NCBI GenBank assembly: GCA_020348445.1
Contig: CP070751.1
Span: forward strand, 32,001-96,000
DNA: 64,000 nucleotides
Origin: Thermoplasmata archaeon
GTDB lineage: Archaea; Thermoplasmatota; Thermoplasmata; GCA-020350865
Reading direction: 5' to 3'
Within the stretch, counting starts at the first letter, position 1; every line of letters starts with the position of its first letter. Position numbers and translations under genes: made by a program. This document shows, piece after piece, positions 1 through 64,000 of this stretch. The notes under the pieces were generated by a model. The model saw only the letters and a program-made list of their open reading frames with translations, searched no databases and had not been told where the DNA came from.

Positions 1-27
1 GCTCATCTCCTTTTGTATTGGGTTCAT
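1..27 (-). CDS. Possible 5' end of a gene running off the window (MNPIQKEMS...)
   Basis: ATG at 27 opens a frame to the window edge, downstream of an AT-rich intergenic region. Only 9 codons are visible. Confidence 0.2.
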
Positions 28-196
28 ATCTTGGCTTTTTACATTGCACTAGGACATAATATAAACACTATAATATATATAGGTTGTTGCTATACTTAAT
101 AGGCATTATAATTCATCAATCTATTACATATAATCTATTATCCAATATTATATGGGGTTTTCGAATATTTTCCAACACCCGCCATACCAGGGATTC

Positions 197-931
197 TTAA
201 ACGAGTCTCTCATCCACGAGGGTCAGGAGATTCACGACCTCGATATCTGCACCTATAAGGTCACGCCCGAAATTTAAGGACCGCTCACAGAAAGGGCAGG
301 CCGTGACAATAACTGAGGCACCTAATGATTGGGCTTCTTTTACTATCAAGTAAGACATGGAATCTGCAAGGTCCTTGTTCAGGGCTCTCAAACCTCCACC
401 TGATCCGCAGCAGAGTGCCTTTTCCCCGTGGTATGAAAGCTCTTTGAGTTTCAGGTTCGGGATTTTATTTAGTATCTCGCGGGGCTCCTTTACAACACCC
501 AATCCCTTGGCAAGGTGACATGAGTCATGGTAGGTCACAGTGATTGGATTTGGATTCTCGAAATTCATTTTGTCAAGGTTCTGGGATAGAAATTGGGTCA
601 CATGAAGGGGCTTTTTATCTAGGTCATATTGCTTGGTGAATATCTGAGTGCACCCCGGACATGGTGAAACCAACTGGGAATCACCTTCTGTTTCACTTTT
701 TATTACTGGTTCCATTTTAGCCTTGTTTTCTTCTGCAACATCAGAAAGTCCTATTCCCCAGAGAGTTGAAGCGCAGCAGGAGTTCTGATTGTCATCCTTG
801 TCAATCACGTCGAATTTGAGGTTCATTTTTTCAAGAACAGATTGCAAGGATTTCATGGTGTTGTCAAAATAGTACCGCGTTGTGCATCCGTGCCACAGCT
901 TTATTGAGTTTCCATTATCAGGGCCTGCCAT
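197..931 (-). CDS. CCG-domain (Fe-S)-binding oxidoreductase subunit (HdrB/GlpC/LutA-like)
   Basis: Two cysteine-rich CCG-type domains: HGC..SCCAS..CPGC and HDSCH..CCG..ACPFC. Start moved from 961 to the ATG at 931 (MAGPD), which follows a GGGGTGA RBS and abuts the upstream stop at 933. Confidence 0.8.
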   Translation of the reverse strand: MAGPDNGNSIKLWHGCTTRYYFDNTMKSLQSVLEKMNLKFDVIDKDDNQNSCCASTLWGIGLSDVAEENKAKMEPVIKSETEGDSQLVSPCPGCTQIFTKQYDLDKKPLHVTQFLSQNLDKMNFENPNPITVTYHDSCHLAKGLGVVKEPREILNKIPNLKLKELSYHGEKALCCGSGGGLRALNKDLADSMSYLIVKEAQSLGASVIVTACPFCERSLNFGRDLIGADIEVVNLLTLVDERLV

Positions 932-932
932 C

Positions 933-2144
933 TCAATCACCCCTTCCATAAGGATTTCCAAAGGTCCTTACATTCTCAGCAATAGTCATGTGCTTTTTAG
1001 GGGCGAGGTTTTCCGCAACTGCATTGTTACGGATGTTTAAAAGAAAATCAGGCAGGGGAATTCCCAGGGGACATGCGATCTCGCAGTTTCCGCATAAGGA
1101 GCAGTTGTACAGTCCCTCTGAAACTGATTGCTCAACACCTGAAGTGAAATTCAGAAGCACAAGTTCCCTTGGGGTTCGATACTCCCCCTCCTTCATAAAA
1201 AGGGATCTGGGACAGACTGAGCCGCAGGCTCGGCAGTTGATGCACTGTAGGAACTCCGAGAACTCACCAGCCACAAGATCCGATCTTCCATTGTCCAAAA
1301 TGATCACGTGGAGGTTGTTTTCCAAAGTGCCTGTTGTTTTAGAGAACTTTTTTGGGAGTTCATCAACATGAACCTTCTGAAACTCAGTGTCGTAGGAAAG
1401 TATCCCAAGAAGCAGGCTCGGAAGACCGAACATCCCGGACGCCCGAGAAATGTATTTGGCCTGTTCAGAATCATTTACTATCTTTTCCAGGCTCACTACC
1501 AAAATCGTCTCTTTGGACTGCGATATCAGACTTGAGATGTTGTTGAAGTGCTGGACAAAGAAGAAGCTTCCGTCCTTTGAGGATACAGAATTTGCACCGA
1601 TGAGAGAGGCAAACTCAAGTGGTTTTTTGTACTTGATTTTAAAAATGTCAAAGGATTTCCAGATATGATCCTCAGATATTTTAGGAATTTCCCATAAATC
1701 AAGATGCTTGGCATCTTCGATCTCTTTCTGGCTTGCATGGTACGTATCAAATACTGTAATGTCCTTGGGAAGGTCCCCTATGATCTCCTTTACAACTGAA
1801 GAATTGTTGATGCAAACATTCTTTAGATCGGCTTTTGTCAGCACCTTTTGAATATAAGAAGCTGCATCTGAAGAGGTCTTGGCATTGTAGGTGTCGATTC
1901 CTTTTCCCTGCAAAAAAAATGTGAGATTTTTTACATTTGATTCGAGATTTTTTAGGCTCGTCTCTCTTATAGATTTTAACTGCTTCTTGATTTCTTCAAT
2001 ATCTATTTCCTGATAATCCTTGTCATCCAACTTCCTTAGCTTGGAATAAATGAAGTGCTCTCTTATAAGATTGGCAGAAGGCTCTAAAACGTGGATGGGT
2101 ATTCTTGTTTTCTGTGACTGTGAGTCTGATTTGCTTTTATTCAA
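933..2144 (-). CDS. LUD-domain protein with 4Fe-4S dicluster (LutB/YkgF-like)
   Basis: LUD-like region (GAN..., VVSLEKIV, ILDNGRS) followed by CINCRACGSVCP and CSLCGNCEIACP. TTG start with GGAGG RBS. Confidence 0.8.
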   Translation of the reverse strand: MNKSKSDSQSQKTRIPIHVLEPSANLIREHFIYSKLRKLDDKDYQEIDIEEIKKQLKSIRETSLKNLESNVKNLTFFLQGKGIDTYNAKTSSDAASYIQKVLTKADLKNVCINNSSVVKEIIGDLPKDITVFDTYHASQKEIEDAKHLDLWEIPKISEDHIWKSFDIFKIKYKKPLEFASLIGANSVSSKDGSFFFVQHFNNISSLISQSKETILVVSLEKIVNDSEQAKYISRASGMFGLPSLLLGILSYDTEFQKVHVDELPKKFSKTTGTLENNLHVIILDNGRSDLVAGEFSEFLQCINCRACGSVCPRSLFMKEGEYRTPRELVLLNFTSGVEQSVSEGLYNCSLCGNCEIACPLGIPLPDFLLNIRNNAVAENLAPKKHMTIAENVRTFGNPYGRGD

Positions 2145-2610
2145 AATTTAAACCTCCATATCATCATTCCAATAATTTCTTCTTTAGAATATCGTCAATA
2201 GTCTAATAATTTTTCTATGCCATCTTGTTTGATAAACTCTACTTATTCATAATAACAAAAATAGAGAAAATAGGAGGGGGGAAAAGAGAGAATTTATCAT
2301 TCACATTAGTTGGGGCATCCAACAGAGAACATCAAATAACATCTGGGTAGATATGGGGTATCTAAATAGATCGACATCCAATAATTTAAGGGAGTGGTTC
2401 CCTCAACTCCCCCTCCATAGGGTAGAGCGTTTTTTTCCAAAGGATCCTCAAATTCTCTCTGAAACATTAAATGACATCTCTTAGAACACTAAACGAGGTT
2501 ATAATATATATAGATACCTAAAATACTATATTTGAGTATATGTTGCATTACCTATATATTATCGTTAATTATTTATATTACCAACGTTATTACGCGATTT
2601 CAGGGATAAA

Positions 2611-3174
2611 ATGAAAATCGATAAAAAGGACAGAGTCATAATCTCGATGTACGCTGAAAATCCAGATGTTTCACAGGAAGAAATTGCTAAGAAAATAAGC
2701 CTCTCTCAGCCTTCTGTTGCCATGAGAATAAAGAAGCTTAAAGAAAATGGAGCAATAGAAACTCAGACAGGAATCAATCCCTTGAAGATGGGTTTGTACA
2801 TGGCAAAGGTGGATATCTCATCCAACGATCCTGCTGAGATACTTAGAATGTTTAAGAACTGCCCTTATTTTGCAAACGGATTTTCAATATCTGGAAAAAG
2901 TAATTTATGTTTGTTCTTCGTCAGTGAGAGTATAGCAACTTTGGAGGCAATAATAAATGGCCATGTGAGACCTAATAAGTCAGTTACAGACGTTGATTTC
3001 AATATCGTCATTGCAACTGAAAAGGACTTCGTAGTTCCCAGTATTTTGACCCCTGAAAAATCTGAAAAACCTCCCTGCGGAATTCTGGTTCAATGCAGAA
3101 ATTGTCAGTCCTTCAAAGAAGATAAATGCCTTGGCTGTCCTGCAACTGGAACCTACAAAGGCTGGTTCTACTAA
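2611..3174 (+). CDS. Lrp/AsnC-family transcriptional regulator with C-terminal Cys-rich extension
   Basis: N-terminal HTH (SQEEIAKKISLSQPSVAMRIKKLKENG), an AsnC-type ligand-binding domain, then PCGILVQCRNC..KCLGCP. Confidence 0.8.
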   Translation: MKIDKKDRVIISMYAENPDVSQEEIAKKISLSQPSVAMRIKKLKENGAIETQTGINPLKMGLYMAKVDISSNDPAEILRMFKNCPYFANGFSISGKSNLCLFFVSESIATLEAIINGHVRPNKSVTDVDFNIVIATEKDFVVPSILTPEKSEKPPCGILVQCRNCQSFKEDKCLGCPATGTYKGWFY

Positions 3175-3179
3175 CAAAA

Positions 3180-3839
3180 TTAATCTATTTTTCTTTCCAC
3201 ACATTCAACAGTTTGGCATAAGCTGTCGTATGCAGCCTTGTAACCCAGATCAAATGCTTTGAGGTTCACATCCAGGGCTTTTTTAGGAACAGATTCGGCC
3301 ACGCTTTCTTTTAGGACCTCTGCATCCAGAGGAAATGATTTTAATGCAGACAACGCTCCAATAAAAACCACGTTCTCGGTTAAAGGATTTCCAGCCTCTT
3401 TGGCAAGATCAAGAGCGGGAAGGGGGGCAATATTTTGGGTAATCACATTTAACTTCTCTTTGATTTCATCAAATTTTATAAAATCTGTGCGTTTTTCCTT
3501 GGATAGTTGTGCAACCTCAATTGGAGGATTTATCACCCTTTTATTAAGAATTATCACACCGTCATCCTTAAGATATTCGAGGTACCTCAAAGCTTCCACT
3601 GCCTCCAAGGATATGAGGGCATCGGCTTCACCATAAGGTATCAGAGGTGAAAGATTGTCTTTCCCGATTCTCATGTGAATGTATATGGTGCCGCTGCGCT
3701 GGGAAAGGCCGTGCAGCTCTCCAGTTCTTGCCTCTAAATCTGCCTTGGCACAGCCGCGGCCTATTATATTTGAAAGCAGGACTATTCCCTGACCACCAAC
3801 TCCGCAGATCACGAGATCGAATGAGGAATCTTGGCTCAT
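3180..3839 (-). CDS. iorB: Indolepyruvate:ferredoxin oxidoreductase beta subunit
   Basis: GVGGQG and ELHGLSQRSG motifs of the POR-gamma/IorB fold. 4-bp overlap with iorA. Confidence 0.92.
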   Translation of the reverse strand: MSQDSSFDLVICGVGGQGIVLLSNIIGRGCAKADLEARTGELHGLSQRSGTIYIHMRIGKDNLSPLIPYGEADALISLEAVEALRYLEYLKDDGVIILNKRVINPPIEVAQLSKEKRTDFIKFDEIKEKLNVITQNIAPLPALDLAKEAGNPLTENVVFIGALSALKSFPLDAEVLKESVAESVPKKALDVNLKAFDLGYKAAYDSLCQTVECVERKID

Positions 3840-5746
3840 TGTTTCACCTCCCTACCTGGTGCTTCTTCTCCTATTGGATGAATCGTGCCAAAGGGACAGA
3901 TTTTTGCACACACTCCACAGCCGTCACATATTTCAGGCAGGATCCTTGCTGCCCTGTCATCAGAATCGAACCTAAAAGAAGGGCAGTAGAAGTCTTTAAT
4001 GCATGTATGTGGTTTTTTGCAGATTGACTTATCCACTTCATTTTGGACTATGGGAACGCCGGTTCTCCGCTTTATTCTGTCACCATGAAGTGCGCAGGAT
4101 CTTCTTGATATTACAACAGAAGGACCTTTAAAATCAAGAGCTTCCTTTATTATATCTACATTGTTCTTTACGTCGTATGAATCCATTATCGCAACATGCC
4201 CAACTCCAATTCCTCTGCACACATCCTCGATTATTATTCTCTTTTTGCCTTCGGGCATACCGCGATCCTCAGGTGTTCCTGCATGGAACTGCTGGCCTGT
4301 CATTGCTGTAACTTCATTGTCCAGAACAAAGAGGGTGATATTCAGGTTATGATAAACAGAATTGACAAGTCCTGGAAGTGCTGCGTGAAAGAAAGTGGAA
4401 TCCCCTACCACGCACATGACATCGTCCTCCAAAACCTGGGACATGCCTGCAGAAAGTCCCAAAGAAGAGCCCATGCACAAAAGGGACATGGTCATGTTAA
4501 GGGGAGGAAAGAACGCCATGGAGTAGCAACCAATGTCGTTGTTGAACACCACATTCCTTCCTCGTACAGCCTGTTTGATTGCCCAGAATGTTGCCCTGTG
4601 AGGACAGCCTGCACAAAAACACGGCATCCTTTCAGGAAGTATTGTCTTTAAGTCATTTGCCCTTTTAAGAATTCCATCGTAGTCTATCGGAGATTTGATT
4701 CCCAAAGCAGATGAAATCCCCATAACAACTATTGGAACGTTATATTCCATAGCTTCGCTGAAATGCCCTGCATCTTTTCCTAGTATTGTCACATCGAGCT
4801 CAAAATCCTTGGCAATCCTTTTTGCATTGTGCTCCAGATACGGGGATAATTCCTCAATGACCACAACTTTCGAAAGCCCCTTCATAAAGTCAGCGATTTT
4901 CTTCTCTGGCAAGGGAAATGGTGTGCCTATCTTGAGTATCTTTGGATTTATTTTAAGAATCTTACACGCATCCTTGGCATAGCAGTACCCGACACCTGAA
5001 GTGAGTATACCGATATCACCCTCACCCTCTGAAATTACATTGAAGGGCGAATCCTCGAATTCGATTTGAATATTCTTAACCTTCTCAAGAAGTTTGAATT
5101 TGTTCTGCCTGGCTGTCTCCCCAACTGTAAAATAATTTTCTCCCACCTCTGACCATTTGGCTTTCACAAATGGAGTTCGGTTAAGTGCCTCAGTTTCAAC
5201 AATACCGCTTTGGTGGTTTACCCTTGTTGTTGTTCTGATGACGACTATGCTCTTATGACGCTCCGAAATCTCGAAGGCTGTCTTGACCATTTTTCTTGCT
5301 TCTTTCGGATTGGAAGGCTCGAGCATTGGGATGTAAGCATTTGGCCCAAAAAACCTGCCGTCCTCCTCACTTTGGGAGGAATGACAATGGGGATCATCTG
5401 CTACTATCATTACACATCCTGCATTTATCCCTGTATAAGCCAGGGAGAAGAATGCATCAGAGGCCACATTCAGACCCACAGATTTCATGGATGTCAGGGC
5501 TCGAAAACCGGACATGGAGGCTCCAGCCACAGTCTCTAAAGCTACCTTCTCATTTGTGGCTGTTGTGAATTTATAATCAAACTCGTTACGCAGCAAAAAG
5601 AAAGTGTCAAGTATCTCGCTCGTTGGAGCTCCAGGATAACACGATATGACCTTGACATCTGCTTCAAGGGCACCTCTTACCATGGCCTCGTTGCTCATCA
5701 TGAATGCTTTTTTTGGATCTTTGTTTACCAAATATTCCTTTGCCAT
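3836..5746 (-). CDS. iorA: Indolepyruvate:ferredoxin oxidoreductase alpha subunit
   Basis: YPGAPTSEI, NEKVALE, MKSVGLNVA, CAGCPHR, DIGCY, TPP motif GDSTFFH..DN..TAMTG, and a C-terminal ferredoxin domain. Confidence 0.95.
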   Translation of the reverse strand: MAKEYLVNKDPKKAFMMSNEAMVRGALEADVKVISCYPGAPTSEILDTFFLLRNEFDYKFTTATNEKVALETVAGASMSGFRALTSMKSVGLNVASDAFFSLAYTGINAGCVMIVADDPHCHSSQSEEDGRFFGPNAYIPMLEPSNPKEARKMVKTAFEISERHKSIVVIRTTTRVNHQSGIVETEALNRTPFVKAKWSEVGENYFTVGETARQNKFKLLEKVKNIQIEFEDSPFNVISEGEGDIGILTSGVGYCYAKDACKILKINPKILKIGTPFPLPEKKIADFMKGLSKVVVIEELSPYLEHNAKRIAKDFELDVTILGKDAGHFSEAMEYNVPIVVMGISSALGIKSPIDYDGILKRANDLKTILPERMPCFCAGCPHRATFWAIKQAVRGRNVVFNNDIGCYSMAFFPPLNMTMSLLCMGSSLGLSAGMSQVLEDDVMCVVGDSTFFHAALPGLVNSVYHNLNITLFVLDNEVTAMTGQQFHAGTPEDRGMPEGKKRIIIEDVCRGIGVGHVAIMDSYDVKNNVDIIKEALDFKGPSVVISRRSCALHGDRIKRRTGVPIVQNEVDKSICKKPHTCIKDFYCPSFRFDSDDRAARILPEICDGCGVCAKICPFGTIHPIGEEAPGREVKQ

Positions 5747-5834
5747 TTTCCTTCCCCCTAATGTCCAATAATCTGTGCATAAATTATTCTTTTTTGGTAA
5801 TCGAGTTTTGATAGCTCACTTCAAAGGCAATGAC

Positions 5835-6347
5835 TTAACCTTCTAGTATTGGAACATAACCGTACCAGACACCCTCATCTTTTAGGGTGCGGAGATTTTC
5901 TTTTAGAAGGGCAAGATGCTCCCTTTCCCAATTCGAAAGGTCATTAAACAGCGTGGCAATATCTTGCTCTGGAGTCTTTTGGGCGTTATTTTTGTAGAAA
6001 TCAATGGACTTTGCCTCCACCTCCATGCCCAATTTCATTGCTTCGATTGCATCTACTATCTCCAGTCTATCCTTTGCCATTAGATCCTTGAATATATTCT
6101 GGATGCCCTCCTCCATGAGAATATCCGCCATAAGTGTGTCTATTTCAGTTTTCCTAGCCTCTGCACCGTATTTATTGAGGATACTTGTTAGTTGCTCCCT
6201 GTGCTCGTTTTCTGCATTGGCTAAAAAACCTAGCAATGCGCTTCCCTCTCTATCCTCAACAGCACCTTTGAGTTTATTGTAGTAATCCAGCCCAAACGCC
6301 TCAATCTCTATTGCCCTTTGAAGTATCTCAATGCTCTCTTCCTCCAT
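5835..6347 (-). CDS. Ferritin-like (rubrerythrin diiron domain only) protein
   Basis: Duplicated E..E..H diiron motifs (AIEIE, AENEHRE, MEVE, WEREH). No rubredoxin domain. Confidence 0.8.
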   Translation of the reverse strand: MEEESIEILQRAIEIEAFGLDYYNKLKGAVEDREGSALLGFLANAENEHREQLTSILNKYGAEARKTEIDTLMADILMEEGIQNIFKDLMAKDRLEIVDAIEAMKLGMEVEAKSIDFYKNNAQKTPEQDIATLFNDLSNWEREHLALLKENLRTLKDEGVWYGYVPILEG

Positions 6348-6424
6348 AATATCACCTCCATGCTAAATCAAGTTGGTTTGTATATCTTTTTTGATTATGC
6401 AAATATTTTTGTGAACAGGAAATA

Positions 6425-6883
6425 CTAGTAGCCTTCTGTCAAAAAGAACTCGTCATATTCCATCTCAAGACGCAATTTATGCTTGGCCTCTTCCTGGGCC
6501 AATCCCTGCATAAGTGATTGCAGAGTGCTATCTTCGGTTGTTGCAGCTAAATCGGTGTACAGTCTAAAGGATGCCTTCTCCTTTTTCATTGCTAGTATCA
6601 ACGCATCCTGGTAGTCCATATCTGGACCTGCAGGAACATCTACAAGATAATCACCTATCTTAAGATCTGTGATCTTTTGCTCAACAGGCATCAACTGCTT
6701 TCCTTCTTTTACTGCCGATATTTTTTCCTTGTGCTTGGCCTCTTCGGCTGCAAAACCCGTAAAGACCTTCTTCATATGTTCTCTTTCCATCTTTACGGCG
6801 AGACCAAGATAGAACTTGTTGGCCTCCTCTTCTTTCTCCATTGCAAAGTTCAATAGTGCGTCCACAGATTCAAATGTATCCAT
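6425..6883 (-). CDS. Ferritin-like (rubrerythrin diiron domain only) protein
   Basis: AMEKE..EEAKH and AMKKE..EEAKH duplicated motifs. Confidence 0.85.
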   Translation of the reverse strand: MDTFESVDALLNFAMEKEEEANKFYLGLAVKMEREHMKKVFTGFAAEEAKHKEKISAVKEGKQLMPVEQKITDLKIGDYLVDVPAGPDMDYQDALILAMKKEKASFRLYTDLAATTEDSTLQSLMQGLAQEEAKHKLRLEMEYDEFFLTEGY

Positions 6884-6903
6884 TTTCTCATCCTCCTTTC
6901 TTT

Positions 6904-7479
6904 TTACAAATTCTCTCCGAGCAACTCAAAGTAAGCCTGTTCATGCTTGCATGCCGGGCATAACTCAGGTGCTTCGGGACCCTCATGAAGATATCCGCAG
7001 TTTAAGCAGCGCCAAACCACTGTACCGTCCTTTTTGAATACCTTGCCTGCCTCAACATTCGCCAGAAGGCCGAGATATCTTTTTTCGTGCTGTTTCTCTG
7101 CAACAGATATATTTTTAAAGGCCGCTACAACCTCAGGGAAACCCTCTGATTCTGCATCACCAGCAAAGTCCTGATAGAGTTTTGTCCATTCGAAATTCTC
7201 ACCCGCAGCTGCTGCCTTGAGGTTCTCTTGAGTGGTTCCAATTACTCCAGCAGGGTATGCTACGTTAATCTCCACGTCCCCACCTTCGAGAAACTTGAAG
7301 AACCTTTTTGCATGTTCTTTCTCCTGATTTGCTGTTTCCTCGAATATCAATGATATCTGCACAAATCCGTCCTTTTTCGCCTGGCTTGCAAAGTAGGTGT
7401 ACCTGTTTCTTGCCTGCGACTCACCTGCAAAGGCTTTCAACAAATTCTTTTCTGTTTTGGTTCCTTTCAAACTTGGCAT
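6904..7479 (-). CDS. rbr: Rubrerythrin
   Basis: AFAGESQARNRY, EKEHA, GENFE, EKQHE and C-terminal CLNC..CPAC rubredoxin domain. Start placed at MPSLK (7479), after a GGAGG RBS. Confidence 0.95.
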   Translation of the reverse strand: MPSLKGTKTEKNLLKAFAGESQARNRYTYFASQAKKDGFVQISLIFEETANQEKEHAKRFFKFLEGGDVEINVAYPAGVIGTTQENLKAAAAGENFEWTKLYQDFAGDAESEGFPEVVAAFKNISVAEKQHEKRYLGLLANVEAGKVFKKDGTVVWRCLNCGYLHEGPEAPELCPACKHEQAYFELLGENL

Positions 7480-7498
7480 TTTTCCTACCTCCATAAAT

Positions 7499-7681
7499 TC
7501 ACTTTGTTGGTGCCCAATAGCATCTTTTCGGGGATGACACCTTCCCCTTTTCCTTTAAGCCTTTTATGGCGTTGGAAACTTCTTTGCTATCTATACCTGT
7601 CATCTTCGCAACATCACCTGGTCTGACAGGTTTTCCTGCATTCTTCATAGCTTTTAATACAGTTTGTTCTGTTGTTGCCAT
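7499..7681 (-). CDS. Small winged-helix protein (60 aa)
   Basis: wHTH pattern (GDVAKMTGIDSKEVSNAIKGLKEKGKV) ending in SPKRCYW. GAGGTGA RBS before the ATG at 7681. Confidence 0.75.
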   Translation of the reverse strand: MATTEQTVLKAMKNAGKPVRPGDVAKMTGIDSKEVSNAIKGLKEKGKVSSPKRCYWAPTK

Positions 7682-7727
7682 ATCATTCACCTCTAAATTC
7701 TCTCCTTTATTATAAATCTATATTACT

Positions 7728-8234
7728 CTATTTAATGGAAGAACCCCTCCATTGTCCTATCTCCTGTAAGCTCTTTAGATTCTCCTCTAATATGATTATA
7801 TGATCCCTTTCGAAATCTGCGAGCCGTTTAAAGAGTTCCTTTGTTTTATCATCCTCTGAAATATCCATGTTCTTTTCGTAGAAATCCACGGACCTGTTTT
7901 CAATTCCTATTGCAAAGTCTATCGCTTTTATGGGATCGAATTCCCGAAAGATGTCGGGTAACTTATCTTGCTCAAGAAATATCTCCTCTTTTCCTAAAAT
8001 AGATATCTTCTCTTCTGGCTCATCCCTAAGCTCATCCAATTTCTCTAACTGTCTGTGATATTCCTCCTCCAGCCATTTTATGTGGTCGACTTCTAATCTG
8101 GCTAGATGAGATACAAGTTTTTGTCCATTTCCATCTTTGACAAAATCCCTCATGCTGTTGTAAAAATCATAGCCAAATCTTTCAATTTCTATGGCCTCTT
8201 TTACCGTCCCAAGTACCTTTTCTATATCGGACAT
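7728..8234 (-). CDS. Ferritin-like (rubrerythrin diiron domain only) protein
   Basis: AIEIE..LEVDH and AIGIE..FERDH motifs. Confidence 0.8.
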   Translation of the reverse strand: MSDIEKVLGTVKEAIEIERFGYDFYNSMRDFVKDGNGQKLVSHLARLEVDHIKWLEEEYHRQLEKLDELRDEPEEKISILGKEEIFLEQDKLPDIFREFDPIKAIDFAIGIENRSVDFYEKNMDISEDDKTKELFKRLADFERDHIIILEENLKSLQEIGQWRGSSIK

Positions 8235-8258
8235 TGAAACACCTCTGAATATTTATCT

Positions 8259-8786
8259 TCATCCCCCAGCCAAATCAAATTCCTTGAAATCGAACCAATA
8301 ACCTGGTCCGCTCAGGTAATCGATTTCTGCCTGCACTATGGCCAAATGCCCCTCTTCAATTTCAACAAAGCGCGAAAAAAGCTGCTGCCCCTCGGCCGGA
8401 ATCTCGCTGACCATCTTTTTGTAGAAGGTGCTCGTTTCCCTTTCAACCTCAAGGGCGTTTTGGAGCATCCTCAGTTCAGAACCATGATGTCGATCCATGT
8501 CATGTTCTTTCACCTTGCCCTCGAGTTTATCCACCTCTTGCAGGATTGTTTCTTTGGAGGGAATTGCGGTCTTTAGACTAGTTTGTGTTATCGTACCAGT
8601 TTCCTTCCATTCAGCAAGCCTACTGTTTAGATAATCCAGATGACCAAGTTCCTCGTTCACCAAGACCCCAAATACCTTTTTTCCAATTGGATCCTTAGCC
8701 TGGTCCTTTGCCTCTTTATATAATTGACTTACTCTTGTTTCAAATTCTATTGCTGTTTTTATCGCTTTTTCTATACTCATACTCAT
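8259..8786 (-). CDS. Ferritin-like (rubrerythrin diiron domain only) protein
   Basis: AIEFE..EELGH and ALEVE..IEEGH motifs. Start moved to the ATG at 8786, after an AAGGTG RBS. Confidence 0.8.
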   Translation of the reverse strand: MSMSIEKAIKTAIEFETRVSQLYKEAKDQAKDPIGKKVFGVLVNEELGHLDYLNSRLAEWKETGTITQTSLKTAIPSKETILQEVDKLEGKVKEHDMDRHHGSELRMLQNALEVERETSTFYKKMVSEIPAEGQQLFSRFVEIEEGHLAIVQAEIDYLSGPGYWFDFKEFDLAGG

Positions 8787-8830
8787 ATTCAACACCTTTT
8801 CCATTGTTTAATAAGAATCTTATTATTGTC

Positions 8831-9349
8831 TTACTTTTCCGCAGATGTAGTAGGTGGGGTGAATACACGCTGGCCTAATTCTTGGTCAAGCATGAACAGG
8901 CCACTACCCTCCCCACCAATTATCTTTATCTTCTGAAGTATTCCATTTGCAGATGCCTCCTCCTCAACCTGCTCTGTTACGAACCATTGTAAGAAGTTGT
9001 TTGTTGCATGATCCTTTTCCGAAATGGCCAGATTCACTAGATCGTTTATCAAATTCGTGACCTTCTGCTCGTGGGAATAGACATGCTCAAATGCTGCCTG
9101 CGGTGACTCCCACTCAAGTTGTGGAGCTGCAATTTCCTTTAACTTTACCCGACCACCCCGCTCGTTTATATAATCATAGAACTTCATTGCATGCATCAGC
9201 TCTTCCCTGGCCTGAACACGCATCCAGTTTGCAAAACCAGCAAGATCAGTTCCCTGAAAATAAGCTGACATGGACAGGTACAGGTAAGATGAGTAGATCT
9301 CAGCATTTAGCTGCTCATTAAGCGCTTCCTGAATTTTCTCGTTCATCAT
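8831..9349 (-). CDS. ftnA: Non-heme ferritin
   Basis: [28 protein letters not shown] and [11 protein letters not shown] ferroxidase motifs. Confidence 0.95.
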
Positions 9350-9364
9350 ACAAGTCACCATATC

Positions 9365-9739
9365 TCAGCTCTTCCATAAACCGTGGACATTGCAGTACTC
9401 CCTAGCAAAAGAAATATCCCTTTTACAGTCAAATACCGCTTCAGGGGCCTCCCCTGGTTTCAGGTACCTTCGAACAACACCTGAATCAGTCACTATCTCT
9501 ATCCATTCTATGTAGTGTGCGTCTTCCATTGGATGTGGAACTGAACCCACCTTGACCTTTGTGCTGGACTCTGTCTTCTCAACCACTGGTACGTGCTTCT
9601 CAGTGGTGGCATCTGCTGTCTTTTCCTCAAACAGCTTCATTGGCTGTCCGCAGCACACGAGTTCACCTGCACCTCCATGCAGTACCTCCACTATGTTCCC
9701 GCATATCTCACACTTATAGACTTCCAATCTCTTTGCCAT
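9365..9739 (-). CDS. dfx: Desulfoferrodoxin (2Fe superoxide reductase)
   Basis: Desulforedoxin centre CEIC..CCG plus [17 protein letters not shown] and CNVHG. Confidence 0.95.
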
Positions 9740-9771
9740 ATTTTCTCCTCCATTCAAATTTCCAAGTCACT

Positions 9772-10014
9772 TTATTTTGTTCTTTTTATAAAGAAGGTCA
9801 TTTGTGCTCCTTCTTTTTGGAATTTTAAAACTTCATGTCCCGTCCTTTTGGCCCATCGCTTTATGTCCTCTTCTGCAGCTGGATCGTCTGCTTCAACCTT
9901 TAGGACCTGGCCGATTTCGATTTTATCGATCTCTTCCTTTGTCCTGGCAATTGGTATTGGGCAGTACAGACCTATGCAGTCAAGTTCTGCATCAGCGACG
10001 ATGTCGGAATTCAT
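9772..10014 (-). CDS. tusA: TusA/SirA-family sulfur carrier
   Basis: LDCIGLYCPIP (CPxP) and DDPAAEEDI motifs. Confidence 0.85.
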   Translation of the reverse strand: MNSDIVADAELDCIGLYCPIPIARTKEEIDKIEIGQVLKVEADDPAAEEDIKRWAKRTGHEVLKFQKEGAQMTFFIKRTK

Positions 10015-10038
10015 TTTTTTACCTCCATCTTATTGCAT

Positions 10039-10191
10039 TCACAATCTTTTATCAACGCCTGTATCCTCGCACTCGGGAATGTAGCATGTCACATTCACAA
10101 ATTCGCACTTGTGATTGCATGATGGACATTCCGCAGGGGGATTCTCGGCATTTAATTGATATCCACAATCAGAGCATTTCCATTCCGGCAT
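10039..10191 (-). CDS. 50-aa rubredoxin-like microprotein with extra cysteines (not in ORF track)
   Basis: Hand translation: MPEWKCSDCGYQLNAENPPAECPSCNHKCEFVNVTCYIPECEDTGVDKRL*. GAGGAGGTGA RBS; in operon order. Confidence 0.85.
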   Translation of the reverse strand: MPEWKCSDCGYQLNAENPPAECPSCNHKCEFVNVTCYIPECEDTGVDKRL

Positions 10192-10207
10192 ATCTTCACC
10201 TCCTCAT

Positions 10208-10321
10208 TCAATCTGGCAGTTTAACGAACTTTGAAGCAGGTGCGCCGCATTTTGGGCATCTTCTTGGAGGCGCATCCCCCTCATGTATGTAATTGCACAC
10301 CAAACATTTCCATCTCGTCAT
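10208..10321 (-). CDS. 37-aa rubredoxin-like microprotein (not in ORF track)
   Basis: Hand translation: MTRWKCLVCNYIHEGDAPPRRCPKCGAPASKFVKLPD*. GAGGAG RBS. Confidence 0.85.
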   Translation of the reverse strand: MTRWKCLVCNYIHEGDAPPRRCPKCGAPASKFVKLPD

Positions 10322-10331
10322 CTTCATCTCC

Positions 10332-10484
10332 TCATTTCACTCTCTTCATTGGTGCACCACAGCAATACGGCACAGATTTTGGCTCCTCATCAAATTCAAT
10401 GACGCCGCAGGCGCAATCGTCTCCACAATCACATTTGTATACAACCGGTTTTTCTGGTACGCTACATCCGCATGTTTCACACAT
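10332..10484 (-). CDS. 50-aa nine-cysteine desulforedoxin/metallothionein-like microprotein (not in ORF track)
   Basis: Hand translation: MCETCGCSVPEKPVVYKCDCGDDCACGVIEFDEEPKSVPYCCGAPMKRVK*. GGAGGTGA RBS. Confidence 0.8.
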   Translation of the reverse strand: MCETCGCSVPEKPVVYKCDCGDDCACGVIEFDEEPKSVPYCCGAPMKRVK

Positions 10485-10502
10485 ATTTTTCACCTCCAAA
10501 TT

Positions 10503-11681
10503 TCATACTTTGATCAGTTTTCCCAATTCACATCCAATTTTTTTTACATTTGCCAATTCATCCTCATCAGGAATGAATTTGATCTTCGTGCATTGAACGG
10601 GTAACTCCCATTTCAGCTCCTTCATGATTTCTTCAATATCACCAACAGCTTGTCCGCCCCAACCATAGGAGCCGAATGCAAAGCCAATTCTGTTTCTGGG
10701 ACGAAGGCCTTTAAGGTAAGTGAGAAAGGCTCCCATGGATGGGAGCATGCCATTGTTGAGGGTAGGGGAACCTATCAGAATCATCTTTGTTGATATAACA
10801 TCTGTCATAACATCCGAGATATGATTTGTCTTGAGACTTCTGATGGTCACATATATACCCGCATCCTCCAATCCTTCTTTAAGCTTGTATGCCATCTTCT
10901 TTGTCGATTCCCACATTGAATCGTACACAATTAGAGCTTTATTTTCTGTCTTATGATTTGCCCATTTGGTATATTCCTCCAGAATATTGGGGATAAGAGA
11001 GCGCCATATGATACCATGACTGGGCCCTATCATATCGATCTCCAAACCAGATAGGGCCTCAAGCGCCTTTTTTACTTGGTCCCCATATGGTAGGACTATA
11101 TTGGCATAGTATTTGGCTGCTTCTTCTTTTAATATCTCCAAGCCAATTTCATCATCGAACCTCTCAGAACAGGCAATATGCTGCCCAAAGGCATCGTTTG
11201 GCAGAAGCAGCTTGTCTTCAGGAATATATGTGACCATATTATCGGGCCAGTGAACCATTGGAGTGTGAACAAAATGTAAGGTTCGCTTCCCGATATTCAG
11301 CGTATCCCCCGAGTTGACCACCTGAAAGTTCAGGTCTTTTTTGTAGTGCCGTAAAAGGCCTTTTTCACCCTGTGTAGAGGTTATTACCTTGGCATTGGTT
11401 GCATATTCTAGAATTTTTAGAATTGAACCCGAATGGTCCATTTCCACATGGTTTGACACTATATAGTCTATCTTTGTCGGGTCTATTATTTCCCTGATTC
11501 TCGCCAGCATCTCTTCAAACAGATAATGCTTTACAGTATCCACGAGAACTATCTTTTCATCTAGGATCAGATATGCATTGTATGTCGTTCCTCTTTGGGT
11601 TAGATATCCGTGGAAGTTCCTGATATCCCAGTCTACGCCTCCAACCCAATATATATTTGGTTTGATCTCTTTCTTACCCAA
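10503..11681 (-). CDS. fprA: Flavodiiron protein (FprA/ROO, O2/NO reductase)
   Basis: TTYNAYLI, HVEMDH, HWPD, DAFG, PSHG and flavodoxin motifs (YDSMWEST, GSPT, FGSYGWGG). Start at TTG 11681 after a GGAGTGA RBS; the longer track start overlaps the rubredoxin gene. Confidence 0.95.
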   Translation of the reverse strand: MGKKEIKPNIYWVGGVDWDIRNFHGYLTQRGTTYNAYLILDEKIVLVDTVKHYLFEEMLARIREIIDPTKIDYIVSNHVEMDHSGSILKILEYATNAKVITSTQGEKGLLRHYKKDLNFQVVNSGDTLNIGKRTLHFVHTPMVHWPDNMVTYIPEDKLLLPNDAFGQHIACSERFDDEIGLEILKEEAAKYYANIVLPYGDQVKKALEALSGLEIDMIGPSHGIIWRSLIPNILEEYTKWANHKTENKALIVYDSMWESTKKMAYKLKEGLEDAGIYVTIRSLKTNHISDVMTDVISTKMILIGSPTLNNGMLPSMGAFLTYLKGLRPRNRIGFAFGSYGWGGQAVGDIEEIMKELKWELPVQCTKIKFIPDEDELANVKKIGCELGKLIKV

Positions 11682-11694
11682 GGTATCACTCCTA

Positions 11695-11853
11695 TTAGAT
11701 CTTCTTAAAATCTTCTTTTGCTGCTCCGCATGTGGGACAAACCCAGTCAGCTGGAAGGGATTCAAAAGCAGTCCCAGGGGCCACATTGTTATCTGGGTCG
11801 CCTACTTCAGGGTCATATACATATCCACATATCTGGCACTCATACTTATCCAT
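11695..11853 (-). CDS. rub: Rubredoxin (52 aa; not in ORF track)
   Basis: Hand translation: [62 protein letters not shown]. Confidence 0.97.
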
Positions 11854-11866
11854 ATTTCTCTCCCCC

Positions 11867-12292
11867 TTAATTATTCGTCACTGTTTTCCTTTTTCCTCTG
11901 CAAACATTACATATGCCTTTAAAGTATCCGTGGACCTCATCCACCTTGTATTTACCCTTCAACATCTTGTTGAGTTTTGGGCACTCAACATCAATGTCAA
12001 TTATTTTACCACAGCTTTTGCAGAGGAAATGATGGTGAAGGGTATTTTTGAAATCATACCTAAGCTCTGATTCTGAGATGGTAAGCACTTGTACAATATT
12101 ATATTTTCTCAATATCTCTAATGTATTATATACCGTCGTTTTGGATAATGCTGGGTTCTTCTTTTTAAGATCTGAATAAATCTTTTCCACATCAGGATGT
12201 GTCATATGTTCATCGAGATATTTCATAATCTCCAGCCTCTGAGGGGTTACTTTTATCCCGTTTTCTTTCAAGATATTTACATATTTTTTCAA
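11867..12292 (-). CDS. perR: Fur-family regulator, PerR-like
   Basis: [30 protein letters not shown] and C-terminal GICNVC. It heads the oxidative-stress operon. Confidence 0.8.
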
Positions 12293-12326
12293 GGGTTTGC
12301 ACCTCGGACTTGGAATTATTTTCAGT

Positions 12327-12341
12327 TTGTAATCATTTCAA
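12327..12341. promoter_or_regulatory. Candidate PerR/Fur operator (7-1-7 inverted repeat)
   Basis: TTGTAAT-C-ATTTCAA, 11/14 matches to the TTATAATnATTATAA Per box. It lies between a minus-strand BRE/TATA (about 12366-12380) and the perR start. Confidence 0.45.
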
Positions 12342-12421
12342 TGTAACACCGGATACAAGTTCCATTATTTATAGTTTTCTACTTTTAGTGGGATACAGGT
12401 TTCGGTTATCCCCCCCTTACC

Positions 12422-13825
12422 CTAGTGTCCATGTCCATGGTCATGCTCATGACCTGGCTGTTTGAGACTTGCGAAGGCGTTTATTACCACCTCGCTTAGA
12501 GCAGGATGAATTATCTGCGAGGTGACAAGTGGCATGTAATCTTGCTCCCCTGCATTCATAAGGTAGACCACCTGTTGTACCAGGTCTGCTGCTTCCGAGC
12601 CAACAATGTGACAGCCCAGTATCTTCCGGGATTCTCCATCAACAACAACCTTCACGAGGCTGTCCTCTTCCCCCATGGCAAATCCTTTGGCCACATCAGT
12701 ATATTTGGCCTTACCAACCAAAATGGCATATCCTGCGGCCTTTGCCTCGGCTTCCGTCATTCCTACAGACCCTACAGTTGGATAGCCAAATACGGCATGT
12801 GGAACTGCATGGTAATCTGTTTTTTGTTTATGCTCTGTAAATGCGTTCCTCCACACTATACTTGATTCGTAGTTGGCTGTGTGCCTGAACATATATTTGC
12901 CTGTGGCATCGCCCAGGGCCCAGATATTAGGCTTGCTGGTTTCAAGATACTCGTTTACAATAATCCAGCCGTTTTTATCGGTGGCAACGCCGGTTTTTTC
13001 GGGCTTAAGCAGATCTGCATTGGATTTTCTGCCTATTGCCAGCATGATCTCCTCGGCTTTGAATTTGTACACCTTGTTATCCTGTCTGTTCTTTGCCAAG
13101 ACAACCTTCTGATGACCTTCTTTTCTCACTTCCCGCGCCTCGTAACCCGTATAAACATTGGCATATTTTGAAAAACGATTTTTAACTATCTCCGATATTT
13201 CGGGCTCCTCCCTTTTAAGCAATCTCGGGTTTCTGCCAAGTACGGTCACATTGGTTCCAATGGCAGAGAAGAAATGCCCGAACTCGCATGCTATGTACCC
13301 CCCGCCCATTATTATGAGGCTCTTTGGCTGTTTTTTAAGATCGAATACCGAAATGTTGTCGATGTAACCTGCTTCTTTTAATCCTGGAATCGGCAAGACG
13401 AGCAACCTGGCCCCTGAAGCTATAACTATCTTGGGTGCCGTGATCGTATCTGAACCAACCTTCAATGTGTAATCCTTGATAAATTCCCCTGTTTCACGGA
13501 ACCATGTGATCGCATCTGTTGATGCGATGCCCCTTTCCATCTCAATTCTGCCCTCATCAACAAAATTACGCATCCGTTTCATTATGAAGGGAAAGTCCAC
13601 CTTTGTGACTTTGCCAAACACCCCGATTGCCGAGGCGTCATCCATATTGCGGATGACATCAGCAGGATGAAGAAGGATTTTTGAAGGGATGCATCCGTAA
13701 TTAAGGCAGGTGCCCCCCATGAGGTAGCGCTCCACAATCGCCACGTTCAATCCGGCATTGACTGCGTTGGATGCTATGTTCATACCGGCTCCAGAACCAA
13801 TAACTATGAGATCGAATTTCTTCAT
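12422..13825 (-). CDS. FAD-dependent pyridine nucleotide-disulfide oxidoreductase, class I (mycothione/glutathione-reductase-like)
   Basis: GSGAG, GGTCLNYGCIPSK, GGGYIA followed by GRNPR, HP..SE, and a His-rich C-terminus. Confidence 0.85.
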   Translation of the reverse strand: MKKFDLIVIGSGAGMNIASNAVNAGLNVAIVERYLMGGTCLNYGCIPSKILLHPADVIRNMDDASAIGVFGKVTKVDFPFIMKRMRNFVDEGRIEMERGIASTDAITWFRETGEFIKDYTLKVGSDTITAPKIVIASGARLLVLPIPGLKEAGYIDNISVFDLKKQPKSLIIMGGGYIACEFGHFFSAIGTNVTVLGRNPRLLKREEPEISEIVKNRFSKYANVYTGYEAREVRKEGHQKVVLAKNRQDNKVYKFKAEEIMLAIGRKSNADLLKPEKTGVATDKNGWIIVNEYLETSKPNIWALGDATGKYMFRHTANYESSIVWRNAFTEHKQKTDYHAVPHAVFGYPTVGSVGMTEAEAKAAGYAILVGKAKYTDVAKGFAMGEEDSLVKVVVDGESRKILGCHIVGSEAADLVQQVVYLMNAGEQDYMPLVTSQIIHPALSEVVINAFASLKQPGHEHDHGHGH

Positions 13826-13876
13826 TTCAACCCCCCATAAACTTAATTCCGAAATGTATTGCGCCTATAATAATTT

Positions 13877-13894
13877 CACCTATTTTAATAGGTG
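13877..13894. promoter_or_regulatory. Perfect inverted repeat between divergent genes (candidate operator)
   Basis: CACCTATT-TT-AATAGGTG. Confidence 0.4.
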
Positions 13895-13953
13895 TAGTAT
13901 CTCTTGGTTACATGCAAAGCTTTTAGTTGTAAAATAAATATCACCTTGGGATT

Positions 13954-14241
13954 ATGATGACGAAAGTTGAGGGAAAAAACCGTGAACATAAGGTCACGAT
14001 ATATACATTGAGCACATGCGGTTGGTGCAAGAAAACAAAAAAACTTTTAAAAGACCTGGAAGTGGAGTACGAATACTTTGATATCGACATTTTAACAGGC
14101 GGGGAAGAAGGTAGGATTCGGGAAGAGATGAGAAAGCACAATCCCAGAATGGCTGCACCCACGATAGTTGTGGATGATGGAAAAGAGGTCATCGTGGGAT
14201 TTGAAGAAGAGAAGATAAGGAGGGCTCTTGGCCATGGCTGA
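13954..14241 (+). CDS. Glutaredoxin/NrdH-like redoxin
   Basis: TCGWC active site and the cis-Pro motif APTIVV. Confidence 0.9.
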   Translation: MMTKVEGKNREHKVTIYTLSTCGWCKKTKKLLKDLEVEYEYFDIDILTGGEEGRIREEMRKHNPRMAAPTIVVDDGKEVIVGFEEEKIRRALGHG

Positions 14242-14779
14242 TAAAAATGCAATCCTAAATCGGACGAAAAAGAACGCAGAGGACAATGGCTATTATGTAT
14301 GTCCAGATGAGGATCTTTTAAAGGACCTCATCGATGGTTTGGCCACAAACGAGGACAGATACGGATATGGTGCCTGCCCATGCAGGATATCAAGCGGGCT
14401 AAAACAGTACGATTCAGATATCATATGCCCTTGCGAATACAGGGATGCCGATGTTGCCGAGTTCGGTATGTGCTACTGCGGGCTCTTCGTGTCAGAAACG
14501 ATAAAAAATGATCCCTCTAAAATGAAACCCGTTCCTGAAAGGCGTCCTGTGGAGGCCCAGGATGCAGGTATGGAGGCCAAGGCAAAAGCTGAATCTGGGG
14601 AAGAGATGCCCTCCCCTTCCGAATCCCATGAACATGTTCAAGTTGGAACAGACTCAAAAGGAATCCCTATCTGGCGGTGCGTAGTATGCGGCTATCTATG
14701 TGCAAGGGAACTGCCCCCACCCATATGCCCAATCTGTAAAGCCAAAGCCGATAAGTTCGAGAGATTCAGTTTTGGGTAG
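14234..14779 (+). CDS. Ferredoxin-thioredoxin reductase catalytic-subunit-like protein fused to a rubredoxin domain
   Basis: CPC, CPC and CYC motifs of the FTR catalytic subunit, then CVVC..CPIC. Overlaps the glutaredoxin stop. Confidence 0.88.
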   Translation: MADKNAILNRTKKNAEDNGYYVCPDEDLLKDLIDGLATNEDRYGYGACPCRISSGLKQYDSDIICPCEYRDADVAEFGMCYCGLFVSETIKNDPSKMKPVPERRPVEAQDAGMEAKAKAESGEEMPSPSESHEHVQVGTDSKGIPIWRCVVCGYLCARELPPPICPICKAKADKFERFSFG

Positions 14780-14868
14780 ATTTTACCTGAAGGGCACTGA
14801 GCTTTCTATCCTTTTTCTCTTGTGGGATGAAAAAACATTAATACACCAAATAACACATTCCCCAAATC

Positions 14869-15765
14869 ATGCCCGAACCCGACAAAGAGACTGTGGTTGA
14901 CGCTGTCCAAAACGTTGCCGGAATTACGGTGGTCATTCTCGTGATTCTGGGCATAATCCAGATCGTTCTGAGTGCAACCATCTCAAAAAGTGTCGCACTC
15001 ACTGCCAATGGAATCGATTGCATAGGAGACGGCTTCGTCTCGGGTATAGTATGGGTTGGATTGAGATTTTTCAGAAAACCTGCAGATCATAGGTTCCATT
15101 TCGGTTACTATAAACTCGAAAACCTTGCTGCAATAGGAGCGGCAGTTGTCATGATAGTTTTGGCCTCGTACATAACATACAGATCATATTTACAGCTTAT
15201 CGACCCTCATGAAATCCAGCTGCCTCTAATTGGTGCCTTTGTTGCACTTATCGCAGCCCTTATCGCCTGGGGTCTTGGAGTCAAGAAGTACAAGGAATGG
15301 AAGCAGTCCAATTTAAGTTCCGTGAAATTGGATGCCTACAATACCATTAAAGACGGCACGGCATCCTTTTTGGCGGTAATCGCCCTTTTAGTTTCTGGAT
15401 ATGGATACCCTGTGGCCGATGCAGTTGTGGGTTTTGTGATAGCCGGGATAATTCTGAGTATCGGATTTGCCACTATAAAAGAGGCCAGTTACGTTTTGGT
15501 AGATGCATGTGACACTGAATGCATCGAGCAGGGTCAGGTCATGATGAAATTTATAAATGGAATCGAGGGTGTACATTCTGCCAAGGTGGTTAGGCTCAGA
15601 CGCACAGGTCCTGTACTTCAGGGGGAGATCGAGATTCATGTCCCAGGGGATATGTCAATCTCAGAGGTGAACAAGATTCGAAACAAGATCACCTCGCAAC
15701 TAAAGGAAACCATCCCCGATATAGAGAGGTTGACTGTTGTTGCCCTGCCTGAGAAGGAGGATTAA
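14869..15765 (+). CDS. Cation diffusion facilitator (FieF/CDF family)
   Basis: Six hydrophobic segments, KPAD..FHFGYYKLE, and a C-terminal ZT dimerization domain. Confidence 0.9.
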   Translation: MPEPDKETVVDAVQNVAGITVVILVILGIIQIVLSATISKSVALTANGIDCIGDGFVSGIVWVGLRFFRKPADHRFHFGYYKLENLAAIGAAVVMIVLASYITYRSYLQLIDPHEIQLPLIGAFVALIAALIAWGLGVKKYKEWKQSNLSSVKLDAYNTIKDGTASFLAVIALLVSGYGYPVADAVVGFVIAGIILSIGFATIKEASYVLVDACDTECIEQGQVMMKFINGIEGVHSAKVVRLRRTGPVLQGEIEIHVPGDMSISEVNKIRNKITSQLKETIPDIERLTVVALPEKED

Positions 15766-15796
15766 AGTATTCAAGTAAAAAATGGAGGTGCAATGT

Positions 15797-16114
15797 ATGA
15801 CTTTAGAGCCAGAGGTTATGAAGGTTTCAGGCATGGTGGAGTACCAGGACGGCTCCGTAGTGAGCAGGACCCTAATCGATAAAGGCACAGGAACTGTTAC
15901 ATTGTTTGCCTTTGCCAAAGACCAGGGGCTAAGCGAGCACACTGCTCCGTTTGATGCCATGGTTCATATTATCGACGGTGAAGCCGAGATTATAATATCT
16001 GGAAAGAAGTATAATGTAAAAAACGGTGAAATGATAATCATGCCGGCAAACGAGCCCCATGCCCTGAACGCAACTGGAAAGTTCAAGATGATCCTTACGA
16101 TGATAAGATCTTGA
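15797..16114 (+). CDS. Cupin-domain protein
   Basis: LSEHTAP..G.AEI..G..IIMPANEPHAL cupin motifs. Start moved to the ATG at 15797, after GGAGGTG. Confidence 0.85.
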   Translation: MTLEPEVMKVSGMVEYQDGSVVSRTLIDKGTGTVTLFAFAKDQGLSEHTAPFDAMVHIIDGEAEIIISGKKYNVKNGEMIIMPANEPHALNATGKFKMILTMIRS

Positions 16115-16296
16115 ATTTTTACTTTTAGGATATATTATTGCAGGGGTAATTAAGATCCCAGTTGGGCAAAGGGATATTTTCGAGGAAAGCGAAGCTTTCC
16201 GAGTGGTGAATATAATTCGAAACATTTACATAGCCACTCATTATTTGGGTGTATGTATTGGAAATCTCTATAAAATAAAATGTAACGAGGGGGAAC

Positions 16297-16695
16297 ATGA
16301 CTGAAAAAAAGATCAGAGTTTTGATTGCAAAGCCCGGTTTAGATGGGCATGACAGAGGTGCCAAGGTCGTGGCAAGGGCCCTTCGGGACGCAGGCATGGA
16401 AGTGATTTACGTTGGCCTTAAGCAGACACCAGAGCAGATCGTGGAAACAGCGATTCAGGAGGATGTGGATGTAATTGGGCTCAGCTGCCTATCAGGGGCA
16501 CATACCTATCTGTTTCCAAAGGTCATGGAATTACTTAAGAAGAATAACGTCGAGGATATCCTGGTGACATGTGGCGGGATAATACCAGATGATGATGTGA
16601 AAACGCTAAACGAGGCGGGCATCAAGGGCATTTTTGGCCCTGGCTGCTCAACCGAGGATATTGTGGAGTTTATAAAACAGAATGTAAAAAGATGA
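16297..16695 (+). CDS. Cobalamin-binding small subunit of an acyl-CoA mutase
   Basis: [12 protein letters not shown] (DxHxxG), GLS.LSGAH and GGIIP. Confidence 0.93.
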
Positions 16696-16717
16696 TTTTA
16701 TTTCCCAGGGTGCCAAA

Positions 16718-17665
16718 ATGAAGCTTGAAGAGGGTGTTTTGAAGAAGGACAGAAGAGCGCTGGCGAGACTCATCACGCTTGTGGAGAATGATTCTGATGA
16801 GGCGCAAGAAGCGCTTCGCGTTCTTCATTCACATACCGGTAAAGCCCACATAATAGGTATAACAGGGCCTCCCGGCGGAGGTAAGAGCACCTTGGTGGAC
16901 AAACTCGCAAAGGAGCTGAGAAAGCGAAATAAGACAGTTGGAATAGTTGCAGTTGATCCCACGAGCCCCTTTACTGGAGGAGCACTTTTGGGTGACAGAA
17001 TAAGAATGTCTGAATTGAGCACAGATTCTGATGTCTTCATAAGAAGCATGGGCACGAGAGGCGCCCTTGGGGGAGTCGCCCGGGCCACCTCCGATGTTGT
17101 TAAACTACTTGACGCGTTCGGTAAGGATACTATATTCATAGAGACAGTGGGAACAGGACAGGCCGAGGTTGATATAGTAAAAATCGCACACACCACGATT
17201 ATTGTCACGATGCCAGGTCTAGGCGATGATATCCAGACGATCAAAGCGGGCATCATGGAAATCGGGGACATATTTGTTGTGAACAAGGCTGATCGTCAAG
17301 ATGCCGACAAGAAGGTCATGGAAATTCAGGCCATGCTGGAATTGGGACAGAAAAAGAATTCCTGGGAACCCCCCGTGTTAAAAACCACTGCAAGAGATGG
17401 GGTGGGAATCCCAGAGCTTCTTGATTTGGCAGAGAATCATTATAGGTGGCTTTTGGAGTCTGGAAATCTGAAAAAAATGAGTATCGAGAAAAGCAGGGCC
17501 GAGCTGTTTTCCATAATCGAGCAAAACGTTGAAAAGGTGGTAGTGGATAGGGTGGATGAGGGTGAAATTGATAAATTATGCCAGCAAATTGCCAATAAAG
17601 AAATCGATCCATACAAGGCAGCGGACGAGGTACTTGCAAAAACTGGAATTAAATTGAAAAAATGA
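16718..17665 (+). CDS. meaB: Acyl-CoA mutase-associated GTPase chaperone MeaB/ArgK
   Basis: GPPGGGKST, VDPTSP..GGALLGDRIRM, ETVGTGQ and NKAD. Confidence 0.93.
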   Translation: MKLEEGVLKKDRRALARLITLVENDSDEAQEALRVLHSHTGKAHIIGITGPPGGGKSTLVDKLAKELRKRNKTVGIVAVDPTSPFTGGALLGDRIRMSELSTDSDVFIRSMGTRGALGGVARATSDVVKLLDAFGKDTIFIETVGTGQAEVDIVKIAHTTIIVTMPGLGDDIQTIKAGIMEIGDIFVVNKADRQDADKKVMEIQAMLELGQKKNSWEPPVLKTTARDGVGIPELLDLAENHYRWLLESGNLKKMSIEKSRAELFSIIEQNVEKVVVDRVDEGEIDKLCQQIANKEIDPYKAADEVLAKTGIKLKK

Positions 17666-17685
17666 CACAGGTATGAGGGAATAGA

Positions 17686-19365
17686 ATGGGTGAAGACAAA
17701 GATTTGAAGAAACCTTCAAGAAGTCGCAGGGATTGGGAAGATGACACCCTCAAAAAACATCTAGATAAACACCCTGAATGGAAAGAGGACTTCATCACCA
17801 CTTCAAGTGTTCCAATTAATCGACTTTACTCACCTGATGACATCAAGGATTTCGAGTACCTAAAAGACCTGAACTTTCCCAGCCAGTACCCCTATACAAG
17901 GGGAGTTCAACCCACGATGTACCGCGGAAAGCTTTGGACCATGAGGATGTTTTCTGGTTTCGGAACTGCCGAAGAATCCAATGAACGATACAAGTACCTT
18001 CTCGAGCACGGTGAAACAGGCCTTTCTGTTGCCTTCGACTTTCCAACACTATACGGTTTTGATACTGATCATCCCATGGCAAAAGGTGAGTTCGGAAAAT
18101 GCGGCGTTGCCATATCATCACTAAAGGATATGGAAATACTTTTTTCAGGCATCCCCATCGATAAGATCACAACGTCCATGACCATCAATGGTCCGGCAGC
18201 CATTTTATGGGCCATGTACATCGTCAATGCAGAAAAACAAGGCTTCTCAAAGGACCAGATAGGAGGAACCATTCAAAACGATATTCTGAAGGAGTACATA
18301 GCCCAAAAATCCTATATATTTCCCCCCGAACCCAGCATGAGACTGATCGTTGATACCTTCGAGTATGGATACAAACACGTTCCTAAATGGAACACCATAA
18401 GCATCTCAGGTTATCATATTCGCGAGGCTGGCTCCACAGCGGTGCAGGAATTGGCATTCACTCTTGCCGATGGCCTTGCCTATGTTGAGGAGGCAATAAA
18501 CCGCGGTCTTGATGTGGACGACTTTGCTCCGAGACTCTCCTTTTTCTTCAATGCCCACAACGATCTTTTCGAGGAGGTAGCCAAGTACAGGGCAGCAAGG
18601 AGAATCTGGGCCAGGGAGATGAAGGAAAGATTCAAGGCTAAAAATCCCAGATCATGGTGGTTGCGCTTCCATACCCAAACTGCGGGCTGTGCACTTACTG
18701 CCCAGCAGCCCGAGAACAACATCGTTCGGGTTACAATCCAAGCCCTTGCCGCTATTCTGGGCGGGACTCAATCCCTTCACACGAACTCCATGGACGAGGC
18801 CCTGGCCCTACCCTCAGCGAAGGCTGTTAGAATTGCCCTCAGAACCCAGCAGATCTTGGCCCATGAAAGCGGTGTTGCCAACACAATAGACCCTGTGGGA
18901 GGCAGTTATTTTATTGAAACCCTGACAAATCAGATGGAGGAGGAAACCTACAAGTACTTTGACAAAATCGATGCCCTGGGTGGAGTAATTCCCGCCATAG
19001 AAAAGGGATTCTTTCAAAAGGAGATAGCAAATGCCTCTTATCTGTATCAAAAGGAGATAGAGAAGAAAAAAAGAACGGTAGTGGGAGTAAACGATTATGT
19101 CCTTGATGAGCCTCTTAGAATCGAGCTGCTCAAGATGGACCCTGAAGGCGAGATGCGGCAGATCAACAGGCTCAAAGAATTAAGAGCAAAAAGGGACAAC
19201 AAAAAGGCCACAGAATCACTTGATACCCTGAAAAACAAGGCCGAGGGCAATGAAAATCTCATGCCATACATCATAGATTGCGTCAGTGCCTATTGCACCC
19301 TAGGTGAGATCACAGATGTTTTTAGAAATGTGTTCGGTGAATACAAAGAGGAGCCTATTTATTAG
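17686..19365 (+). CDS. B12-dependent acyl-CoA mutase large subunit with isobutyryl-CoA mutase-type signature
   Basis: [40 protein letters not shown] and HTNSMDEA. F and Q occupy the positions of Tyr89 and Arg207 in methylmalonyl-CoA mutase. Confidence 0.9.
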
Positions 19366-19414
19366 TATTAAAAAATCCCCTTTTAATCCAAATCTGTTGC
19401 CCTAAAATCGAACA

Positions 19415-19981
19415 TTAGCTCCAATTTCTCTTGGGCTCCCGCCACGAAGTCTCGAACTTGCAGAACTTGTCTCCTTTGCCTCTGCACTTCACCTCTTCTA
19501 CAAAGGCATCATTTCTTCCGCACACAGCTGAGATGATCCCCTCCAAGAATCCTTCCATGCGTTTGCAGTAGAGTGGATTGGCTGGATAGTCACAGATATA
19601 TATGGTTGCTGAGGATTCGCTTTCCTTTTTAATCTCTATTTTTCCGAAATCGTTGAATCGACTCCAGTTGCTCTGCATCATGTTAAAAATGGTGATTGGA
19701 TCTGTTTTCTTCTTGTGATATTCAAAAAATTCCAGGGTCTTTGCCCTGTCGAAGCCGATTCGAAATATTATGTTTGGATCATTATGTTCAAAATTGCTAT
19801 TGATGACCTCCAAAAGGTCGATATACATCTCAAAAGGATACATTTTTTCAGGGTAAATATCTTCAATAGTTTTACCTGTTTCGCTAACAATCCAATTCAA
19901 TCCCTCTATTCCCTTCTTTCTTCTTATAAACTCCAAAGCATGGGTAAGATTATCTCCAGAAATGCGCAACTGCTCGTTCAT
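19415..19981 (-). CDS. V4R-domain (HNOX-like) protein
   Basis: C-terminal YC..MEGFLEG..EEVKCRGKGDKFCKF V4R pattern. Confidence 0.7.
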   Translation of the reverse strand: MNEQLRISGDNLTHALEFIRRKKGIEGLNWIVSETGKTIEDIYPEKMYPFEMYIDLLEVINSNFEHNDPNIIFRIGFDRAKTLEFFEYHKKKTDPITIFNMMQSNWSRFNDFGKIEIKKESESSATIYICDYPANPLYCKRMEGFLEGIISAVCGRNDAFVEEVKCRGKGDKFCKFETSWREPKRNWS

Positions 19982-20110
19982 TTCAACCCGTACATTAAAA
20001 AACGATAATCATGTTATTTAATGCTTTTTATATTATATTAATAAAATGATAATGTTATCAATGATCGTTTTTTACCCCCGGGAATCCTTTTTACTGACAG
20101 GGAGAAATGC

Positions 20111-20575
20111 CTATTTGTCAAACACGCTTTTGGCGTACACCATTATTTCAAGACTGTTTAACTCACCAACCAGTGTATTTTCATCATCAATAATGGGAAG
20201 ATCATTTAAATGATTCTCGACCATGAGTCGCACAGCATCCAGCACTTTGTGTCTGTTCGTTATGGTCACTGGTTGTTCCATGATCTCAGACACGTTTTCC
20301 TTGAGAACTCCAGAGAGGAACTTGAAGAATGATATCATTCCAGTCTCCCTTACACCAACAATATATCCTACATGTTTAAGAAGTGTCTCAATTGTTATGG
20401 CTCCTTTGAGTTTTCCTTCTTCGTCAACAACGTACACCTTGTGCGATGTGGAATCCTGGGTAATGGCATCCACAGCATCTTTGAGTATGGCATCCTCCTT
20501 TACAGTTGCGGGCTTTCCCACCATACTCTCGTGTATCTCTCCCACGGTAAGGTCCCTAAAATCCTTTTCAACCAT
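20111..20575 (-). CDS. CBS-domain pair protein
   Basis: Two CBS repeats (VYVVDEEGKLKGAIT; LPIIDDENTLVGEL). Confidence 0.88.
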   Translation of the reverse strand: MVEKDFRDLTVGEIHESMVGKPATVKEDAILKDAVDAITQDSTSHKVYVVDEEGKLKGAITIETLLKHVGYIVGVRETGMISFFKFLSGVLKENVSEIMEQPVTITNRHKVLDAVRLMVENHLNDLPIIDDENTLVGELNSLEIMVYAKSVFDK

Positions 20576-20586
20576 TCATATCACCC

Positions 20587-22140
20587 CTACTCCTTTTTAA
20601 CATGAACCACCCTTTGCGGGAACGGTATCTCGATTCCCGCCTTTTCGAACCTCTTGTAAATCTCGGTGTTGAGGTAGTCGATTACACCCAGCTTGTTATC
20701 CCTGTCGTCCACGATAACTTGAATAAAGAAATTGATGCTGGATTCACCTAGCTCATCGAATCTTATAATCGGTTTAAGGGCCTCGTCGTCTTTTATAATA
20801 TGCTCATTTTCTGCAAAAACCTTGTCGAGGATTTTTCTGACCTTTGCAGAATCAGTACCGTATGCCACGCCTATGGTCATCCTGATTCTCACCTTGTCAT
20901 ACGGATTTGAGTAGTTAATTATCTTGTCCCCTGCGAGTTTGTTGTTTGGAATGCTGATTAGGCTGGCGTCCTTGTATCGGAACAAGCGCGTGCTTCTCAG
21001 GCCGATGTCTCGAACTTCATACCAATCGCCATCTGGTAGGATTATTGTATCCCCCTCTACAAATGGGCGGTCAGTAAGAATAAATATCCCAGAGAAGAAA
21101 TTTGATAGGGTTTCCTGGGCTGCAAATGCTATGACCATGCTGATGACCACTCCACCAGCTACGAACATTGTCAAATCTATATTCATATATCCAAGTAGGT
21201 ATCCCAAGGCCAGTAAACCTATTATCACAACACCGATCTTCTCGACTATTGGAATGATCACATTGTCGATGTTGGAGGCTGTCTTCTCTGCGATTACTTG
21301 CCCATAGTACACTAGAATATCTTTAAACAGTTTGTAGGCCACGTAAAATAATATTAGAACAGCTGCTATTCCATAAAGAGCATTTAATATATCAATAACC
21401 ACAGAAGGGATTATATCTTCCAGGATAACCAGGGATGAGACAAAACCGTAGAAGAAAACCAAGATTAGAAGTGGAGTCCTTATGATCCTCAGAACTATAT
21501 CGTCGATCTCGGTTTTGGTTTTCAATGTAAATGCTTTTACGCATGGATCCAAAAGGAACACAAGAATAAGGGAACCAATGAGCCAAAAGATCACTGTAAG
21601 AAGAAATATGCCCCATTCGTTGTCCAGGGGAGAAGGCAGTGGATTTTCAAACCAGCCAAGGACCTTCTCTTCTTCAGGTTTAATAATATCTTCCAATGAT
21701 GTTAATGTGTACTTTTCATCCTCAAATACTTTCGATGCATTATGCGTAATTGTGAAAGTCAAAGTCACATTTGTCTTTCCCTCGTCTTTGTTTGAGGGGG
21801 CTGTCACAGTCAATGTAACCATTTTCCATTCCGTGGATCCAATTGTGAAAGGGGATTGAGGTTCGATTGTTGCCTCCCAATCGCTATTGCTATTGTCAAT
21901 AATTATGGCAACATCGTATGTTAAATCATCAGGATCTATATTATGTAAAGTCCAGTTGTAGGTTGTTGCTTCTCCTGAGGAAATCTCTCTCGAATATCCT
22001 TTGATTCTGTCGGAATCTTCGATTGTAACAACTTCATTGTCCGCTGTTGCACAAAATGCAAAAAAGGTCAATTGTAACAACATAATTATTAGAGTAATTA
22101 ACAAGGTTCTTTTAATTAGCTGTTTCTTTCGAATTTGCAT
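20587..22140 (-). CDS. mscS: MscS-family mechanosensitive channel with an N-terminal Ig-like extension
   Basis: AFAAQETLSNFFSGIFI..PF..GD, IGLRSTRL, IPNNKL, GVAYG and GIEIPFPQ. Start moved to the ATG at 22140, after a GGGGGAG RBS. Confidence 0.9.
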   Translation of the reverse strand: MQIRKKQLIKRTLLITLIIMLLQLTFFAFCATADNEVVTIEDSDRIKGYSREISSGEATTYNWTLHNIDPDDLTYDVAIIIDNSNSDWEATIEPQSPFTIGSTEWKMVTLTVTAPSNKDEGKTNVTLTFTITHNASKVFEDEKYTLTSLEDIIKPEEEKVLGWFENPLPSPLDNEWGIFLLTVIFWLIGSLILVFLLDPCVKAFTLKTKTEIDDIVLRIIRTPLLILVFFYGFVSSLVILEDIIPSVVIDILNALYGIAAVLILFYVAYKLFKDILVYYGQVIAEKTASNIDNVIIPIVEKIGVVIIGLLALGYLLGYMNIDLTMFVAGGVVISMVIAFAAQETLSNFFSGIFILTDRPFVEGDTIILPDGDWYEVRDIGLRSTRLFRYKDASLISIPNNKLAGDKIINYSNPYDKVRIRMTIGVAYGTDSAKVRKILDKVFAENEHIIKDDEALKPIIRFDELGESSINFFIQVIVDDRDNKLGVIDYLNTEIYKRFEKAGIEIPFPQRVVHVKKE

Positions 22141-22295
22141 AACGTCTCTCCCCCTATCTCTCACCTGTAAAAGCAATTGTCATATGTATATCTTTCTATT
22201 CCGATTGGTTATGAGTATTTAGACATGTTATCATTCGGAAAGGATGTGAAAAAGTATGATATTCTCATTAATAAATGAACCTTATTATGATATCA

Positions 22296-25046
22296 CTACT
22301 TTTTTTTCATTCTTTTCTTTTCTTGTGCTATTCCTAAAAGCATCTTTGCCTCTTCACGTAGATGTGGGGGGGCTTTTTCGAGTAACTCTTCAGCTTTCCT
22401 TGAGGATTTTACTTTAGTTTCAATATATTTCGCTACTAGATTTACAGGTTCGAATGATGGATATATTTTCTCATCTTCAGAGAAATCCTTTTCAAAGCAT
22501 TCAAGGATTTCAAGAGTTTCCCAGATGAGAGTGGTTTTTCCCAAGTGGATAAAATTTTGAAAAAGAGTAAGTAAAAGTTGAACACCTAACTGGGTTGAAA
22601 CTCCAGGTTTTCTAAGGTTTTCAAGTAAGGATTCTAATTCTTCTCGAAAGTTAAAAGATGAGTTACTAACAATGAGGGTTTGAATCTTATTCGTCTTGAC
22701 GATAGATGCTATGACCCAGTCATCTTTTTCAGTTAAGAGAACCAATGCTTTATCATATGCTTCCATTGCTTCTTTATGTCTTCCGAGGTGAAAGAGTATA
22801 TTACCTTTGTTGTTCCAAGCATTGGCATATTTTGAATTGATTTTCAATGCTTTATCACATGCCTTAAGTGCTTTTTGATACTTTTTTAAGATAAAGAGAG
22901 TATTGCATTTGTTGTTCCATGCTTTTTCAAAATTTGGATTAATTTTCAAGGCCATCTCGAACACTTCTAAAGCCTTTTGGAGCCTTCCTAGTTCTTTAAG
23001 AGCAATGCCTTTATTGTTCCAAGCTTCAACTAGTTTTGGATTGATATCCAGGGCTTTTTCACAGGCCTCTAGACCTTTTAAAGGTTTTCCAAGATTCGTG
23101 AGAGCGAGGCCTTTATTGTTCCATGCCTCCGATAAATTGGGGTTGATTTCTAGAGCTTTTTCACAGGCTTCTAAAGCTTCAAGGTGCCTTCCAAGTTTGA
23201 TAAGAGCATTGCCTTTGTTATTCCATGCTTCTGCGAGATTTGGATTGATTTTTAGGGCTTTTTCACAAACCTTTAGACCTTCCTTGAATCTTCCAAGGTA
23301 TATAAGAGTGAGGCTTTTATTGTTCCATGCGATAAACAAATCAGGATCGATATCAATAGCTTTATTATAACTATCCAAGGCTTCCCTTAGTTTCCCTAAA
23401 AGACCAAGAGTGACACCTTTGTTGTACCATATAAGGGCATTATCAGGCTTAATCTTTAAAGCTTTATCAATTGCTTTTAATGCATCTTGGTATCTTTTAA
23501 GATAACCGAGAGTACTGCCTTTATTCACCCATGCTATAATATCATCTGGATTGATTTTTAAGGCTTTATTATATGCATCAAGAGCTTCTCGATGCCTTCC
23601 TCGGTTAAGATTAATCTCACCTATATTACGCCATCCACTAGCTTCAACTTCCCTATCTTTCTTTCTCTTTGCAGCTCTTATAGCTTTTTCAAAAACACCT
23701 AAAGCTTTATCAAGTTTTCCTTCTTCTACTAAAGTCATTCCCAATGTCATGGCCGCGGAGACATATTCCTCCTTTAGACTTTCAAAAGCACGTCTTATGG
23801 GAACTGAAGCCATGTCAGGGTCTGTTAAACCGCCGAATCGTTCTACAAATTCTTCTATAGTATAATATGCATGGATAAATTCCAGAATATACTTACCCTC
23901 AAATGTAGCATCCTTGACATGAGTTTTTAGGTACCATATACCAAAAATAGGATTGCTCAGGCGGTGGAATACCTTACGACCTTCCTTATGATGAACTGTA
24001 AGGAATCCTTTCTTCTTCAATTTGGAAAATAAAGCTCTATTTCGGCCCCGCTCATTCTCAGATCCATTCTCAAAGATATCCTCAAATGAAAAGTTAGCTT
24101 TAGTCATATTTGGTGAAAGGTTACGCACTATCTGACCAAAAACGTAACGCTCTTGCGAACTGAGTCCTGCATCGATTCCTTCAAAATAAGGTGATAGGCG
24201 ATCTAACATAGAATCAAACGACTTTGCGATGTCCTGAGGCTCCTCTAAAAGGAGCACCTCATACAATGAGACACCAAGCCGAGGATACCCAGAGGTTAGA
24301 TGATGCATAGATCTGATTTTTATCGATATTTCTTTTCTCAATTTTCCATTGTCATCTAAGAGGGTCTCTCCATCATAAAACCTAGCCATTCTTTCCATCA
24401 TATCTAGGAAATCTTTCTCGTTCAGAGGTTTTACATCGTGTACTTTGAAAAATGCCCAGAAACGAGATTTGTACTTCCATATTGACTTTGGTATTTCGGT
24501 TGCTGTTCCAATTAAAAGGATGTTACTATGGTTCTCAAGGAAGGCTCTCATTCCTTCAAAACCTTTATCACGCGGCCGCATTTCCATCAATTCTTGGAGA
24601 TTTTCCATCATTAAAACAATTTTCTTTTTATATAACTTCTCAAACCGTTTCTCAACTATTTCTAATTTTTCTTCAAAATATACTGCCGGTGTCTTTTCAA
24701 TAGGGAGGTTAAGTAGGCGATAAAGTTCCGTCGTAATACGTAAAAGGATATCGCTTAAATCTTGAGCATCATGAACGCATTTGTAATCAGTGAATAACAG
24801 CGGGATAATAGACTGTTTTTTGTTATATCGTTTGTATATTTTTTTTTCAAAAAAACGTAAAAGAGCACTCTTTCCAACCCCACGTTCTCCAACCAGTAAA
24901 AGATGATTTCGAGAATCATTCTTTATAAATTTGTTAACAGCGTTTTCCATAATTTTCAAAAGTTCCTCTCTGTCAGTGAATATATCATTAAGCTCAGCTG
25001 GGGAAAGCGCATCAGGATCAAAAAGTGGAGGGCTTCTCTTTACCAT
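22296..25046 (-). CDS. STAND-like P-loop ATPase with winged helix and ~10 TPR repeats
   Basis: Walker A GERGVGKS, degenerate Walker B IVLMMENL, GYP motif, and 34-aa AWNNKG repeats. Start placed at ATG 25046 after a GAAAGGAGG RBS. Confidence 0.85.
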   Translation of the reverse strand: MVKRSPPLFDPDALSPAELNDIFTDREELLKIMENAVNKFIKNDSRNHLLLVGERGVGKSALLRFFEKKIYKRYNKKQSIIPLLFTDYKCVHDAQDLSDILLRITTELYRLLNLPIEKTPAVYFEEKLEIVEKRFEKLYKKKIVLMMENLQELMEMRPRDKGFEGMRAFLENHSNILLIGTATEIPKSIWKYKSRFWAFFKVHDVKPLNEKDFLDMMERMARFYDGETLLDDNGKLRKEISIKIRSMHHLTSGYPRLGVSLYEVLLLEEPQDIAKSFDSMLDRLSPYFEGIDAGLSSQERYVFGQIVRNLSPNMTKANFSFEDIFENGSENERGRNRALFSKLKKKGFLTVHHKEGRKVFHRLSNPIFGIWYLKTHVKDATFEGKYILEFIHAYYTIEEFVERFGGLTDPDMASVPIRRAFESLKEEYVSAAMTLGMTLVEEGKLDKALGVFEKAIRAAKRKKDREVEASGWRNIGEINLNRGRHREALDAYNKALKINPDDIIAWVNKGSTLGYLKRYQDALKAIDKALKIKPDNALIWYNKGVTLGLLGKLREALDSYNKAIDIDPDLFIAWNNKSLTLIYLGRFKEGLKVCEKALKINPNLAEAWNNKGNALIKLGRHLEALEACEKALEINPNLSEAWNNKGLALTNLGKPLKGLEACEKALDINPKLVEAWNNKGIALKELGRLQKALEVFEMALKINPNFEKAWNNKCNTLFILKKYQKALKACDKALKINSKYANAWNNKGNILFHLGRHKEAMEAYDKALVLLTEKDDWVIASIVKTNKIQTLIVSNSSFNFREELESLLENLRKPGVSTQLGVQLLLTLFQNFIHLGKTTLIWETLEILECFEKDFSEDEKIYPSFEPVNLVAKYIETKVKSSRKAEELLEKAPPHLREEAKMLLGIAQEKKRMKKK
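22738..23740 (-). repeat. TPR array (~10 x 34 aa; 102-bp period)
   Basis: Repeating AWxNKG.AL..LG....AL....KAL.INP units. Boundaries are approximate. Confidence 0.85.
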
Positions 25047-25050
25047 TTTA

Positions 25051-26208
25051 TTAATCCCTCCTTTCTTCCAGTTCACCCTCAAGTGGATGTAATCTTGACC
25101 ACACATCCCCAAGAAATTTCAAGTAAGAGATATAATTATCCCCAGAACTCTTGATTAGATAGTTATCACTAAGAGTATTAAGGATTGTTTCTATCCCCTG
25201 GTCCTTAAACGAAGAAATGATAACAGGTGTGATTTCGCCCATTAAGAGTATTCTGGTTACTAATTGTGTCCTATTTCTAGAGAGAGTTCCAGTGCGAGTT
25301 AAATCTCCCTCGATTAAGTGAATATATCCAATAAGGTCTTGAAGAGGACCACCTCCGGTACTTCTTCTATTATATACATCGACAACCTGTTGAAGACATC
25401 CATCATAAATCTCTTTTATAACTTCTTCAAGTTTTATTTTTTTCTGCGGATCGATATCGACATTAACCTTATCATTGCTTATTTCATTAGTAATTATCTT
25501 CTGCCAATCCTCGCTAGATCTAAAATGAGATCGAACTGTATGGGTTATGAATCGATCTAGAAATAAAGGGAAAAGCGAGTCTTTTCCAAAGCACATAGTA
25601 ATTGATTCTGTTAGGACCGATAAAATACCATCTGGTAGAGTCTGACCATTCCCTAAGAAACATTCTTTTATAAAACCCTGTGCTGTATCTTCATCGAATG
25701 GTTCAACATATAGTGGAACGAACATGGCTCGAATTTTATATGCTTTTTTATAATTTTCTAGTATCTTATCAAAACCAATTGAGCCACATATTATCATTTG
25801 TATTCCTAGTTTATCTGGTATCCATAGGAGACCATCGAGAAATTCATGTCTTTCTTCTTCGGTCATTTTATCCAAAGAATCGGATAGTTCATCAATTATA
25901 ATTATACAATCAGTGTTTTTTCTTTTTAAAAATTCATAGACCTCATACATTACTTCTACCCAAGAATCTTCTGGTGCTTCACGGGGTGTATTTACATGAA
26001 ATAATCGCTTCATACTGTTCGCAATAGTAACCGGGGAGCTTACACCTGTAGTTTCACAATTAAAATAATAAAACTTGGTCTCTAATCGATCATTAAGATT
26101 TTCAAGGATTGTTGTCTTTCCTACTTTTCTTGGACCACAAACTTGAATATGTCTTCCTTCACTTAGAAGCTTTTCAATAGCTTTTACATCTTTTTCCCTA
26201 TCATACAT
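25051..26208 (-). CDS. Stand-alone STAND/archaeal-ATPase-like P-loop NTPase
   Basis: Walker A GPRKVGKT, Walker B CIIIIDE, IICGS, and LFPLFL at the GxP position. Its stop lies 4 bp from the next start. Confidence 0.8.
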   Translation of the reverse strand: MYDREKDVKAIEKLLSEGRHIQVCGPRKVGKTTILENLNDRLETKFYYFNCETTGVSSPVTIANSMKRLFHVNTPREAPEDSWVEVMYEVYEFLKRKNTDCIIIIDELSDSLDKMTEEERHEFLDGLLWIPDKLGIQMIICGSIGFDKILENYKKAYKIRAMFVPLYVEPFDEDTAQGFIKECFLGNGQTLPDGILSVLTESITMCFGKDSLFPLFLDRFITHTVRSHFRSSEDWQKIITNEISNDKVNVDIDPQKKIKLEEVIKEIYDGCLQQVVDVYNRRSTGGGPLQDLIGYIHLIEGDLTRTGTLSRNRTQLVTRILLMGEITPVIISSFKDQGIETILNTLSDNYLIKSSGDNYISYLKFLGDVWSRLHPLEGELEERRD

Positions 26209-26377
26209 CTATTTCACCATTTTAATACATGCCCATTCAAGATTCTTTGTAATATATATAGTAATTATTCAACGAAGATATTTCGCAGCTTATTTGTTTC
26301 GAAACACTTTCGTTTCGTAATATATTCGTTTCTGGGTATATAAAGGTTTCTATAGGCGGGGTAAGCTCTATTAGACG

Positions 26378-27247
26378 TTATTCCAATATCTTTCCTTCGT
26401 ATAACTCCTTTCTTCTCGCTTCAAACATATCGTTTTTTTCCCCGGCGAACTCTGCAATGGTCATTATCTTCACTTTTTTCTTTTTCGCCTGTGCAAATAC
26501 CCTCTTAATCTGCTCTTTCCACCCAAGGTCCCTTAAAAGATGGTGGTCCAAAACAAATTTCTTGACCTTGGTTTCTCTGATTATGCGGTTTATGTTTCTT
26601 ACGCTTTTCTTTAGGTTCTTTTTTGAATATCTAAATCCCAGCATGTAGGTCATGGGACCATCGCAGAATATCACCTTTGGCCTTTCATCCAATATGAACT
26701 GAAGCTGGTCCTTAAGAGAAGGCCCTTGAACATCGGATGTGTACACAAATCTATCTCTGCCCTCTATCACACATACCTCGGTTACATAACCGAGTTTGGT
26801 ATTTGTCCCGTGGGGCACGGCTTCGGAAAATCTTATGGTTGTCTTTCCAAATGAGAATTCGTTTCCGTCGGAAAACTCGATTTCTTTGGGTAATTCTCCC
26901 AACTGGTTAAGGAAGTATCTGGCCCTTTTCTTCTGACTTTTATTGATGTTCTCCTTGGGGTGTTTTGTGAAGAGAATCTTGTTTTTGAAAACACCGGGCT
27001 CATCAGGGTCGTGATGATCGTAGTGGTAGTGGGTGACTATTAATACCTTGGCCTTTTTTGCATAGCGTTTGATCTTCTTCCAGTCTTCGTCCATTCTTTC
27101 CCATTCTAATGGATGAGGTTCAAGACCGTACCTGTACGGCCCCAGAGCCACCCCGGGATCGATTAATACCTTGGTGTCCTTGGTTTCAATGAAAGTGGCC
27201 ATGCTTCTTGTTCCCATACTGTCGCTGGCAAGCGGAGTTATCTTCAT
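26378..27247 (-). CDS. UPF0282-family metallo-beta-lactamase-fold hydrolase
   Basis: SDSMGTRSM, IDPGVALGP, THYHYDHH, PHG, SDVQGP and DHHLLRD. Confidence 0.88.
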   Translation of the reverse strand: MKITPLASDSMGTRSMATFIETKDTKVLIDPGVALGPYRYGLEPHPLEWERMDEDWKKIKRYAKKAKVLIVTHYHYDHHDPDEPGVFKNKILFTKHPKENINKSQKKRARYFLNQLGELPKEIEFSDGNEFSFGKTTIRFSEAVPHGTNTKLGYVTEVCVIEGRDRFVYTSDVQGPSLKDQLQFILDERPKVIFCDGPMTYMLGFRYSKKNLKKSVRNINRIIRETKVKKFVLDHHLLRDLGWKEQIKRVFAQAKKKKVKIMTIAEFAGEKNDMFEARRKELYEGKILE

Positions 27248-27294
27248 CTCGCCTCCCGCCCCTTATATGTTGGAAAATATTATAAAAGAAGAAA

Positions 27295-27918
27295 TTAACT
27301 GACTACCTTTCCAAAGGCTATTGTACCTGAGACATTCTCTATCTGAACCTTGACCTTTGCCCCCTTTGCTGTACCAGGGACATAGATGATATAACCTCCC
27401 CTTTTGGCCATACCATCCCCCTTTCTCCCCACATCCTGGATCATTAGCTCGTAGACCTTGCCGACCTCCAACACAGCTTGAGGCTCCGGACCTCTGCTTC
27501 CCTTCCTCACCTTTACTGGCCTGTGGGCACCGCATGCATCACACTCGAGAATCAAGGTCCTGCCGTCCTTTACAAGCTTGGTATCTGGTCTTTCGCATTC
27601 TGAGCAAAGGACGTACGTGGAAACGTAAGAATCGATCCTGTCCTTTATCTGATCAGCCTGCACCTTTCCTTTGAAAATCACCCTCTTGCCATCGCTGGAG
27701 CCAGCAGTTCCCAATTCCTTGAGCAGGTAGGCGAGGATATCAGCCGGATCTCGGTTGACTGCACTTGCTATATCTGCAAAATTTCGAAGCACTGTTGTCT
27801 TTCCTTCGATTAGTACATCCACTTCCGGCACTTGAAACCTCGAATGCTCTGTTATTGCCGAAGGAAGTTTGTCCCTTGCCCTTTTGAGCAAGGTCTTGTA
27901 ATCGTATTGTTCTGACAT
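27295..27918 (-). CDS. eif2b: Archaeal translation initiation factor 2 beta subunit with C-terminal TRAM domain
   Basis: YKTLLKRA, NFADIA..VNR, KELGTAG, CSEC..CDACGA, then the TRAM motif GKKG-like DVGRKGDG. Start moved to ATG 27918. Confidence 0.93.
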   Translation of the reverse strand: MSEQYDYKTLLKRARDKLPSAITEHSRFQVPEVDVLIEGKTTVLRNFADIASAVNRDPADILAYLLKELGTAGSSDGKRVIFKGKVQADQIKDRIDSYVSTYVLCSECERPDTKLVKDGRTLILECDACGAHRPVKVRKGSRGPEPQAVLEVGKVYELMIQDVGRKGDGMAKRGGYIIYVPGTAKGAKVKVQIENVSGTIAFGKVVS

Positions 27919-28106
27919 GTTGATTATGGAAAGGAAAAAACCACTTATAAAACCTTTGGTTTCTTTTATTAATAGGGGGATAGAGGGAGTATGAAGACCT
28001 AAGGTATCAAAATAAGTTAGACTGCTAAGATTTACATTCAAATCAGATACTCAAATAGTTGAGGAAATTATTATTCATGGCTTCATTGAGGAAATCTTTA
28101 AATATC

Positions 28107-28132
28107 AGGAGTATAAATACTCCTTAAGGAGT
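28107..28132. promoter_or_regulatory. Two overlapping perfect palindromes just downstream of a TATA box (candidate operator)
   Basis: AGGAGTAT-AA-ATACTCCT (28107-28124) overlaps ACTCCTTAAGGAGT (28119-28132). TTTAAATA lies at 28097-28104. Confidence 0.55.
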
Positions 28133-28158
28133 GCTTAGGCTCCTTGGAGTGAATATGA

Positions 28159-28395
28159 ATGCCGAAAGTGAACATCACCCTTAACCAGGATATTTGGGAA
28201 TGGTGGAAGGCCAATAGATGGATCAACCTGTCACAGCTTTTGGAAAAGGAGCTGTGGCGGATCAGGCGCATGGAAGAGATTCATCAAGGAGCCAGGGACA
28301 TAGGGATGGGGAACTGTCCAAAATGTGGTAATTCCAAACTCAAGTTCATAGACGGTGTAAGCTACAAATGCACCAAGTGCGGATCCATTATATGA
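28159..28395 (+). CDS. Small ribbon-helix-helix-like protein with a C-terminal zinc ribbon
   Basis: N-terminal KVNITL...INLSQLLEKEL (CcdA/RHH-like pattern) and C-terminal CPKC..CTKC. GGAGTGA RBS. Confidence 0.65.
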   Translation: MPKVNITLNQDIWEWWKANRWINLSQLLEKELWRIRRMEEIHQGARDIGMGNCPKCGNSKLKFIDGVSYKCTKCGSII

Positions 28396-28418
28396 TATTA
28401 AAAAAAGGAGTGGTATAG

Positions 28419-28733
28419 ATGTTGATAACAACAACAGAAGAAGTGCCAGATAAAGAAATCAAAGATATATTGGGAGTGGTCTTTGGCAGCTGTGTGCAGA
28501 CCAAGCATCTTGGAAAGGATATTGGTGCAGGATTGCGCTCGGTGGTTGGAGGCGAAGCCAAAGGATATACTGAGATGATGGAGGAGTCCCGTCGCACGGC
28601 AACTGAACGTATGATCAAGCAGGCCATGGCTCTGGGAGCCAACGCTATCATCACCATGCGGTACATGACGGCCCAGACCATGCGGGGAGCCGCCGAGATC
28701 ATTGCATTCGGTACCGCCGTAAGAGTGACCTGA
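28419..28733 (+). CDS. ybjQ: YbjQ/UPF0145 family protein
   Basis: DIGAGLRSVVGGE..GYTEMMEESR...GANAI..EIIAFGTAV. Confidence 0.9.
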   Translation: MLITTTEEVPDKEIKDILGVVFGSCVQTKHLGKDIGAGLRSVVGGEAKGYTEMMEESRRTATERMIKQAMALGANAIITMRYMTAQTMRGAAEIIAFGTAVRVT

Positions 28734-28745
28734 GGTGGAATTGGC

Positions 28746-29255
28746 ATGTCCAATGACTCTTCCGCCCTTGGTTTTTTGATATCTATGGTGTTACTCAGCG
28801 TGGTCCTTGCATTAATATTCTTTTTTTACGTTGATCCCCTGTGGACCGCGATAATAATTATATTTTGGATGGTGTTGTTCGCTTCGATTCTCGCATACGA
28901 CAGCCGCCACTGGGGACGGCCCGGGCTCGATACCCTTGGAGTGCAGCTATCCTCTCGGACCCGAAAACTTGAGCTGGGCGAATACTCAATCGAAGGAATG
29001 GTGATGGGTACCTGCGTTAAGGCCCGCAATATGTTCTCGGCTGCCAGGGCCGAGGCAAGATCACTTATTGGTGGCGAGGCCACTCAGTTCACTTCATTGG
29101 TGGACGAGTGCCGCAACATCGCACTGATGCGGATGTGTCGCAAGGCCAAGGACATGGGTTGCAACGGAGTTGTGGGATTTCGAATGATCACAGCAGAAAC
29201 CCTTTGGGGGGCAACTGAGATTATCGCGTTCGGGACTGCTGTTAAGATCAAGTAG
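28746..29255 (+). CDS. YbjQ-family protein with two N-terminal TM helices
   Basis: Two hydrophobic helices followed by a YbjQ-like domain (RSLIGGE..EIIAFGTAV). Confidence 0.8.
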   Translation: MSNDSSALGFLISMVLLSVVLALIFFFYVDPLWTAIIIIFWMVLFASILAYDSRHWGRPGLDTLGVQLSSRTRKLELGEYSIEGMVMGTCVKARNMFSAARAEARSLIGGEATQFTSLVDECRNIALMRMCRKAKDMGCNGVVGFRMITAETLWGATEIIAFGTAVKIK

Positions 29256-29402
29256 TCCAATAGAGTGTGTGAAGTTGATAGGGATGAACGGGCCCCATAA
29301 ATTCGCATAATTCAAAATTCTAAGTGGTGTTCAGAATTTCATTTTAATCTATAAGGAATAGAAAGTAAACCTTAAAATAAATCAAAATCCATTCAAAAGA
29401 TA

Positions 29403-29939
29403 GTGATGGATATGGAGATAAAAATAGGCAACACAACAATTACCCTTCAGCAGGGTGACATCACAGAAATCGAGGCTGATGCCATTGTGAACGCCGCCAA
29501 CAACCATCTTTGGATGGGAGGGGGTGTTGCAGGAGCAATAAAAAGAAAAGGTGGTAAAATCATCGAAGATGAGGCAGTGAAATTGGGACCCATACCAATT
29601 GGCGAAGCCGTGGCCACCACTGCAGGGAAATTGAATGCCAAGTACGTGATTCACGCGGCAGGGATGGGTACAGATCTAAAAACAGATGAGGAAAAAATCC
29701 GAAATGCAACCTTAAATTCACTAAAACGCGCCAACGAGCTTAAGATCAAAAGCATAGCTTTTCCTTCCATTGGCACTGGTGTAGGGGGATTCCCCTTGGA
29801 TACCGCAGCAGATATCATGCTGAGATGCGCAATAGAACATGTGAAAAAAGATACCTCCTTAGAAAACGTTATCTTCGTCCTCTACCAAAAAGATGCGTAC
29901 AAAATCTTTGAAAATGTGCTGGGATCTTTAAAACGTTGA
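29403..29939 (+). CDS. Macro domain ADP-ribose-binding/hydrolase protein (YmdB-like)
   Basis: GDIT, DAIVNAAN..GGGVAGAI, VIHAA and SIAFPSIGTGVGG. The start may be the ATG at 29406 or 29412. Confidence 0.9.
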   Translation: MMDMEIKIGNTTITLQQGDITEIEADAIVNAANNHLWMGGGVAGAIKRKGGKIIEDEAVKLGPIPIGEAVATTAGKLNAKYVIHAAGMGTDLKTDEEKIRNATLNSLKRANELKIKSIAFPSIGTGVGGFPLDTAADIMLRCAIEHVKKDTSLENVIFVLYQKDAYKIFENVLGSLKR

Positions 29940-32900
29940 TTATCTTCTGAGATCTGCAGAAAATCCGCAATCTGGGCACTGTATTGACGAGGAAATATCT
30001 GCATTGAATAATCTCTTGCATCTCGGGCATCTAACTGTATCGTACACCAAATGATGCGGAATTTCTTCTTCGACTGAGAAAGAGACAGGTTCTATGCCAG
30101 AGATAAAAGTAACTTCTGGCTCCTCGCTTAAGGCTGTTGTATCTGGAATGAACGATATTTCGTCTTCTGTTCCATCAGAGATTTCGGGCTCCTCATCAGG
30201 TATAAATCCTATTTCCTGTGCATCCGAAGTCGGGGTAAAACCTATGGAAAAAGGCCCTTCTACACCGTCGATTTCCTCCATTAAATCCAATGTCTCAGAG
30301 GTAGGTCTTGGACGGCGGCGCATGCGTGATATCGCAGGTACAACAGCGATAATTATGATGGCAACCAACGCAATGATAAGATAAGGCAGCCATGATGAAG
30401 TCTCCCTCTCTCCCGCTTTTTCCTGATGCTCTACAAAGAATGTTATATCCTCTTCCATTGACACTTCGCCTACCATGGCCCTTACATAGAGGGTGTGCTC
30501 GCCCTCCGAATACACGGATGTATCGAGCTCGATTGCGAAGGTTCTGTCTTTTCCCAGGCTTTTCCAGGTTTCGTTATCTATTCTGTATTCAATTGATTGG
30601 ATATCGCCTGTCCCGCCAGTTACCTCACCCATGATGGTTACGACTCCTGTTAGAATGTCTCCTTTGCCAAGGTTATTGAACCTAATATCGATGGGTATTA
30701 CCACTTCTGGAGTCTCAAAGGAATAATTATAACTCTCAAATACGTTTCCAGCTTCATCTGTGGATTTGACCCTGAAATAATATGTTGTTGAAGGAGTCAA
30801 GCCCGTTATTGTGATCATATGTTCTTTTACCTTTGAATCATCTTTTTCAGAGTACCCCATATTCAATTCTGTTCCGTAGATGACCTCGCTGGTACTGGAT
30901 TCGTCTGTAATCCAGGTTATTGTTGCAGTGTACTCGCCTATGATTGTGATCGGGCTACCGATCATTATTGGAGGTGTTATATCTGGTGCAATTAATGTTT
31001 TGAAGGTGTCATCAACTGAGACGATTTCATTGGCATTGGGGCTGCTGTCCCTGGATTTGACCCTGAAATGGTAGGTTGTATCTGATTTGAGGTTTGTCAA
31101 GGTGATGTTGTGTATCAAGACGTAATTATCATCCCTTTTCTCTGATTCATAATCATCCTTATCAAATCCATATTCAACCAAGCTGTCGCTCTTTTCATCG
31201 GTTGTCCACACTATTGAAGCTGTGGAGTGGGTGATCATGGTTACTTGGGGTCCGCTTTCGATATATGGAGGTGTGGTATCAGGGGGACCTTCGGTGTAGA
31301 AATAGATGGTTTCGTCCCCGATACTTGCGTTGTTATCGCTTGGATCTTTGGATTCCACTCGATAATAGTACCTGGTGGATGGTTTCAGACCTGTCAATTT
31401 TATTGAAAATTCCTTCCAATAATAGTCGAGATCCGAATATACCTTTCCATAAGAGTCCGTCTCACCGATTTTGATGATCCAGTTGCATGGTTCGTTCGTT
31501 TTCCATTCTATAATCGCTGTTGTATCAGTTATATCCCTTACCGTAAGCTCTGTTATGACGGGATCTAAGATATCAGGAGTATCGTCTGTCGTAAAATTGA
31601 AATCTTCACTTAAATTGTAATTCAGGCTTGCATCAGAGGAATTGATACGAAAATGGTATGTGGTATCTGACTCCAAACCGAACAACGTGATGGAATGCAC
31701 CCACACCATTTTAATATCGATCACCATGGATCCATATTCGGCGGTGAGACCGTACTCCACCTTACTATCAGCGAGTTCATCAGTATTCCAGAAAATCGTT
31801 GCAGTACTATCACTTTTACCAATGATCTCAACGTTGTAAATTCCAGGCGGTGTTGTATCAGGTAATATCTCGGTTGTAAAATTCCCAATGGGACTTTCCC
31901 CGGGACCGATATTGTTCTCATCATAACCTTTTATCTTGAAATAGTAATCTGTCCCTTCATCTAAACCAGTCAGCGTCATGGAATGGTTATACGTATAATT
32001 GTCAAGATCGCTTTTCGATTCAGTAAGTTGGCTCTGGCTAGTCCCATAATCGATTATGCTGTTGGCCTTTTTGTGAGTGAGCCAGTTGATGGTGGCTGTT
32101 ATGCCGCTCACCTGAACAGAGATGTCAGTGATAATTGGCGGTCTATCATCGTACTCCTGTGTCATTAAGGTTGCCATGTACGCATCGACAATCCCCCAAC
32201 CAAAATCTTCGTTGTATTTATCGCTTTGTTCGGGATCGTATGGATCACCTCTTGCCTCGGCTGTTTCATGAAGAATCCATATCACTTCATCAGGTGTCAG
32301 GTTGGGTGCAACCTCGAGCATCATGGCCACCACACCAGCCACATGCGGTGCAGCAAAGGACGTGCCGCTTGCCTCGATTCCAGTTGGAAGCCCGTACCGT
32401 TTATAGCTGTTGCGCGTGGGTGCTGTTATGAACTGTCCAGGTGCTGAGATGTCGGGTTTTAGGGCACCGTCCACCCTGGGACCCCTGCTGGAAGAAACGG
32501 CTAGTGTATCGTCATCCCGTGATATTGTTTCCTGATCAAAAACCGAAGCAACTACTATTACCTTATCGGGCCAGGCTGTTACACTTGGCGGAGGATTATT
32601 TGGCCCGTCGTTACCAGCAGATGTCACAACAATGATTCCAGATTCAGCTGCTGCAGCAGCCGCTTCTCCGGGTGTTCCGTCTATGTCTGAGCTTATGGAA
32701 ATCACATCGATCCCATCATATTCATCTGGTTGATCCGGCCAATCAGTGTCCTTGTAATCGATAACCCATTGAATTGATCGCGTCATCTGATCTGATGTGG
32801 CTCCAAGATTAATTGAATATTGAACATCTATGATCTTCGCATCTGTTGCCACGCCCATAAAGTCAGGCTCTCCATCCAGGTCCAAATCTGTTGTACCTCC

Positions 32901-33596
32901 TGTCCCCAAGGCGATGCCGGCACAGTACGTACCATGCCCTACCACATCATTTGGATTGTAGGTCCCGTCCTTTGATGTGGCATCTTCTTCGAATGAGACA
33001 CCGGCCACAAATTTACCCATTAATGACTCGTGATACTCATCCACACCTGTGTCGATGATGGCGATATTGATTCCCTTTCCAGAGTAACCCAATGTCCATG
33101 CCGTGTTGGGGGAATATTCTGTGGAGTTTCGGGCCTTGATTGCCGGGTTACTAACATCCAGATGAGGTTCGATTGGTAATTGAAGTTCTATCATTCCCAC
33201 CCCGGGTAATTGGCGAAGTCTCATGATGTCTTTCAAATGGACATCTCTTGCCGAAATGGTGTTGATGAACTCAAAGACGTACTTCAGTTCTAAATCGAAT
33301 TCTGTGACTATTTCTGAATCTGATTGTTTTAGTTCTCGCTCGTATTTTAAGTAAATCGGCACCCGCTCATTTAAATTGGATGCGATTTTTTCATCTATTA
33401 AATCGTCGATACCGTTGCGATTTTTATCCCTTTCCCAATGCTCCCACCAGAAATCATTGGATGATTCGTCCCCAAAATCGGAGTCGATGGCATCACTTGA
33501 AATTGCCACTGAAAAGCTCGATGACAGGAGCATTATTGAAAATAACCAAAACACTGCAAGAACAGTTTTTTGCATTTTGTACACCTTTTTACCCAT
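29940..33596 (-). CDS. Membrane-anchored subtilisin-like (S8) serine protease with five FN3 domains and a cytoplasmic zinc ribbon
   Basis: Signal peptide, catalytic DTG/HGT/GTSFAAPH, oxyanion motif AGN, five A.I.W.T...S...YG repeats, TM helix plus RMRRR, acidic spacer, CPRC..CPDC. Confidence 0.9.
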   Translation of the reverse strand: MGKKVYKMQKTVLAVFWLFSIMLLSSSFSVAISSDAIDSDFGDESSNDFWWEHWERDKNRNGIDDLIDEKIASNLNERVPIYLKYERELKQSDSEIVTEFDLELKYVFEFINTISARDVHLKDIMRLRQLPGVGMIELQLPIEPHLDVSNPAIKARNSTEYSPNTAWTLGYSGKGINIAIIDTGVDEYHESLMGKFVAGVSFEEDATSKDGTYNPNDVVGHGTYCAGIALGTGGTTDLDLDGEPDFMGVATDAKIIDVQYSINLGATSDQMTRSIQWVIDYKDTDWPDQPDEYDGIDVISISSDIDGTPGEAAAAAAESGIIVVTSAGNDGPNNPPPSVTAWPDKVIVVASVFDQETISRDDDTLAVSSSRGPRVDGALKPDISAPGQFITAPTRNSYKRYGLPTGIEASGTSFAAPHVAGVVAMMLEVAPNLTPDEVIWILHETAEARGDPYDPEQSDKYNEDFGWGIVDAYMATLMTQEYDDRPPIITDISVQVSGITATINWLTHKKANSIIDYGTSQSQLTESKSDLDNYTYNHSMTLTGLDEGTDYYFKIKGYDENNIGPGESPIGNFTTEILPDTTPPGIYNVEIIGKSDSTATIFWNTDELADSKVEYGLTAEYGSMVIDIKMVWVHSITLFGLESDTTYHFRINSSDASLNYNLSEDFNFTTDDTPDILDPVITELTVRDITDTTAIIEWKTNEPCNWIIKIGETDSYGKVYSDLDYYWKEFSIKLTGLKPSTRYYYRVESKDPSDNNASIGDETIYFYTEGPPDTTPPYIESGPQVTMITHSTASIVWTTDEKSDSLVEYGFDKDDYESEKRDDNYVLIHNITLTNLKSDTTYHFRVKSRDSSPNANEIVSVDDTFKTLIAPDITPPIMIGSPITIIGEYTATITWITDESSTSEVIYGTELNMGYSEKDDSKVKEHMITITGLTPSTTYYFRVKSTDEAGNVFESYNYSFETPEVVIPIDIRFNNLGKGDILTGVVTIMGEVTGGTGDIQSIEYRIDNETWKSLGKDRTFAIELDTSVYSEGEHTLYVRAMVGEVSMEEDITFFVEHQEKAGERETSSWLPYLIIALVAIIIIAVVPAISRMRRRPRPTSETLDLMEEIDGVEGPFSIGFTPTSDAQEIGFIPDEEPEISDGTEDEISFIPDTTALSEEPEVTFISGIEPVSFSVEEEIPHHLVYDTVRCPRCKRLFNADISSSIQCPDCGFSADLRR

Positions 33597-33725
33597 CTTT
33601 TTGCGTTTTTTTCGGATAAGGGATATTGTCTCCTCAGTAAACCACTATTGATTATTATTATATAAATATTATATGGTAATTACCCATCTTAACCACATAA
33701 CCAAGGCCTATTTGGGCTTTTTGGT

Positions 33726-34643
33726 CTAATATGGATATACCTTTCCTAGAACCTCCATGGAGGTCAATGCCGCAACCGCGCCCTCTGCACACGCCGTGAC
33801 CACCTGTCTCAGCCCACCTGTGACATCACCTGCCGCATAAACCCTCTTGATGTTGGTTCTCATGTTTCTATCGGTTTTAATGTATCCCTTTACGTCCAAT
33901 TCCACTCCTATTTGCGCAGCCAGCTGACTTTGGGGCTCTTCGCCTATTGAAACGAAGACAGCAGCCACCTTCATCTCGGACTTGCTCGCGTCTTTTACAT
34001 TGTGTAATACAACCTTTTCTACCTTATCTTCACCTTTTATTTCTTCCATGTGGGTTTCATAGAGTATTTTCACGCCCACCTCCTGGGCTTTGTCCTTGTA
34101 GGCATCCTCGGCTCGAAGCATGTCCCTTCGGTGAACCACGGTGGCATCAAGACCCATCTGTTTCAGTGCAATGGCCTCTATCAGGGCGCTGTTGCCTCCG
34201 CCCACAACCAGTGCCGATTTACCCTTGAAAAAGGGACCATCGCAGGTTGCGCAGTAGGAAACACCCCTTCCAGTGAGCTTCTCTTCGCCCTCTATGCCCA
34301 GTTTCCTGTGTTTAGTGCCTGTAGCGATTATGACAGCACCGACATCGTAGGTGGCTTTGGAGGTGGTTATCTTGACCTCGCCTTCTGAGACCTCCAATTT
34401 GGTAACATCTTCTACCAAGTTGATCTTCATGTATTTTTCCAGATGCTCCCTCATCTTGTCTGAAAGCTCCATTCCCGAGATGCTTTTAAAACCTGGATAG
34501 TTCTCTATTTCAGGGGATAAGGCCATGAGACCCCCGCCTGCACCCGAGTCGAACAATACGGCCTTGATGCCCGCTCTTGTTGCATATATTCCTGCCGTGA
34601 ATCCAGCGGGGCCGCCGCCTATGATGGCAAGTTCATAATCCAT
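33726..34643 (-). CDS. trxB: Thioredoxin-disulfide reductase
   Basis: GGGPAG, GVSYCATCDG, GGGNSA, HRRD and AAGDV. Confidence 0.95.
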   Translation of the reverse strand: MDYELAIIGGGPAGFTAGIYATRAGIKAVLFDSGAGGGLMALSPEIENYPGFKSISGMELSDKMREHLEKYMKINLVEDVTKLEVSEGEVKITTSKATYDVGAVIIATGTKHRKLGIEGEEKLTGRGVSYCATCDGPFFKGKSALVVGGGNSALIEAIALKQMGLDATVVHRRDMLRAEDAYKDKAQEVGVKILYETHMEEIKGEDKVEKVVLHNVKDASKSEMKVAAVFVSIGEEPQSQLAAQIGVELDVKGYIKTDRNMRTNIKRVYAAGDVTGGLRQVVTACAEGAVAALTSMEVLGKVYPY

Positions 34644-34834
34644 GATACCGCCGTAATTATGTCTAGATTGAAAATAATGTTAAAACTGTATATTATGTTT
34701 TTGGTTGACATGTTGACCTATCCAATTTAATTTTGCTTTTTCCTCTGCTATATCGTTTTCCCTTTATGTTTATTTACCCAAATCAACCCAATCTCTTATA
34801 TATAAAACCGTTCATTTCCGTTTTCTGTGAGAAA

Positions 34835-36733
34835 TTGAAGAACAACATCTACAGTGTAATTGGCATGGGCCTTCTGTTTGTGATCGTTCAGATCATTGCA
34901 ATTGCCATTGCACCCATATACAGCCATACCCAATCCGAGGCCATGGGCGGCAGGGAGACCATCGAAAATCCCAGCTTCGCCTTCTTCTATCTTGGTATCA
35001 TACTTCTGTTCACGTTCGTTATATTGTGGATAGCAAAGCGCAAGAAGGAGAAGTTCATCAAAGTCCTTATTCTGGCGGCTATCTTCATGACAATGGTTTA
35101 CCTTTTCATACCACTTAATATCGCTATTATGTATCCGTCCTCTGGGGATGGATGGAAATTCACGGAAGTGGACGCTGATGTAGTTGCCCTTGAGGCCGAG
35201 GATATTGATGGCGATGGTGTAATCGAGATAATTGCAGGCTGCGCTGACAATAGGATCAGGGTCTATGAGAGTGAGAACCACACTCTTGAGTGGGAGAGCG
35301 GAGATTTAGGTTCCAACATAACACAAATATTGGCCGATAATTTGGATAATGATGAATTTTTTGAAATTGCAGTTGTTTGCGATACCATTAATGTATTTTC
35401 TGGGGAGAACTTATCAAACAATTGGACTCTTGGCCCCGCAAATCTCAGCATCGTCGCAGCTTATGATTTGAATGCAAATGGAACATCTGAACTCATAGTG
35501 GGAACAGAGAATGCGAGCATAATGATATTCGAGTCTGGGTTGCTTGTAAGGGAGATCAACGTCTCGTCAAATCTGCACAATATTTCGCATCTTGACACAA
35601 CTGATGACGGGCAGATAGTTGCCGCCGATAATACGACAATTATATTACTTGATCCCGCAACTGAAGAAATCTTGCTTAAAATAACTGAAAGGGAGGAGAT
35701 AAATGCACTTTTGGTGGTTCATGATCCCTCAGGCGAGGATAACTTAATTGTTGCCGATGCCAACAGGGTTTACTTTTATAACCTGGCCAGTTCGGAATTT
35801 GTCAGGCGTGGTCCCAAGTTCCGCGATGTCGAGGCTATGTACCTTGAGTATTACTCCATTCCAGATTATAAGGATGATATCCCGGATGTCATCGCATTCG
35901 GTGATGATACCGTTTACTTCTCTCCTGATTTGCTGAAAGAACGTGATTCTTATTATTACCTGAGGTTCAGATACGATGTTCACTCGATACTTAGCAAGGA
36001 CCTGGACGCAGACGGTGACAATGAGATGATTATGGGTGTGGATGAAGGTTACAGGCACACGTCCATCGTATTTGGCGAGGGGGCGAACATGGCGCTGCCC
36101 ATAATCATCGCCATCGTCATCGCCTTTTTGCTCACACTAATAGTTCACAAGTATCCTGAATGGTATGTAGTGGACGCTGTTGGTCTTGTCATGGCTATAG
36201 GAGCAACTGTTATACTGGGGGTCACATTTGCGATTCTTCCTGCCATTGTTCTTCTTCTGGTCCTTGCCATATATGACGCCATATCAGTTTACAAGACAAA
36301 GCACATGATAAGCCTGGCTGATAGTGTAATAGATTTAAATCTTCCTGTTTTGTTGGTTATTCCAAAGAAGCTGGGTTACTCATTTAGAAAGGAAAAGCCA
36401 CGTCTAAAGGAGCAGCTTGAATCAGGGGAAGAGAGGGAGGCAATGTTCATGGGACTTGGAGACATAGTCATACCGAGCCTTTTGATCGTGTCCGCCCTTT
36501 CCTTTTTGCCCGATACAAGCAGCGGGATTGGGGTACCAGGCAATCTTCTGGTTTGTATAGGAACCATGATAGGAATCTTGATTGGATTCTCGGTTTTGAT
36601 GAGATATGTCATGAAAGGCAATCCCCAGGCAGGCCTTCCCCTCCTGAACTCGGGAGCAATTACAGGCTATATAATCACCTACATCATCGTTTTTGGTAAT
36701 TTCGGATTCGGCTTCAACCTGAACTTCATATGA
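34835..36733 (+). CDS. Presenilin-family (A22) intramembrane aspartyl protease with a large inserted extracellular domain
   Basis: YPEWY, LAIYDAISV (YD), MGLGD (GxGD) and QAGLP (PAL equivalent). About 318 aa are inserted between TM3 and TM4. The start is probably TTG 34835 or ATG 34865 rather than 34733. Confidence 0.88.
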   Translation: MKNNIYSVIGMGLLFVIVQIIAIAIAPIYSHTQSEAMGGRETIENPSFAFFYLGIILLFTFVILWIAKRKKEKFIKVLILAAIFMTMVYLFIPLNIAIMYPSSGDGWKFTEVDADVVALEAEDIDGDGVIEIIAGCADNRIRVYESENHTLEWESGDLGSNITQILADNLDNDEFFEIAVVCDTINVFSGENLSNNWTLGPANLSIVAAYDLNANGTSELIVGTENASIMIFESGLLVREINVSSNLHNISHLDTTDDGQIVAADNTTIILLDPATEEILLKITEREEINALLVVHDPSGEDNLIVADANRVYFYNLASSEFVRRGPKFRDVEAMYLEYYSIPDYKDDIPDVIAFGDDTVYFSPDLLKERDSYYYLRFRYDVHSILSKDLDADGDNEMIMGVDEGYRHTSIVFGEGANMALPIIIAIVIAFLLTLIVHKYPEWYVVDAVGLVMAIGATVILGVTFAILPAIVLLLVLAIYDAISVYKTKHMISLADSVIDLNLPVLLVIPKKLGYSFRKEKPRLKEQLESGEEREAMFMGLGDIVIPSLLIVSALSFLPDTSSGIGVPGNLLVCIGTMIGILIGFSVLMRYVMKGNPQAGLPLLNSGAITGYIITYIIVFGNFGFGFNLNFI

Positions 36734-36742
36734 GGTGGGAAA

Positions 36743-37378
36743 ATGAGGATATTGGCTATTGCAGATGTCCATGGCTCAAAAGAGGCAAGAAAGAAAGTTG
36801 ATGCCCAGATAAGGGATTATATTCCAAACATCGTGATCGTGGATGGCGATATTACACAGTTCGGCCCCCCTGCATGGGCAGAGGAATTTCTAAACAGTAT
36901 TATGCTGAAGACATTGGCTTTACCAGGTAACTGCGATCCAAGGGGAGTTCTGGAGGCAATTGAGAACAGCCAGGCAATTCCCCTGCATGCCAAAAAAGTG
37001 GATGTCGGAGATTATGCTGTGGTTGGCCTGGGCGGCTCAAATGCCACACCTTTTGGCACACCCTTTGAGCTTTCAGAGGATGAGATATACAGTGCCTTGG
37101 ATGATCTCATGGTTGAGGGAGCTCTGCTGGTTGTCCATGCCCCACCGAAGGGGCATGTAGATAAAACCTCAAGCCAGACACACTCGGGAAGCCAGGCAAT
37201 CGCAGACATCATTTCCAAATACTCACCACCTCTTGTTATCTCTGCACATATACACGAGGCAAGAGGTGTGGAAAGAGAAGGGGCAACCACTTATGTGAAC
37301 CCCGGACCTGCTTCAAGGGGCTACGCAGCTGTTATAGATTTAAATGGTGAGGTAAAGGTCGAGCTGATCCAAAGCTAA
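36743..37378 (+). CDS. Calcineurin-like metallophosphoesterase
   Basis: ADVH, GDIT, PGNCD, HAPP, SAHIHE and NPGP motifs. Confidence 0.9.
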   Translation: MRILAIADVHGSKEARKKVDAQIRDYIPNIVIVDGDITQFGPPAWAEEFLNSIMLKTLALPGNCDPRGVLEAIENSQAIPLHAKKVDVGDYAVVGLGGSNATPFGTPFELSEDEIYSALDDLMVEGALLVVHAPPKGHVDKTSSQTHSGSQAIADIISKYSPPLVISAHIHEARGVEREGATTYVNPGPASRGYAAVIDLNGEVKVELIQS

Positions 37379-37564
37379 GGCTCCCCTATGTCCATATCTG
37401 GTAATTCAATGAGAATTTTGAGGGAGGATTGACTTGATACAAAGCTAAGGCTCCCCTATGTCCATATCTGGTAATTCAATGAGAATTATGAGGGGGGGTT
37501 GACTTGATACAAAGCTAAGGCTCCCCTATGACCCTATCTGGTAATTTAATTAGAATTTCGAGGG
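37371..37564. repeat. 70-bp tandem direct repeat, about 2.8 copies
   Basis: Units start AAAGCTAAGGCTCCCCTATG at 37371, 37441 and 37511. Copies 1 and 2 differ at only a few positions. Confidence 0.95.
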
Positions 37565-37660
37565 TATAATCATCTATATTCTCTGCCTAGAATTTTTAGG
37601 TATTATTAAATACAAGATATTTACTTAATGTTAATAATATTATCATGAGGAAGGACCCTT

Positions 37661-38047
37661 ATGAAAAGGCCAACATCAATTTATAAAAAGGGGCAACTCT
37701 TTGTTTCGGCAGTTTTCGCACTGGATATTCTGTTGTGTTTCACTTTATTGATTTTGGTTACCCTTTTACTAGTTTCCGAAAATCTTCAACCCAGGATAAT
37801 AAAGGATGAAATTGTTGAGCAGTTTTCTTTACCTGCGTCTATTATCGGATTCTGTTTGGCTGCGATTCTGATGTTGAATATGAGATATTTTGTTTCCTCT
37901 TTTAGAGGGACTTTATTATTTCTCAGAATCAGTTTTCTTGCGGGTATGGCCCACTTGATCTGTGCACTTGCCCTTATCTTCTACTGTGCCACCCATTTGG
38001 GTCAGCTTACCGTATATCTGGGTCATATATACAGGGATTATGGTTAA
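37661..38047 (+). CDS. Hypothetical membrane protein (about 3 TM helices)
   Basis: Three hydrophobic stretches, an upstream TTAAATA box and an AGGAAGG RBS. No recognizable family. Confidence 0.5.
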   Translation: MKRPTSIYKKGQLFVSAVFALDILLCFTLLILVTLLLVSENLQPRIIKDEIVEQFSLPASIIGFCLAAILMLNMRYFVSSFRGTLLFLRISFLAGMAHLICALALIFYCATHLGQLTVYLGHIYRDYG

Positions 38048-38246
38048 ATACATCTAGCAAATGCAGTTTTTTTATTTGGTCTGTTTATCTTCTTTATCCT
38101 GTATCTTAGGCCCTCGACTTCCAAGGCTTAACTCCAAAACATCTTCTGAAAGTCTAATCCTTTCACCCGCATCAGGCACACCCAAAAATATATAATACCT
38201 ATTTAACATCATATGGCCAGAATAAATGCAGAAAATTTGAATTTCG

Positions 38247-38483
38247 GTGGTTACAATGCGAGAAAAAATCGAGAAGATAATTGATGAGCAAATCAGGCCC
38301 GGACTGCAGATGGACGGCGGGGACATAGAGCTTGTTGATGTTGATTCGGACGGTACAGTCAAGGTGCGTCTTATGGGAGCCTGCGGCGGATGCCCAATGT
38401 CCCAGATAACGCTCACCATGGGGGTTGAGAGAAAGCTAAAAGAGGAGATCCCCGAGGTAAAGGCCGTGGTTGCAGTTCCGTGA
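38247..38483 (+). CDS. NifU/Nfu C-terminal-domain Fe-S carrier
   Basis: IRPGLQMDGGDIELV..GACGGCPMSQITL..GVE. The start may be ATG 38256. Confidence 0.92.
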   Translation: MVTMREKIEKIIDEQIRPGLQMDGGDIELVDVDSDGTVKVRLMGACGGCPMSQITLTMGVERKLKEEIPEVKAVVAVP

Positions 38484-38490
38484 TCCTTTA

Positions 38491-38520
38491 ATTTGGTTTT
38501 CTTTTTTTAAAAAAAAAAAC
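38491..38520 (+). terminator. Candidate T-rich terminator after the nfu gene
   Basis: TTTGGTTTTCTTTTTTT followed by an A run. Confidence 0.35.
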
Positions 38521-38665
38521 ACTAAGGATGGGAAAATAGCGGGTTAAATTATCGGCCAATACCCCGATTTAACCCAAAATTTAAATGATATTAACACCTT
38601 TTCAGTAATAGAGCAAGGCAATTCACACAAGCAATTGCAATCGAGCGAAGTCGAGGATGAGTAAC

Positions 38666-38791
38666 ATGACAACCATATTTCCATCGTGTCCACAGTGCAG
38701 TGAGGGAGTGCTTCTGCCCTTTTCAAGGGGCCAAGACCTGTTCGAACTCTGGAAATGCAGCAAATGTGGGCATACAATCTATAAGAAGTAA
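38666..38791 (+). CDS. 41-aa CPxC zinc-ribbon microprotein (not in ORF track)
   Basis: Hand translation: MTTIFPSCPQCSEGVLLPFSRGQDLFELWKCSKCGHTIYKK*. GAGGA RBS upstream. Confidence 0.7.
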   Translation: MTTIFPSCPQCSEGVLLPFSRGQDLFELWKCSKCGHTIYKK

Positions 38792-39348
38792 CGATGTTCC
38801 TGCAATACCTGTTCGCAATTCTATGCCCTTGTAGTGATTGGGTTGGTGGTGGCAGTAACTTCAACTTACTTTATAGCTCCAAAGCTGGTAATAAATAGCC
38901 CGTGATTCTGAATGCCAATTTATTAGATTTTGATCTTGATTAGCTATTTTTATTTCTGGGTGGGAGTCCTGAGGCTTAAGATATAATTATTTCATAGCAT
39001 AACCGAAGGACAAAGTGGTCTATAAATAAATCGTTTAATAGATGGAATAGACCACGACGGTGGGGGCTAGGAGGAGGGGTGAGATGGAGAAGGTAAGTAA
39101 AAGAGGATTAGATGGATAGAGGGAAGAAGAGGAGAGGTAACGCGGAGGAGATAAGGTTAAGGAGGGCAATCTAAAGGACCTTAATCACACTGTTTTTTTA
39201 TTGTGGGTGGGAGGCGGGGGAAAGGTGGTGGGGCAAAGAGGAAGAGATAAGGTGGAGGATTTAAGGTGGAGAGCCTAATTTGACATCCAAATAAAATCTT
39301 CAAAAAAATCGATAGGCTGATAAAGAAAGGAAACAATATACGATTCAC

Positions 39349-40383
39349 ATGTTCCTGAAACTCCATCTTGCTGATCTAGAAGGTGCCAAGAAGGTCATGC
39401 CCAGGTATTTTAGAATACTGGATGGCGAGGAGGTGGCCTCCTTTCTCAAATCCAAAAGATACCCTATCGCCATTGACTTTGGTTCTCCCGAGGATGTCCT
39501 TTGGGAGGAGCACGATAAGATAATAAAGAGCCAGGGGAGGGCCTCCGAATTAACTGAAAATCCACAATCATCCTTACTTGATCTCAAACTAAAACTCTCA
39601 AGACATATGCTGGCATCCTGTGATTTATGCGAGAGAAGATGCGAAGCAAACAGGTTGAAGGGAAAGAAAGGGCACTGCGGTGTTCTTCAATCGAAAATCT
39701 CCTCTGAATTCGTACATTGGGGAGAGGAGCCCGAGCTTGTCCCCTCCCATACAATATTCTTCTCAGGCTGCACTTTCAACTGCGTGTTCTGCCAGAACTG
39801 GGACATAAGCCAGAATCCAAAGGGCGGTAATGTGATGTCACCCCGCAGGGTTGCCGAGATAATTGAAAGGCGCAGCGAGACAACAAAAAACACGAACTGG
39901 GTGGGAGGCGATCCCACATCCAACTTGCCCTTTATTCTCGAATGTCTCACCTACAGCAATGTCAACACACCCCAGGTCTGGAACTCCAATATGTACGTCA
40001 CAGAAAAGACCATGAGATTGCTTGACGGCATAATAGATGTATATCTTACCGACTTCAAATACGGCAATGATGAATGCGCCAAGAGGCTCTCCAATGCAAC
40101 CAATTACTGGGAGATAGTCACAAGAAACCATAAGATGGCTAGGGCACAGTGCGAGATGATAATAAGGCATCTTGTTCTTCCCGGTCATTTTAAATGCTGC
40201 ACAAAACCTATTCTTACCTGGATTTCCGAGAACCTCAAAAATGTCAGGGTAAATGTAATGGACCAGTACCGACCCGAATATAATGCTTATGAACACGAGG
40301 AACTGACAAGGAAGCTGCATAAGAACGAGTTCGCAGCGGCGTTTGACCTGGCCCAGGATCTTGGACTCAGCATCACAGATTGA
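39349..40383 (+). CDS. pflX: Radical SAM protein, PflX-like
   Basis: CDLCERRC..R, GEEPELVPS.TIFFSGCTFNCVFCQN, NWVGGDP, DFKYGN, RHLVLPGH and MDQYRP. Confidence 0.88.
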   Translation: MFLKLHLADLEGAKKVMPRYFRILDGEEVASFLKSKRYPIAIDFGSPEDVLWEEHDKIIKSQGRASELTENPQSSLLDLKLKLSRHMLASCDLCERRCEANRLKGKKGHCGVLQSKISSEFVHWGEEPELVPSHTIFFSGCTFNCVFCQNWDISQNPKGGNVMSPRRVAEIIERRSETTKNTNWVGGDPTSNLPFILECLTYSNVNTPQVWNSNMYVTEKTMRLLDGIIDVYLTDFKYGNDECAKRLSNATNYWEIVTRNHKMARAQCEMIIRHLVLPGHFKCCTKPILTWISENLKNVRVNVMDQYRPEYNAYEHEELTRKLHKNEFAAAFDLAQDLGLSITD

Positions 40384-40468
40384 TTTTTTTCTGTTTTATT
40401 AAAATTAGACATATATGATATTAAAAACAACATATTTAAATACCAATAAAAATCTTCAAAATTCGAAG

Positions 40469-40966
40469 ATGAACATGGCAAAGATATCTGGTTTTTCAGT
40501 TGAAGAGGGCAAGATACCCAAGCTGTCTTTGAGAGACTGGGTCCTGGCGATAATCCAGGATAAAGAGAAAAGAAAGAACAAGGATGCCATCTTCATAATG
40601 AACGAGGTTTTTATTTTTGTAAACGAAGTTGTACCGTCATTAAAATCTGAATTTGATTTCAAGAGCGCGTGGTGCGGTCCGTACAGCGAAAAGGTGGTAA
40701 AGAGTTTAGAGCATTTTATTGATGCAAAGGTCCTTGAGGTAAAGGAGAGCAAATCCACGGCAATAGGTTTTACCTATGAATTGACAGAGAGCGGTGCCAA
40801 GAAGGCATCCGAGATTACGTCAAAGCTTCCTGCTTCACTGAGGGACAAGATAGAGTTTTTAAAGACAGCGGTATCGCATATGGGCCCCACTGGAATGTTC
40901 CAGTACATATACTCGATATATCCTGAGTATGTGTTTCTGAGGGAGGGAGGAGAGAACATTGTATGA
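40469..40966 (+). CDS. Winged-helix protein resembling the YwgA/Panacea (DUF4065)-like family
   Basis: FDF...GPYSE..V...L and YELTESG wHTH pattern. Start placed at ATG 40469 or 40475. Confidence 0.5.
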   Translation: MNMAKISGFSVEEGKIPKLSLRDWVLAIIQDKEKRKNKDAIFIMNEVFIFVNEVVPSLKSEFDFKSAWCGPYSEKVVKSLEHFIDAKVLEVKESKSTAIGFTYELTESGAKKASEITSKLPASLRDKIEFLKTAVSHMGPTGMFQYIYSIYPEYVFLREGGENIV

Positions 40967-41540
40967 CAGCATAATATGGATAGGGGTTATTATCTTCATA
41001 GCCTTGATTATCGCCTCCGTACTTTTTTATTTCCAGAATGAAAAATTCGATACAAAGTACAAGAAGAACATCGAGATCATAAGGGCTATCAAGGCCCAGA
41101 AGTTAAAGGATTTTGGTATGAAGTACTTTGAGGAGGAGGCTCTTGAGGTTAAAGCCAAATCAAAAAAGGAAGTTCCAAGTGGTGAGGACTTCAAGGACCT
41201 GGGAAAGAAGGCGCTTCGCTCTGGAAAGAACCTCAACAGGCTAACCAAGAAGGCAGCTGATCTGAAGATGTGGTATGATTACCAGCCCAGGGCAAAGGAT
41301 TTTTTGGTGAGTGCGGCCTTGTGGACTTTTCTTCTCGGTCTGATCTCCCTGGTGATCTGCCTCTCTATCTGGGCCGAGTTGAACAACGCGGGGGAGATAC
41401 GCTACTCAGGCTACCTGAGTTTTATCTGGATAATCATGGCAATTAATTTATTCAAGAATATTCTGAGGTATAACATAGTGACTACGAACATCAATAAACA
41501 CATGGATATGATAAGAGAGGGGGATGTGGAGAAGTTCTAA
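40959..41540 (+). CDS. Hypothetical membrane protein (N-terminal TM, charged coil, two C-terminal TM)
   Basis: Hydropathy pattern. TTG start overlaps the upstream stop and has a strong GGAGGGAGG RBS. Confidence 0.7.
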   Translation: MYDSIIWIGVIIFIALIIASVLFYFQNEKFDTKYKKNIEIIRAIKAQKLKDFGMKYFEEEALEVKAKSKKEVPSGEDFKDLGKKALRSGKNLNRLTKKAADLKMWYDYQPRAKDFLVSAALWTFLLGLISLVICLSIWAELNNAGEIRYSGYLSFIWIIMAINLFKNILRYNIVTTNINKHMDMIREGDVEKF

Positions 41541-41593
41541 GAAATGGATTAAGGGGATTAGGCTAATTCTCTTTTTGTGGTCTTGTTCTTTTT

Positions 41594-44500
41594 TTATAAT
41601 AACTCAGTATCTTCCTCGGAAACATCTTCTTTTACTTCACCTACATCTTGTTCCTCAGATATTGGCTCAGTGATGTCCCCCTCTGTTGTGATCTCCTCTT
41701 TACCTTCCAATGTTTTCAATTCCATTAAGTAGTCGTCTATCCTTTTATCTAAAATCAGAAAATGGTTTTCCTCGATCTTGCCCCTGTGAACGTCCTTTTT
41801 GATGTCATTTCTCAGGATGATTAATTCTTCCTCACAGGTCTTGGGATCATCCTTGTATTCATCGAAGGTGTCTTCTACCCTTTCCATATACCGCCTGAGC
41901 TTACCCCGCTTTCTTCTTATAGTCAGGAACCCAATAAGAAATACTATAATTGAAGCTAGGACCGTTAGGCCAGTAACTATTGGTTCCATGGTCTCCCAGC
42001 TAAATAATCCCTTCTCTTCGGGGGCTTTCTCGGTGATAAATTCAATATTATAATTCTTATCGAGTTTTCTTCCGCCGATTTCTGAAGTGGCATTTGAGTA
42101 AATTGTAATTACATATTTCGTACCGTATTGCAAGTTTGAGTCGGGAATAAATATAATAGATTTACCTTCCTTAGCAAACATCCCATCAATGGAAGGGGAA
42201 ATTGAAAATGCCTTATCGACACTTGTCTTATCCATGGCTTCGGTGAAATAAATAGTAATTCTTGTTTCAACATCCACATTTGTAGAAGCATCTTCTGGAA
42301 CGGTACTTAAGATTTGAACATTTACCGTACTCGGATCTGAAACAGTGGTAAATTCCCAAGATATTGCTGATTCAAGAGGATTACCAGTAATGTCCGTTGC
42401 ACCAGTGCCAATAGTGACATTATATGTGGTACTATAATCCAAATCAGAATTTGGTCTGAATACGAGTTGATTGCCTATCCAACTAGAAGAACCACCAACG
42501 TCAGGAAGAATTGAAAATGCACTTTGAACCGAAGCTTGATTCATTGGCCCATCAAATGATATCGTTATGGTTGTGTTTACGGCCACATTGTTGCCCATTG
42601 GGGACTTATCGATTACCGTTGGCGATGTTATATCCTGTGTAACTGTGATATCGATATCATTTAATCCGCTGGGCTCCGTACTGATCTGGCCACTTACTCC
42701 GTAATATTTAATGTTGGAAGGATCAACTCCATCTTCTGCTTTGATGTAATATTCAAGTCCATCTGTCGTAACTGCAGTCCCTGGAATTTCCGAATAGTAA
42801 GTATCTCCAATTGGATTCATTTGCTGCATAGTGTAGGTTGATTGGGAAGGTTTTTTGTAATACAAAAATACATTTTTCACACCACTTTCATCTGTCACAT
42901 CGACAGTGATATTGATAGGGATGCCAGATGAGCCGCTTGTTACGGGAGAATGGGTAATAGAAGGTGGAGTGGTATCAGGATCTTGTATAGTGATATCTAT
43001 GTCAGTGAGAGGGGTGGGCTCAGTACCAGTTTGGCCACTGTTGCCGTAATATAAAATATTGTTAGCTTTGTCTGATGCCTTTAAATAATATTCAAGTCCT
43101 GCCGAAGTTGCTGCACTCCCAGGAATTTCTGCGGAATAGGTATTTCCATCGGCAGTCATTTGCTGCTCAGTATAAAGTGATTCACCCGGTTTTTTATAGT
43201 ATAAAAACACATTTTTTACACCACTTACATCATCTGTCACACCCGCGGTGACAGCAATCGGTGTTCCTGATGTTCCACTGGTAACAACATTATGAGTGAT
43301 GGAGGGTGGAGTCGTATCATCTGTTATTGTTATATCGATATCATCTGTCGAGGTGGGCTCTATCTCAACTCCGCCAAACGAACCAAAGTATATGGTAATG
43401 GCTGGGTCGGTTTTATCAGTTGCCTTTATGTAATATTCAAGTCCTTCTGTGGTAACCGCGGTTCCAGGTAATTCTACATAGTAGGTATTTCCGATGGCGT
43501 ACATTTGTCGTTCGGTATAAGTTGATTCAGTGGGTTTTTTACAATAGAGATATGCCTTATCTATACCACTATGGGCATCCGTAATAACTGCAGTGAAATT
43601 GATTGGAATACCGGTAGCACCGGTTGTAATAGGTGTATGTGAGATGATTGGAGCGGACGTGTCAATATACACATCGACATATCCTTCAATAAGATTTCCA
43701 GCCGTATCAAAAGCTCTTACTGTTATGTTATGAATTCCATCTTCTTGGGAAGGCAATGTATAGGGGCTTGCTTGGGTATAAAAGGAACCATGGTCTATAC
43801 TTACTTTGTAATATTCAACACTGCTTGTCTCATCCGTGGTTGAGAATGAGATCACAGGTTGGGTATCTGTAGTCCAATTACTTGGAGCTGCTATGGGAAT
43901 GAAAGCATTAGGAGGAGTTATATCAATGTACACCTCCACATATTCATCTCGATAATTTCCAGCTTGATCATAGGCCCTGACCGTTATGTTGTGCGTCCCT
44001 TCGGCCTGGGAAGGTAATGTATAAGGACTCATTCGGGTAGTGAAATCACCAGAGTCTATGCTGATATTGTAATAGTCAATACCGCTGAGATCGTCCGTGG
44101 TGAGAAACTCAATTACAGGTTGGGTATTGGATGTCCAGTTACTTGGATCTGCTGTGGGTGTAAAGGAATTTGGGGGTGTGGAATCAAAGATGTAATAGGA
44201 TGCTTCAGGAGGGGTTGATGGATCGGGTGGCTCCTCGTTCTCGGATATGGCTAACCAGCTGTAATAACCGTCCGCGGGTACGGTCCAGGGGTAGATCCCA
44301 TCGGGTGTATTATCGGTATCCATTAAAGTCCATGAATATGGCGCACTTGTATTGAGTGTGTAGTAAATAGTTACATTCGGTGGGGTTCCACTCATATTGT
44401 ATGATATGTTAATGTCCGCCTCATTCACAGGGCCGCCCACTGGACCCGTGGCCATGGTGTATGGAGCTACAGTGAGGCCTGTGTTCCTGAAGTACTCAAC

Positions 44501-45397
44501 AATAGTTACAGCTCTATCATCCCTGGTATATGAGATGTTGAGCTCAGGCCTATAATAATCTGGGGGGACGTCCATGGATACATCAAAATTCCAATTCAAT
44601 TCCAAGTTTCCATCTGCTGAAATGGGCCCTGGATTCGTTGACAGATTGATACCGTCCGAAAAAGTTATGTCTTGAGGTATTCCGCCTAAATTGAGATCGG
44701 CTTCAATATCAGAAATCGAGTAAGGGGCGTGATTTGTCAGTTGAATCTCGCCATCCTGCCAAGTCTCGCCTGCCTCGAAATCCGGGTGAAAATCTGTCTC
44801 ATCGATATCAGGAAGGTCCTCATGCATATCGGTTTCACCAGGGCTATTATCAGGATCGAATATGGAACTCACATAGATATCGAAATAAAAAGACTCGTCT
44901 GCGATAGAGGTGCCTATCGGCTGTTCCATGTTCTCTAGTAATATCCCAAGAGCATCCTCATACAAGAAATTGACATCTCCGCTGTTACCTATGTCAATTG
45001 TAAACTGGAATGTCTCGGATCCAAATGGGAATATTGTATGACCATCATCCTCATCCATATTAGGAGTGAATAGGGGATGGTATGAAACAAGCGTCGCGTC
45101 GCCAACAAAGATATTATCAGTAGAATCAGTATTTTCAAGTGTTAGCCACACATTTACATCCATGTCTCCAAGATGGTAGGCATTACCGTTCATGCTGTCA
45201 AAGTTGATTTGTATCAATTCATCCCAAGGGGGAATTGCTGGGTCATCCTCCATCCAATTATCTTCCCAACGGGCTAATATATCCCCACCTACATTCTCAT
45301 CAGCCATAGCCCTTAAACCTACCATGGCCACAAACGAGCTCACTGACAAGAAAGCTGCCACGCAAATAACAAATAGTATCCTTTTCACACCCGTCAT
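41594..45397 (-). CDS. Large type-I surface glycoprotein with Ig-like modules and the conserved TM/cytoplasmic tail (no propeller repeats)
   Basis: Signal peptide, acidic N-terminal domain, 2 TQP.I.F.TTD modules, 3 ITH.P modules, 2 SbsA/Big_5-like modules, then TM and tail. Start moved to ATG 45397. Confidence 0.85.
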   Translation of the reverse strand: MTGVKRILFVICVAAFLSVSSFVAMVGLRAMADENVGGDILARWEDNWMEDDPAIPPWDELIQINFDSMNGNAYHLGDMDVNVWLTLENTDSTDNIFVGDATLVSYHPLFTPNMDEDDGHTIFPFGSETFQFTIDIGNSGDVNFLYEDALGILLENMEQPIGTSIADESFYFDIYVSSIFDPDNSPGETDMHEDLPDIDETDFHPDFEAGETWQDGEIQLTNHAPYSISDIEADLNLGGIPQDITFSDGINLSTNPGPISADGNLELNWNFDVSMDVPPDYYRPELNISYTRDDRAVTIVEYFRNTGLTVAPYTMATGPVGGPVNEADINISYNMSGTPPNVTIYYTLNTSAPYSWTLMDTDNTPDGIYPWTVPADGYYSWLAISENEEPPDPSTPPEASYYIFDSTPPNSFTPTADPSNWTSNTQPVIEFLTTDDLSGIDYYNISIDSGDFTTRMSPYTLPSQAEGTHNITVRAYDQAGNYRDEYVEVYIDITPPNAFIPIAAPSNWTTDTQPVISFSTTDETSSVEYYKVSIDHGSFYTQASPYTLPSQEDGIHNITVRAFDTAGNLIEGYVDVYIDTSAPIISHTPITTGATGIPINFTAVITDAHSGIDKAYLYCKKPTESTYTERQMYAIGNTYYVELPGTAVTTEGLEYYIKATDKTDPAITIYFGSFGGVEIEPTSTDDIDITITDDTTPPSITHNVVTSGTSGTPIAVTAGVTDDVSGVKNVFLYYKKPGESLYTEQQMTADGNTYSAEIPGSAATSAGLEYYLKASDKANNILYYGNSGQTGTEPTPLTDIDITIQDPDTTPPSITHSPVTSGSSGIPINITVDVTDESGVKNVFLYYKKPSQSTYTMQQMNPIGDTYYSEIPGTAVTTDGLEYYIKAEDGVDPSNIKYYGVSGQISTEPSGLNDIDITVTQDITSPTVIDKSPMGNNVAVNTTITISFDGPMNQASVQSAFSILPDVGGSSSWIGNQLVFRPNSDLDYSTTYNVTIGTGATDITGNPLESAISWEFTTVSDPSTVNVQILSTVPEDASTNVDVETRITIYFTEAMDKTSVDKAFSISPSIDGMFAKEGKSIIFIPDSNLQYGTKYVITIYSNATSEIGGRKLDKNYNIEFITEKAPEEKGLFSWETMEPIVTGLTVLASIIVFLIGFLTIRRKRGKLRRYMERVEDTFDEYKDDPKTCEEELIILRNDIKKDVHRGKIEENHFLILDKRIDDYLMELKTLEGKEEITTEGDITEPISEEQDVGEVKEDVSEEDTELL

Positions 45398-45479
45398 TCC
45401 TATTCCCCCTATCCATTGTGTAGTCACAACTCCAGTTCCATGCAATAGGCCACCTCCTGGAATTGGACCAGGTATTTGA

Positions 45480-45513
45480 ATAATATATGGATATATAAGT
45501 TTATCTTTTTATC
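45480..45513 (-). promoter_or_regulatory. BRE-TATA promoter cassette for the 41594-45397 gene
   Basis: Minus strand AAAAAGATAAA-CTTATATA-TCCATAT, homologous to the three cassettes upstream of its paralogs. Confidence 0.65.
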
Positions 45514-45534
45514 TGGTCTTGGTCTCCCTCAATC

Positions 45535-48500
45535 CTATTCAAATCCCCCACCAAGATCTTCTTCCTCTGAAATTGACTCCTCGGAAACTGGCTCTGTAAT
45601 GTCCTCCTCCAACACCTCCCCTGCCTCCTCTTTTTCCATGGTTTTCAAATCCAATAAGTAGTCGTCTATCCTTTTATCCAATATCAGGAAGTGATTTTCC
45701 TCGATCTTTCCCTTCCTAACATCGACTTTAATGTCTTCCCTAAGAGCAATTAGCTCCTGCTCACAAGCTTGTGGGTCCTTTTTGTATTCGTTGAATGTAT
45801 CTTCTATTCTATCTATATGCTTCTTGAGCTTACCACGCTTTCTTCTTATGGAAAGAAATCCAATCAAGAATACGATAATAGAGGCTAGAACTGTTGCTCC
45901 GGTGATTATGGGTTCCCAAACATCCCAAAAGGATTCCTTATCCTGAACCGCGTCAGCTTCTTTTTCTGTTTGGAATGCTTGATTAAATTCAGTCTCAAGG
46001 TCAATGTTAGCCAAATCTTTCGCACTTGTAGAAATTGTTACAGTATACTCGGTATCATAACTCAAGGGAATATCAGGCTTGAATTTTAAAGTGATCCCAG
46101 CCATTTCAACCCATTCGAATTTACCCTCTACATGCGGGGTGATTGAAAAAGCACTCTGTGTAACATTCATAATCATAGTTTCACTAAATGTAATTGTGAT
46201 AATCGAATCAATAGGCACATCAGAACCATCTGGTGACATATCTAATACCTTGGGAGGTATTGTATCTCTTTCCTGGATTAATATATCGATATCATCTAAA
46301 GTTGATGGTGCTGTTAGAACTCGTCCATTTTTACCGAAGTATATAGTGTTAGATGGTAACGAATTATCTACCGCTTTTATATAGTATTCAATAAAATCTG
46401 TGTCAACTGTTGCAGCAGATATTTCAGCGGAATAGATATTTTCTTGAAGGGTCATTTGAATTGGTGTATATACGACTTCGTTTTGTTTTTTAAAGAAGAG
46501 AGTTACACTTGCAACCCCACTATTTTCGTCAGTAACTGTTGCAGCAATTATTATTGATGTTCCTTTGAGTCCGCTTGTAACAGGTGTATGAGTAATCACA
46601 GGTGGAGTTGTATCAATATATACAACAATGTCTTCTTCGATAAAATTACCAACATTATCGAATGCCCGTATGGTTATATTATGAATGCCATTATCTTGAT
46701 GGGGTAATGTGTACGGACTTGTTTGGATCGAAAAACTTTCACCATCAATACTAATTTCATAATGAGCAATATCGCTAAGATCATCTGTTGTCGAAAATGA
46801 TATTTGTGGTTGGGTATTGGAAGTCCAACCCTCAGAACTAGTGGTAGGAGTAAAACTCTCCGGGCCTGTAGTGTCAATATAGACGAATACATATCCTTCA
46901 ATGTAATTTCCAGCTTTGTCAAATGCCCGGACGGTTATGTTATGGATGCCATCATCTTGTGAAGGTAATATATATGGACTTGTTTGGATTGAAAAACTCT
47001 CACCGTCAATGCTTATCTCATAATGATCTATACCGCTAACAACATCCGTTGTTTCGAATGTAATTGTAGGTTGTGTATTATCGGTCCAGCTACTAGGATT
47101 TGCTATAACAGTTAATGGAGAATCAGGAGGCGAGCTGTCATAATATAAATATGTGGTGTTGTAGCTAGTATAATCTTTATTGTTTATGTCGTCTACCAAC
47201 CATATAAATATTTCATTCGAGCTTTCCAAAGGAACTGGAATACCCATGAGGGAATTTATCCCAGGGTTAGTAATCAATGTTCCATCGGTATTGGATGTAG
47301 GTGGAGAGTTGAACCTATAGTAAGCTCCTGCAATACCCGTTAAATCACTTGGATTCGTCCAGGATATATCGAATGAATTTGTGTTAATCCAATTGCTTGG
47401 TGTTACAGAAACTCCAATAGGGGAATCTGGGGCTGTTGCATCGTAGTAAAGATATGTTGTTGTGTAATTCAAATAATTGACATTACCCGCCTCATCGATT
47501 AACCAGACATAAATTGTATGATTGCCATCACCTGTAACTGTGATACCATTTAAGGAAGTAACGTTTGAACCGGCAACGTATGTCCCATCGGTGTCTGAGG
47601 TCGGAGCAGAATCTAACTTGTAATACGCGCCAGTAATACCTGCCGTATCACTTGGATTGGTCCATGAAATATCGAATGAATTTGTATTATTCCAAGTTGC
47701 AGGATTCGCTGTAAGACCTATGGGTGGATCAGGGTCTGAATTATCATACAATAGATAAATTATCGAGTGATTATTATAATCTTTATTGTCTAAGTTATCG
47801 TTTAACCAGACATAGATAGTATGATTGCCTTCACCACTGACAATGATATTATCAATATATGTGATATCCACACCAGCGACATAAGTGCCATCCGTATCGG
47901 AGGTGGGTGCCGATTTCAATTTATAAAATGCCCCAGCTATTCCCGAGAATTCGCTAGGATTAGTCCATGATACCGTAAATGAATTCGTAGATGTCCAATC
48001 ACCAGGTGTAGCTTTCAAATTTATTGGCGAAGAAGGTGCAAGACCATCATAGAATAGAATTGTTGAACTGTAAGTAGTAAAATTCACATTATTTGCATTA
48101 TCTTTTAACCAGATATAAATCGTATGCACACCTGAATCCAAAACAGATATACCGCTTATGTTGTTTATTTCCTGACCCTGGACGTATATACCATCATCAT
48201 TGGATGTTGGCGCAGAATACAATTTGTAATAAACTCCCGCAATACCCGCGTCATCGACTGGGTTAGTCCAAGATACATTGAACGAATTCATATTAGTCCA
48301 ACTGCTGGGAATTGCAGAAACACCAATCGGGGAATCCGGGTCCGTTGTGTCATAATGAAGATATGTTGTTGTGTAATTCAAATAATTGACATTGCCGGCT
48401 TCATCTTTTAACCAGACGTAAATTGTATGATTGCCATCACCTATAACAGAGATATTACCTAAGAAAGTAATGTCCGAACCTACCACAAATATCCCGTCAG

Positions 48501-51500
48501 TATCTGAAGTCGGAGGAGAGTCTAGCCTGTAATATACACCAGCTATCCCTGAGGCATCGATTGGATTGGTCCATGAAATATTAAACGAATTCCTTGAATT
48601 CCAGGTGCTCGGTTCTGCAGAAATTCCACCAGGTGGATCCGGTGCGGTTATATCTATTCCTAGAGTTTGGTAGGAGCTGTACGCACTCCAATTTCCATCA
48701 GAGTCCTTTGTGCGGACTTTCCAGAACCAAAAACCCTCAGCCATTGTAGTGTATCCTGTACCTGAAGGGAACTGCCAAAATTCGTTTGATGAACTTTGTT
48801 CACCGCTGTTATAATCTAGGCTTGTAAAACTGCTGTCATTATCGATCACAACTTGAAATTCTGTCTGGGTGCTGTCGGAATCGTTAAAACTCCAGCTGAA
48901 ATATGGGGTAGTATCGTTTGTCATAAAATTATCGGTAGGATTTAATGAACCGGGCGGGCCAGGTATTAAATTAAAATGTATGGTCAAATTATGTAAAACT
49001 GGTGTAATACTTGTGTTGCTCGTGTTTAGATAGGCTTCATATTGGAACCATTGTTCTCCGTGATGCCCCGACCAGATATTTGTTCCGGATGTTGTGTAAA
49101 AAGTGGAAGGTGTTCCATCGGGCCCTACAAAGTTCTTAACCGATAAACCGCCTTGTGTAGTCGCAGATCTTAATTGGAATTTAATTTCTGTATTTGCGGG
49201 TACGGTCGCATTCCAGTTAATTGTCCGCCACGAAACCTCTCCTCCAGTATTATATGGCTCTGACACCAATGTACCTAATGAAAAATACTGTTGATACGAT
49301 AAATTTATGTTCCTTAGAATAGGCGTGTCTATTCCATCAGAATAGAAATTGACATGGTAGTAAAATCTAGAACCATTCCATCCTAAAGTAGTGAGGTCAA
49401 TGAGATTTGTACCTCCGGATATAGTATCCCAACCATTTATAGAACCGGAAGAATTATACCAGTTAAAAGAGTCTTTTGAAAATTGCACTTTAATACCTGT
49501 TCCAAAGGGCTTGACTACTTCACATGTAAAATTATTAATCGAATATATCTTACTATCGGTAAGTATATTATTAGAAATTATCTCACCCCAAGATGAATCG
49601 TCTTTAACCAGCCAGATATTGGGTTTACCTGGAACACCGATCCCATAAGAGTACGTATCACCAACGATGATATATCCTCCATTAGGGGTCTGCTGAACTT
49701 CTTTACCCCATCCACCCCAGAAGAATTTAAACCATTTCTCATTCCCTAAAGAATCGGTTTTGATAGAATCAATAGTGCCTGTAATTATAAAACCTCCATC
49801 GAATGTCTGCTGGACAGAATACCCCCTATCATTACCACTCCCGCCGAAGGTTTTATTCCATTGCTCATTACCGAAAGAATCTGTCTTAATCAGCCATACA
49901 TCCCAACCTCCAGCACCATAAGTGTTTGTTTCTCCAGCTATGATATATCCTTCATCGGTAGTCTGTTGTACTGAATAACTGTAATCAGGGTCAGATGCAC
50001 CGCCGAAAGTCTTATTCCATATCTCATCTCCATTATTATCAGTTTTAATCAACCATACATCTCCGCCTATATATCCCGCTATTATAAAGCCGCCATCAGT
50101 GGTCTGTTGAACTGAATATCCCCTATCAGCAAAATTAACACCGAAGGTTTTGTTCCACTGTTCATTGCCTGACGAATCAGTCTTGATCAACCAGACATTA
50201 TAATTACTTGCACCAAAAGACATTGTACCACCAGCAAGGATAAAGCCATCATCAGAAGTCTGCTGTACTGAATACCCATAATCATGTTGGGGTCCACCGA
50301 AAGTTTTTTCCCAATGCTTATTACCTGAGGAGTCGGTCCTAATCAGCCAGACATCATAATTACTCCCACCAAAAGGCCATCTATACCCAACAATAATATA
50401 ACCGCCATCAGAGGTTTGTTGAACCGATTGACCACTACCACCCACTAATGAACCGAGGGTTTTGTTCCATTGCTCATTTCCTAACGAATCGGTCTTTATC
50501 AGCCATGCATCAGAAGTACCTACACTAAAAGAAGACGTGTCCCCAGTGATAATAAAGCCGCCATCAAAGGTCTGTTGGACTGAATAACCATATTCATAAC
50601 TAGCCCCACCGAAGGATTTACTCCATGACTCGACATCGGACGAATCTGTCTTAATCAGATATGCATCAGTTCCTCCCGCACCGTAAGAATATGTATACCC
50701 GGCAATAATATATCCTCCGTCAAAGGTTTGTTGGACTGAATAGGTATATTCACCTGAACTCCCACCGAAGATTTTATTCCATACCTCATTGCCTAATGAA
50801 TCGGTTTTGATCAGCCAAGCATCATAACCATCACCAAAGGAGCTTGTATAACCTGCAATGACATACCCCCCATCAGAAGTTTCTTGGACTGAATAACCTT
50901 GGTCCCAACCATTTCCGCCAATTGAATTATTCCATTGCTCGTTACCTGACGAATCTGTTTTAATTAACATTACATCCCTATGGCCGAGACTAAATAAATA
51001 AGTATAACCAGCTATGATAAATCCACCATCGGAGGTCTGCTGGAGGGATTCACCATAACTATAATCACCTACATTGAAGGTCTTATTCCATATCTCAGTT
51101 CCTAAAGAATCGGTCTTGATTAACCAGGCGGTCCAATTACCAACAGAACCATAAGATCGTGTAGTTCCAGCGATGATAAAGCCACCATCAGGGGTTTCCA
51201 GTACTGCTCGACCATGATCCCGGTCATCCCCACCAAAGGTTCTATTCCATTGCTCTATGCCGGTTTCGTTCGTTTTAATCAGCCAGGCATCCCAACTGCC
51301 TGCACCCCAAGAGCCGATATCTCCTGTAATGATATACCCACCATCGGAAGTTTCCTGAACTGCCTCACCATAATCAATGGAACTCCCGCCGAAGGTTTTA
51401 TTCCAAAGCTCATTACCTGATGAATCGGTCTTGATTAGCCATGCATCCCAATTGCTACCAACACCATAAGATTGTGTACTCCCAGCGATGATAAATCCGC

Positions 51501-53124
51501 CGTCAGACGTTTCATGAACTACTTCACCCCGATCACGATAACTTCCACCGAAGGTATTATTCCATTGTTCATTACCTGATGAATCGGTCTTGATCAACCA
51601 GGTATTATAATCGACAGCACCATAAGATCGTGTAGTTCCAGTGATGATAAAGCCACCATCGGAGGTCTGTTTGGCTGAGTAAGCATAATCATAGTTACTG
51701 GTCCCGAAGGTTTTTTCCCAGCCTTTTTTATTCGATGAATGAGTCTTGATAAGCCATAAATCATAACCGCCAGCGCCATAAGATGCAGAATACCCACATA
51801 CGATATAACCGTCATCTGAGGTCTGCTGAACTGAACAACCATAATCATTATCATTCCCTCCGAAGATTTTTATCCACTGCTCATTACCTGATGAATCGGT
51901 CTTGATAAGCCACACATCGCTATTACCAGCACCATAAGATGTTGTATTACCCGTGAGAATATACCCCCCATTGGAGGTCTGATGGGCCGAAATACCATAA
52001 TCATCTGAAAAACCACCGAAGGTCTTGTCCCATTGCTTTATGCCCGTTGCGTTCGTCTTGATAAGCCAAGCGTCCTTATCGCCAGAACCATAAGAATTGG
52101 TATTTCCAGCCATAATATAGCCCTTATCCCAACTCAACTGGACTGAGAAAACAGAATCACTTAAACTACCGCCAAAGGTTTTATTCCATTGCTCTATACC
52201 CGTCTCGTTCGTCTTAACTAGCCACGCATCAATATCACCTGCACCAAAAGATTGAGTATATCCTGTAATAAGATAACCATTATCGGAGGTCTCTAGAACC
52301 GCTCGACCAATATCATCTAAAGTACCACCAAATGTTTTATTCCATTGCTCTTTACCTGATGAGTCGGTCTTGATAAGCCAGAAATCATAACCACCAGCCC
52401 CATATGACGATGTTTGTCCAGCGATGATAAAACCGCCATCGGTGGTTTGCTTAACTGCTCTACCATAATCATGTACATTCCCACCATAGGTTTTATTCCA
52501 TTGCTCTTTACCTGATGAATCCGCCTTGATCAGCCAGGTATCCCAGCCACCAACGGAGAAAGAATATGTGAAACCTGTGAGAATATACTCTCCATCAGAG
52601 GTCTGCTGGACTGAATAACCTCGATCATCATTACTTCCACCAAAAGTGCTATTCCATTGCTCATTACCATATGTATCTGTTTTGATCAGCCAAGCATCAG
52701 AACTACCTGCACCATAGGAAGCTGTCTGCCCAGCGATAATACAACCCCCATCTGAGGTGGGATAGACCGAATACCCACGGTCTATTGAACCCCCACCAAA
52801 AGTCTTATTTATTTTATTGAGTTTTACTTCGCCTTCTGCAGTATCCACGATTACATTTCTTTTATAATTGATATTTGATTCACTAATGAAATCGTCTTCG
52901 ATGTATTTTGTCTGCAGATCTAGTGTCACATTATCATCAAGTGTAGCCAGCACATTGTTCAATTCTCCACCGTTAAAATCCGCTTCACTCGTCTGCACCC
53001 AACTCGAACCTGCAGATGCATTCTCAACAAAAGGCTCATCAAAAGGCATTACCTGAATTACAGACAAAATCAACAATATCCCTAGACACCCTCGAAATAC
53101 TCGTCTTACCTTACACCCACACAT
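45535..53124 (-). CDS. Giant type-I surface protein with 21 beta-propeller repeats, Ig-like stalk and conserved TM/cytoplasmic tail
   Basis: Signal peptide ending ENASA, 21 WNKTFGG..QTSDGGYII..WLIKTD repeats, 5 SWTNP modules, 2 TQP modules, 1 ITHTP module, 1 Big_5-like module. Confidence 0.92.
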   Translation of the reverse strand: MCGCKVRRVFRGCLGILLILSVIQVMPFDEPFVENASAGSSWVQTSEADFNGGELNNVLATLDDNVTLDLQTKYIEDDFISESNINYKRNVIVDTAEGEVKLNKINKTFGGGSIDRGYSVYPTSDGGCIIAGQTASYGAGSSDAWLIKTDTYGNEQWNSTFGGSNDDRGYSVQQTSDGEYILTGFTYSFSVGGWDTWLIKADSSGKEQWNKTYGGNVHDYGRAVKQTTDGGFIIAGQTSSYGAGGYDFWLIKTDSSGKEQWNKTFGGTLDDIGRAVLETSDNGYLITGYTQSFGAGDIDAWLVKTNETGIEQWNKTFGGSLSDSVFSVQLSWDKGYIMAGNTNSYGSGDKDAWLIKTNATGIKQWDKTFGGFSDDYGISAHQTSNGGYILTGNTTSYGAGNSDVWLIKTDSSGNEQWIKIFGGNDNDYGCSVQQTSDDGYIVCGYSASYGAGGYDLWLIKTHSSNKKGWEKTFGTSNYDYAYSAKQTSDGGFIITGTTRSYGAVDYNTWLIKTDSSGNEQWNNTFGGSYRDRGEVVHETSDGGFIIAGSTQSYGVGSNWDAWLIKTDSSGNELWNKTFGGSSIDYGEAVQETSDGGYIITGDIGSWGAGSWDAWLIKTNETGIEQWNRTFGGDDRDHGRAVLETPDGGFIIAGTTRSYGSVGNWTAWLIKTDSLGTEIWNKTFNVGDYSYGESLQQTSDGGFIIAGYTYLFSLGHRDVMLIKTDSSGNEQWNNSIGGNGWDQGYSVQETSDGGYVIAGYTSSFGDGYDAWLIKTDSLGNEVWNKIFGGSSGEYTYSVQQTFDGGYIIAGYTYSYGAGGTDAYLIKTDSSDVESWSKSFGGASYEYGYSVQQTFDGGFIITGDTSSFSVGTSDAWLIKTDSLGNEQWNKTLGSLVGGSGQSVQQTSDGGYIIVGYRWPFGGSNYDVWLIRTDSSGNKHWEKTFGGPQHDYGYSVQQTSDDGFILAGGTMSFGASNYNVWLIKTDSSGNEQWNKTFGVNFADRGYSVQQTTDGGFIIAGYIGGDVWLIKTDNNGDEIWNKTFGGASDPDYSYSVQQTTDEGYIIAGETNTYGAGGWDVWLIKTDSFGNEQWNKTFGGSGNDRGYSVQQTFDGGFIITGTIDSIKTDSLGNEKWFKFFWGGWGKEVQQTPNGGYIIVGDTYSYGIGVPGKPNIWLVKDDSSWGEIISNNILTDSKIYSINNFTCEVVKPFGTGIKVQFSKDSFNWYNSSGSINGWDTISGGTNLIDLTTLGWNGSRFYYHVNFYSDGIDTPILRNINLSYQQYFSLGTLVSEPYNTGGEVSWRTINWNATVPANTEIKFQLRSATTQGGLSVKNFVGPDGTPSTFYTTSGTNIWSGHHGEQWFQYEAYLNTSNTSITPVLHNLTIHFNLIPGPPGSLNPTDNFMTNDTTPYFSWSFNDSDSTQTEFQVVIDNDSSFTSLDYNSGEQSSSNEFWQFPSGTGYTTMAEGFWFWKVRTKDSDGNWSAYSSYQTLGIDITAPDPPGGISAEPSTWNSRNSFNISWTNPIDASGIAGVYYRLDSPPTSDTDGIFVVGSDITFLGNISVIGDGNHTIYVWLKDEAGNVNYLNYTTTYLHYDTTDPDSPIGVSAIPSSWTNMNSFNVSWTNPVDDAGIAGVYYKLYSAPTSNDDGIYVQGQEINNISGISVLDSGVHTIYIWLKDNANNVNFTTYSSTILFYDGLAPSSPINLKATPGDWTSTNSFTVSWTNPSEFSGIAGAFYKLKSAPTSDTDGTYVAGVDITYIDNIIVSGEGNHTIYVWLNDNLDNKDYNNHSIIYLLYDNSDPDPPIGLTANPATWNNTNSFDISWTNPSDTAGITGAYYKLDSAPTSDTDGTYVAGSNVTSLNGITVTGDGNHTIYVWLIDEAGNVNYLNYTTTYLYYDATAPDSPIGVSVTPSNWINTNSFDISWTNPSDLTGIAGAYYRFNSPPTSNTDGTLITNPGINSLMGIPVPLESSNEIFIWLVDDINNKDYTSYNTTYLYYDSSPPDSPLTVIANPSSWTDNTQPTITFETTDVVSGIDHYEISIDGESFSIQTSPYILPSQDDGIHNITVRAFDKAGNYIEGYVFVYIDTTGPESFTPTTSSEGWTSNTQPQISFSTTDDLSDIAHYEISIDGESFSIQTSPYTLPHQDNGIHNITIRAFDNVGNFIEEDIVVYIDTTPPVITHTPVTSGLKGTSIIIAATVTDENSGVASVTLFFKKQNEVVYTPIQMTLQENIYSAEISAATVDTDFIEYYIKAVDNSLPSNTIYFGKNGRVLTAPSTLDDIDILIQERDTIPPKVLDMSPDGSDVPIDSIITITFSETMIMNVTQSAFSITPHVEGKFEWVEMAGITLKFKPDIPLSYDTEYTVTISTSAKDLANIDLETEFNQAFQTEKEADAVQDKESFWDVWEPIITGATVLASIIVFLIGFLSIRRKRGKLKKHIDRIEDTFNEYKKDPQACEQELIALREDIKVDVRKGKIEENHFLILDKRIDDYLLDLKTMEKEEAGEVLEEDITEPVSEESISEEEDLGGGFE
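49591..52812 (-). repeat. 21 copies of a ~52-aa (156-bp) beta-propeller blade repeat
   Basis: Counted by hand in the translation. Confidence 0.9.
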
Positions 53125-53130
53125 ATATAC

Positions 53131-53192
53131 CCCCCCGTTTTGTATAATTCCTGAAATTAAGATAGAATATGGATATTTAAGTTTATCTTTTT
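53131..53192 (-). promoter_or_regulatory. Conserved BRE-TATA-leader cassette for the 45535-53124 gene
   Basis: Minus strand AAAAAGATAAA-CTTAAATA-TCCATAT..TTTCAG..TATAC..GGGGGG RBS. Confidence 0.7.
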
Positions 53193-53216
53193 ATCTGACC
53201 CTGGCCTCCCTCAATC

Positions 53217-56200
53217 CTATTCAAATCCACCGCTGATATCTTCTTCCTCTTCAGATATTGGCTCAGTCATATCCTCCTCCAACACCTCTCCTGCTTCCTC
53301 TTTTTCCATGGTTTTCAAATCCAATAAGTAGTCGTCTATCCTTTTATCCAATATCAGAAAATGATTTTCCTCGATCTTTCCCTTCCTAACATCGGCTTTA
53401 ATATCCTCCCTTAATTCAATCAGCTCCTTCTCGCATTCCTGAGGGTTCTGTTTGTATTCGTTGAATGTACTTTCTATTCTATCCATATATTGTCGAAGCT
53501 TGCTGCGTTTCTTTCTTACGGTAAGGAATCCAATAAGAAATACTATAATTGAAGCTAGAACTGTTGCACCAGTGATTATAGGCTCCCAGGTCTCCCAAAA
53601 TGACTCTTCGCCTTTCTCAGGATCTTCTTCTGTAGTAAAAGACCAACTATATTCATTCTCCAAATTATTACCCACAAAATCCTTTGCATCTGTTGAAATT
53701 GTGATAGTATATGTAGTTTCATACGATAAGGAAGAGTCCGGGGTAAAAACAAGCTTATTATATTCCCAAGTAAATTTTCCATCCACATAAGGTTCAATTG
53801 AAAATGCTTTTTTTGTATTGTCTTCTTGCATACGTTCACTAAATTGTAATGAGATAGTTGTGTCTATGGATATATCGACGCCTCTGGGTGTTTCTTCACC
53901 TATCGTTGGCGGGGAAACATCCTGAATTGAAGTGGTGATAAATTGCCAAGTAAACGCATTTTCTAAGTTATTACCAGCTATATCCTTTACCACGGTACCA
54001 ACAGTTACAGAATATGGTGTACCATACTCCATAGCATACTCCGAATTAAATATCAGTTTGTTTCCTTCCCAGTGGGCTGTTCCCGTAAGTTCAGGTGTGA
54101 TTGTAAATATATTATCTGTAATGGTTTTGTCCATTGCCTCACTAAACGTTACCGAGATTAAAGAACTTACAGGGACATTGTTGCCTTCTGGGAATTTCTC
54201 AATAATCGTTGGTGGTGTAATGTCTACATCCGATATCGTGATTACAATATCATTCTGGGAATTCGGCTCTTCAGAAACTTGACCGCCAGCACCATAATAT
54301 ACAATTGAGGGTTCAGAAGATTTATCTGCCGCCTTGAGGTAATAATCCACCCCGTCGACAGTGACTGTATCTGCAGGGATGTTGGCAGAATAAATATTAC
54401 CATTTCTCATCATTGTAATATTTGAAAATTTAGTGTCAATAATCTTCTTATAAAACAGCTCTACATAATCAACGCCGCTATGATCATCTGTAACGGTGGC
54501 TGATATAGTTATTGCAGAACCTTCATTACCGGCAGTAATAGGTGTATGTATTATAAGAGGGGATGTTGTGTCAATATGCACGTCGACATATCTGTCAATA
54601 TAATTTCCAGCCCTATCGTAAGCCCTGACAGTAATATTATATGTTCCATCTGACTGTGCAGGCAAAGTATAAGGACTTGTTTGGGTAGCAAAAGTGCCGT
54701 CGTTAATTCTGACTTCATAATGGTCAATACCGCTGGTTACATCGGTTGTAGAAAACGATATCTCGGGTTGATTGTCAGCTATCCAACCAGAAGGTGCAGT
54801 GGGATTGAAATCAACAGGATCGGTGGTATCGATATAAACTTCAACATAACCTTCAACGTAATTCCCAGCCAAATCAATAGCTCGCACTGTTATGTTATGT
54901 ACTCCATCAGACTGTGCTGGCAAAGTGTACGGGCTTGTCTGGATAGAATAACCTCCACCATCAATACTTACCTCATAATGGTCGATTCCGCTGAGTGTAT
55001 CGGTTGTAGAAAATGAAATAGTTGGCTGAGAATTATAGGTCCAACCACTTGGATCTGCTGTGGGAATAAAGTCATTTGGTAAAGTGGCATCTATGTATAC
55101 ATCAACAAAACCATCTCGATAATTACCCGCTTTGTCGTAGGCCCTTACTGTTATGTTATGTGTTCCATCAGACTGCTCAGGCAATGTATACGGGCTCATT
55201 TGGGTTGTGAAACTTCCACTGTCGATTTTCACTTGATAATAATCAATACCACTTGTTGCATCGATAGTGAAAAACGATATTTGAGGTTGGTTGTTGTTGG
55301 TCCAGCCATCAGGAGTGGCGAGGGGTGTGAAACTGTTTGGAGGAGTTATATCTATTGTTATATTCCAATAATTACTATACGGCGACCAATCGCCATCATT
55401 ATCCTTAACACGAACCTTCCAATAGTATATACCATCAGCTATTGTTGTATAACCTGTACCTGATGGGAACTGCCAGTATGGATTTGTGGAGCTCTGCTCT
55501 CCGCTGTCGTAATTCACACTATCGAACGCGCTGTCATCATCGATTAAAACCTCAAAGTCAGTTTGATAACCATCTAAATCGAAAAATGTCCAATCAAAGC
55601 TTGGTGTATTATTTATTGTTATCAGATTATTGGGTGGTGCTGTTAGAGTAGGTTCATTCGGAATAAGATTAAAGTGTATAGTTATATTATGCAAGATAGG
55701 CGAAACACTTGTGTTGGTCGTATAAAGATAGACTTTATATTGTATCCATTGATCACCATCATGGCCAGGCCATATATTTGATCCCGGTATGGTATAATTG
55801 GTCGACGAAGTACCGTCTGACCCTACAAAGTTCTTGGCCAATAAACCTCCTTGTGTTGAAGCGGTTCTCAATTGAAGTTTGATTTCCGTTCCAGGTGGTT
55901 TTGTGGCGCTCCAATTTAGAGTCCACCATGAAACTGATCCGCCGGTATCATACGATTCAGATTCAAATATACCTGATGGTTTATATTGTTGGTATGAAAA
56001 AATAATATTTTTAAGAATTGGCGTATCTATTCCATCAGAAGCGAAATTGACACGATAGTAAAACTGCGACCCGTTCCAACCTAACTGTTTAAAATTTATC
56101 ACATTGGTACTGCTGAATAAATTATCCCAGCCGTTCAAAGAACCTGTAGAATTATACCAACTGAGGGCATTTCTTGAAAATTGCACTTTTATACTGGTCC

Positions 56201-59200
56201 CTAGGGGTTTGACAACTTCAATTGTAAAGTTGTTGATTGCATACGCCACATCTCCCATGAACAGGTTCGTGGATATGATCTCGCCCCATGATGAATCGTC
56301 CTTCACAAGCCAGATATTGGGCAGGCTTGGAACACCTATACCATAAGAATTGGTATACCCCGCAATAATATAACCGCTGTCTGAAGTCTGATGGACTGAT
56401 CTTCCAGTGTCACTTTCACTTCCACCTAATATTTTAAACCATTTCTCACTACCAAACGAGTCGGTCTTGATTAGCCAGGCATTGTAACCACCTGTACCAT
56501 AAGAAATAGTAGAACCTGTGATAATAAATCCGCCGTCCGAGGTCTGCAGAACCGATTCACAATAATCTTGGGAACTCCCTCCGAAGGTTTTATTCCACTG
56601 CTCATTACCTGATGAATCGGTCTTGATAAGCCAGGCATCATATTTGCCTGCGCCATAAGATTGGGTATTTCCACCGATAATATAACCACCGTCGGAGATC
56701 TGATGGACAGAATAACCAGAATCAATATCACTCCCGCCGAAGGTCTTGTTCCAACTTTCGGTACCAGACGAATCAGTTTTGATAAGCCAGGCATCTGCAA
56801 TGCCGGCACCATAAGAATAGGTAATCCCTGCAATGATATAACCGCCGTCAGAGGTCTGCCAGACGGAATTGCCCCAATCATCTGAACTCCCGCCAAAGGT
56901 TTTGTTCCATGTTTCGTTACCTGACGAATCGGTCTTGATTAGCCAGGTATTATAACCCCCCGCACCATAAGATTCAGTGTAGCCTGCAATAATATAACCT
57001 CCATCTGAGGTCTGCTGGACGAAATTTCCAAAATCATGGATATTCCCCCCGAAGGTTTTGTTCCAACTTTCGGTTCCAGACGAATCGATCTTGATTAGCC
57101 ATGCATCTCTGAGGCCGACACCATAAGATTGGGTATTTCCAGCGATAATATACCCACCGTCGGCGGTCTGCTCGATGGAAGCTCCAAAATCATGATTACT
57201 CCCACCGAAGGTTTTATTCCATGTTTCGCTACCCGAAGAATCGGTCTTGATTAGCCAGGCATCATAACCACCGGCCCCATAAGATTCAGTGTAGCCTGCG
57301 ATAATATAACCTCCATCTGAGGTCTGCAGGACGGAAACCCCTTCATCACTTGAACTCCCACCGAAGGGCCGGCTCCAGCTCGCCACATCCTCTGAATTGG
57401 TCTTGATCAACCAGATATTAGGGTTGGACGGAGTACCGACACCGTAAGAATATGTACGTCCAACTAGGATATATCCACCATCTAAGGTCTGCTGGACATA
57501 ATAACCAAAATCATTTTCATTCCCACCGAAGATCTTATTCCATTGTTCTGCACCCGTGGAATCGGTTCGGATAAGCAATATATTTGATTTTGAAGGTGTA
57601 TTAATACCATAAGATCGGGTGGAGCCGATAATAATATACCCATCGTTTGCTGTCTGCTGGACACAGCGACCTACATCATTTTGGCTCCCACCGAAGGTAT
57701 TGTTCCAACTTTCAGCACCCGACGAATCGGTCTTGATAAGCCAGACATCATCGTTGCCTGTACCAAAAGACCCGGTATAACCAGCGGTAATATACCCACC
57801 GTCCGAGGTCTGCTGGACGGAATAACTAGTTTCATAATCACTTCCACCGAAGGTTTTGTTCCAAGTCTCAATTCCTGAGGAATCGGTCTTGATAAGCCAG
57901 GCATCTTCATTACCCGCACCATAAGAATAAGTGTGGCCGGCAATAATATAACCTCTGTCGGAGGTCTGCTGGACAGAATAACCACGATCATATTCAATCC
58001 CACCGAAAGTGTTGTTCCAAGTCTCAATTCCCAAGGAATCGGTTTTGATAAGCCAGGTATTTGATTTGAAAGGTGTATTAATGCCAAAAGATAAGGTATG
58101 GCCGGCAATAATATACCCCCCATCGAATGTTTGCAGAACCGATTCACCATAATCTGCGCTATCCCCTCCAAAAGTTTTGTTCCACTGCTCACTACCTGAA
58201 GAATTGGTCTTGATAAGCCATACGTCAATGTCGCTACCGCCATAGGATTTGGTATAACCTGTAATTATATATCCTCCGTCGACGGTCTGTTGGATGGAAT
58301 AGCTGGAATCACCATCACTCCCTCCAAAGGTCTTATTCCACTGTTCCTTTCCTGACGAATCGGTCTTGATGAGCCAAACATTTGATTGTGAAGGTGTATT
58401 AATACCATAAGAATAGGTGGTTGCCGCTATAATATACCCACCGTCCGAGGTCTGCTGGACGCAACGACTTCCATCATATTGACTTCCTTCAAAGATATTA
58501 TTCCAGTTCTCAACATCAGGCGAATCGGTCTTGATTAGCCAGACATCATAACCGCCGGCACTAAAAGATTCGGTATAGCCAGAGATAATATACCCTCCGT
58601 CAGAGGTCTGCCGAACGGACTTACAATAATCATATGTACTCCCACCGAAAAACTTAAACCATTTCTCACCACCAGACGAATCGGTCTTGATTAGCCACGC
58701 ATCATCTTTGCCTGCGCCCCAAGACTTTGTATTGCCACCGATAATATACCCACCGTCCGAGGTCTGTTGGACAGAATAACTTTCATCAAGAAAACTTCCA
58801 CCGAAGGTTTTGTTCCATGTTTCGCTGCCTGAAGAATTGGCCTTAATTAGCCAGGCATCAACACTACCAATACCATATGAATTGGTAGATCCAGCGATAA
58901 TATACCCTCCGTCGGAGGTCGGCTGGACGGAATTACCATGATCATATCCAATCCCGCCAAAGGTGTTGTTCCAACTTTCAGCACCTGATGAATCGGTCTT
59001 GATAAGCCAGACATCAGCACTGCCAGTGCCATAAGAATGAGTATATCCCGCAATAATATAACCCCCCCCAGAGATCTGATGGACTGAATAACCTTTATCA
59101 GTAGAACTCCCGCCGAAGGTTTTGTTCCATTGTTCATTACCTGACGAATCGGTCTTGATAAGCCAGACATCAGAGCCGCCAGCACCATAAGAACTGGTAT

Positions 59201-59909
59201 AGCCAGCGATAATATATCCACCATCGGAGGTCTGCTGGACATAATGACCTTCATCCTCAGAACTCCCGCCAAAGCTCTTGTTCCAACTTTCAGCACCTAA
59301 TGAATCGGTCTTGATAAGCCAGAAATCAGAGGCGCCAGCACTATAAGATATTGTATACCCAACGATAATATACTCCCCCTCTGAGGTCTGCTGAACACAA
59401 TAACCAATTTCAGATAAACTCCCACCGTAGGTTTTGTTCCAACTTTCAACACCAAACGAATCAGTCTTAATCAACCAGATATCATATCCGCCTGCACCAT
59501 AAGAACTGGTATAGCCAGCGATAATATACCCGCCGTCCGAGGTCTGCCGGACAGAATTACCCCCATCAGAAGAACTCCCGCCAAAGGTCTTGTTTATTTT
59601 ATTCAGTCTCACCTCGCCTTTGGAGGTATCCATAACGACGTTCCTTGAGTAATCGATCATTGATTCGTCGGTAAAATCGTCTTCGATGTATTTTGTCTGG
59701 AGCTCCAGTGTCACGTTGCCGTCAGGAGTGATTGTGATATTTTCTGGAGTTCCTGACAGGAAATCCGCCTCAGTCGTCTGCATCCAGCTCGAACCTCCAG
59801 AAGCGTTCTCAACAAAAGGCCCATCAAATGGCATTACCTGAATCACAGACAAAATCAGCAATATCCCTAGAGACACTCGAAATACTCGTCTTTCCTTACG
59901 CCCACACAT
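53217..59909 (-). CDS. Giant type-I surface protein with 21 beta-propeller repeats, Ig-like stalk and conserved TM/cytoplasmic tail
   Basis: Paralog of 45535-53124: 21 blade repeats, 3 QP.ISF modules, 1 IIHTP module, 2 Big_5-like modules. Confidence 0.92.
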   Translation of the reverse strand: MCGRKERRVFRVSLGILLILSVIQVMPFDGPFVENASGGSSWMQTTEADFLSGTPENITITPDGNVTLELQTKYIEDDFTDESMIDYSRNVVMDTSKGEVRLNKINKTFGGSSSDGGNSVRQTSDGGYIIAGYTSSYGAGGYDIWLIKTDSFGVESWNKTYGGSLSEIGYCVQQTSEGEYIIVGYTISYSAGASDFWLIKTDSLGAESWNKSFGGSSEDEGHYVQQTSDGGYIIAGYTSSYGAGGSDVWLIKTDSSGNEQWNKTFGGSSTDKGYSVHQISGGGYIIAGYTHSYGTGSADVWLIKTDSSGAESWNNTFGGIGYDHGNSVQPTSDGGYIIAGSTNSYGIGSVDAWLIKANSSGSETWNKTFGGSFLDESYSVQQTSDGGYIIGGNTKSWGAGKDDAWLIKTDSSGGEKWFKFFGGSTYDYCKSVRQTSDGGYIISGYTESFSAGGYDVWLIKTDSPDVENWNNIFEGSQYDGSRCVQQTSDGGYIIAATTYSYGINTPSQSNVWLIKTDSSGKEQWNKTFGGSDGDSSYSIQQTVDGGYIITGYTKSYGGSDIDVWLIKTNSSGSEQWNKTFGGDSADYGESVLQTFDGGYIIAGHTLSFGINTPFKSNTWLIKTDSLGIETWNNTFGGIEYDRGYSVQQTSDRGYIIAGHTYSYGAGNEDAWLIKTDSSGIETWNKTFGGSDYETSYSVQQTSDGGYITAGYTGSFGTGNDDVWLIKTDSSGAESWNNTFGGSQNDVGRCVQQTANDGYIIIGSTRSYGINTPSKSNILLIRTDSTGAEQWNKIFGGNENDFGYYVQQTLDGGYILVGRTYSYGVGTPSNPNIWLIKTNSEDVASWSRPFGGSSSDEGVSVLQTSDGGYIIAGYTESYGAGGYDAWLIKTDSSGSETWNKTFGGSNHDFGASIEQTADGGYIIAGNTQSYGVGLRDAWLIKIDSSGTESWNKTFGGNIHDFGNFVQQTSDGGYIIAGYTESYGAGGYNTWLIKTDSSGNETWNKTFGGSSDDWGNSVWQTSDGGYIIAGITYSYGAGIADAWLIKTDSSGTESWNKTFGGSDIDSGYSVHQISDGGYIIGGNTQSYGAGKYDAWLIKTDSSGNEQWNKTFGGSSQDYCESVLQTSDGGFIITGSTISYGTGGYNAWLIKTDSFGSEKWFKILGGSESDTGRSVHQTSDSGYIIAGYTNSYGIGVPSLPNIWLVKDDSSWGEIISTNLFMGDVAYAINNFTIEVVKPLGTSIKVQFSRNALSWYNSTGSLNGWDNLFSSTNVINFKQLGWNGSQFYYRVNFASDGIDTPILKNIIFSYQQYKPSGIFESESYDTGGSVSWWTLNWSATKPPGTEIKLQLRTASTQGGLLAKNFVGSDGTSSTNYTIPGSNIWPGHDGDQWIQYKVYLYTTNTSVSPILHNITIHFNLIPNEPTLTAPPNNLITINNTPSFDWTFFDLDGYQTDFEVLIDDDSAFDSVNYDSGEQSSTNPYWQFPSGTGYTTIADGIYYWKVRVKDNDGDWSPYSNYWNITIDITPPNSFTPLATPDGWTNNNQPQISFFTIDATSGIDYYQVKIDSGSFTTQMSPYTLPEQSDGTHNITVRAYDKAGNYRDGFVDVYIDATLPNDFIPTADPSGWTYNSQPTISFSTTDTLSGIDHYEVSIDGGGYSIQTSPYTLPAQSDGVHNITVRAIDLAGNYVEGYVEVYIDTTDPVDFNPTAPSGWIADNQPEISFSTTDVTSGIDHYEVRINDGTFATQTSPYTLPAQSDGTYNITVRAYDRAGNYIDRYVDVHIDTTSPLIIHTPITAGNEGSAITISATVTDDHSGVDYVELFYKKIIDTKFSNITMMRNGNIYSANIPADTVTVDGVDYYLKAADKSSEPSIVYYGAGGQVSEEPNSQNDIVITISDVDITPPTIIEKFPEGNNVPVSSLISVTFSEAMDKTITDNIFTITPELTGTAHWEGNKLIFNSEYAMEYGTPYSVTVGTVVKDIAGNNLENAFTWQFITTSIQDVSPPTIGEETPRGVDISIDTTISLQFSERMQEDNTKKAFSIEPYVDGKFTWEYNKLVFTPDSSLSYETTYTITISTDAKDFVGNNLENEYSWSFTTEEDPEKGEESFWETWEPIITGATVLASIIVFLIGFLTVRKKRSKLRQYMDRIESTFNEYKQNPQECEKELIELREDIKADVRKGKIEENHFLILDKRIDDYLLDLKTMEKEEAGEVLEEDMTEPISEEEEDISGGFE
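56289..59597 (-). repeat. 21 copies of the ~52-aa beta-propeller blade repeat
   Basis: Counted by hand in the translation. Confidence 0.9.
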
Positions 59910-59913
59910 GTTT

Positions 59914-59977
59914 GCCCCCTCCGGTTTGTATAAATCCTGAAATTAAAATAAAATATGGATATTTAAGTTTATCTTTC
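59914..59977 (-). promoter_or_regulatory. Conserved BRE-TATA-leader cassette for the 53217-59909 gene
   Basis: Minus strand GAAAGATAAA-CTTAAATA-TCCATAT..TTTCAG..TATAC..GGAGGGGG RBS. Confidence 0.7.
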
Positions 59978-59985
59978 TATTTGAA

Positions 59986-62900
59986 TTATTCAGCTTCCTC
60001 GCCAACATCTTCTTCTCCAGACATAGGCTCAGTAATATCCTCCTCCAACTCTTCCCTTGCTTCCTCTTTTTCCATGGTTTTCAATTCCATTAAATAATCG
60101 TCTATCCTCTTATCCAGAATCAGAAAATGGTTTTCTTCGATTTTACCTTCCTTGACCTCGGCTTTAATGTCTTCCCTGAGAGCGATCAACTCCTGCTCAC
60201 ATTCCCGATGGTCCTTTTTATATTTATTGAATGTATCATCTATTCTTTCTATATACTGCCTAAGTTTACTGCGCTTCTTTCTTACGGTGAGAAATCCAAC
60301 AAGGAATACAATAATTGAAGCTAGAACCGTTGCACCTGTGATTATCGGCTCCCAGGTTTCCCAAAAGGATTCCTTTTCCTCCCCTTCAGCTTCTCTTGTG
60401 GTGATAAACTCCCATTGGTAGTCTTCTTTAAGGGTATTACCACTTAAACTTATTGCACTTTTAGAAATGGTAATATTATATTTCTCTCCGAGAGCAAGGG
60501 GTTCAGTGGGTGTAAATGTTAAAGTTGCTCCCTTCAAATCAAATGCGCCATCCACATTTGGAGTTATCGAAAATGCAGCTTTCGTGGGTACCTCATCCAT
60601 TGCCTCACTAAATACAATTACTATTGGTTGGTCTACTGGGACCTCACTACCTGTTGGTGATTTGGTCTCTATTTTCAAGAACCCAGTAATTGTGATATCG
60701 ATGTCAGTATTAGAATCTGGTTCATCCGTGACTTGGCCACCTGTGCCAAAGTATGCAATATTGGCAGGTGATGCTTTATCGATGGCTTTAATATAATATT
60801 CAAGCCCATCAGAAGTGACCACGGCAGGATTTATTTCTAAATAGTATGTATTTCCATTTACATTCATTATTTCTGAAGCGTACGATGTCTCAATGGGTTT
60901 TTTATAATACAGCATTATATTATCGATTCCACTTCCATCATCGACAACAACAGCCGTAATATTTATGGAAACACCGTCTGTTCCACTGGTAACTGGTGTA
61001 TGTGTAATTGTGGGTGTATTCGTGTCGATATAAATATCTACATAACAATCAATATAATTTCCAACTATATCAAACGCTCTTACTGTAATGTTATGGATCC
61101 CATCGATCTGCGGTGGGATTTTATAAGGACTTGTTTGTTGTGAGAAACTTCCTGTATCTATTTTTACCTCGTAATGATCAACACTGCTGGTTGCATCTGT
61201 CGTTGAGAAGGTAATATTAAATTGGTTATTTGAAGTCCACAAATGGTATTTTGGAGTGATTAAAAAACCGGTTGGTGGAGTGGTATCCACTGTAAAATTG
61301 TTGGATTCGCTATATGGCCCCCAAACTCCGTCATTATCCCTAGTCCTCACTTTCCAGTACCATGAACCATCGGCTATCGCATTATAGCTAGTTCCCTCTG
61401 GAAATTGCCAGTATTGATTTGAGGTGCTTTGTTCACCGCTATCATATTCAACGTTATTGAAGCGGCTATCCTCATCAATTATAACCTGAAATCCATTTAA
61501 AGATCCATCTAAATCATCAGAGCTCCAACTAAACAAGGGTGTGCTATCATTTAATATTATATTATTCACAGGACTGCTTATCTGCGGTTGTGTTGGAATA
61601 TTATTATAAGAGATTGTCACATCCTGCAAAATAGGTGTTGTATTACCCAAGCTTGAGCTTAAATAGACCTTATATTGGATCCACCATTTATCAGAAGTAT
61701 GGCCGGACCAGATATTTGTACCTGAGGAAGTATAATAAGTTGAGGATGTTCCCTCAGGACCCACAAAATCCTTGCTTGACAAACCAGATTGGGTGTCTGC
61801 AGTTCTCAATTGAAATTTAATTGTATCATTTATTTTAGTCCAACTTATTGTGTACCAATTTACATCAGCACCGGCATTATATGGTTGTGATACAAGATCG
61901 CCTGACGTAAATTGATTATATAAAAAACTAATATTTTGAACACTTGGAGCTTTTTCATTATTTGATGTAAAATTCATTTGGTAGTAAAAACCAGGTCCCT
62001 GCCAACCCAAAGATGATAAATCAATAGAATTAAAACCATCAGACAAAGTATCCCAGCCATCCAATGTTCCACCTGAATTGTACCAATAAGTTGAATTTTG
62101 TGAAAATTGCACTTTGATTCCAGTTTCCGGAAATACTGAGGTATTGCAATCAAAAGTATTGATTGAATATACTACCTGACCTGCAAGCAGATCAACTGAG
62201 GTCATTACACCATATGTAAAATCTAGGTAACCAGTTTGATTGGTTTTAATCAGCCACACATCACCATCACCGCTACCATAAGAATAAGTACAACCTGTTA
62301 TTATGTAACCACCATCTGAAGTCTGCCGGGCTGAAAAACCGTAGTCACTGGATTTTCCGCCAAAGATTTTAGTCCACTCTTCATTACCTAAATAATTGGT
62401 TTTGATCAACCAAAGATTATTTGGACCAGAACCATAAGACCATGTTTCACCTACGATAATATATCCGTCATCCGAAGTCTGCTTGACTGAAGAACCGAAA
62501 TCCCATGCACTCCCGCCAAAAGTATTATTCCAATCCTCACTTCCAGACCCATCGGTTTTAATCAACCAGACATCATAAGTACCAGGCCCATAAGAGGTAC
62601 TATAACCGGTGATAATATAACCACCATCTGTGGTTTGATTGACTGATTTACCTTCATCAGAATCACTCCCGCCAAAAGTAATATTCCAATCCTCACTTCC
62701 AGATCCATCGGTTTTAATCAACCATGCATCAGAGCTTCCACCACCCCAAGATGACACATATCCTGTAATGATAAAGCCACCATCAGGTGTTTGCTCACAG
62801 CATTCACCCCCTTCATCTTCACTCCCACCAAAGGTTTTATCCCATTGTTTGTTTCCAAAAGAATCTGTTTTAATCAGCCAGACATCTTCTCCACCTGCGC

Positions 62901-63624
62901 CATAAGAGGATGTTTCCCCAGTGATGATATAGCCACCGTCAGAAGTCTGCTGGACTGACTCACCTAATTCTGATGAACTTCCACCATAAGTTCTATTCCA
63001 TTCCTCATTACCTGAAGAATCAGTTTTTATCAGCAAGACATCATACAAACCTGCACCATAAGATGTTGTATAACCAGCGATAATATAGCCACCGTCGGAA
63101 GTTTGCTGAACTGATGAACCGCCTTCATCATCCAATCCCCCAATTATCTTATTCCATTGTTCATCACCGTAAGAATCCGTTTTAATTAGCCATACATCTG
63201 TTGAAAGTCCACCATGAGTGTTTATACCTCCTGTTATTATATAGCCACCATCAGAAGTTTGTTCTATAGAAACACCCGCTTCGTGTAAAAATCCACCAAA
63301 CGTGTTATTGATTTTTACTAGCTTTGATTCACCTACAATCGTATCTACCTTTATGTGATTCTTATAGCTAATTTTGGATTCATCATAAAAATTATCTTCT
63401 ACATTTTTTGTTAGTAATGGAAGTTTCACCTCACCCGAAGGTGTAACCTCCACATCGGTCAATGTTCCACCATTAAAGTCTGCCTCAGTAGTCTGCACCC
63501 AGCTCGAACCTGCTGAGGCGTTTTCTACAAGCGGCCCATTAAAGTGCATTACTTGAACCAAAGACAATATCAATAATATCCCTAGACACAGTCGAAATAC
63601 TCGCCTTACCTTTCGCCCACGCAT
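59986..63624 (-). CDS. Large type-I surface protein with 7 beta-propeller repeats, Ig-like stalk and conserved TM/cytoplasmic tail
   Basis: Paralog with exactly 7 blade repeats and one copy of each stalk module it carries (no SWTNP module). Confidence 0.92.
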   Translation of the reverse strand: MRGRKVRRVFRLCLGILLILSLVQVMHFNGPLVENASAGSSWVQTTEADFNGGTLTDVEVTPSGEVKLPLLTKNVEDNFYDESKISYKNHIKVDTIVGESKLVKINNTFGGFLHEAGVSIEQTSDGGYIITGGINTHGGLSTDVWLIKTDSYGDEQWNKIIGGLDDEGGSSVQQTSDGGYIIAGYTTSYGAGLYDVLLIKTDSSGNEEWNRTYGGSSSELGESVQQTSDGGYIITGETSSYGAGGEDVWLIKTDSFGNKQWDKTFGGSEDEGGECCEQTPDGGFIITGYVSSWGGGSSDAWLIKTDGSGSEDWNITFGGSDSDEGKSVNQTTDGGYIITGYSTSYGPGTYDVWLIKTDGSGSEDWNNTFGGSAWDFGSSVKQTSDDGYIIVGETWSYGSGPNNLWLIKTNYLGNEEWTKIFGGKSSDYGFSARQTSDGGYIITGCTYSYGSGDGDVWLIKTNQTGYLDFTYGVMTSVDLLAGQVVYSINTFDCNTSVFPETGIKVQFSQNSTYWYNSGGTLDGWDTLSDGFNSIDLSSLGWQGPGFYYQMNFTSNNEKAPSVQNISFLYNQFTSGDLVSQPYNAGADVNWYTISWTKINDTIKFQLRTADTQSGLSSKDFVGPEGTSSTYYTSSGTNIWSGHTSDKWWIQYKVYLSSSLGNTTPILQDVTISYNNIPTQPQISSPVNNIILNDSTPLFSWSSDDLDGSLNGFQVIIDEDSRFNNVEYDSGEQSTSNQYWQFPEGTSYNAIADGSWYWKVRTRDNDGVWGPYSESNNFTVDTTPPTGFLITPKYHLWTSNNQFNITFSTTDATSSVDHYEVKIDTGSFSQQTSPYKIPPQIDGIHNITVRAFDIVGNYIDCYVDIYIDTNTPTITHTPVTSGTDGVSINITAVVVDDGSGIDNIMLYYKKPIETSYASEIMNVNGNTYYLEINPAVVTSDGLEYYIKAIDKASPANIAYFGTGGQVTDEPDSNTDIDITITGFLKIETKSPTGSEVPVDQPIVIVFSEAMDEVPTKAAFSITPNVDGAFDLKGATLTFTPTEPLALGEKYNITISKSAISLSGNTLKEDYQWEFITTREAEGEEKESFWETWEPIITGATVLASIIVFLVGFLTVRKKRSKLRQYIERIDDTFNKYKKDHRECEQELIALREDIKAEVKEGKIEENHFLILDKRIDDYLMELKTMEKEEAREELEEDITEPMSGEEDVGEEAE
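62221..63312 (-). repeat. 7 copies of the 52-aa beta-propeller blade repeat
   Basis: Counted by hand in the translation. Confidence 0.9.
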
Positions 63625-63630
63625 ATTGGT

Positions 63631-63695
63631 CCCCTCCGTGTCTGTATAAATTCTGAAATTAAGATATAATATGGATATTTAAATTTATCTTTTTT
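63631..63695 (-). promoter_or_regulatory. Conserved BRE-TATA-leader cassette for the 59986-63624 gene
   Basis: Minus strand AAAAAAGATAAA-TTTAAATA-TCCATAT..TTTCAG..TATAC..GGAGGGG RBS. Confidence 0.7.
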
Positions 63696-63758
63696 CTGAA
63701 ATAAATTGGGGATCTTTTATGGAATTCTTAATTGGAGAAATTATGAGCCTTTCTGTAA

Positions 63759-64000
63759 TTATTCTTCTCCTTGTTCCTCTCCCACATCTCCTGTTTCCCC
63801 ACCAACATCTTCTTCCTCAGAAATTGGCTCTGTAATGCCCTCTTCCGACACTTCCCCTGCCTCCCCTGCTTCTCCTATCGCCCCTTTTTCCATGACCGCC
63901 AATTTCATTATATAATCATCTATCTTTTTATCCAGAATCAGGAAATGGTTTTCCTCGATCTTGCCTCTATGAACGTCTTTTTTGATGCCTTCTCTAAGGG
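63759..64000 (-). CDS. 3' end of a fifth paralogous surface-protein gene (truncated by the window edge; not in ORF track)
   Basis: Hand translation ..LREGIKKDVHRGKIEENHFLILDKKIDDYIMKL..EGITEPISEEED..GEE* matches the shared cytoplasmic tail. Confidence 0.9.
   Translation of the reverse strand, partial: LREGIKKDVHRGKIEENHFLILDKKIDDYIMKLAVMEKGAIGEAGEAGEVSEEGITEPISEEEDVGGETGDVGEEQGEE

What the first reader, a model, noticed from the sequence alone, without database searches (positions are those of the whole stretch)
35135..36088. Presenilin homolog with a ~318-aa seven-motif FG-GAP-like beta-propeller inserted in the TM3-TM4 loop
The flanks are a complete archaeal presenilin-like protease (YPEWY, YD, GLGD, AGLP). 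Characterized archaeal homologs are about 300 aa with a short TM3-TM4 loop. The insert has seven Ca-binding-type motifs about 40-50 aa apart: DIDGDG, DNLDND, DLNANG, DTTDDG, DPSGED, DYKDD and DLDADG. It also has ten N-x-S/T sequons, consistent with an extracellular glycosylated seven-bladed propeller. In gamma-secretase, substrate gating is done by a separate ectodomain subunit (nicastrin). A built-in ectodomain would be a single-chain analog, which I do not know to have been described.
Basis: partly seen in the sequence, partly recalled or inferred. Interest (0 to 1): 0.85.

Follow-up and report, generated by a model that had tools for sequence, protein, structure and literature searches.

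The report
Archaeal presenilin with built-in outer propeller
This sediment archaeon's only presenilin-type membrane protease has a roughly 320-residue, seven-bladed, probably sugar-coated propeller domain in place of one short outward-facing loop; I found no paper describing this layout, which is widespread in its phylum and may give the enzyme its own substrate-selecting outer domain.

Summary
One uninterrupted gene (window 34835-36733, +, 632 aa) encodes a complete archaeal presenilin homologue (PSH). It scores 286 bits on the NCBIfam PSH model, and YD, GLGD and AGLP are invariant. The 7-residue TM3-TM4 loop of the solved PSH is replaced by about 320 residues.

AlphaFold models the insert confidently (pLDDT about 90) as 28 strands, which is seven four-stranded blades. 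Foldseek and Pfam place it among FG-GAP-type propellers. All ten N-x-S/T sequons lie in the insert, against 2.6 expected. The insert is acidic and follows a Lys/Arg-rich cytoplasmic loop, so it should face outward.

Only three of the seven periodic motifs fit the full Ca-loop consensus (blades 1, 3 and 7).

It is not an assembly artefact. Independent contigs span both junctions, and about 60 homologues carry an insert at the same site.

All six genomes of the order have this form as their only PSH. Other families of the phylum also carry a large insert at this site (38 of 40 PSH genes in one), modelled as a propeller in one distant group.

This scan had already noted the layout in other genomes. 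A gating or substrate-selecting role is inferred, not shown.

The parts
34797..34808 (+). TATA-like box (ttatatataaaa) 27-38 nt upstream of the TTG start. This is the likely archaeal promoter and implies a very short leader.
   Evidence: Read directly from the sequence. Promoter function is inferred, not tested.
34835..36733 (+). Whole gene: a 632-aa PSH with an inserted propeller. It has a TTG start, an alternative ATG at 34865, and a stop at 36731-36733.
   Evidence: P0002 is 100% identical, 632 aa. NF041679, 285.9 bits against a cut-off of 125.
34835..35134 (+). N-terminal protease core, TM1-TM3 (residues 1-100). It includes the Lys/Arg-rich TM2-TM3 loop AKRKKEKFIK, which should be cytoplasmic.
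   Evidence: aligns to 4HYC residues 9-101. (helices 2-36, 46-69, 72-99). Sequence.
35135..36088 (+). Inserted seven-bladed FG-GAP-type beta-propeller (residues 101-418). It is acidic (19% D+E, 5.5% K+R) and carries ten N-glycosylation sequons.
   Evidence: FG-GAP_3, FG-GAP, BBS2_Mid, BBS7, Itfg2. (28 strands, pLDDT about 90). (Foldseek hits to seven-bladed propellers, target TM-score 0.72-0.76). (sequons and composition).
35201..35227 (+). Blade 1 canonical Ca-loop motif DIDGDGVIE (residues 123-131).
   Evidence: D123, D125, D127 and E131 are kept in 31/31 and G128 in 30/31 of the close group, and mostly kept in the next group.
35465..35491 (+). Blade 3 canonical Ca-loop motif DLNANGTSE (residues 211-219). 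It is only moderately conserved.
   Evidence: D in 24/31, N/D in 27/31, E in 17/31 of the close group; not kept in group B.
35999..36025 (+). Blade 7 canonical Ca-loop motif DLDADGDNE (residues 389-397).
   Evidence: D389 and D393 are kept in 30/31, and E/D397 in 31/31. The motif is conserved in group B as well.
36089..36730 (+). C-terminal protease core, TM4-TM9 (residues 419-632). It holds YPEWY, the catalytic D481 (nt 36275-36277) and D543 (nt 36461-36463), and AGLP.
   Evidence: 164 bits to 4HYC residues 109-296. (invariant columns). (helices).
36743..37378 (+). Context only: a 211-aa metallophosphoesterase gene 9 nt downstream. The same neighbour is present in a same-genus genome.
   Evidence: L003 has the same pair, also 9 nt apart. 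The pair is absent next to the group B and C homologues.

Best explanation
The gene encodes the cell's only presenilin-type (GxGD, MEROPS A22) intramembrane aspartyl protease. Its nine-helix core and both catalytic aspartates are intact. Evolution has replaced the short outward-facing TM3-TM4 loop with a rigidly mounted, N-glycosylated, seven-bladed FG-GAP-type propeller. The linkers are only 8-9 residues, and the best-conserved Ca-loop motifs are in blades 1 and 7, the two blades next to the membrane anchors.

Shown: the architecture, the fold, the conservation, the likely outside location, and that it is not an artefact.

Inferred: in gamma-secretase-substrate structures the substrate helix lies among TM2, TM3, TM5, TM6 and TM7. 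The propeller springs from the outer ends of TM3 and TM4, so it should sit over or beside the outer mouth of the substrate path. There it would act in cis as a substrate filter or receptor. It would either admit only membrane stubs with short or suitable ectodomains, or dock a surface protein or glycan so that its anchor is cut. The insert changes fast while the core stays conserved, which fits a surface domain that tracks changing substrates or ligands.
For: - **Protease core.** 285.9 bits on NF041679 against a cut-off of 125. E 1.4e-52 to the solved PSH, in two pieces flanking the insert. YD, GLGD and AGLP are invariant in 45 homologues.
- **Fold.** AF2 gives mean pLDDT 82.9, about 90 over the insert. 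There are 28 strands between helices that end at 99 and start at 420. Foldseek hits seven-bladed propellers BBS9, BBS1 and the KICSTOR complex (chain B) at E about 1e-11. Pfam FG-GAP_3 and FG-GAP pass their cut-offs. The nearest non-PSH relatives are FG-GAP proteins.
- **Outside location.** The TM2-TM3 loop is Lys/Arg-rich and the insert is acidic. The sequon excess is 10 against 2.6 expected. The close group has a median of 8 against 2.7, and sites N148 and N161 are kept in 29/31.
- **Not an artefact.** A 26-kb Logan contig spans the whole gene with no differences, and separate contigs of a second run cross both junctions. About 60 homologues from many contigs carry an insert at the same core position.
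- **Selected, not accidental.** It is the only PSH in 6 of 6 genomes of the order. An insert at the same site is found in families f45 (38 of 40 PSH genes), f27, f38 and f54. A distant group's insert also folds as a seven-bladed propeller.
- **Faster evolution of the insert.** Identity is 50% in the insert against 81-82% in the core within the close group.
Against: - No experiment or computation here shows that the propeller touches substrates or affects cleavage.
- The model's inter-domain geometry could not be inspected. pTM is only 0.63 and I had no access to coordinates or PAE.
- No conserved partner or candidate substrate gene was found beside the gene across lineages.
- Natural substrates of archaeal PSH are unknown (review PMC9263693).
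- The solved PSH has only a ~7-residue loop at this site and, from my own knowledge, is active in vitro without any partner, so the insert is not needed for catalysis as such.
- The propeller shows no similarity to nicastrin.
Confidence: 0.5

Rival explanations
1. The propeller is a sensor. Binding of Ca2+, a glycan or another outside ligand changes the conformation of TM3/TM4 and so switches the protease on or off. This would be regulated intramembrane proteolysis with the receptor built in, rather than a steric filter for substrates.
For: Canonical Ca-loop motifs are conserved in the two blades next to the anchors. The short linkers of 8-9 residues could transmit movement to the helices. FG-GAP propellers are typical ligand-binding modules (my own knowledge).
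Against: No ligand or signalling partner was identified. No conserved downstream regulator sits beside the gene. In integrins the Ca loops are mostly structural (my own knowledge).
Confidence: 0.2
2. The propeller works independently of proteolysis. It would be a glycosylated surface module for adhesion, envelope organisation or protection in a cell with a weak or missing wall, and it merely uses the abundant nine-helix protease as its membrane anchor.
For: The insert evolves much faster than the core. It is heavily sequon-loaded. Similar FG-GAP repeats occur in many large surface proteins.
Against: The insert always sits at one exact site of the core, not at a terminus where an independent module would be simplest. 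It is kept in the only PSH copy across whole orders and families. The short linkers hold it against the protease.
Confidence: 0.15
3. The insert is a neutral or decaying domain insertion with no present function.
For: Its sequence conservation is low compared with the core.
Against: The frame is open and the fold is confidently predicted. Some sequon positions and the Ca loops are conserved. The insert persists across lineages that share only 14-21% insert identity, and a distant group still folds as a propeller.
Confidence: 0.04
4. The architecture is an artefact: a chimeric assembly, or two or three genes wrongly joined.
For: None was found. The genome is a metagenome-derived single 5.16-Mb record at 82% completeness, so the question was worth asking.
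Against: Logan contigs of two runs cover the gene without any joint. One 26-kb contig spans all of it, and separate contigs cross both junctions; these runs may be the source samples, but the assembler is different. The same layout appears in about 60 proteins from NCBI, JGI, ENA and Logan contigs and in 6 of 6 genomes of the order.
Confidence: 0.01

Closest known systems
PSH / MCMJR1 of Methanoculleus marisnigri (PDB 4HYC, 4HYD, 4HYG, 4Y6K; Pfam PF06550; NCBIfam NF041679; MEROPS A22)
   Same: Same nine-helix core, the same YD, GxGD and PAL-like motifs, and the same order of helices. E 1.4e-52 over both halves. The NCBIfam equivalog model passes at more than twice its cut-off.
   Different: MCMJR1 has 301 residues and about 7 residues between TM3 and TM4. 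Here that loop holds a roughly 320-residue propeller, which doubles the protein's size.
Nicastrin ectodomain of gamma-secretase (my own knowledge of structures such as 5A63, 6IYC, 6IDF)
   Same: A large glycosylated domain on the outer side of a presenilin-type protease. For nicastrin it is proposed to exclude substrates with long ectodomains.
   Different: Nicastrin is a separate subunit with an aminopeptidase-like fold and its own membrane helix. Here the domain is a propeller and part of the same chain. The top 50 Foldseek matches listed were all beta-propeller structures, none nicastrin. The function is untested.
Tandem PDZ domains of the site-2 protease RseP, and the PA domain of SPPL2a/b/c (my own knowledge)
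   Same: These are precedents for an intramembrane protease with its own outer domain. The PDZ pair of RseP is inserted between membrane helices and is reported to act as a size filter. SPPL2 is a GxGD protease with a glycosylated luminal domain.
   Different: RseP is a metalloprotease of a different fold. The SPPL2 PA domain is N-terminal, not inserted in a loop, and SPP-type enzymes lie in the membrane the other way round. Neither domain is a propeller.
FG-GAP beta-propellers (integrin alpha head, bacterial and archaeal FG-GAP/VCBS surface proteins; Pfam PF13517, PF01839) and the related BBS2/BBS7/BBS9/ITFG2 propellers
   Same: Seven four-stranded blades with a periodic D-x-D-x-D-G-x-x-E loop.
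   Different: Those propellers are parts of soluble or single-pass surface proteins or of cytoplasmic complexes. None is known to me as an insert inside a polytopic protease. Only 3 of 7 blades here keep the full Ca-loop consensus.

Membership tests
Presenilin homologue PSH (MEROPS A22; NF041679 / PF06550) | The family profile is matched above its curated cut-off over the whole nine-helix core. | tested here: met
   NF041679: 285.9 bits against a cut-off of 125. PF06550: 235 bits against 23.9. Both match in two pieces that together cover profile positions 2-280.
Presenilin homologue PSH (MEROPS A22; NF041679 / PF06550) | Catalytic aspartates in a YD motif (TM6) and a GxGD motif (TM7). | tested here: met
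   Y480-D481 and G540-L541-G542-D543 are present. They are invariant in 45 aligned homologues and align to the same motifs of 4HYC.
Presenilin homologue PSH (MEROPS A22; NF041679 / PF06550) | PAL-like motif in the last helix. | tested here: met
   A599-G600-L601-P602 is invariant and lies within GNPQAGLP, as in MCMJR1.
Presenilin homologue PSH (MEROPS A22; NF041679 / PF06550) | Intramembrane proteolytic activity. | not testable with these tools
   This needs purified protein and a cleavage assay.
FG-GAP-type seven-bladed beta-propeller | FG-GAP repeat profiles are matched. | tested here: met
   For the insert alone, FG-GAP_3 scores 30.1 bits against a cut-off of 26.9. In the full protein, FG-GAP scores 22.7 against 22.1. 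BBS2_Mid scores 52.8 against 27. These are marginal to moderate scores. The nearest non-PSH relatives are clear FG-GAP proteins.
FG-GAP-type seven-bladed beta-propeller | Seven blades of four antiparallel strands that close into a ring. | tested here: met
   AF2 gives 28 strands between residues 108 and 410 at pLDDT about 90. Foldseek matches seven-bladed propellers at target TM-score 0.72-0.76. This is a prediction, not a solved structure.
FG-GAP-type seven-bladed beta-propeller | Ca2+-binding D-x-[DN]-x-[DN]-G-x-x-[DE] loops. | tested here: inconclusive
   The consensus is met in blades 1, 3 and 7 only. Blades 2 and 4-6 carry acidic but non-canonical motifs. Metal binding itself was not testable.
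Nicastrin-like substrate gate of gamma-secretase | Homology or shared fold with nicastrin. | tested here: not met
   Sequence and fold searches gave only propellers. Any likeness would be functional only.
Nicastrin-like substrate gate of gamma-secretase | An outer domain that limits which substrates reach the active site. | not testable with these tools
   An outside location is supported by topology, charge and sequons. Gating needs biochemistry or a structure.

The most novel reading that the evidence does not exclude
These propeller-bearing PSHs are natural single-chain counterparts of gamma-secretase. The in-cis ectodomain would recognise or size-filter type-I membrane substrates and so decide what a presenilin-type protease cuts. 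It would diversify quickly to follow the cell's changing surface proteome. If so, they offer a simple one-polypeptide system for studying how ectodomains control presenilin-type proteolysis.
Probability: 0.4. Interest if true: 0.8.

Novelty: new variant of a known kind. Interest (0 to 1): 0.62.

Why it matters
How presenilin-type proteases choose substrates is a central open question for gamma-secretase, where the answer involves separate subunits that are hard to dissect. Archaeal PSH is the field's minimal model precisely because it has no partners.

A natural PSH with an outer domain built into the same chain, next to the helices that line the substrate path, could be compared directly with propeller-less relatives that share 57-62% identity in the core. 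This would test whether and how an ectodomain controls access.

The layout is also the standard form of the enzyme in whole lineages of Thermoplasmatota, including abundant marine ones according to earlier notes of this scan. So whatever it does is part of the normal cell-surface biology of those archaea.

Tried and rejected
- **Chimeric assembly.** Rejected.
- **Expression.** No RNA holder is listed among the runs found, so nothing can be said about expression.
- **Recent donor of the insert in the same genome.** Only weak FG-GAP repeat matches in two other genes, E 7e-10 and worse. No donor was found.
- **Conserved partner or substrate gene beside it.** The downstream metallophosphoesterase is shared only within the genus. 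Groups B and C have other neighbours.
- **One origin or several.**
  - FastTree and IQ-TREE trees of the core leave the deep nodes unresolved.
  - An AU test does not reject holding groups A-D together (lnL difference 4.6, p-AU 0.378). The group was defined after seeing the tree, so a single origin is allowed but not shown.
  - Groups E and F fall elsewhere in the tree.
- **Profile comparison of inserts.** A against B is clear (99.3%, 300 columns). A against C is weak (54%). A against D, E and F is inconclusive. Their inserts may be very diverged propellers or other folds. Only group C was folded.
- **Literature.** Five full-text searches found no description of the layout, and a sixth, for a preprint of the Raut paper, found none. 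The most relevant paper, Raut, Glass and Lieberman 2021 (Proteins 89:232), is not held and could not be read. Prior mention there cannot be excluded.
- **Inter-domain geometry of the model.** Coordinates and PAE are not available to me.
- **Not run.** No complex prediction was run, because no binding claim is made.

Full report
**What is there.** The frame 34733-36733 (+) is open without interruption.
- The public gene call starts at TTG 34835 and gives 632 residues (P0002, 100% identical). An in-frame ATG lies at 34865.
- A TATA-like stretch at 34797-34808 sits 27-38 nt upstream of the TTG. Promoter function is inferred.
- Pfam PF06550 (235 bits) and the NCBIfam PSH equivalog NF041679 (285.9 bits, cut-off 125) both match, each in two pieces.
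- Against solved structures, the only protease hit is PSH of Methanoculleus marisnigri (4HYC/4HYG, E 1.4e-52). Query 8-103 aligns to chain 9-101, and query 428-623 to chain 109-296.
- So the roughly 7-residue TM3-TM4 loop of the solved enzyme corresponds here to about 320 residues.
- YPEWY, Y480-D481, G540-L-G-D543 and A599-G-L-P602 are invariant in 45 aligned homologues.

**The insert is a propeller.**
- AlphaFold2, run with a 45-sequence alignment, gives mean pLDDT 82.9 and about 90 across the insert.
- Helices end at residue 99 and resume at 420. Between them lie 28 strands (108-410), which is seven blades of four. The linkers are only 8-9 residues on each side.
- Foldseek against the PDB returns seven-bladed propellers: BBS9, BBS1, chain B of the KICSTOR complex and WD40 proteins. 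E is about 1e-11 and the target TM-score is 0.72-0.76.
- Pfam finds FG-GAP_3, FG-GAP, BBS2_Mid, BBS7 and Itfg2 in the insert.
- An exhaustive search with the insert alone gives 963 proteins at E <= 0.001. Apart from two PSH entries, the best of these are multi-repeat surface proteins. The five non-PSH ones I checked are clear FG-GAP proteins.
- The same genome holds no close paralogue of the insert.

**Motifs.**
- One acidic motif occurs per blade, at 123, about 170, 211, 254, 297, 344 and 389.
- The full Ca-loop consensus D-x-[DN]-x-[DN]-G-x-x-[DE] is met in blades 1, 3 and 7.
- Blades 1 and 7 flank the membrane anchors. They keep the motif in 30-31 of 31 close homologues, and largely in the next group. 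Blade 3 keeps it only partly, and the other blades are non-canonical.

**Which side of the membrane.**
- The TM2-TM3 loop is AKRKKEKFIK and the TM6-TM7 loop is also Lys/Arg-rich. The insert has 19% D+E and 5.5% K+R.
- With the established presenilin/PSH topology (N-terminus inside; my own knowledge), the TM3-TM4 loop faces out.
- All ten N-x-S/T sequons of the protein lie in the insert. Shuffles give 2.6 +/- 1.5, and 0 of 5000 reach 10.
- The excess holds across the close group (median 8 against 2.7 expected, and 0 in the rest of the protein). Positions N148 and N161 are kept in 29 of 31.
- This points to an N-glycosylated extracellular domain. Glycosylation itself was not tested.

**Not an artefact.**
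- Two sediment-metagenome runs hold the gene. They may be the source samples.
- In Logan's separate assemblies, one 26-kb contig covers 34300-37300 with no differences. In the second run, contigs 34736-35722 and 35709-36316 cross both junctions. No joints were reported.
- About 60 proteins from NCBI, JGI, ENA and Logan contigs carry an insert of 240-420 residues at the same core position, profile 95-106.

**Distribution.**
- The window's genome has only this PSH. All six species genomes of its order have the split match in one 649-674-aa frame and no second PSH. NCBI labels the relatives Methanomassiliicoccales or Thermoplasmata archaeon.
- Other families of the same class have ordinary PSH genes in open frames of about 290-390 residues. 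Canonical relatives share 57-62% identity with the C-terminal core.
- In a 401-genome sample of the phylum, many families are canonical and others carry the insert.
- Family f45 has frames of 684-902 residues in 38 of 40 PSH genes across 12 genera.
- Genomes of f27, f38 and f54 also have it.
- A distant group (C, seen on a TARA ocean contig) shares only a weak profile match with the window's insert. It still folds as a seven-bladed propeller (pLDDT 84, pTM 0.87; Foldseek hits to LGI1-EPTP, the KICSTOR complex and Lis1).
- Trees of the core do not resolve whether the insertion arose once. An AU test does not reject one clade for groups A-D (p 0.378), but I chose that grouping after seeing the tree.
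- Earlier notes of this scan report the same layout in Marine Group II genomes. My f45 result agrees in kind, though the group codes cannot be matched to names.

**Evolutionary rate.** Within the close group the cores are 81-82% identical to the window's protein and the insert is 50%. Against the next group the figures are 40-61% and 17%. Blades 1 and 2 are the best kept, and blades 3 and 4 the least.

**How it most likely works (inferred).**
- A propeller's two ends lie side by side, so it can replace a short loop without disturbing the helices.
- The short linkers and the conserved Ca loops in the anchor-side blades suggest a rigid mount close to the membrane.
- In gamma-secretase-substrate structures the substrate helix lies among TM2, TM3, TM5, TM6 and TM7 (my own knowledge). 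A domain rising from TM3/TM4 should therefore overlook the outer mouth of that path.
- My best reading, about 0.5, is a cis-acting substrate filter or receptor.
- The rivals are a ligand- or Ca-sensing switch (0.2), a surface module unrelated to proteolysis (0.15), a neutral relic (0.04) and an artefact (0.01).
- No conserved neighbour points to a substrate. Natural PSH substrates in archaea are unknown (PMC9263693).

**Comparison and novelty.**
- The protein is a true member of the PSH family, and its insert is a true FG-GAP-type propeller. It is not related to nicastrin.
- Built-in outer domains exist in other intramembrane proteases: the RseP PDZ tandem and the SPPL2 PA domain (my own knowledge). 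The principle is therefore known.
- A propeller inside a presenilin-type core appears undescribed in the searchable literature. One relevant paper could not be read.
- I class it as a new variant of a known kind.

Noticed in passing
window 37365-37564: Three tandem 70-bp units (2.9 copies, 92% matches) begin at the last codons and stop of the metallophosphoesterase gene. An earlier first-reader note also lists them.
   Followed up: no
window 29940-33596 (-): A 1218-aa surface protein. It has an S8 subtilase domain, then about five FN3 / purple-acid-phosphatase-N-like domains, one C-terminal membrane helix and a cytoplasmic tail ending in a CxxC...CxxC zinc ribbon. It is a large type-I membrane protein, which is the kind of protein a presenilin-type protease could process after shedding. 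That link is pure speculation.
   Followed up: partly
proteins P0077, P0080, P0081, P0086 and P0066-P0076: Other PSH variants exist. Some carry an insert of about 90-120 residues near profile position 272-286, late in the core. Others carry an N-terminal extension of 80-140 residues.
   Followed up: no
window 36743-37378; L003 7915-8550; protein P0107: A 211-aa metallophosphoesterase gene follows the PSH gene after 9 nt, both here and in a same-genus genome. One metagenomic protein (P0107, 464 aa) carries both PSH and metallophosphoesterase Pfam domains. This hints at a wider linkage of the two genes.
   Followed up: partly
whole genome G000: The genome record is a single 5.16-Mb piece at 82% completeness. 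It is much larger than its same-genus relatives (2.3-3.7 Mb) and than most genomes of the class (1.2-2.3 Mb).
   Followed up: no
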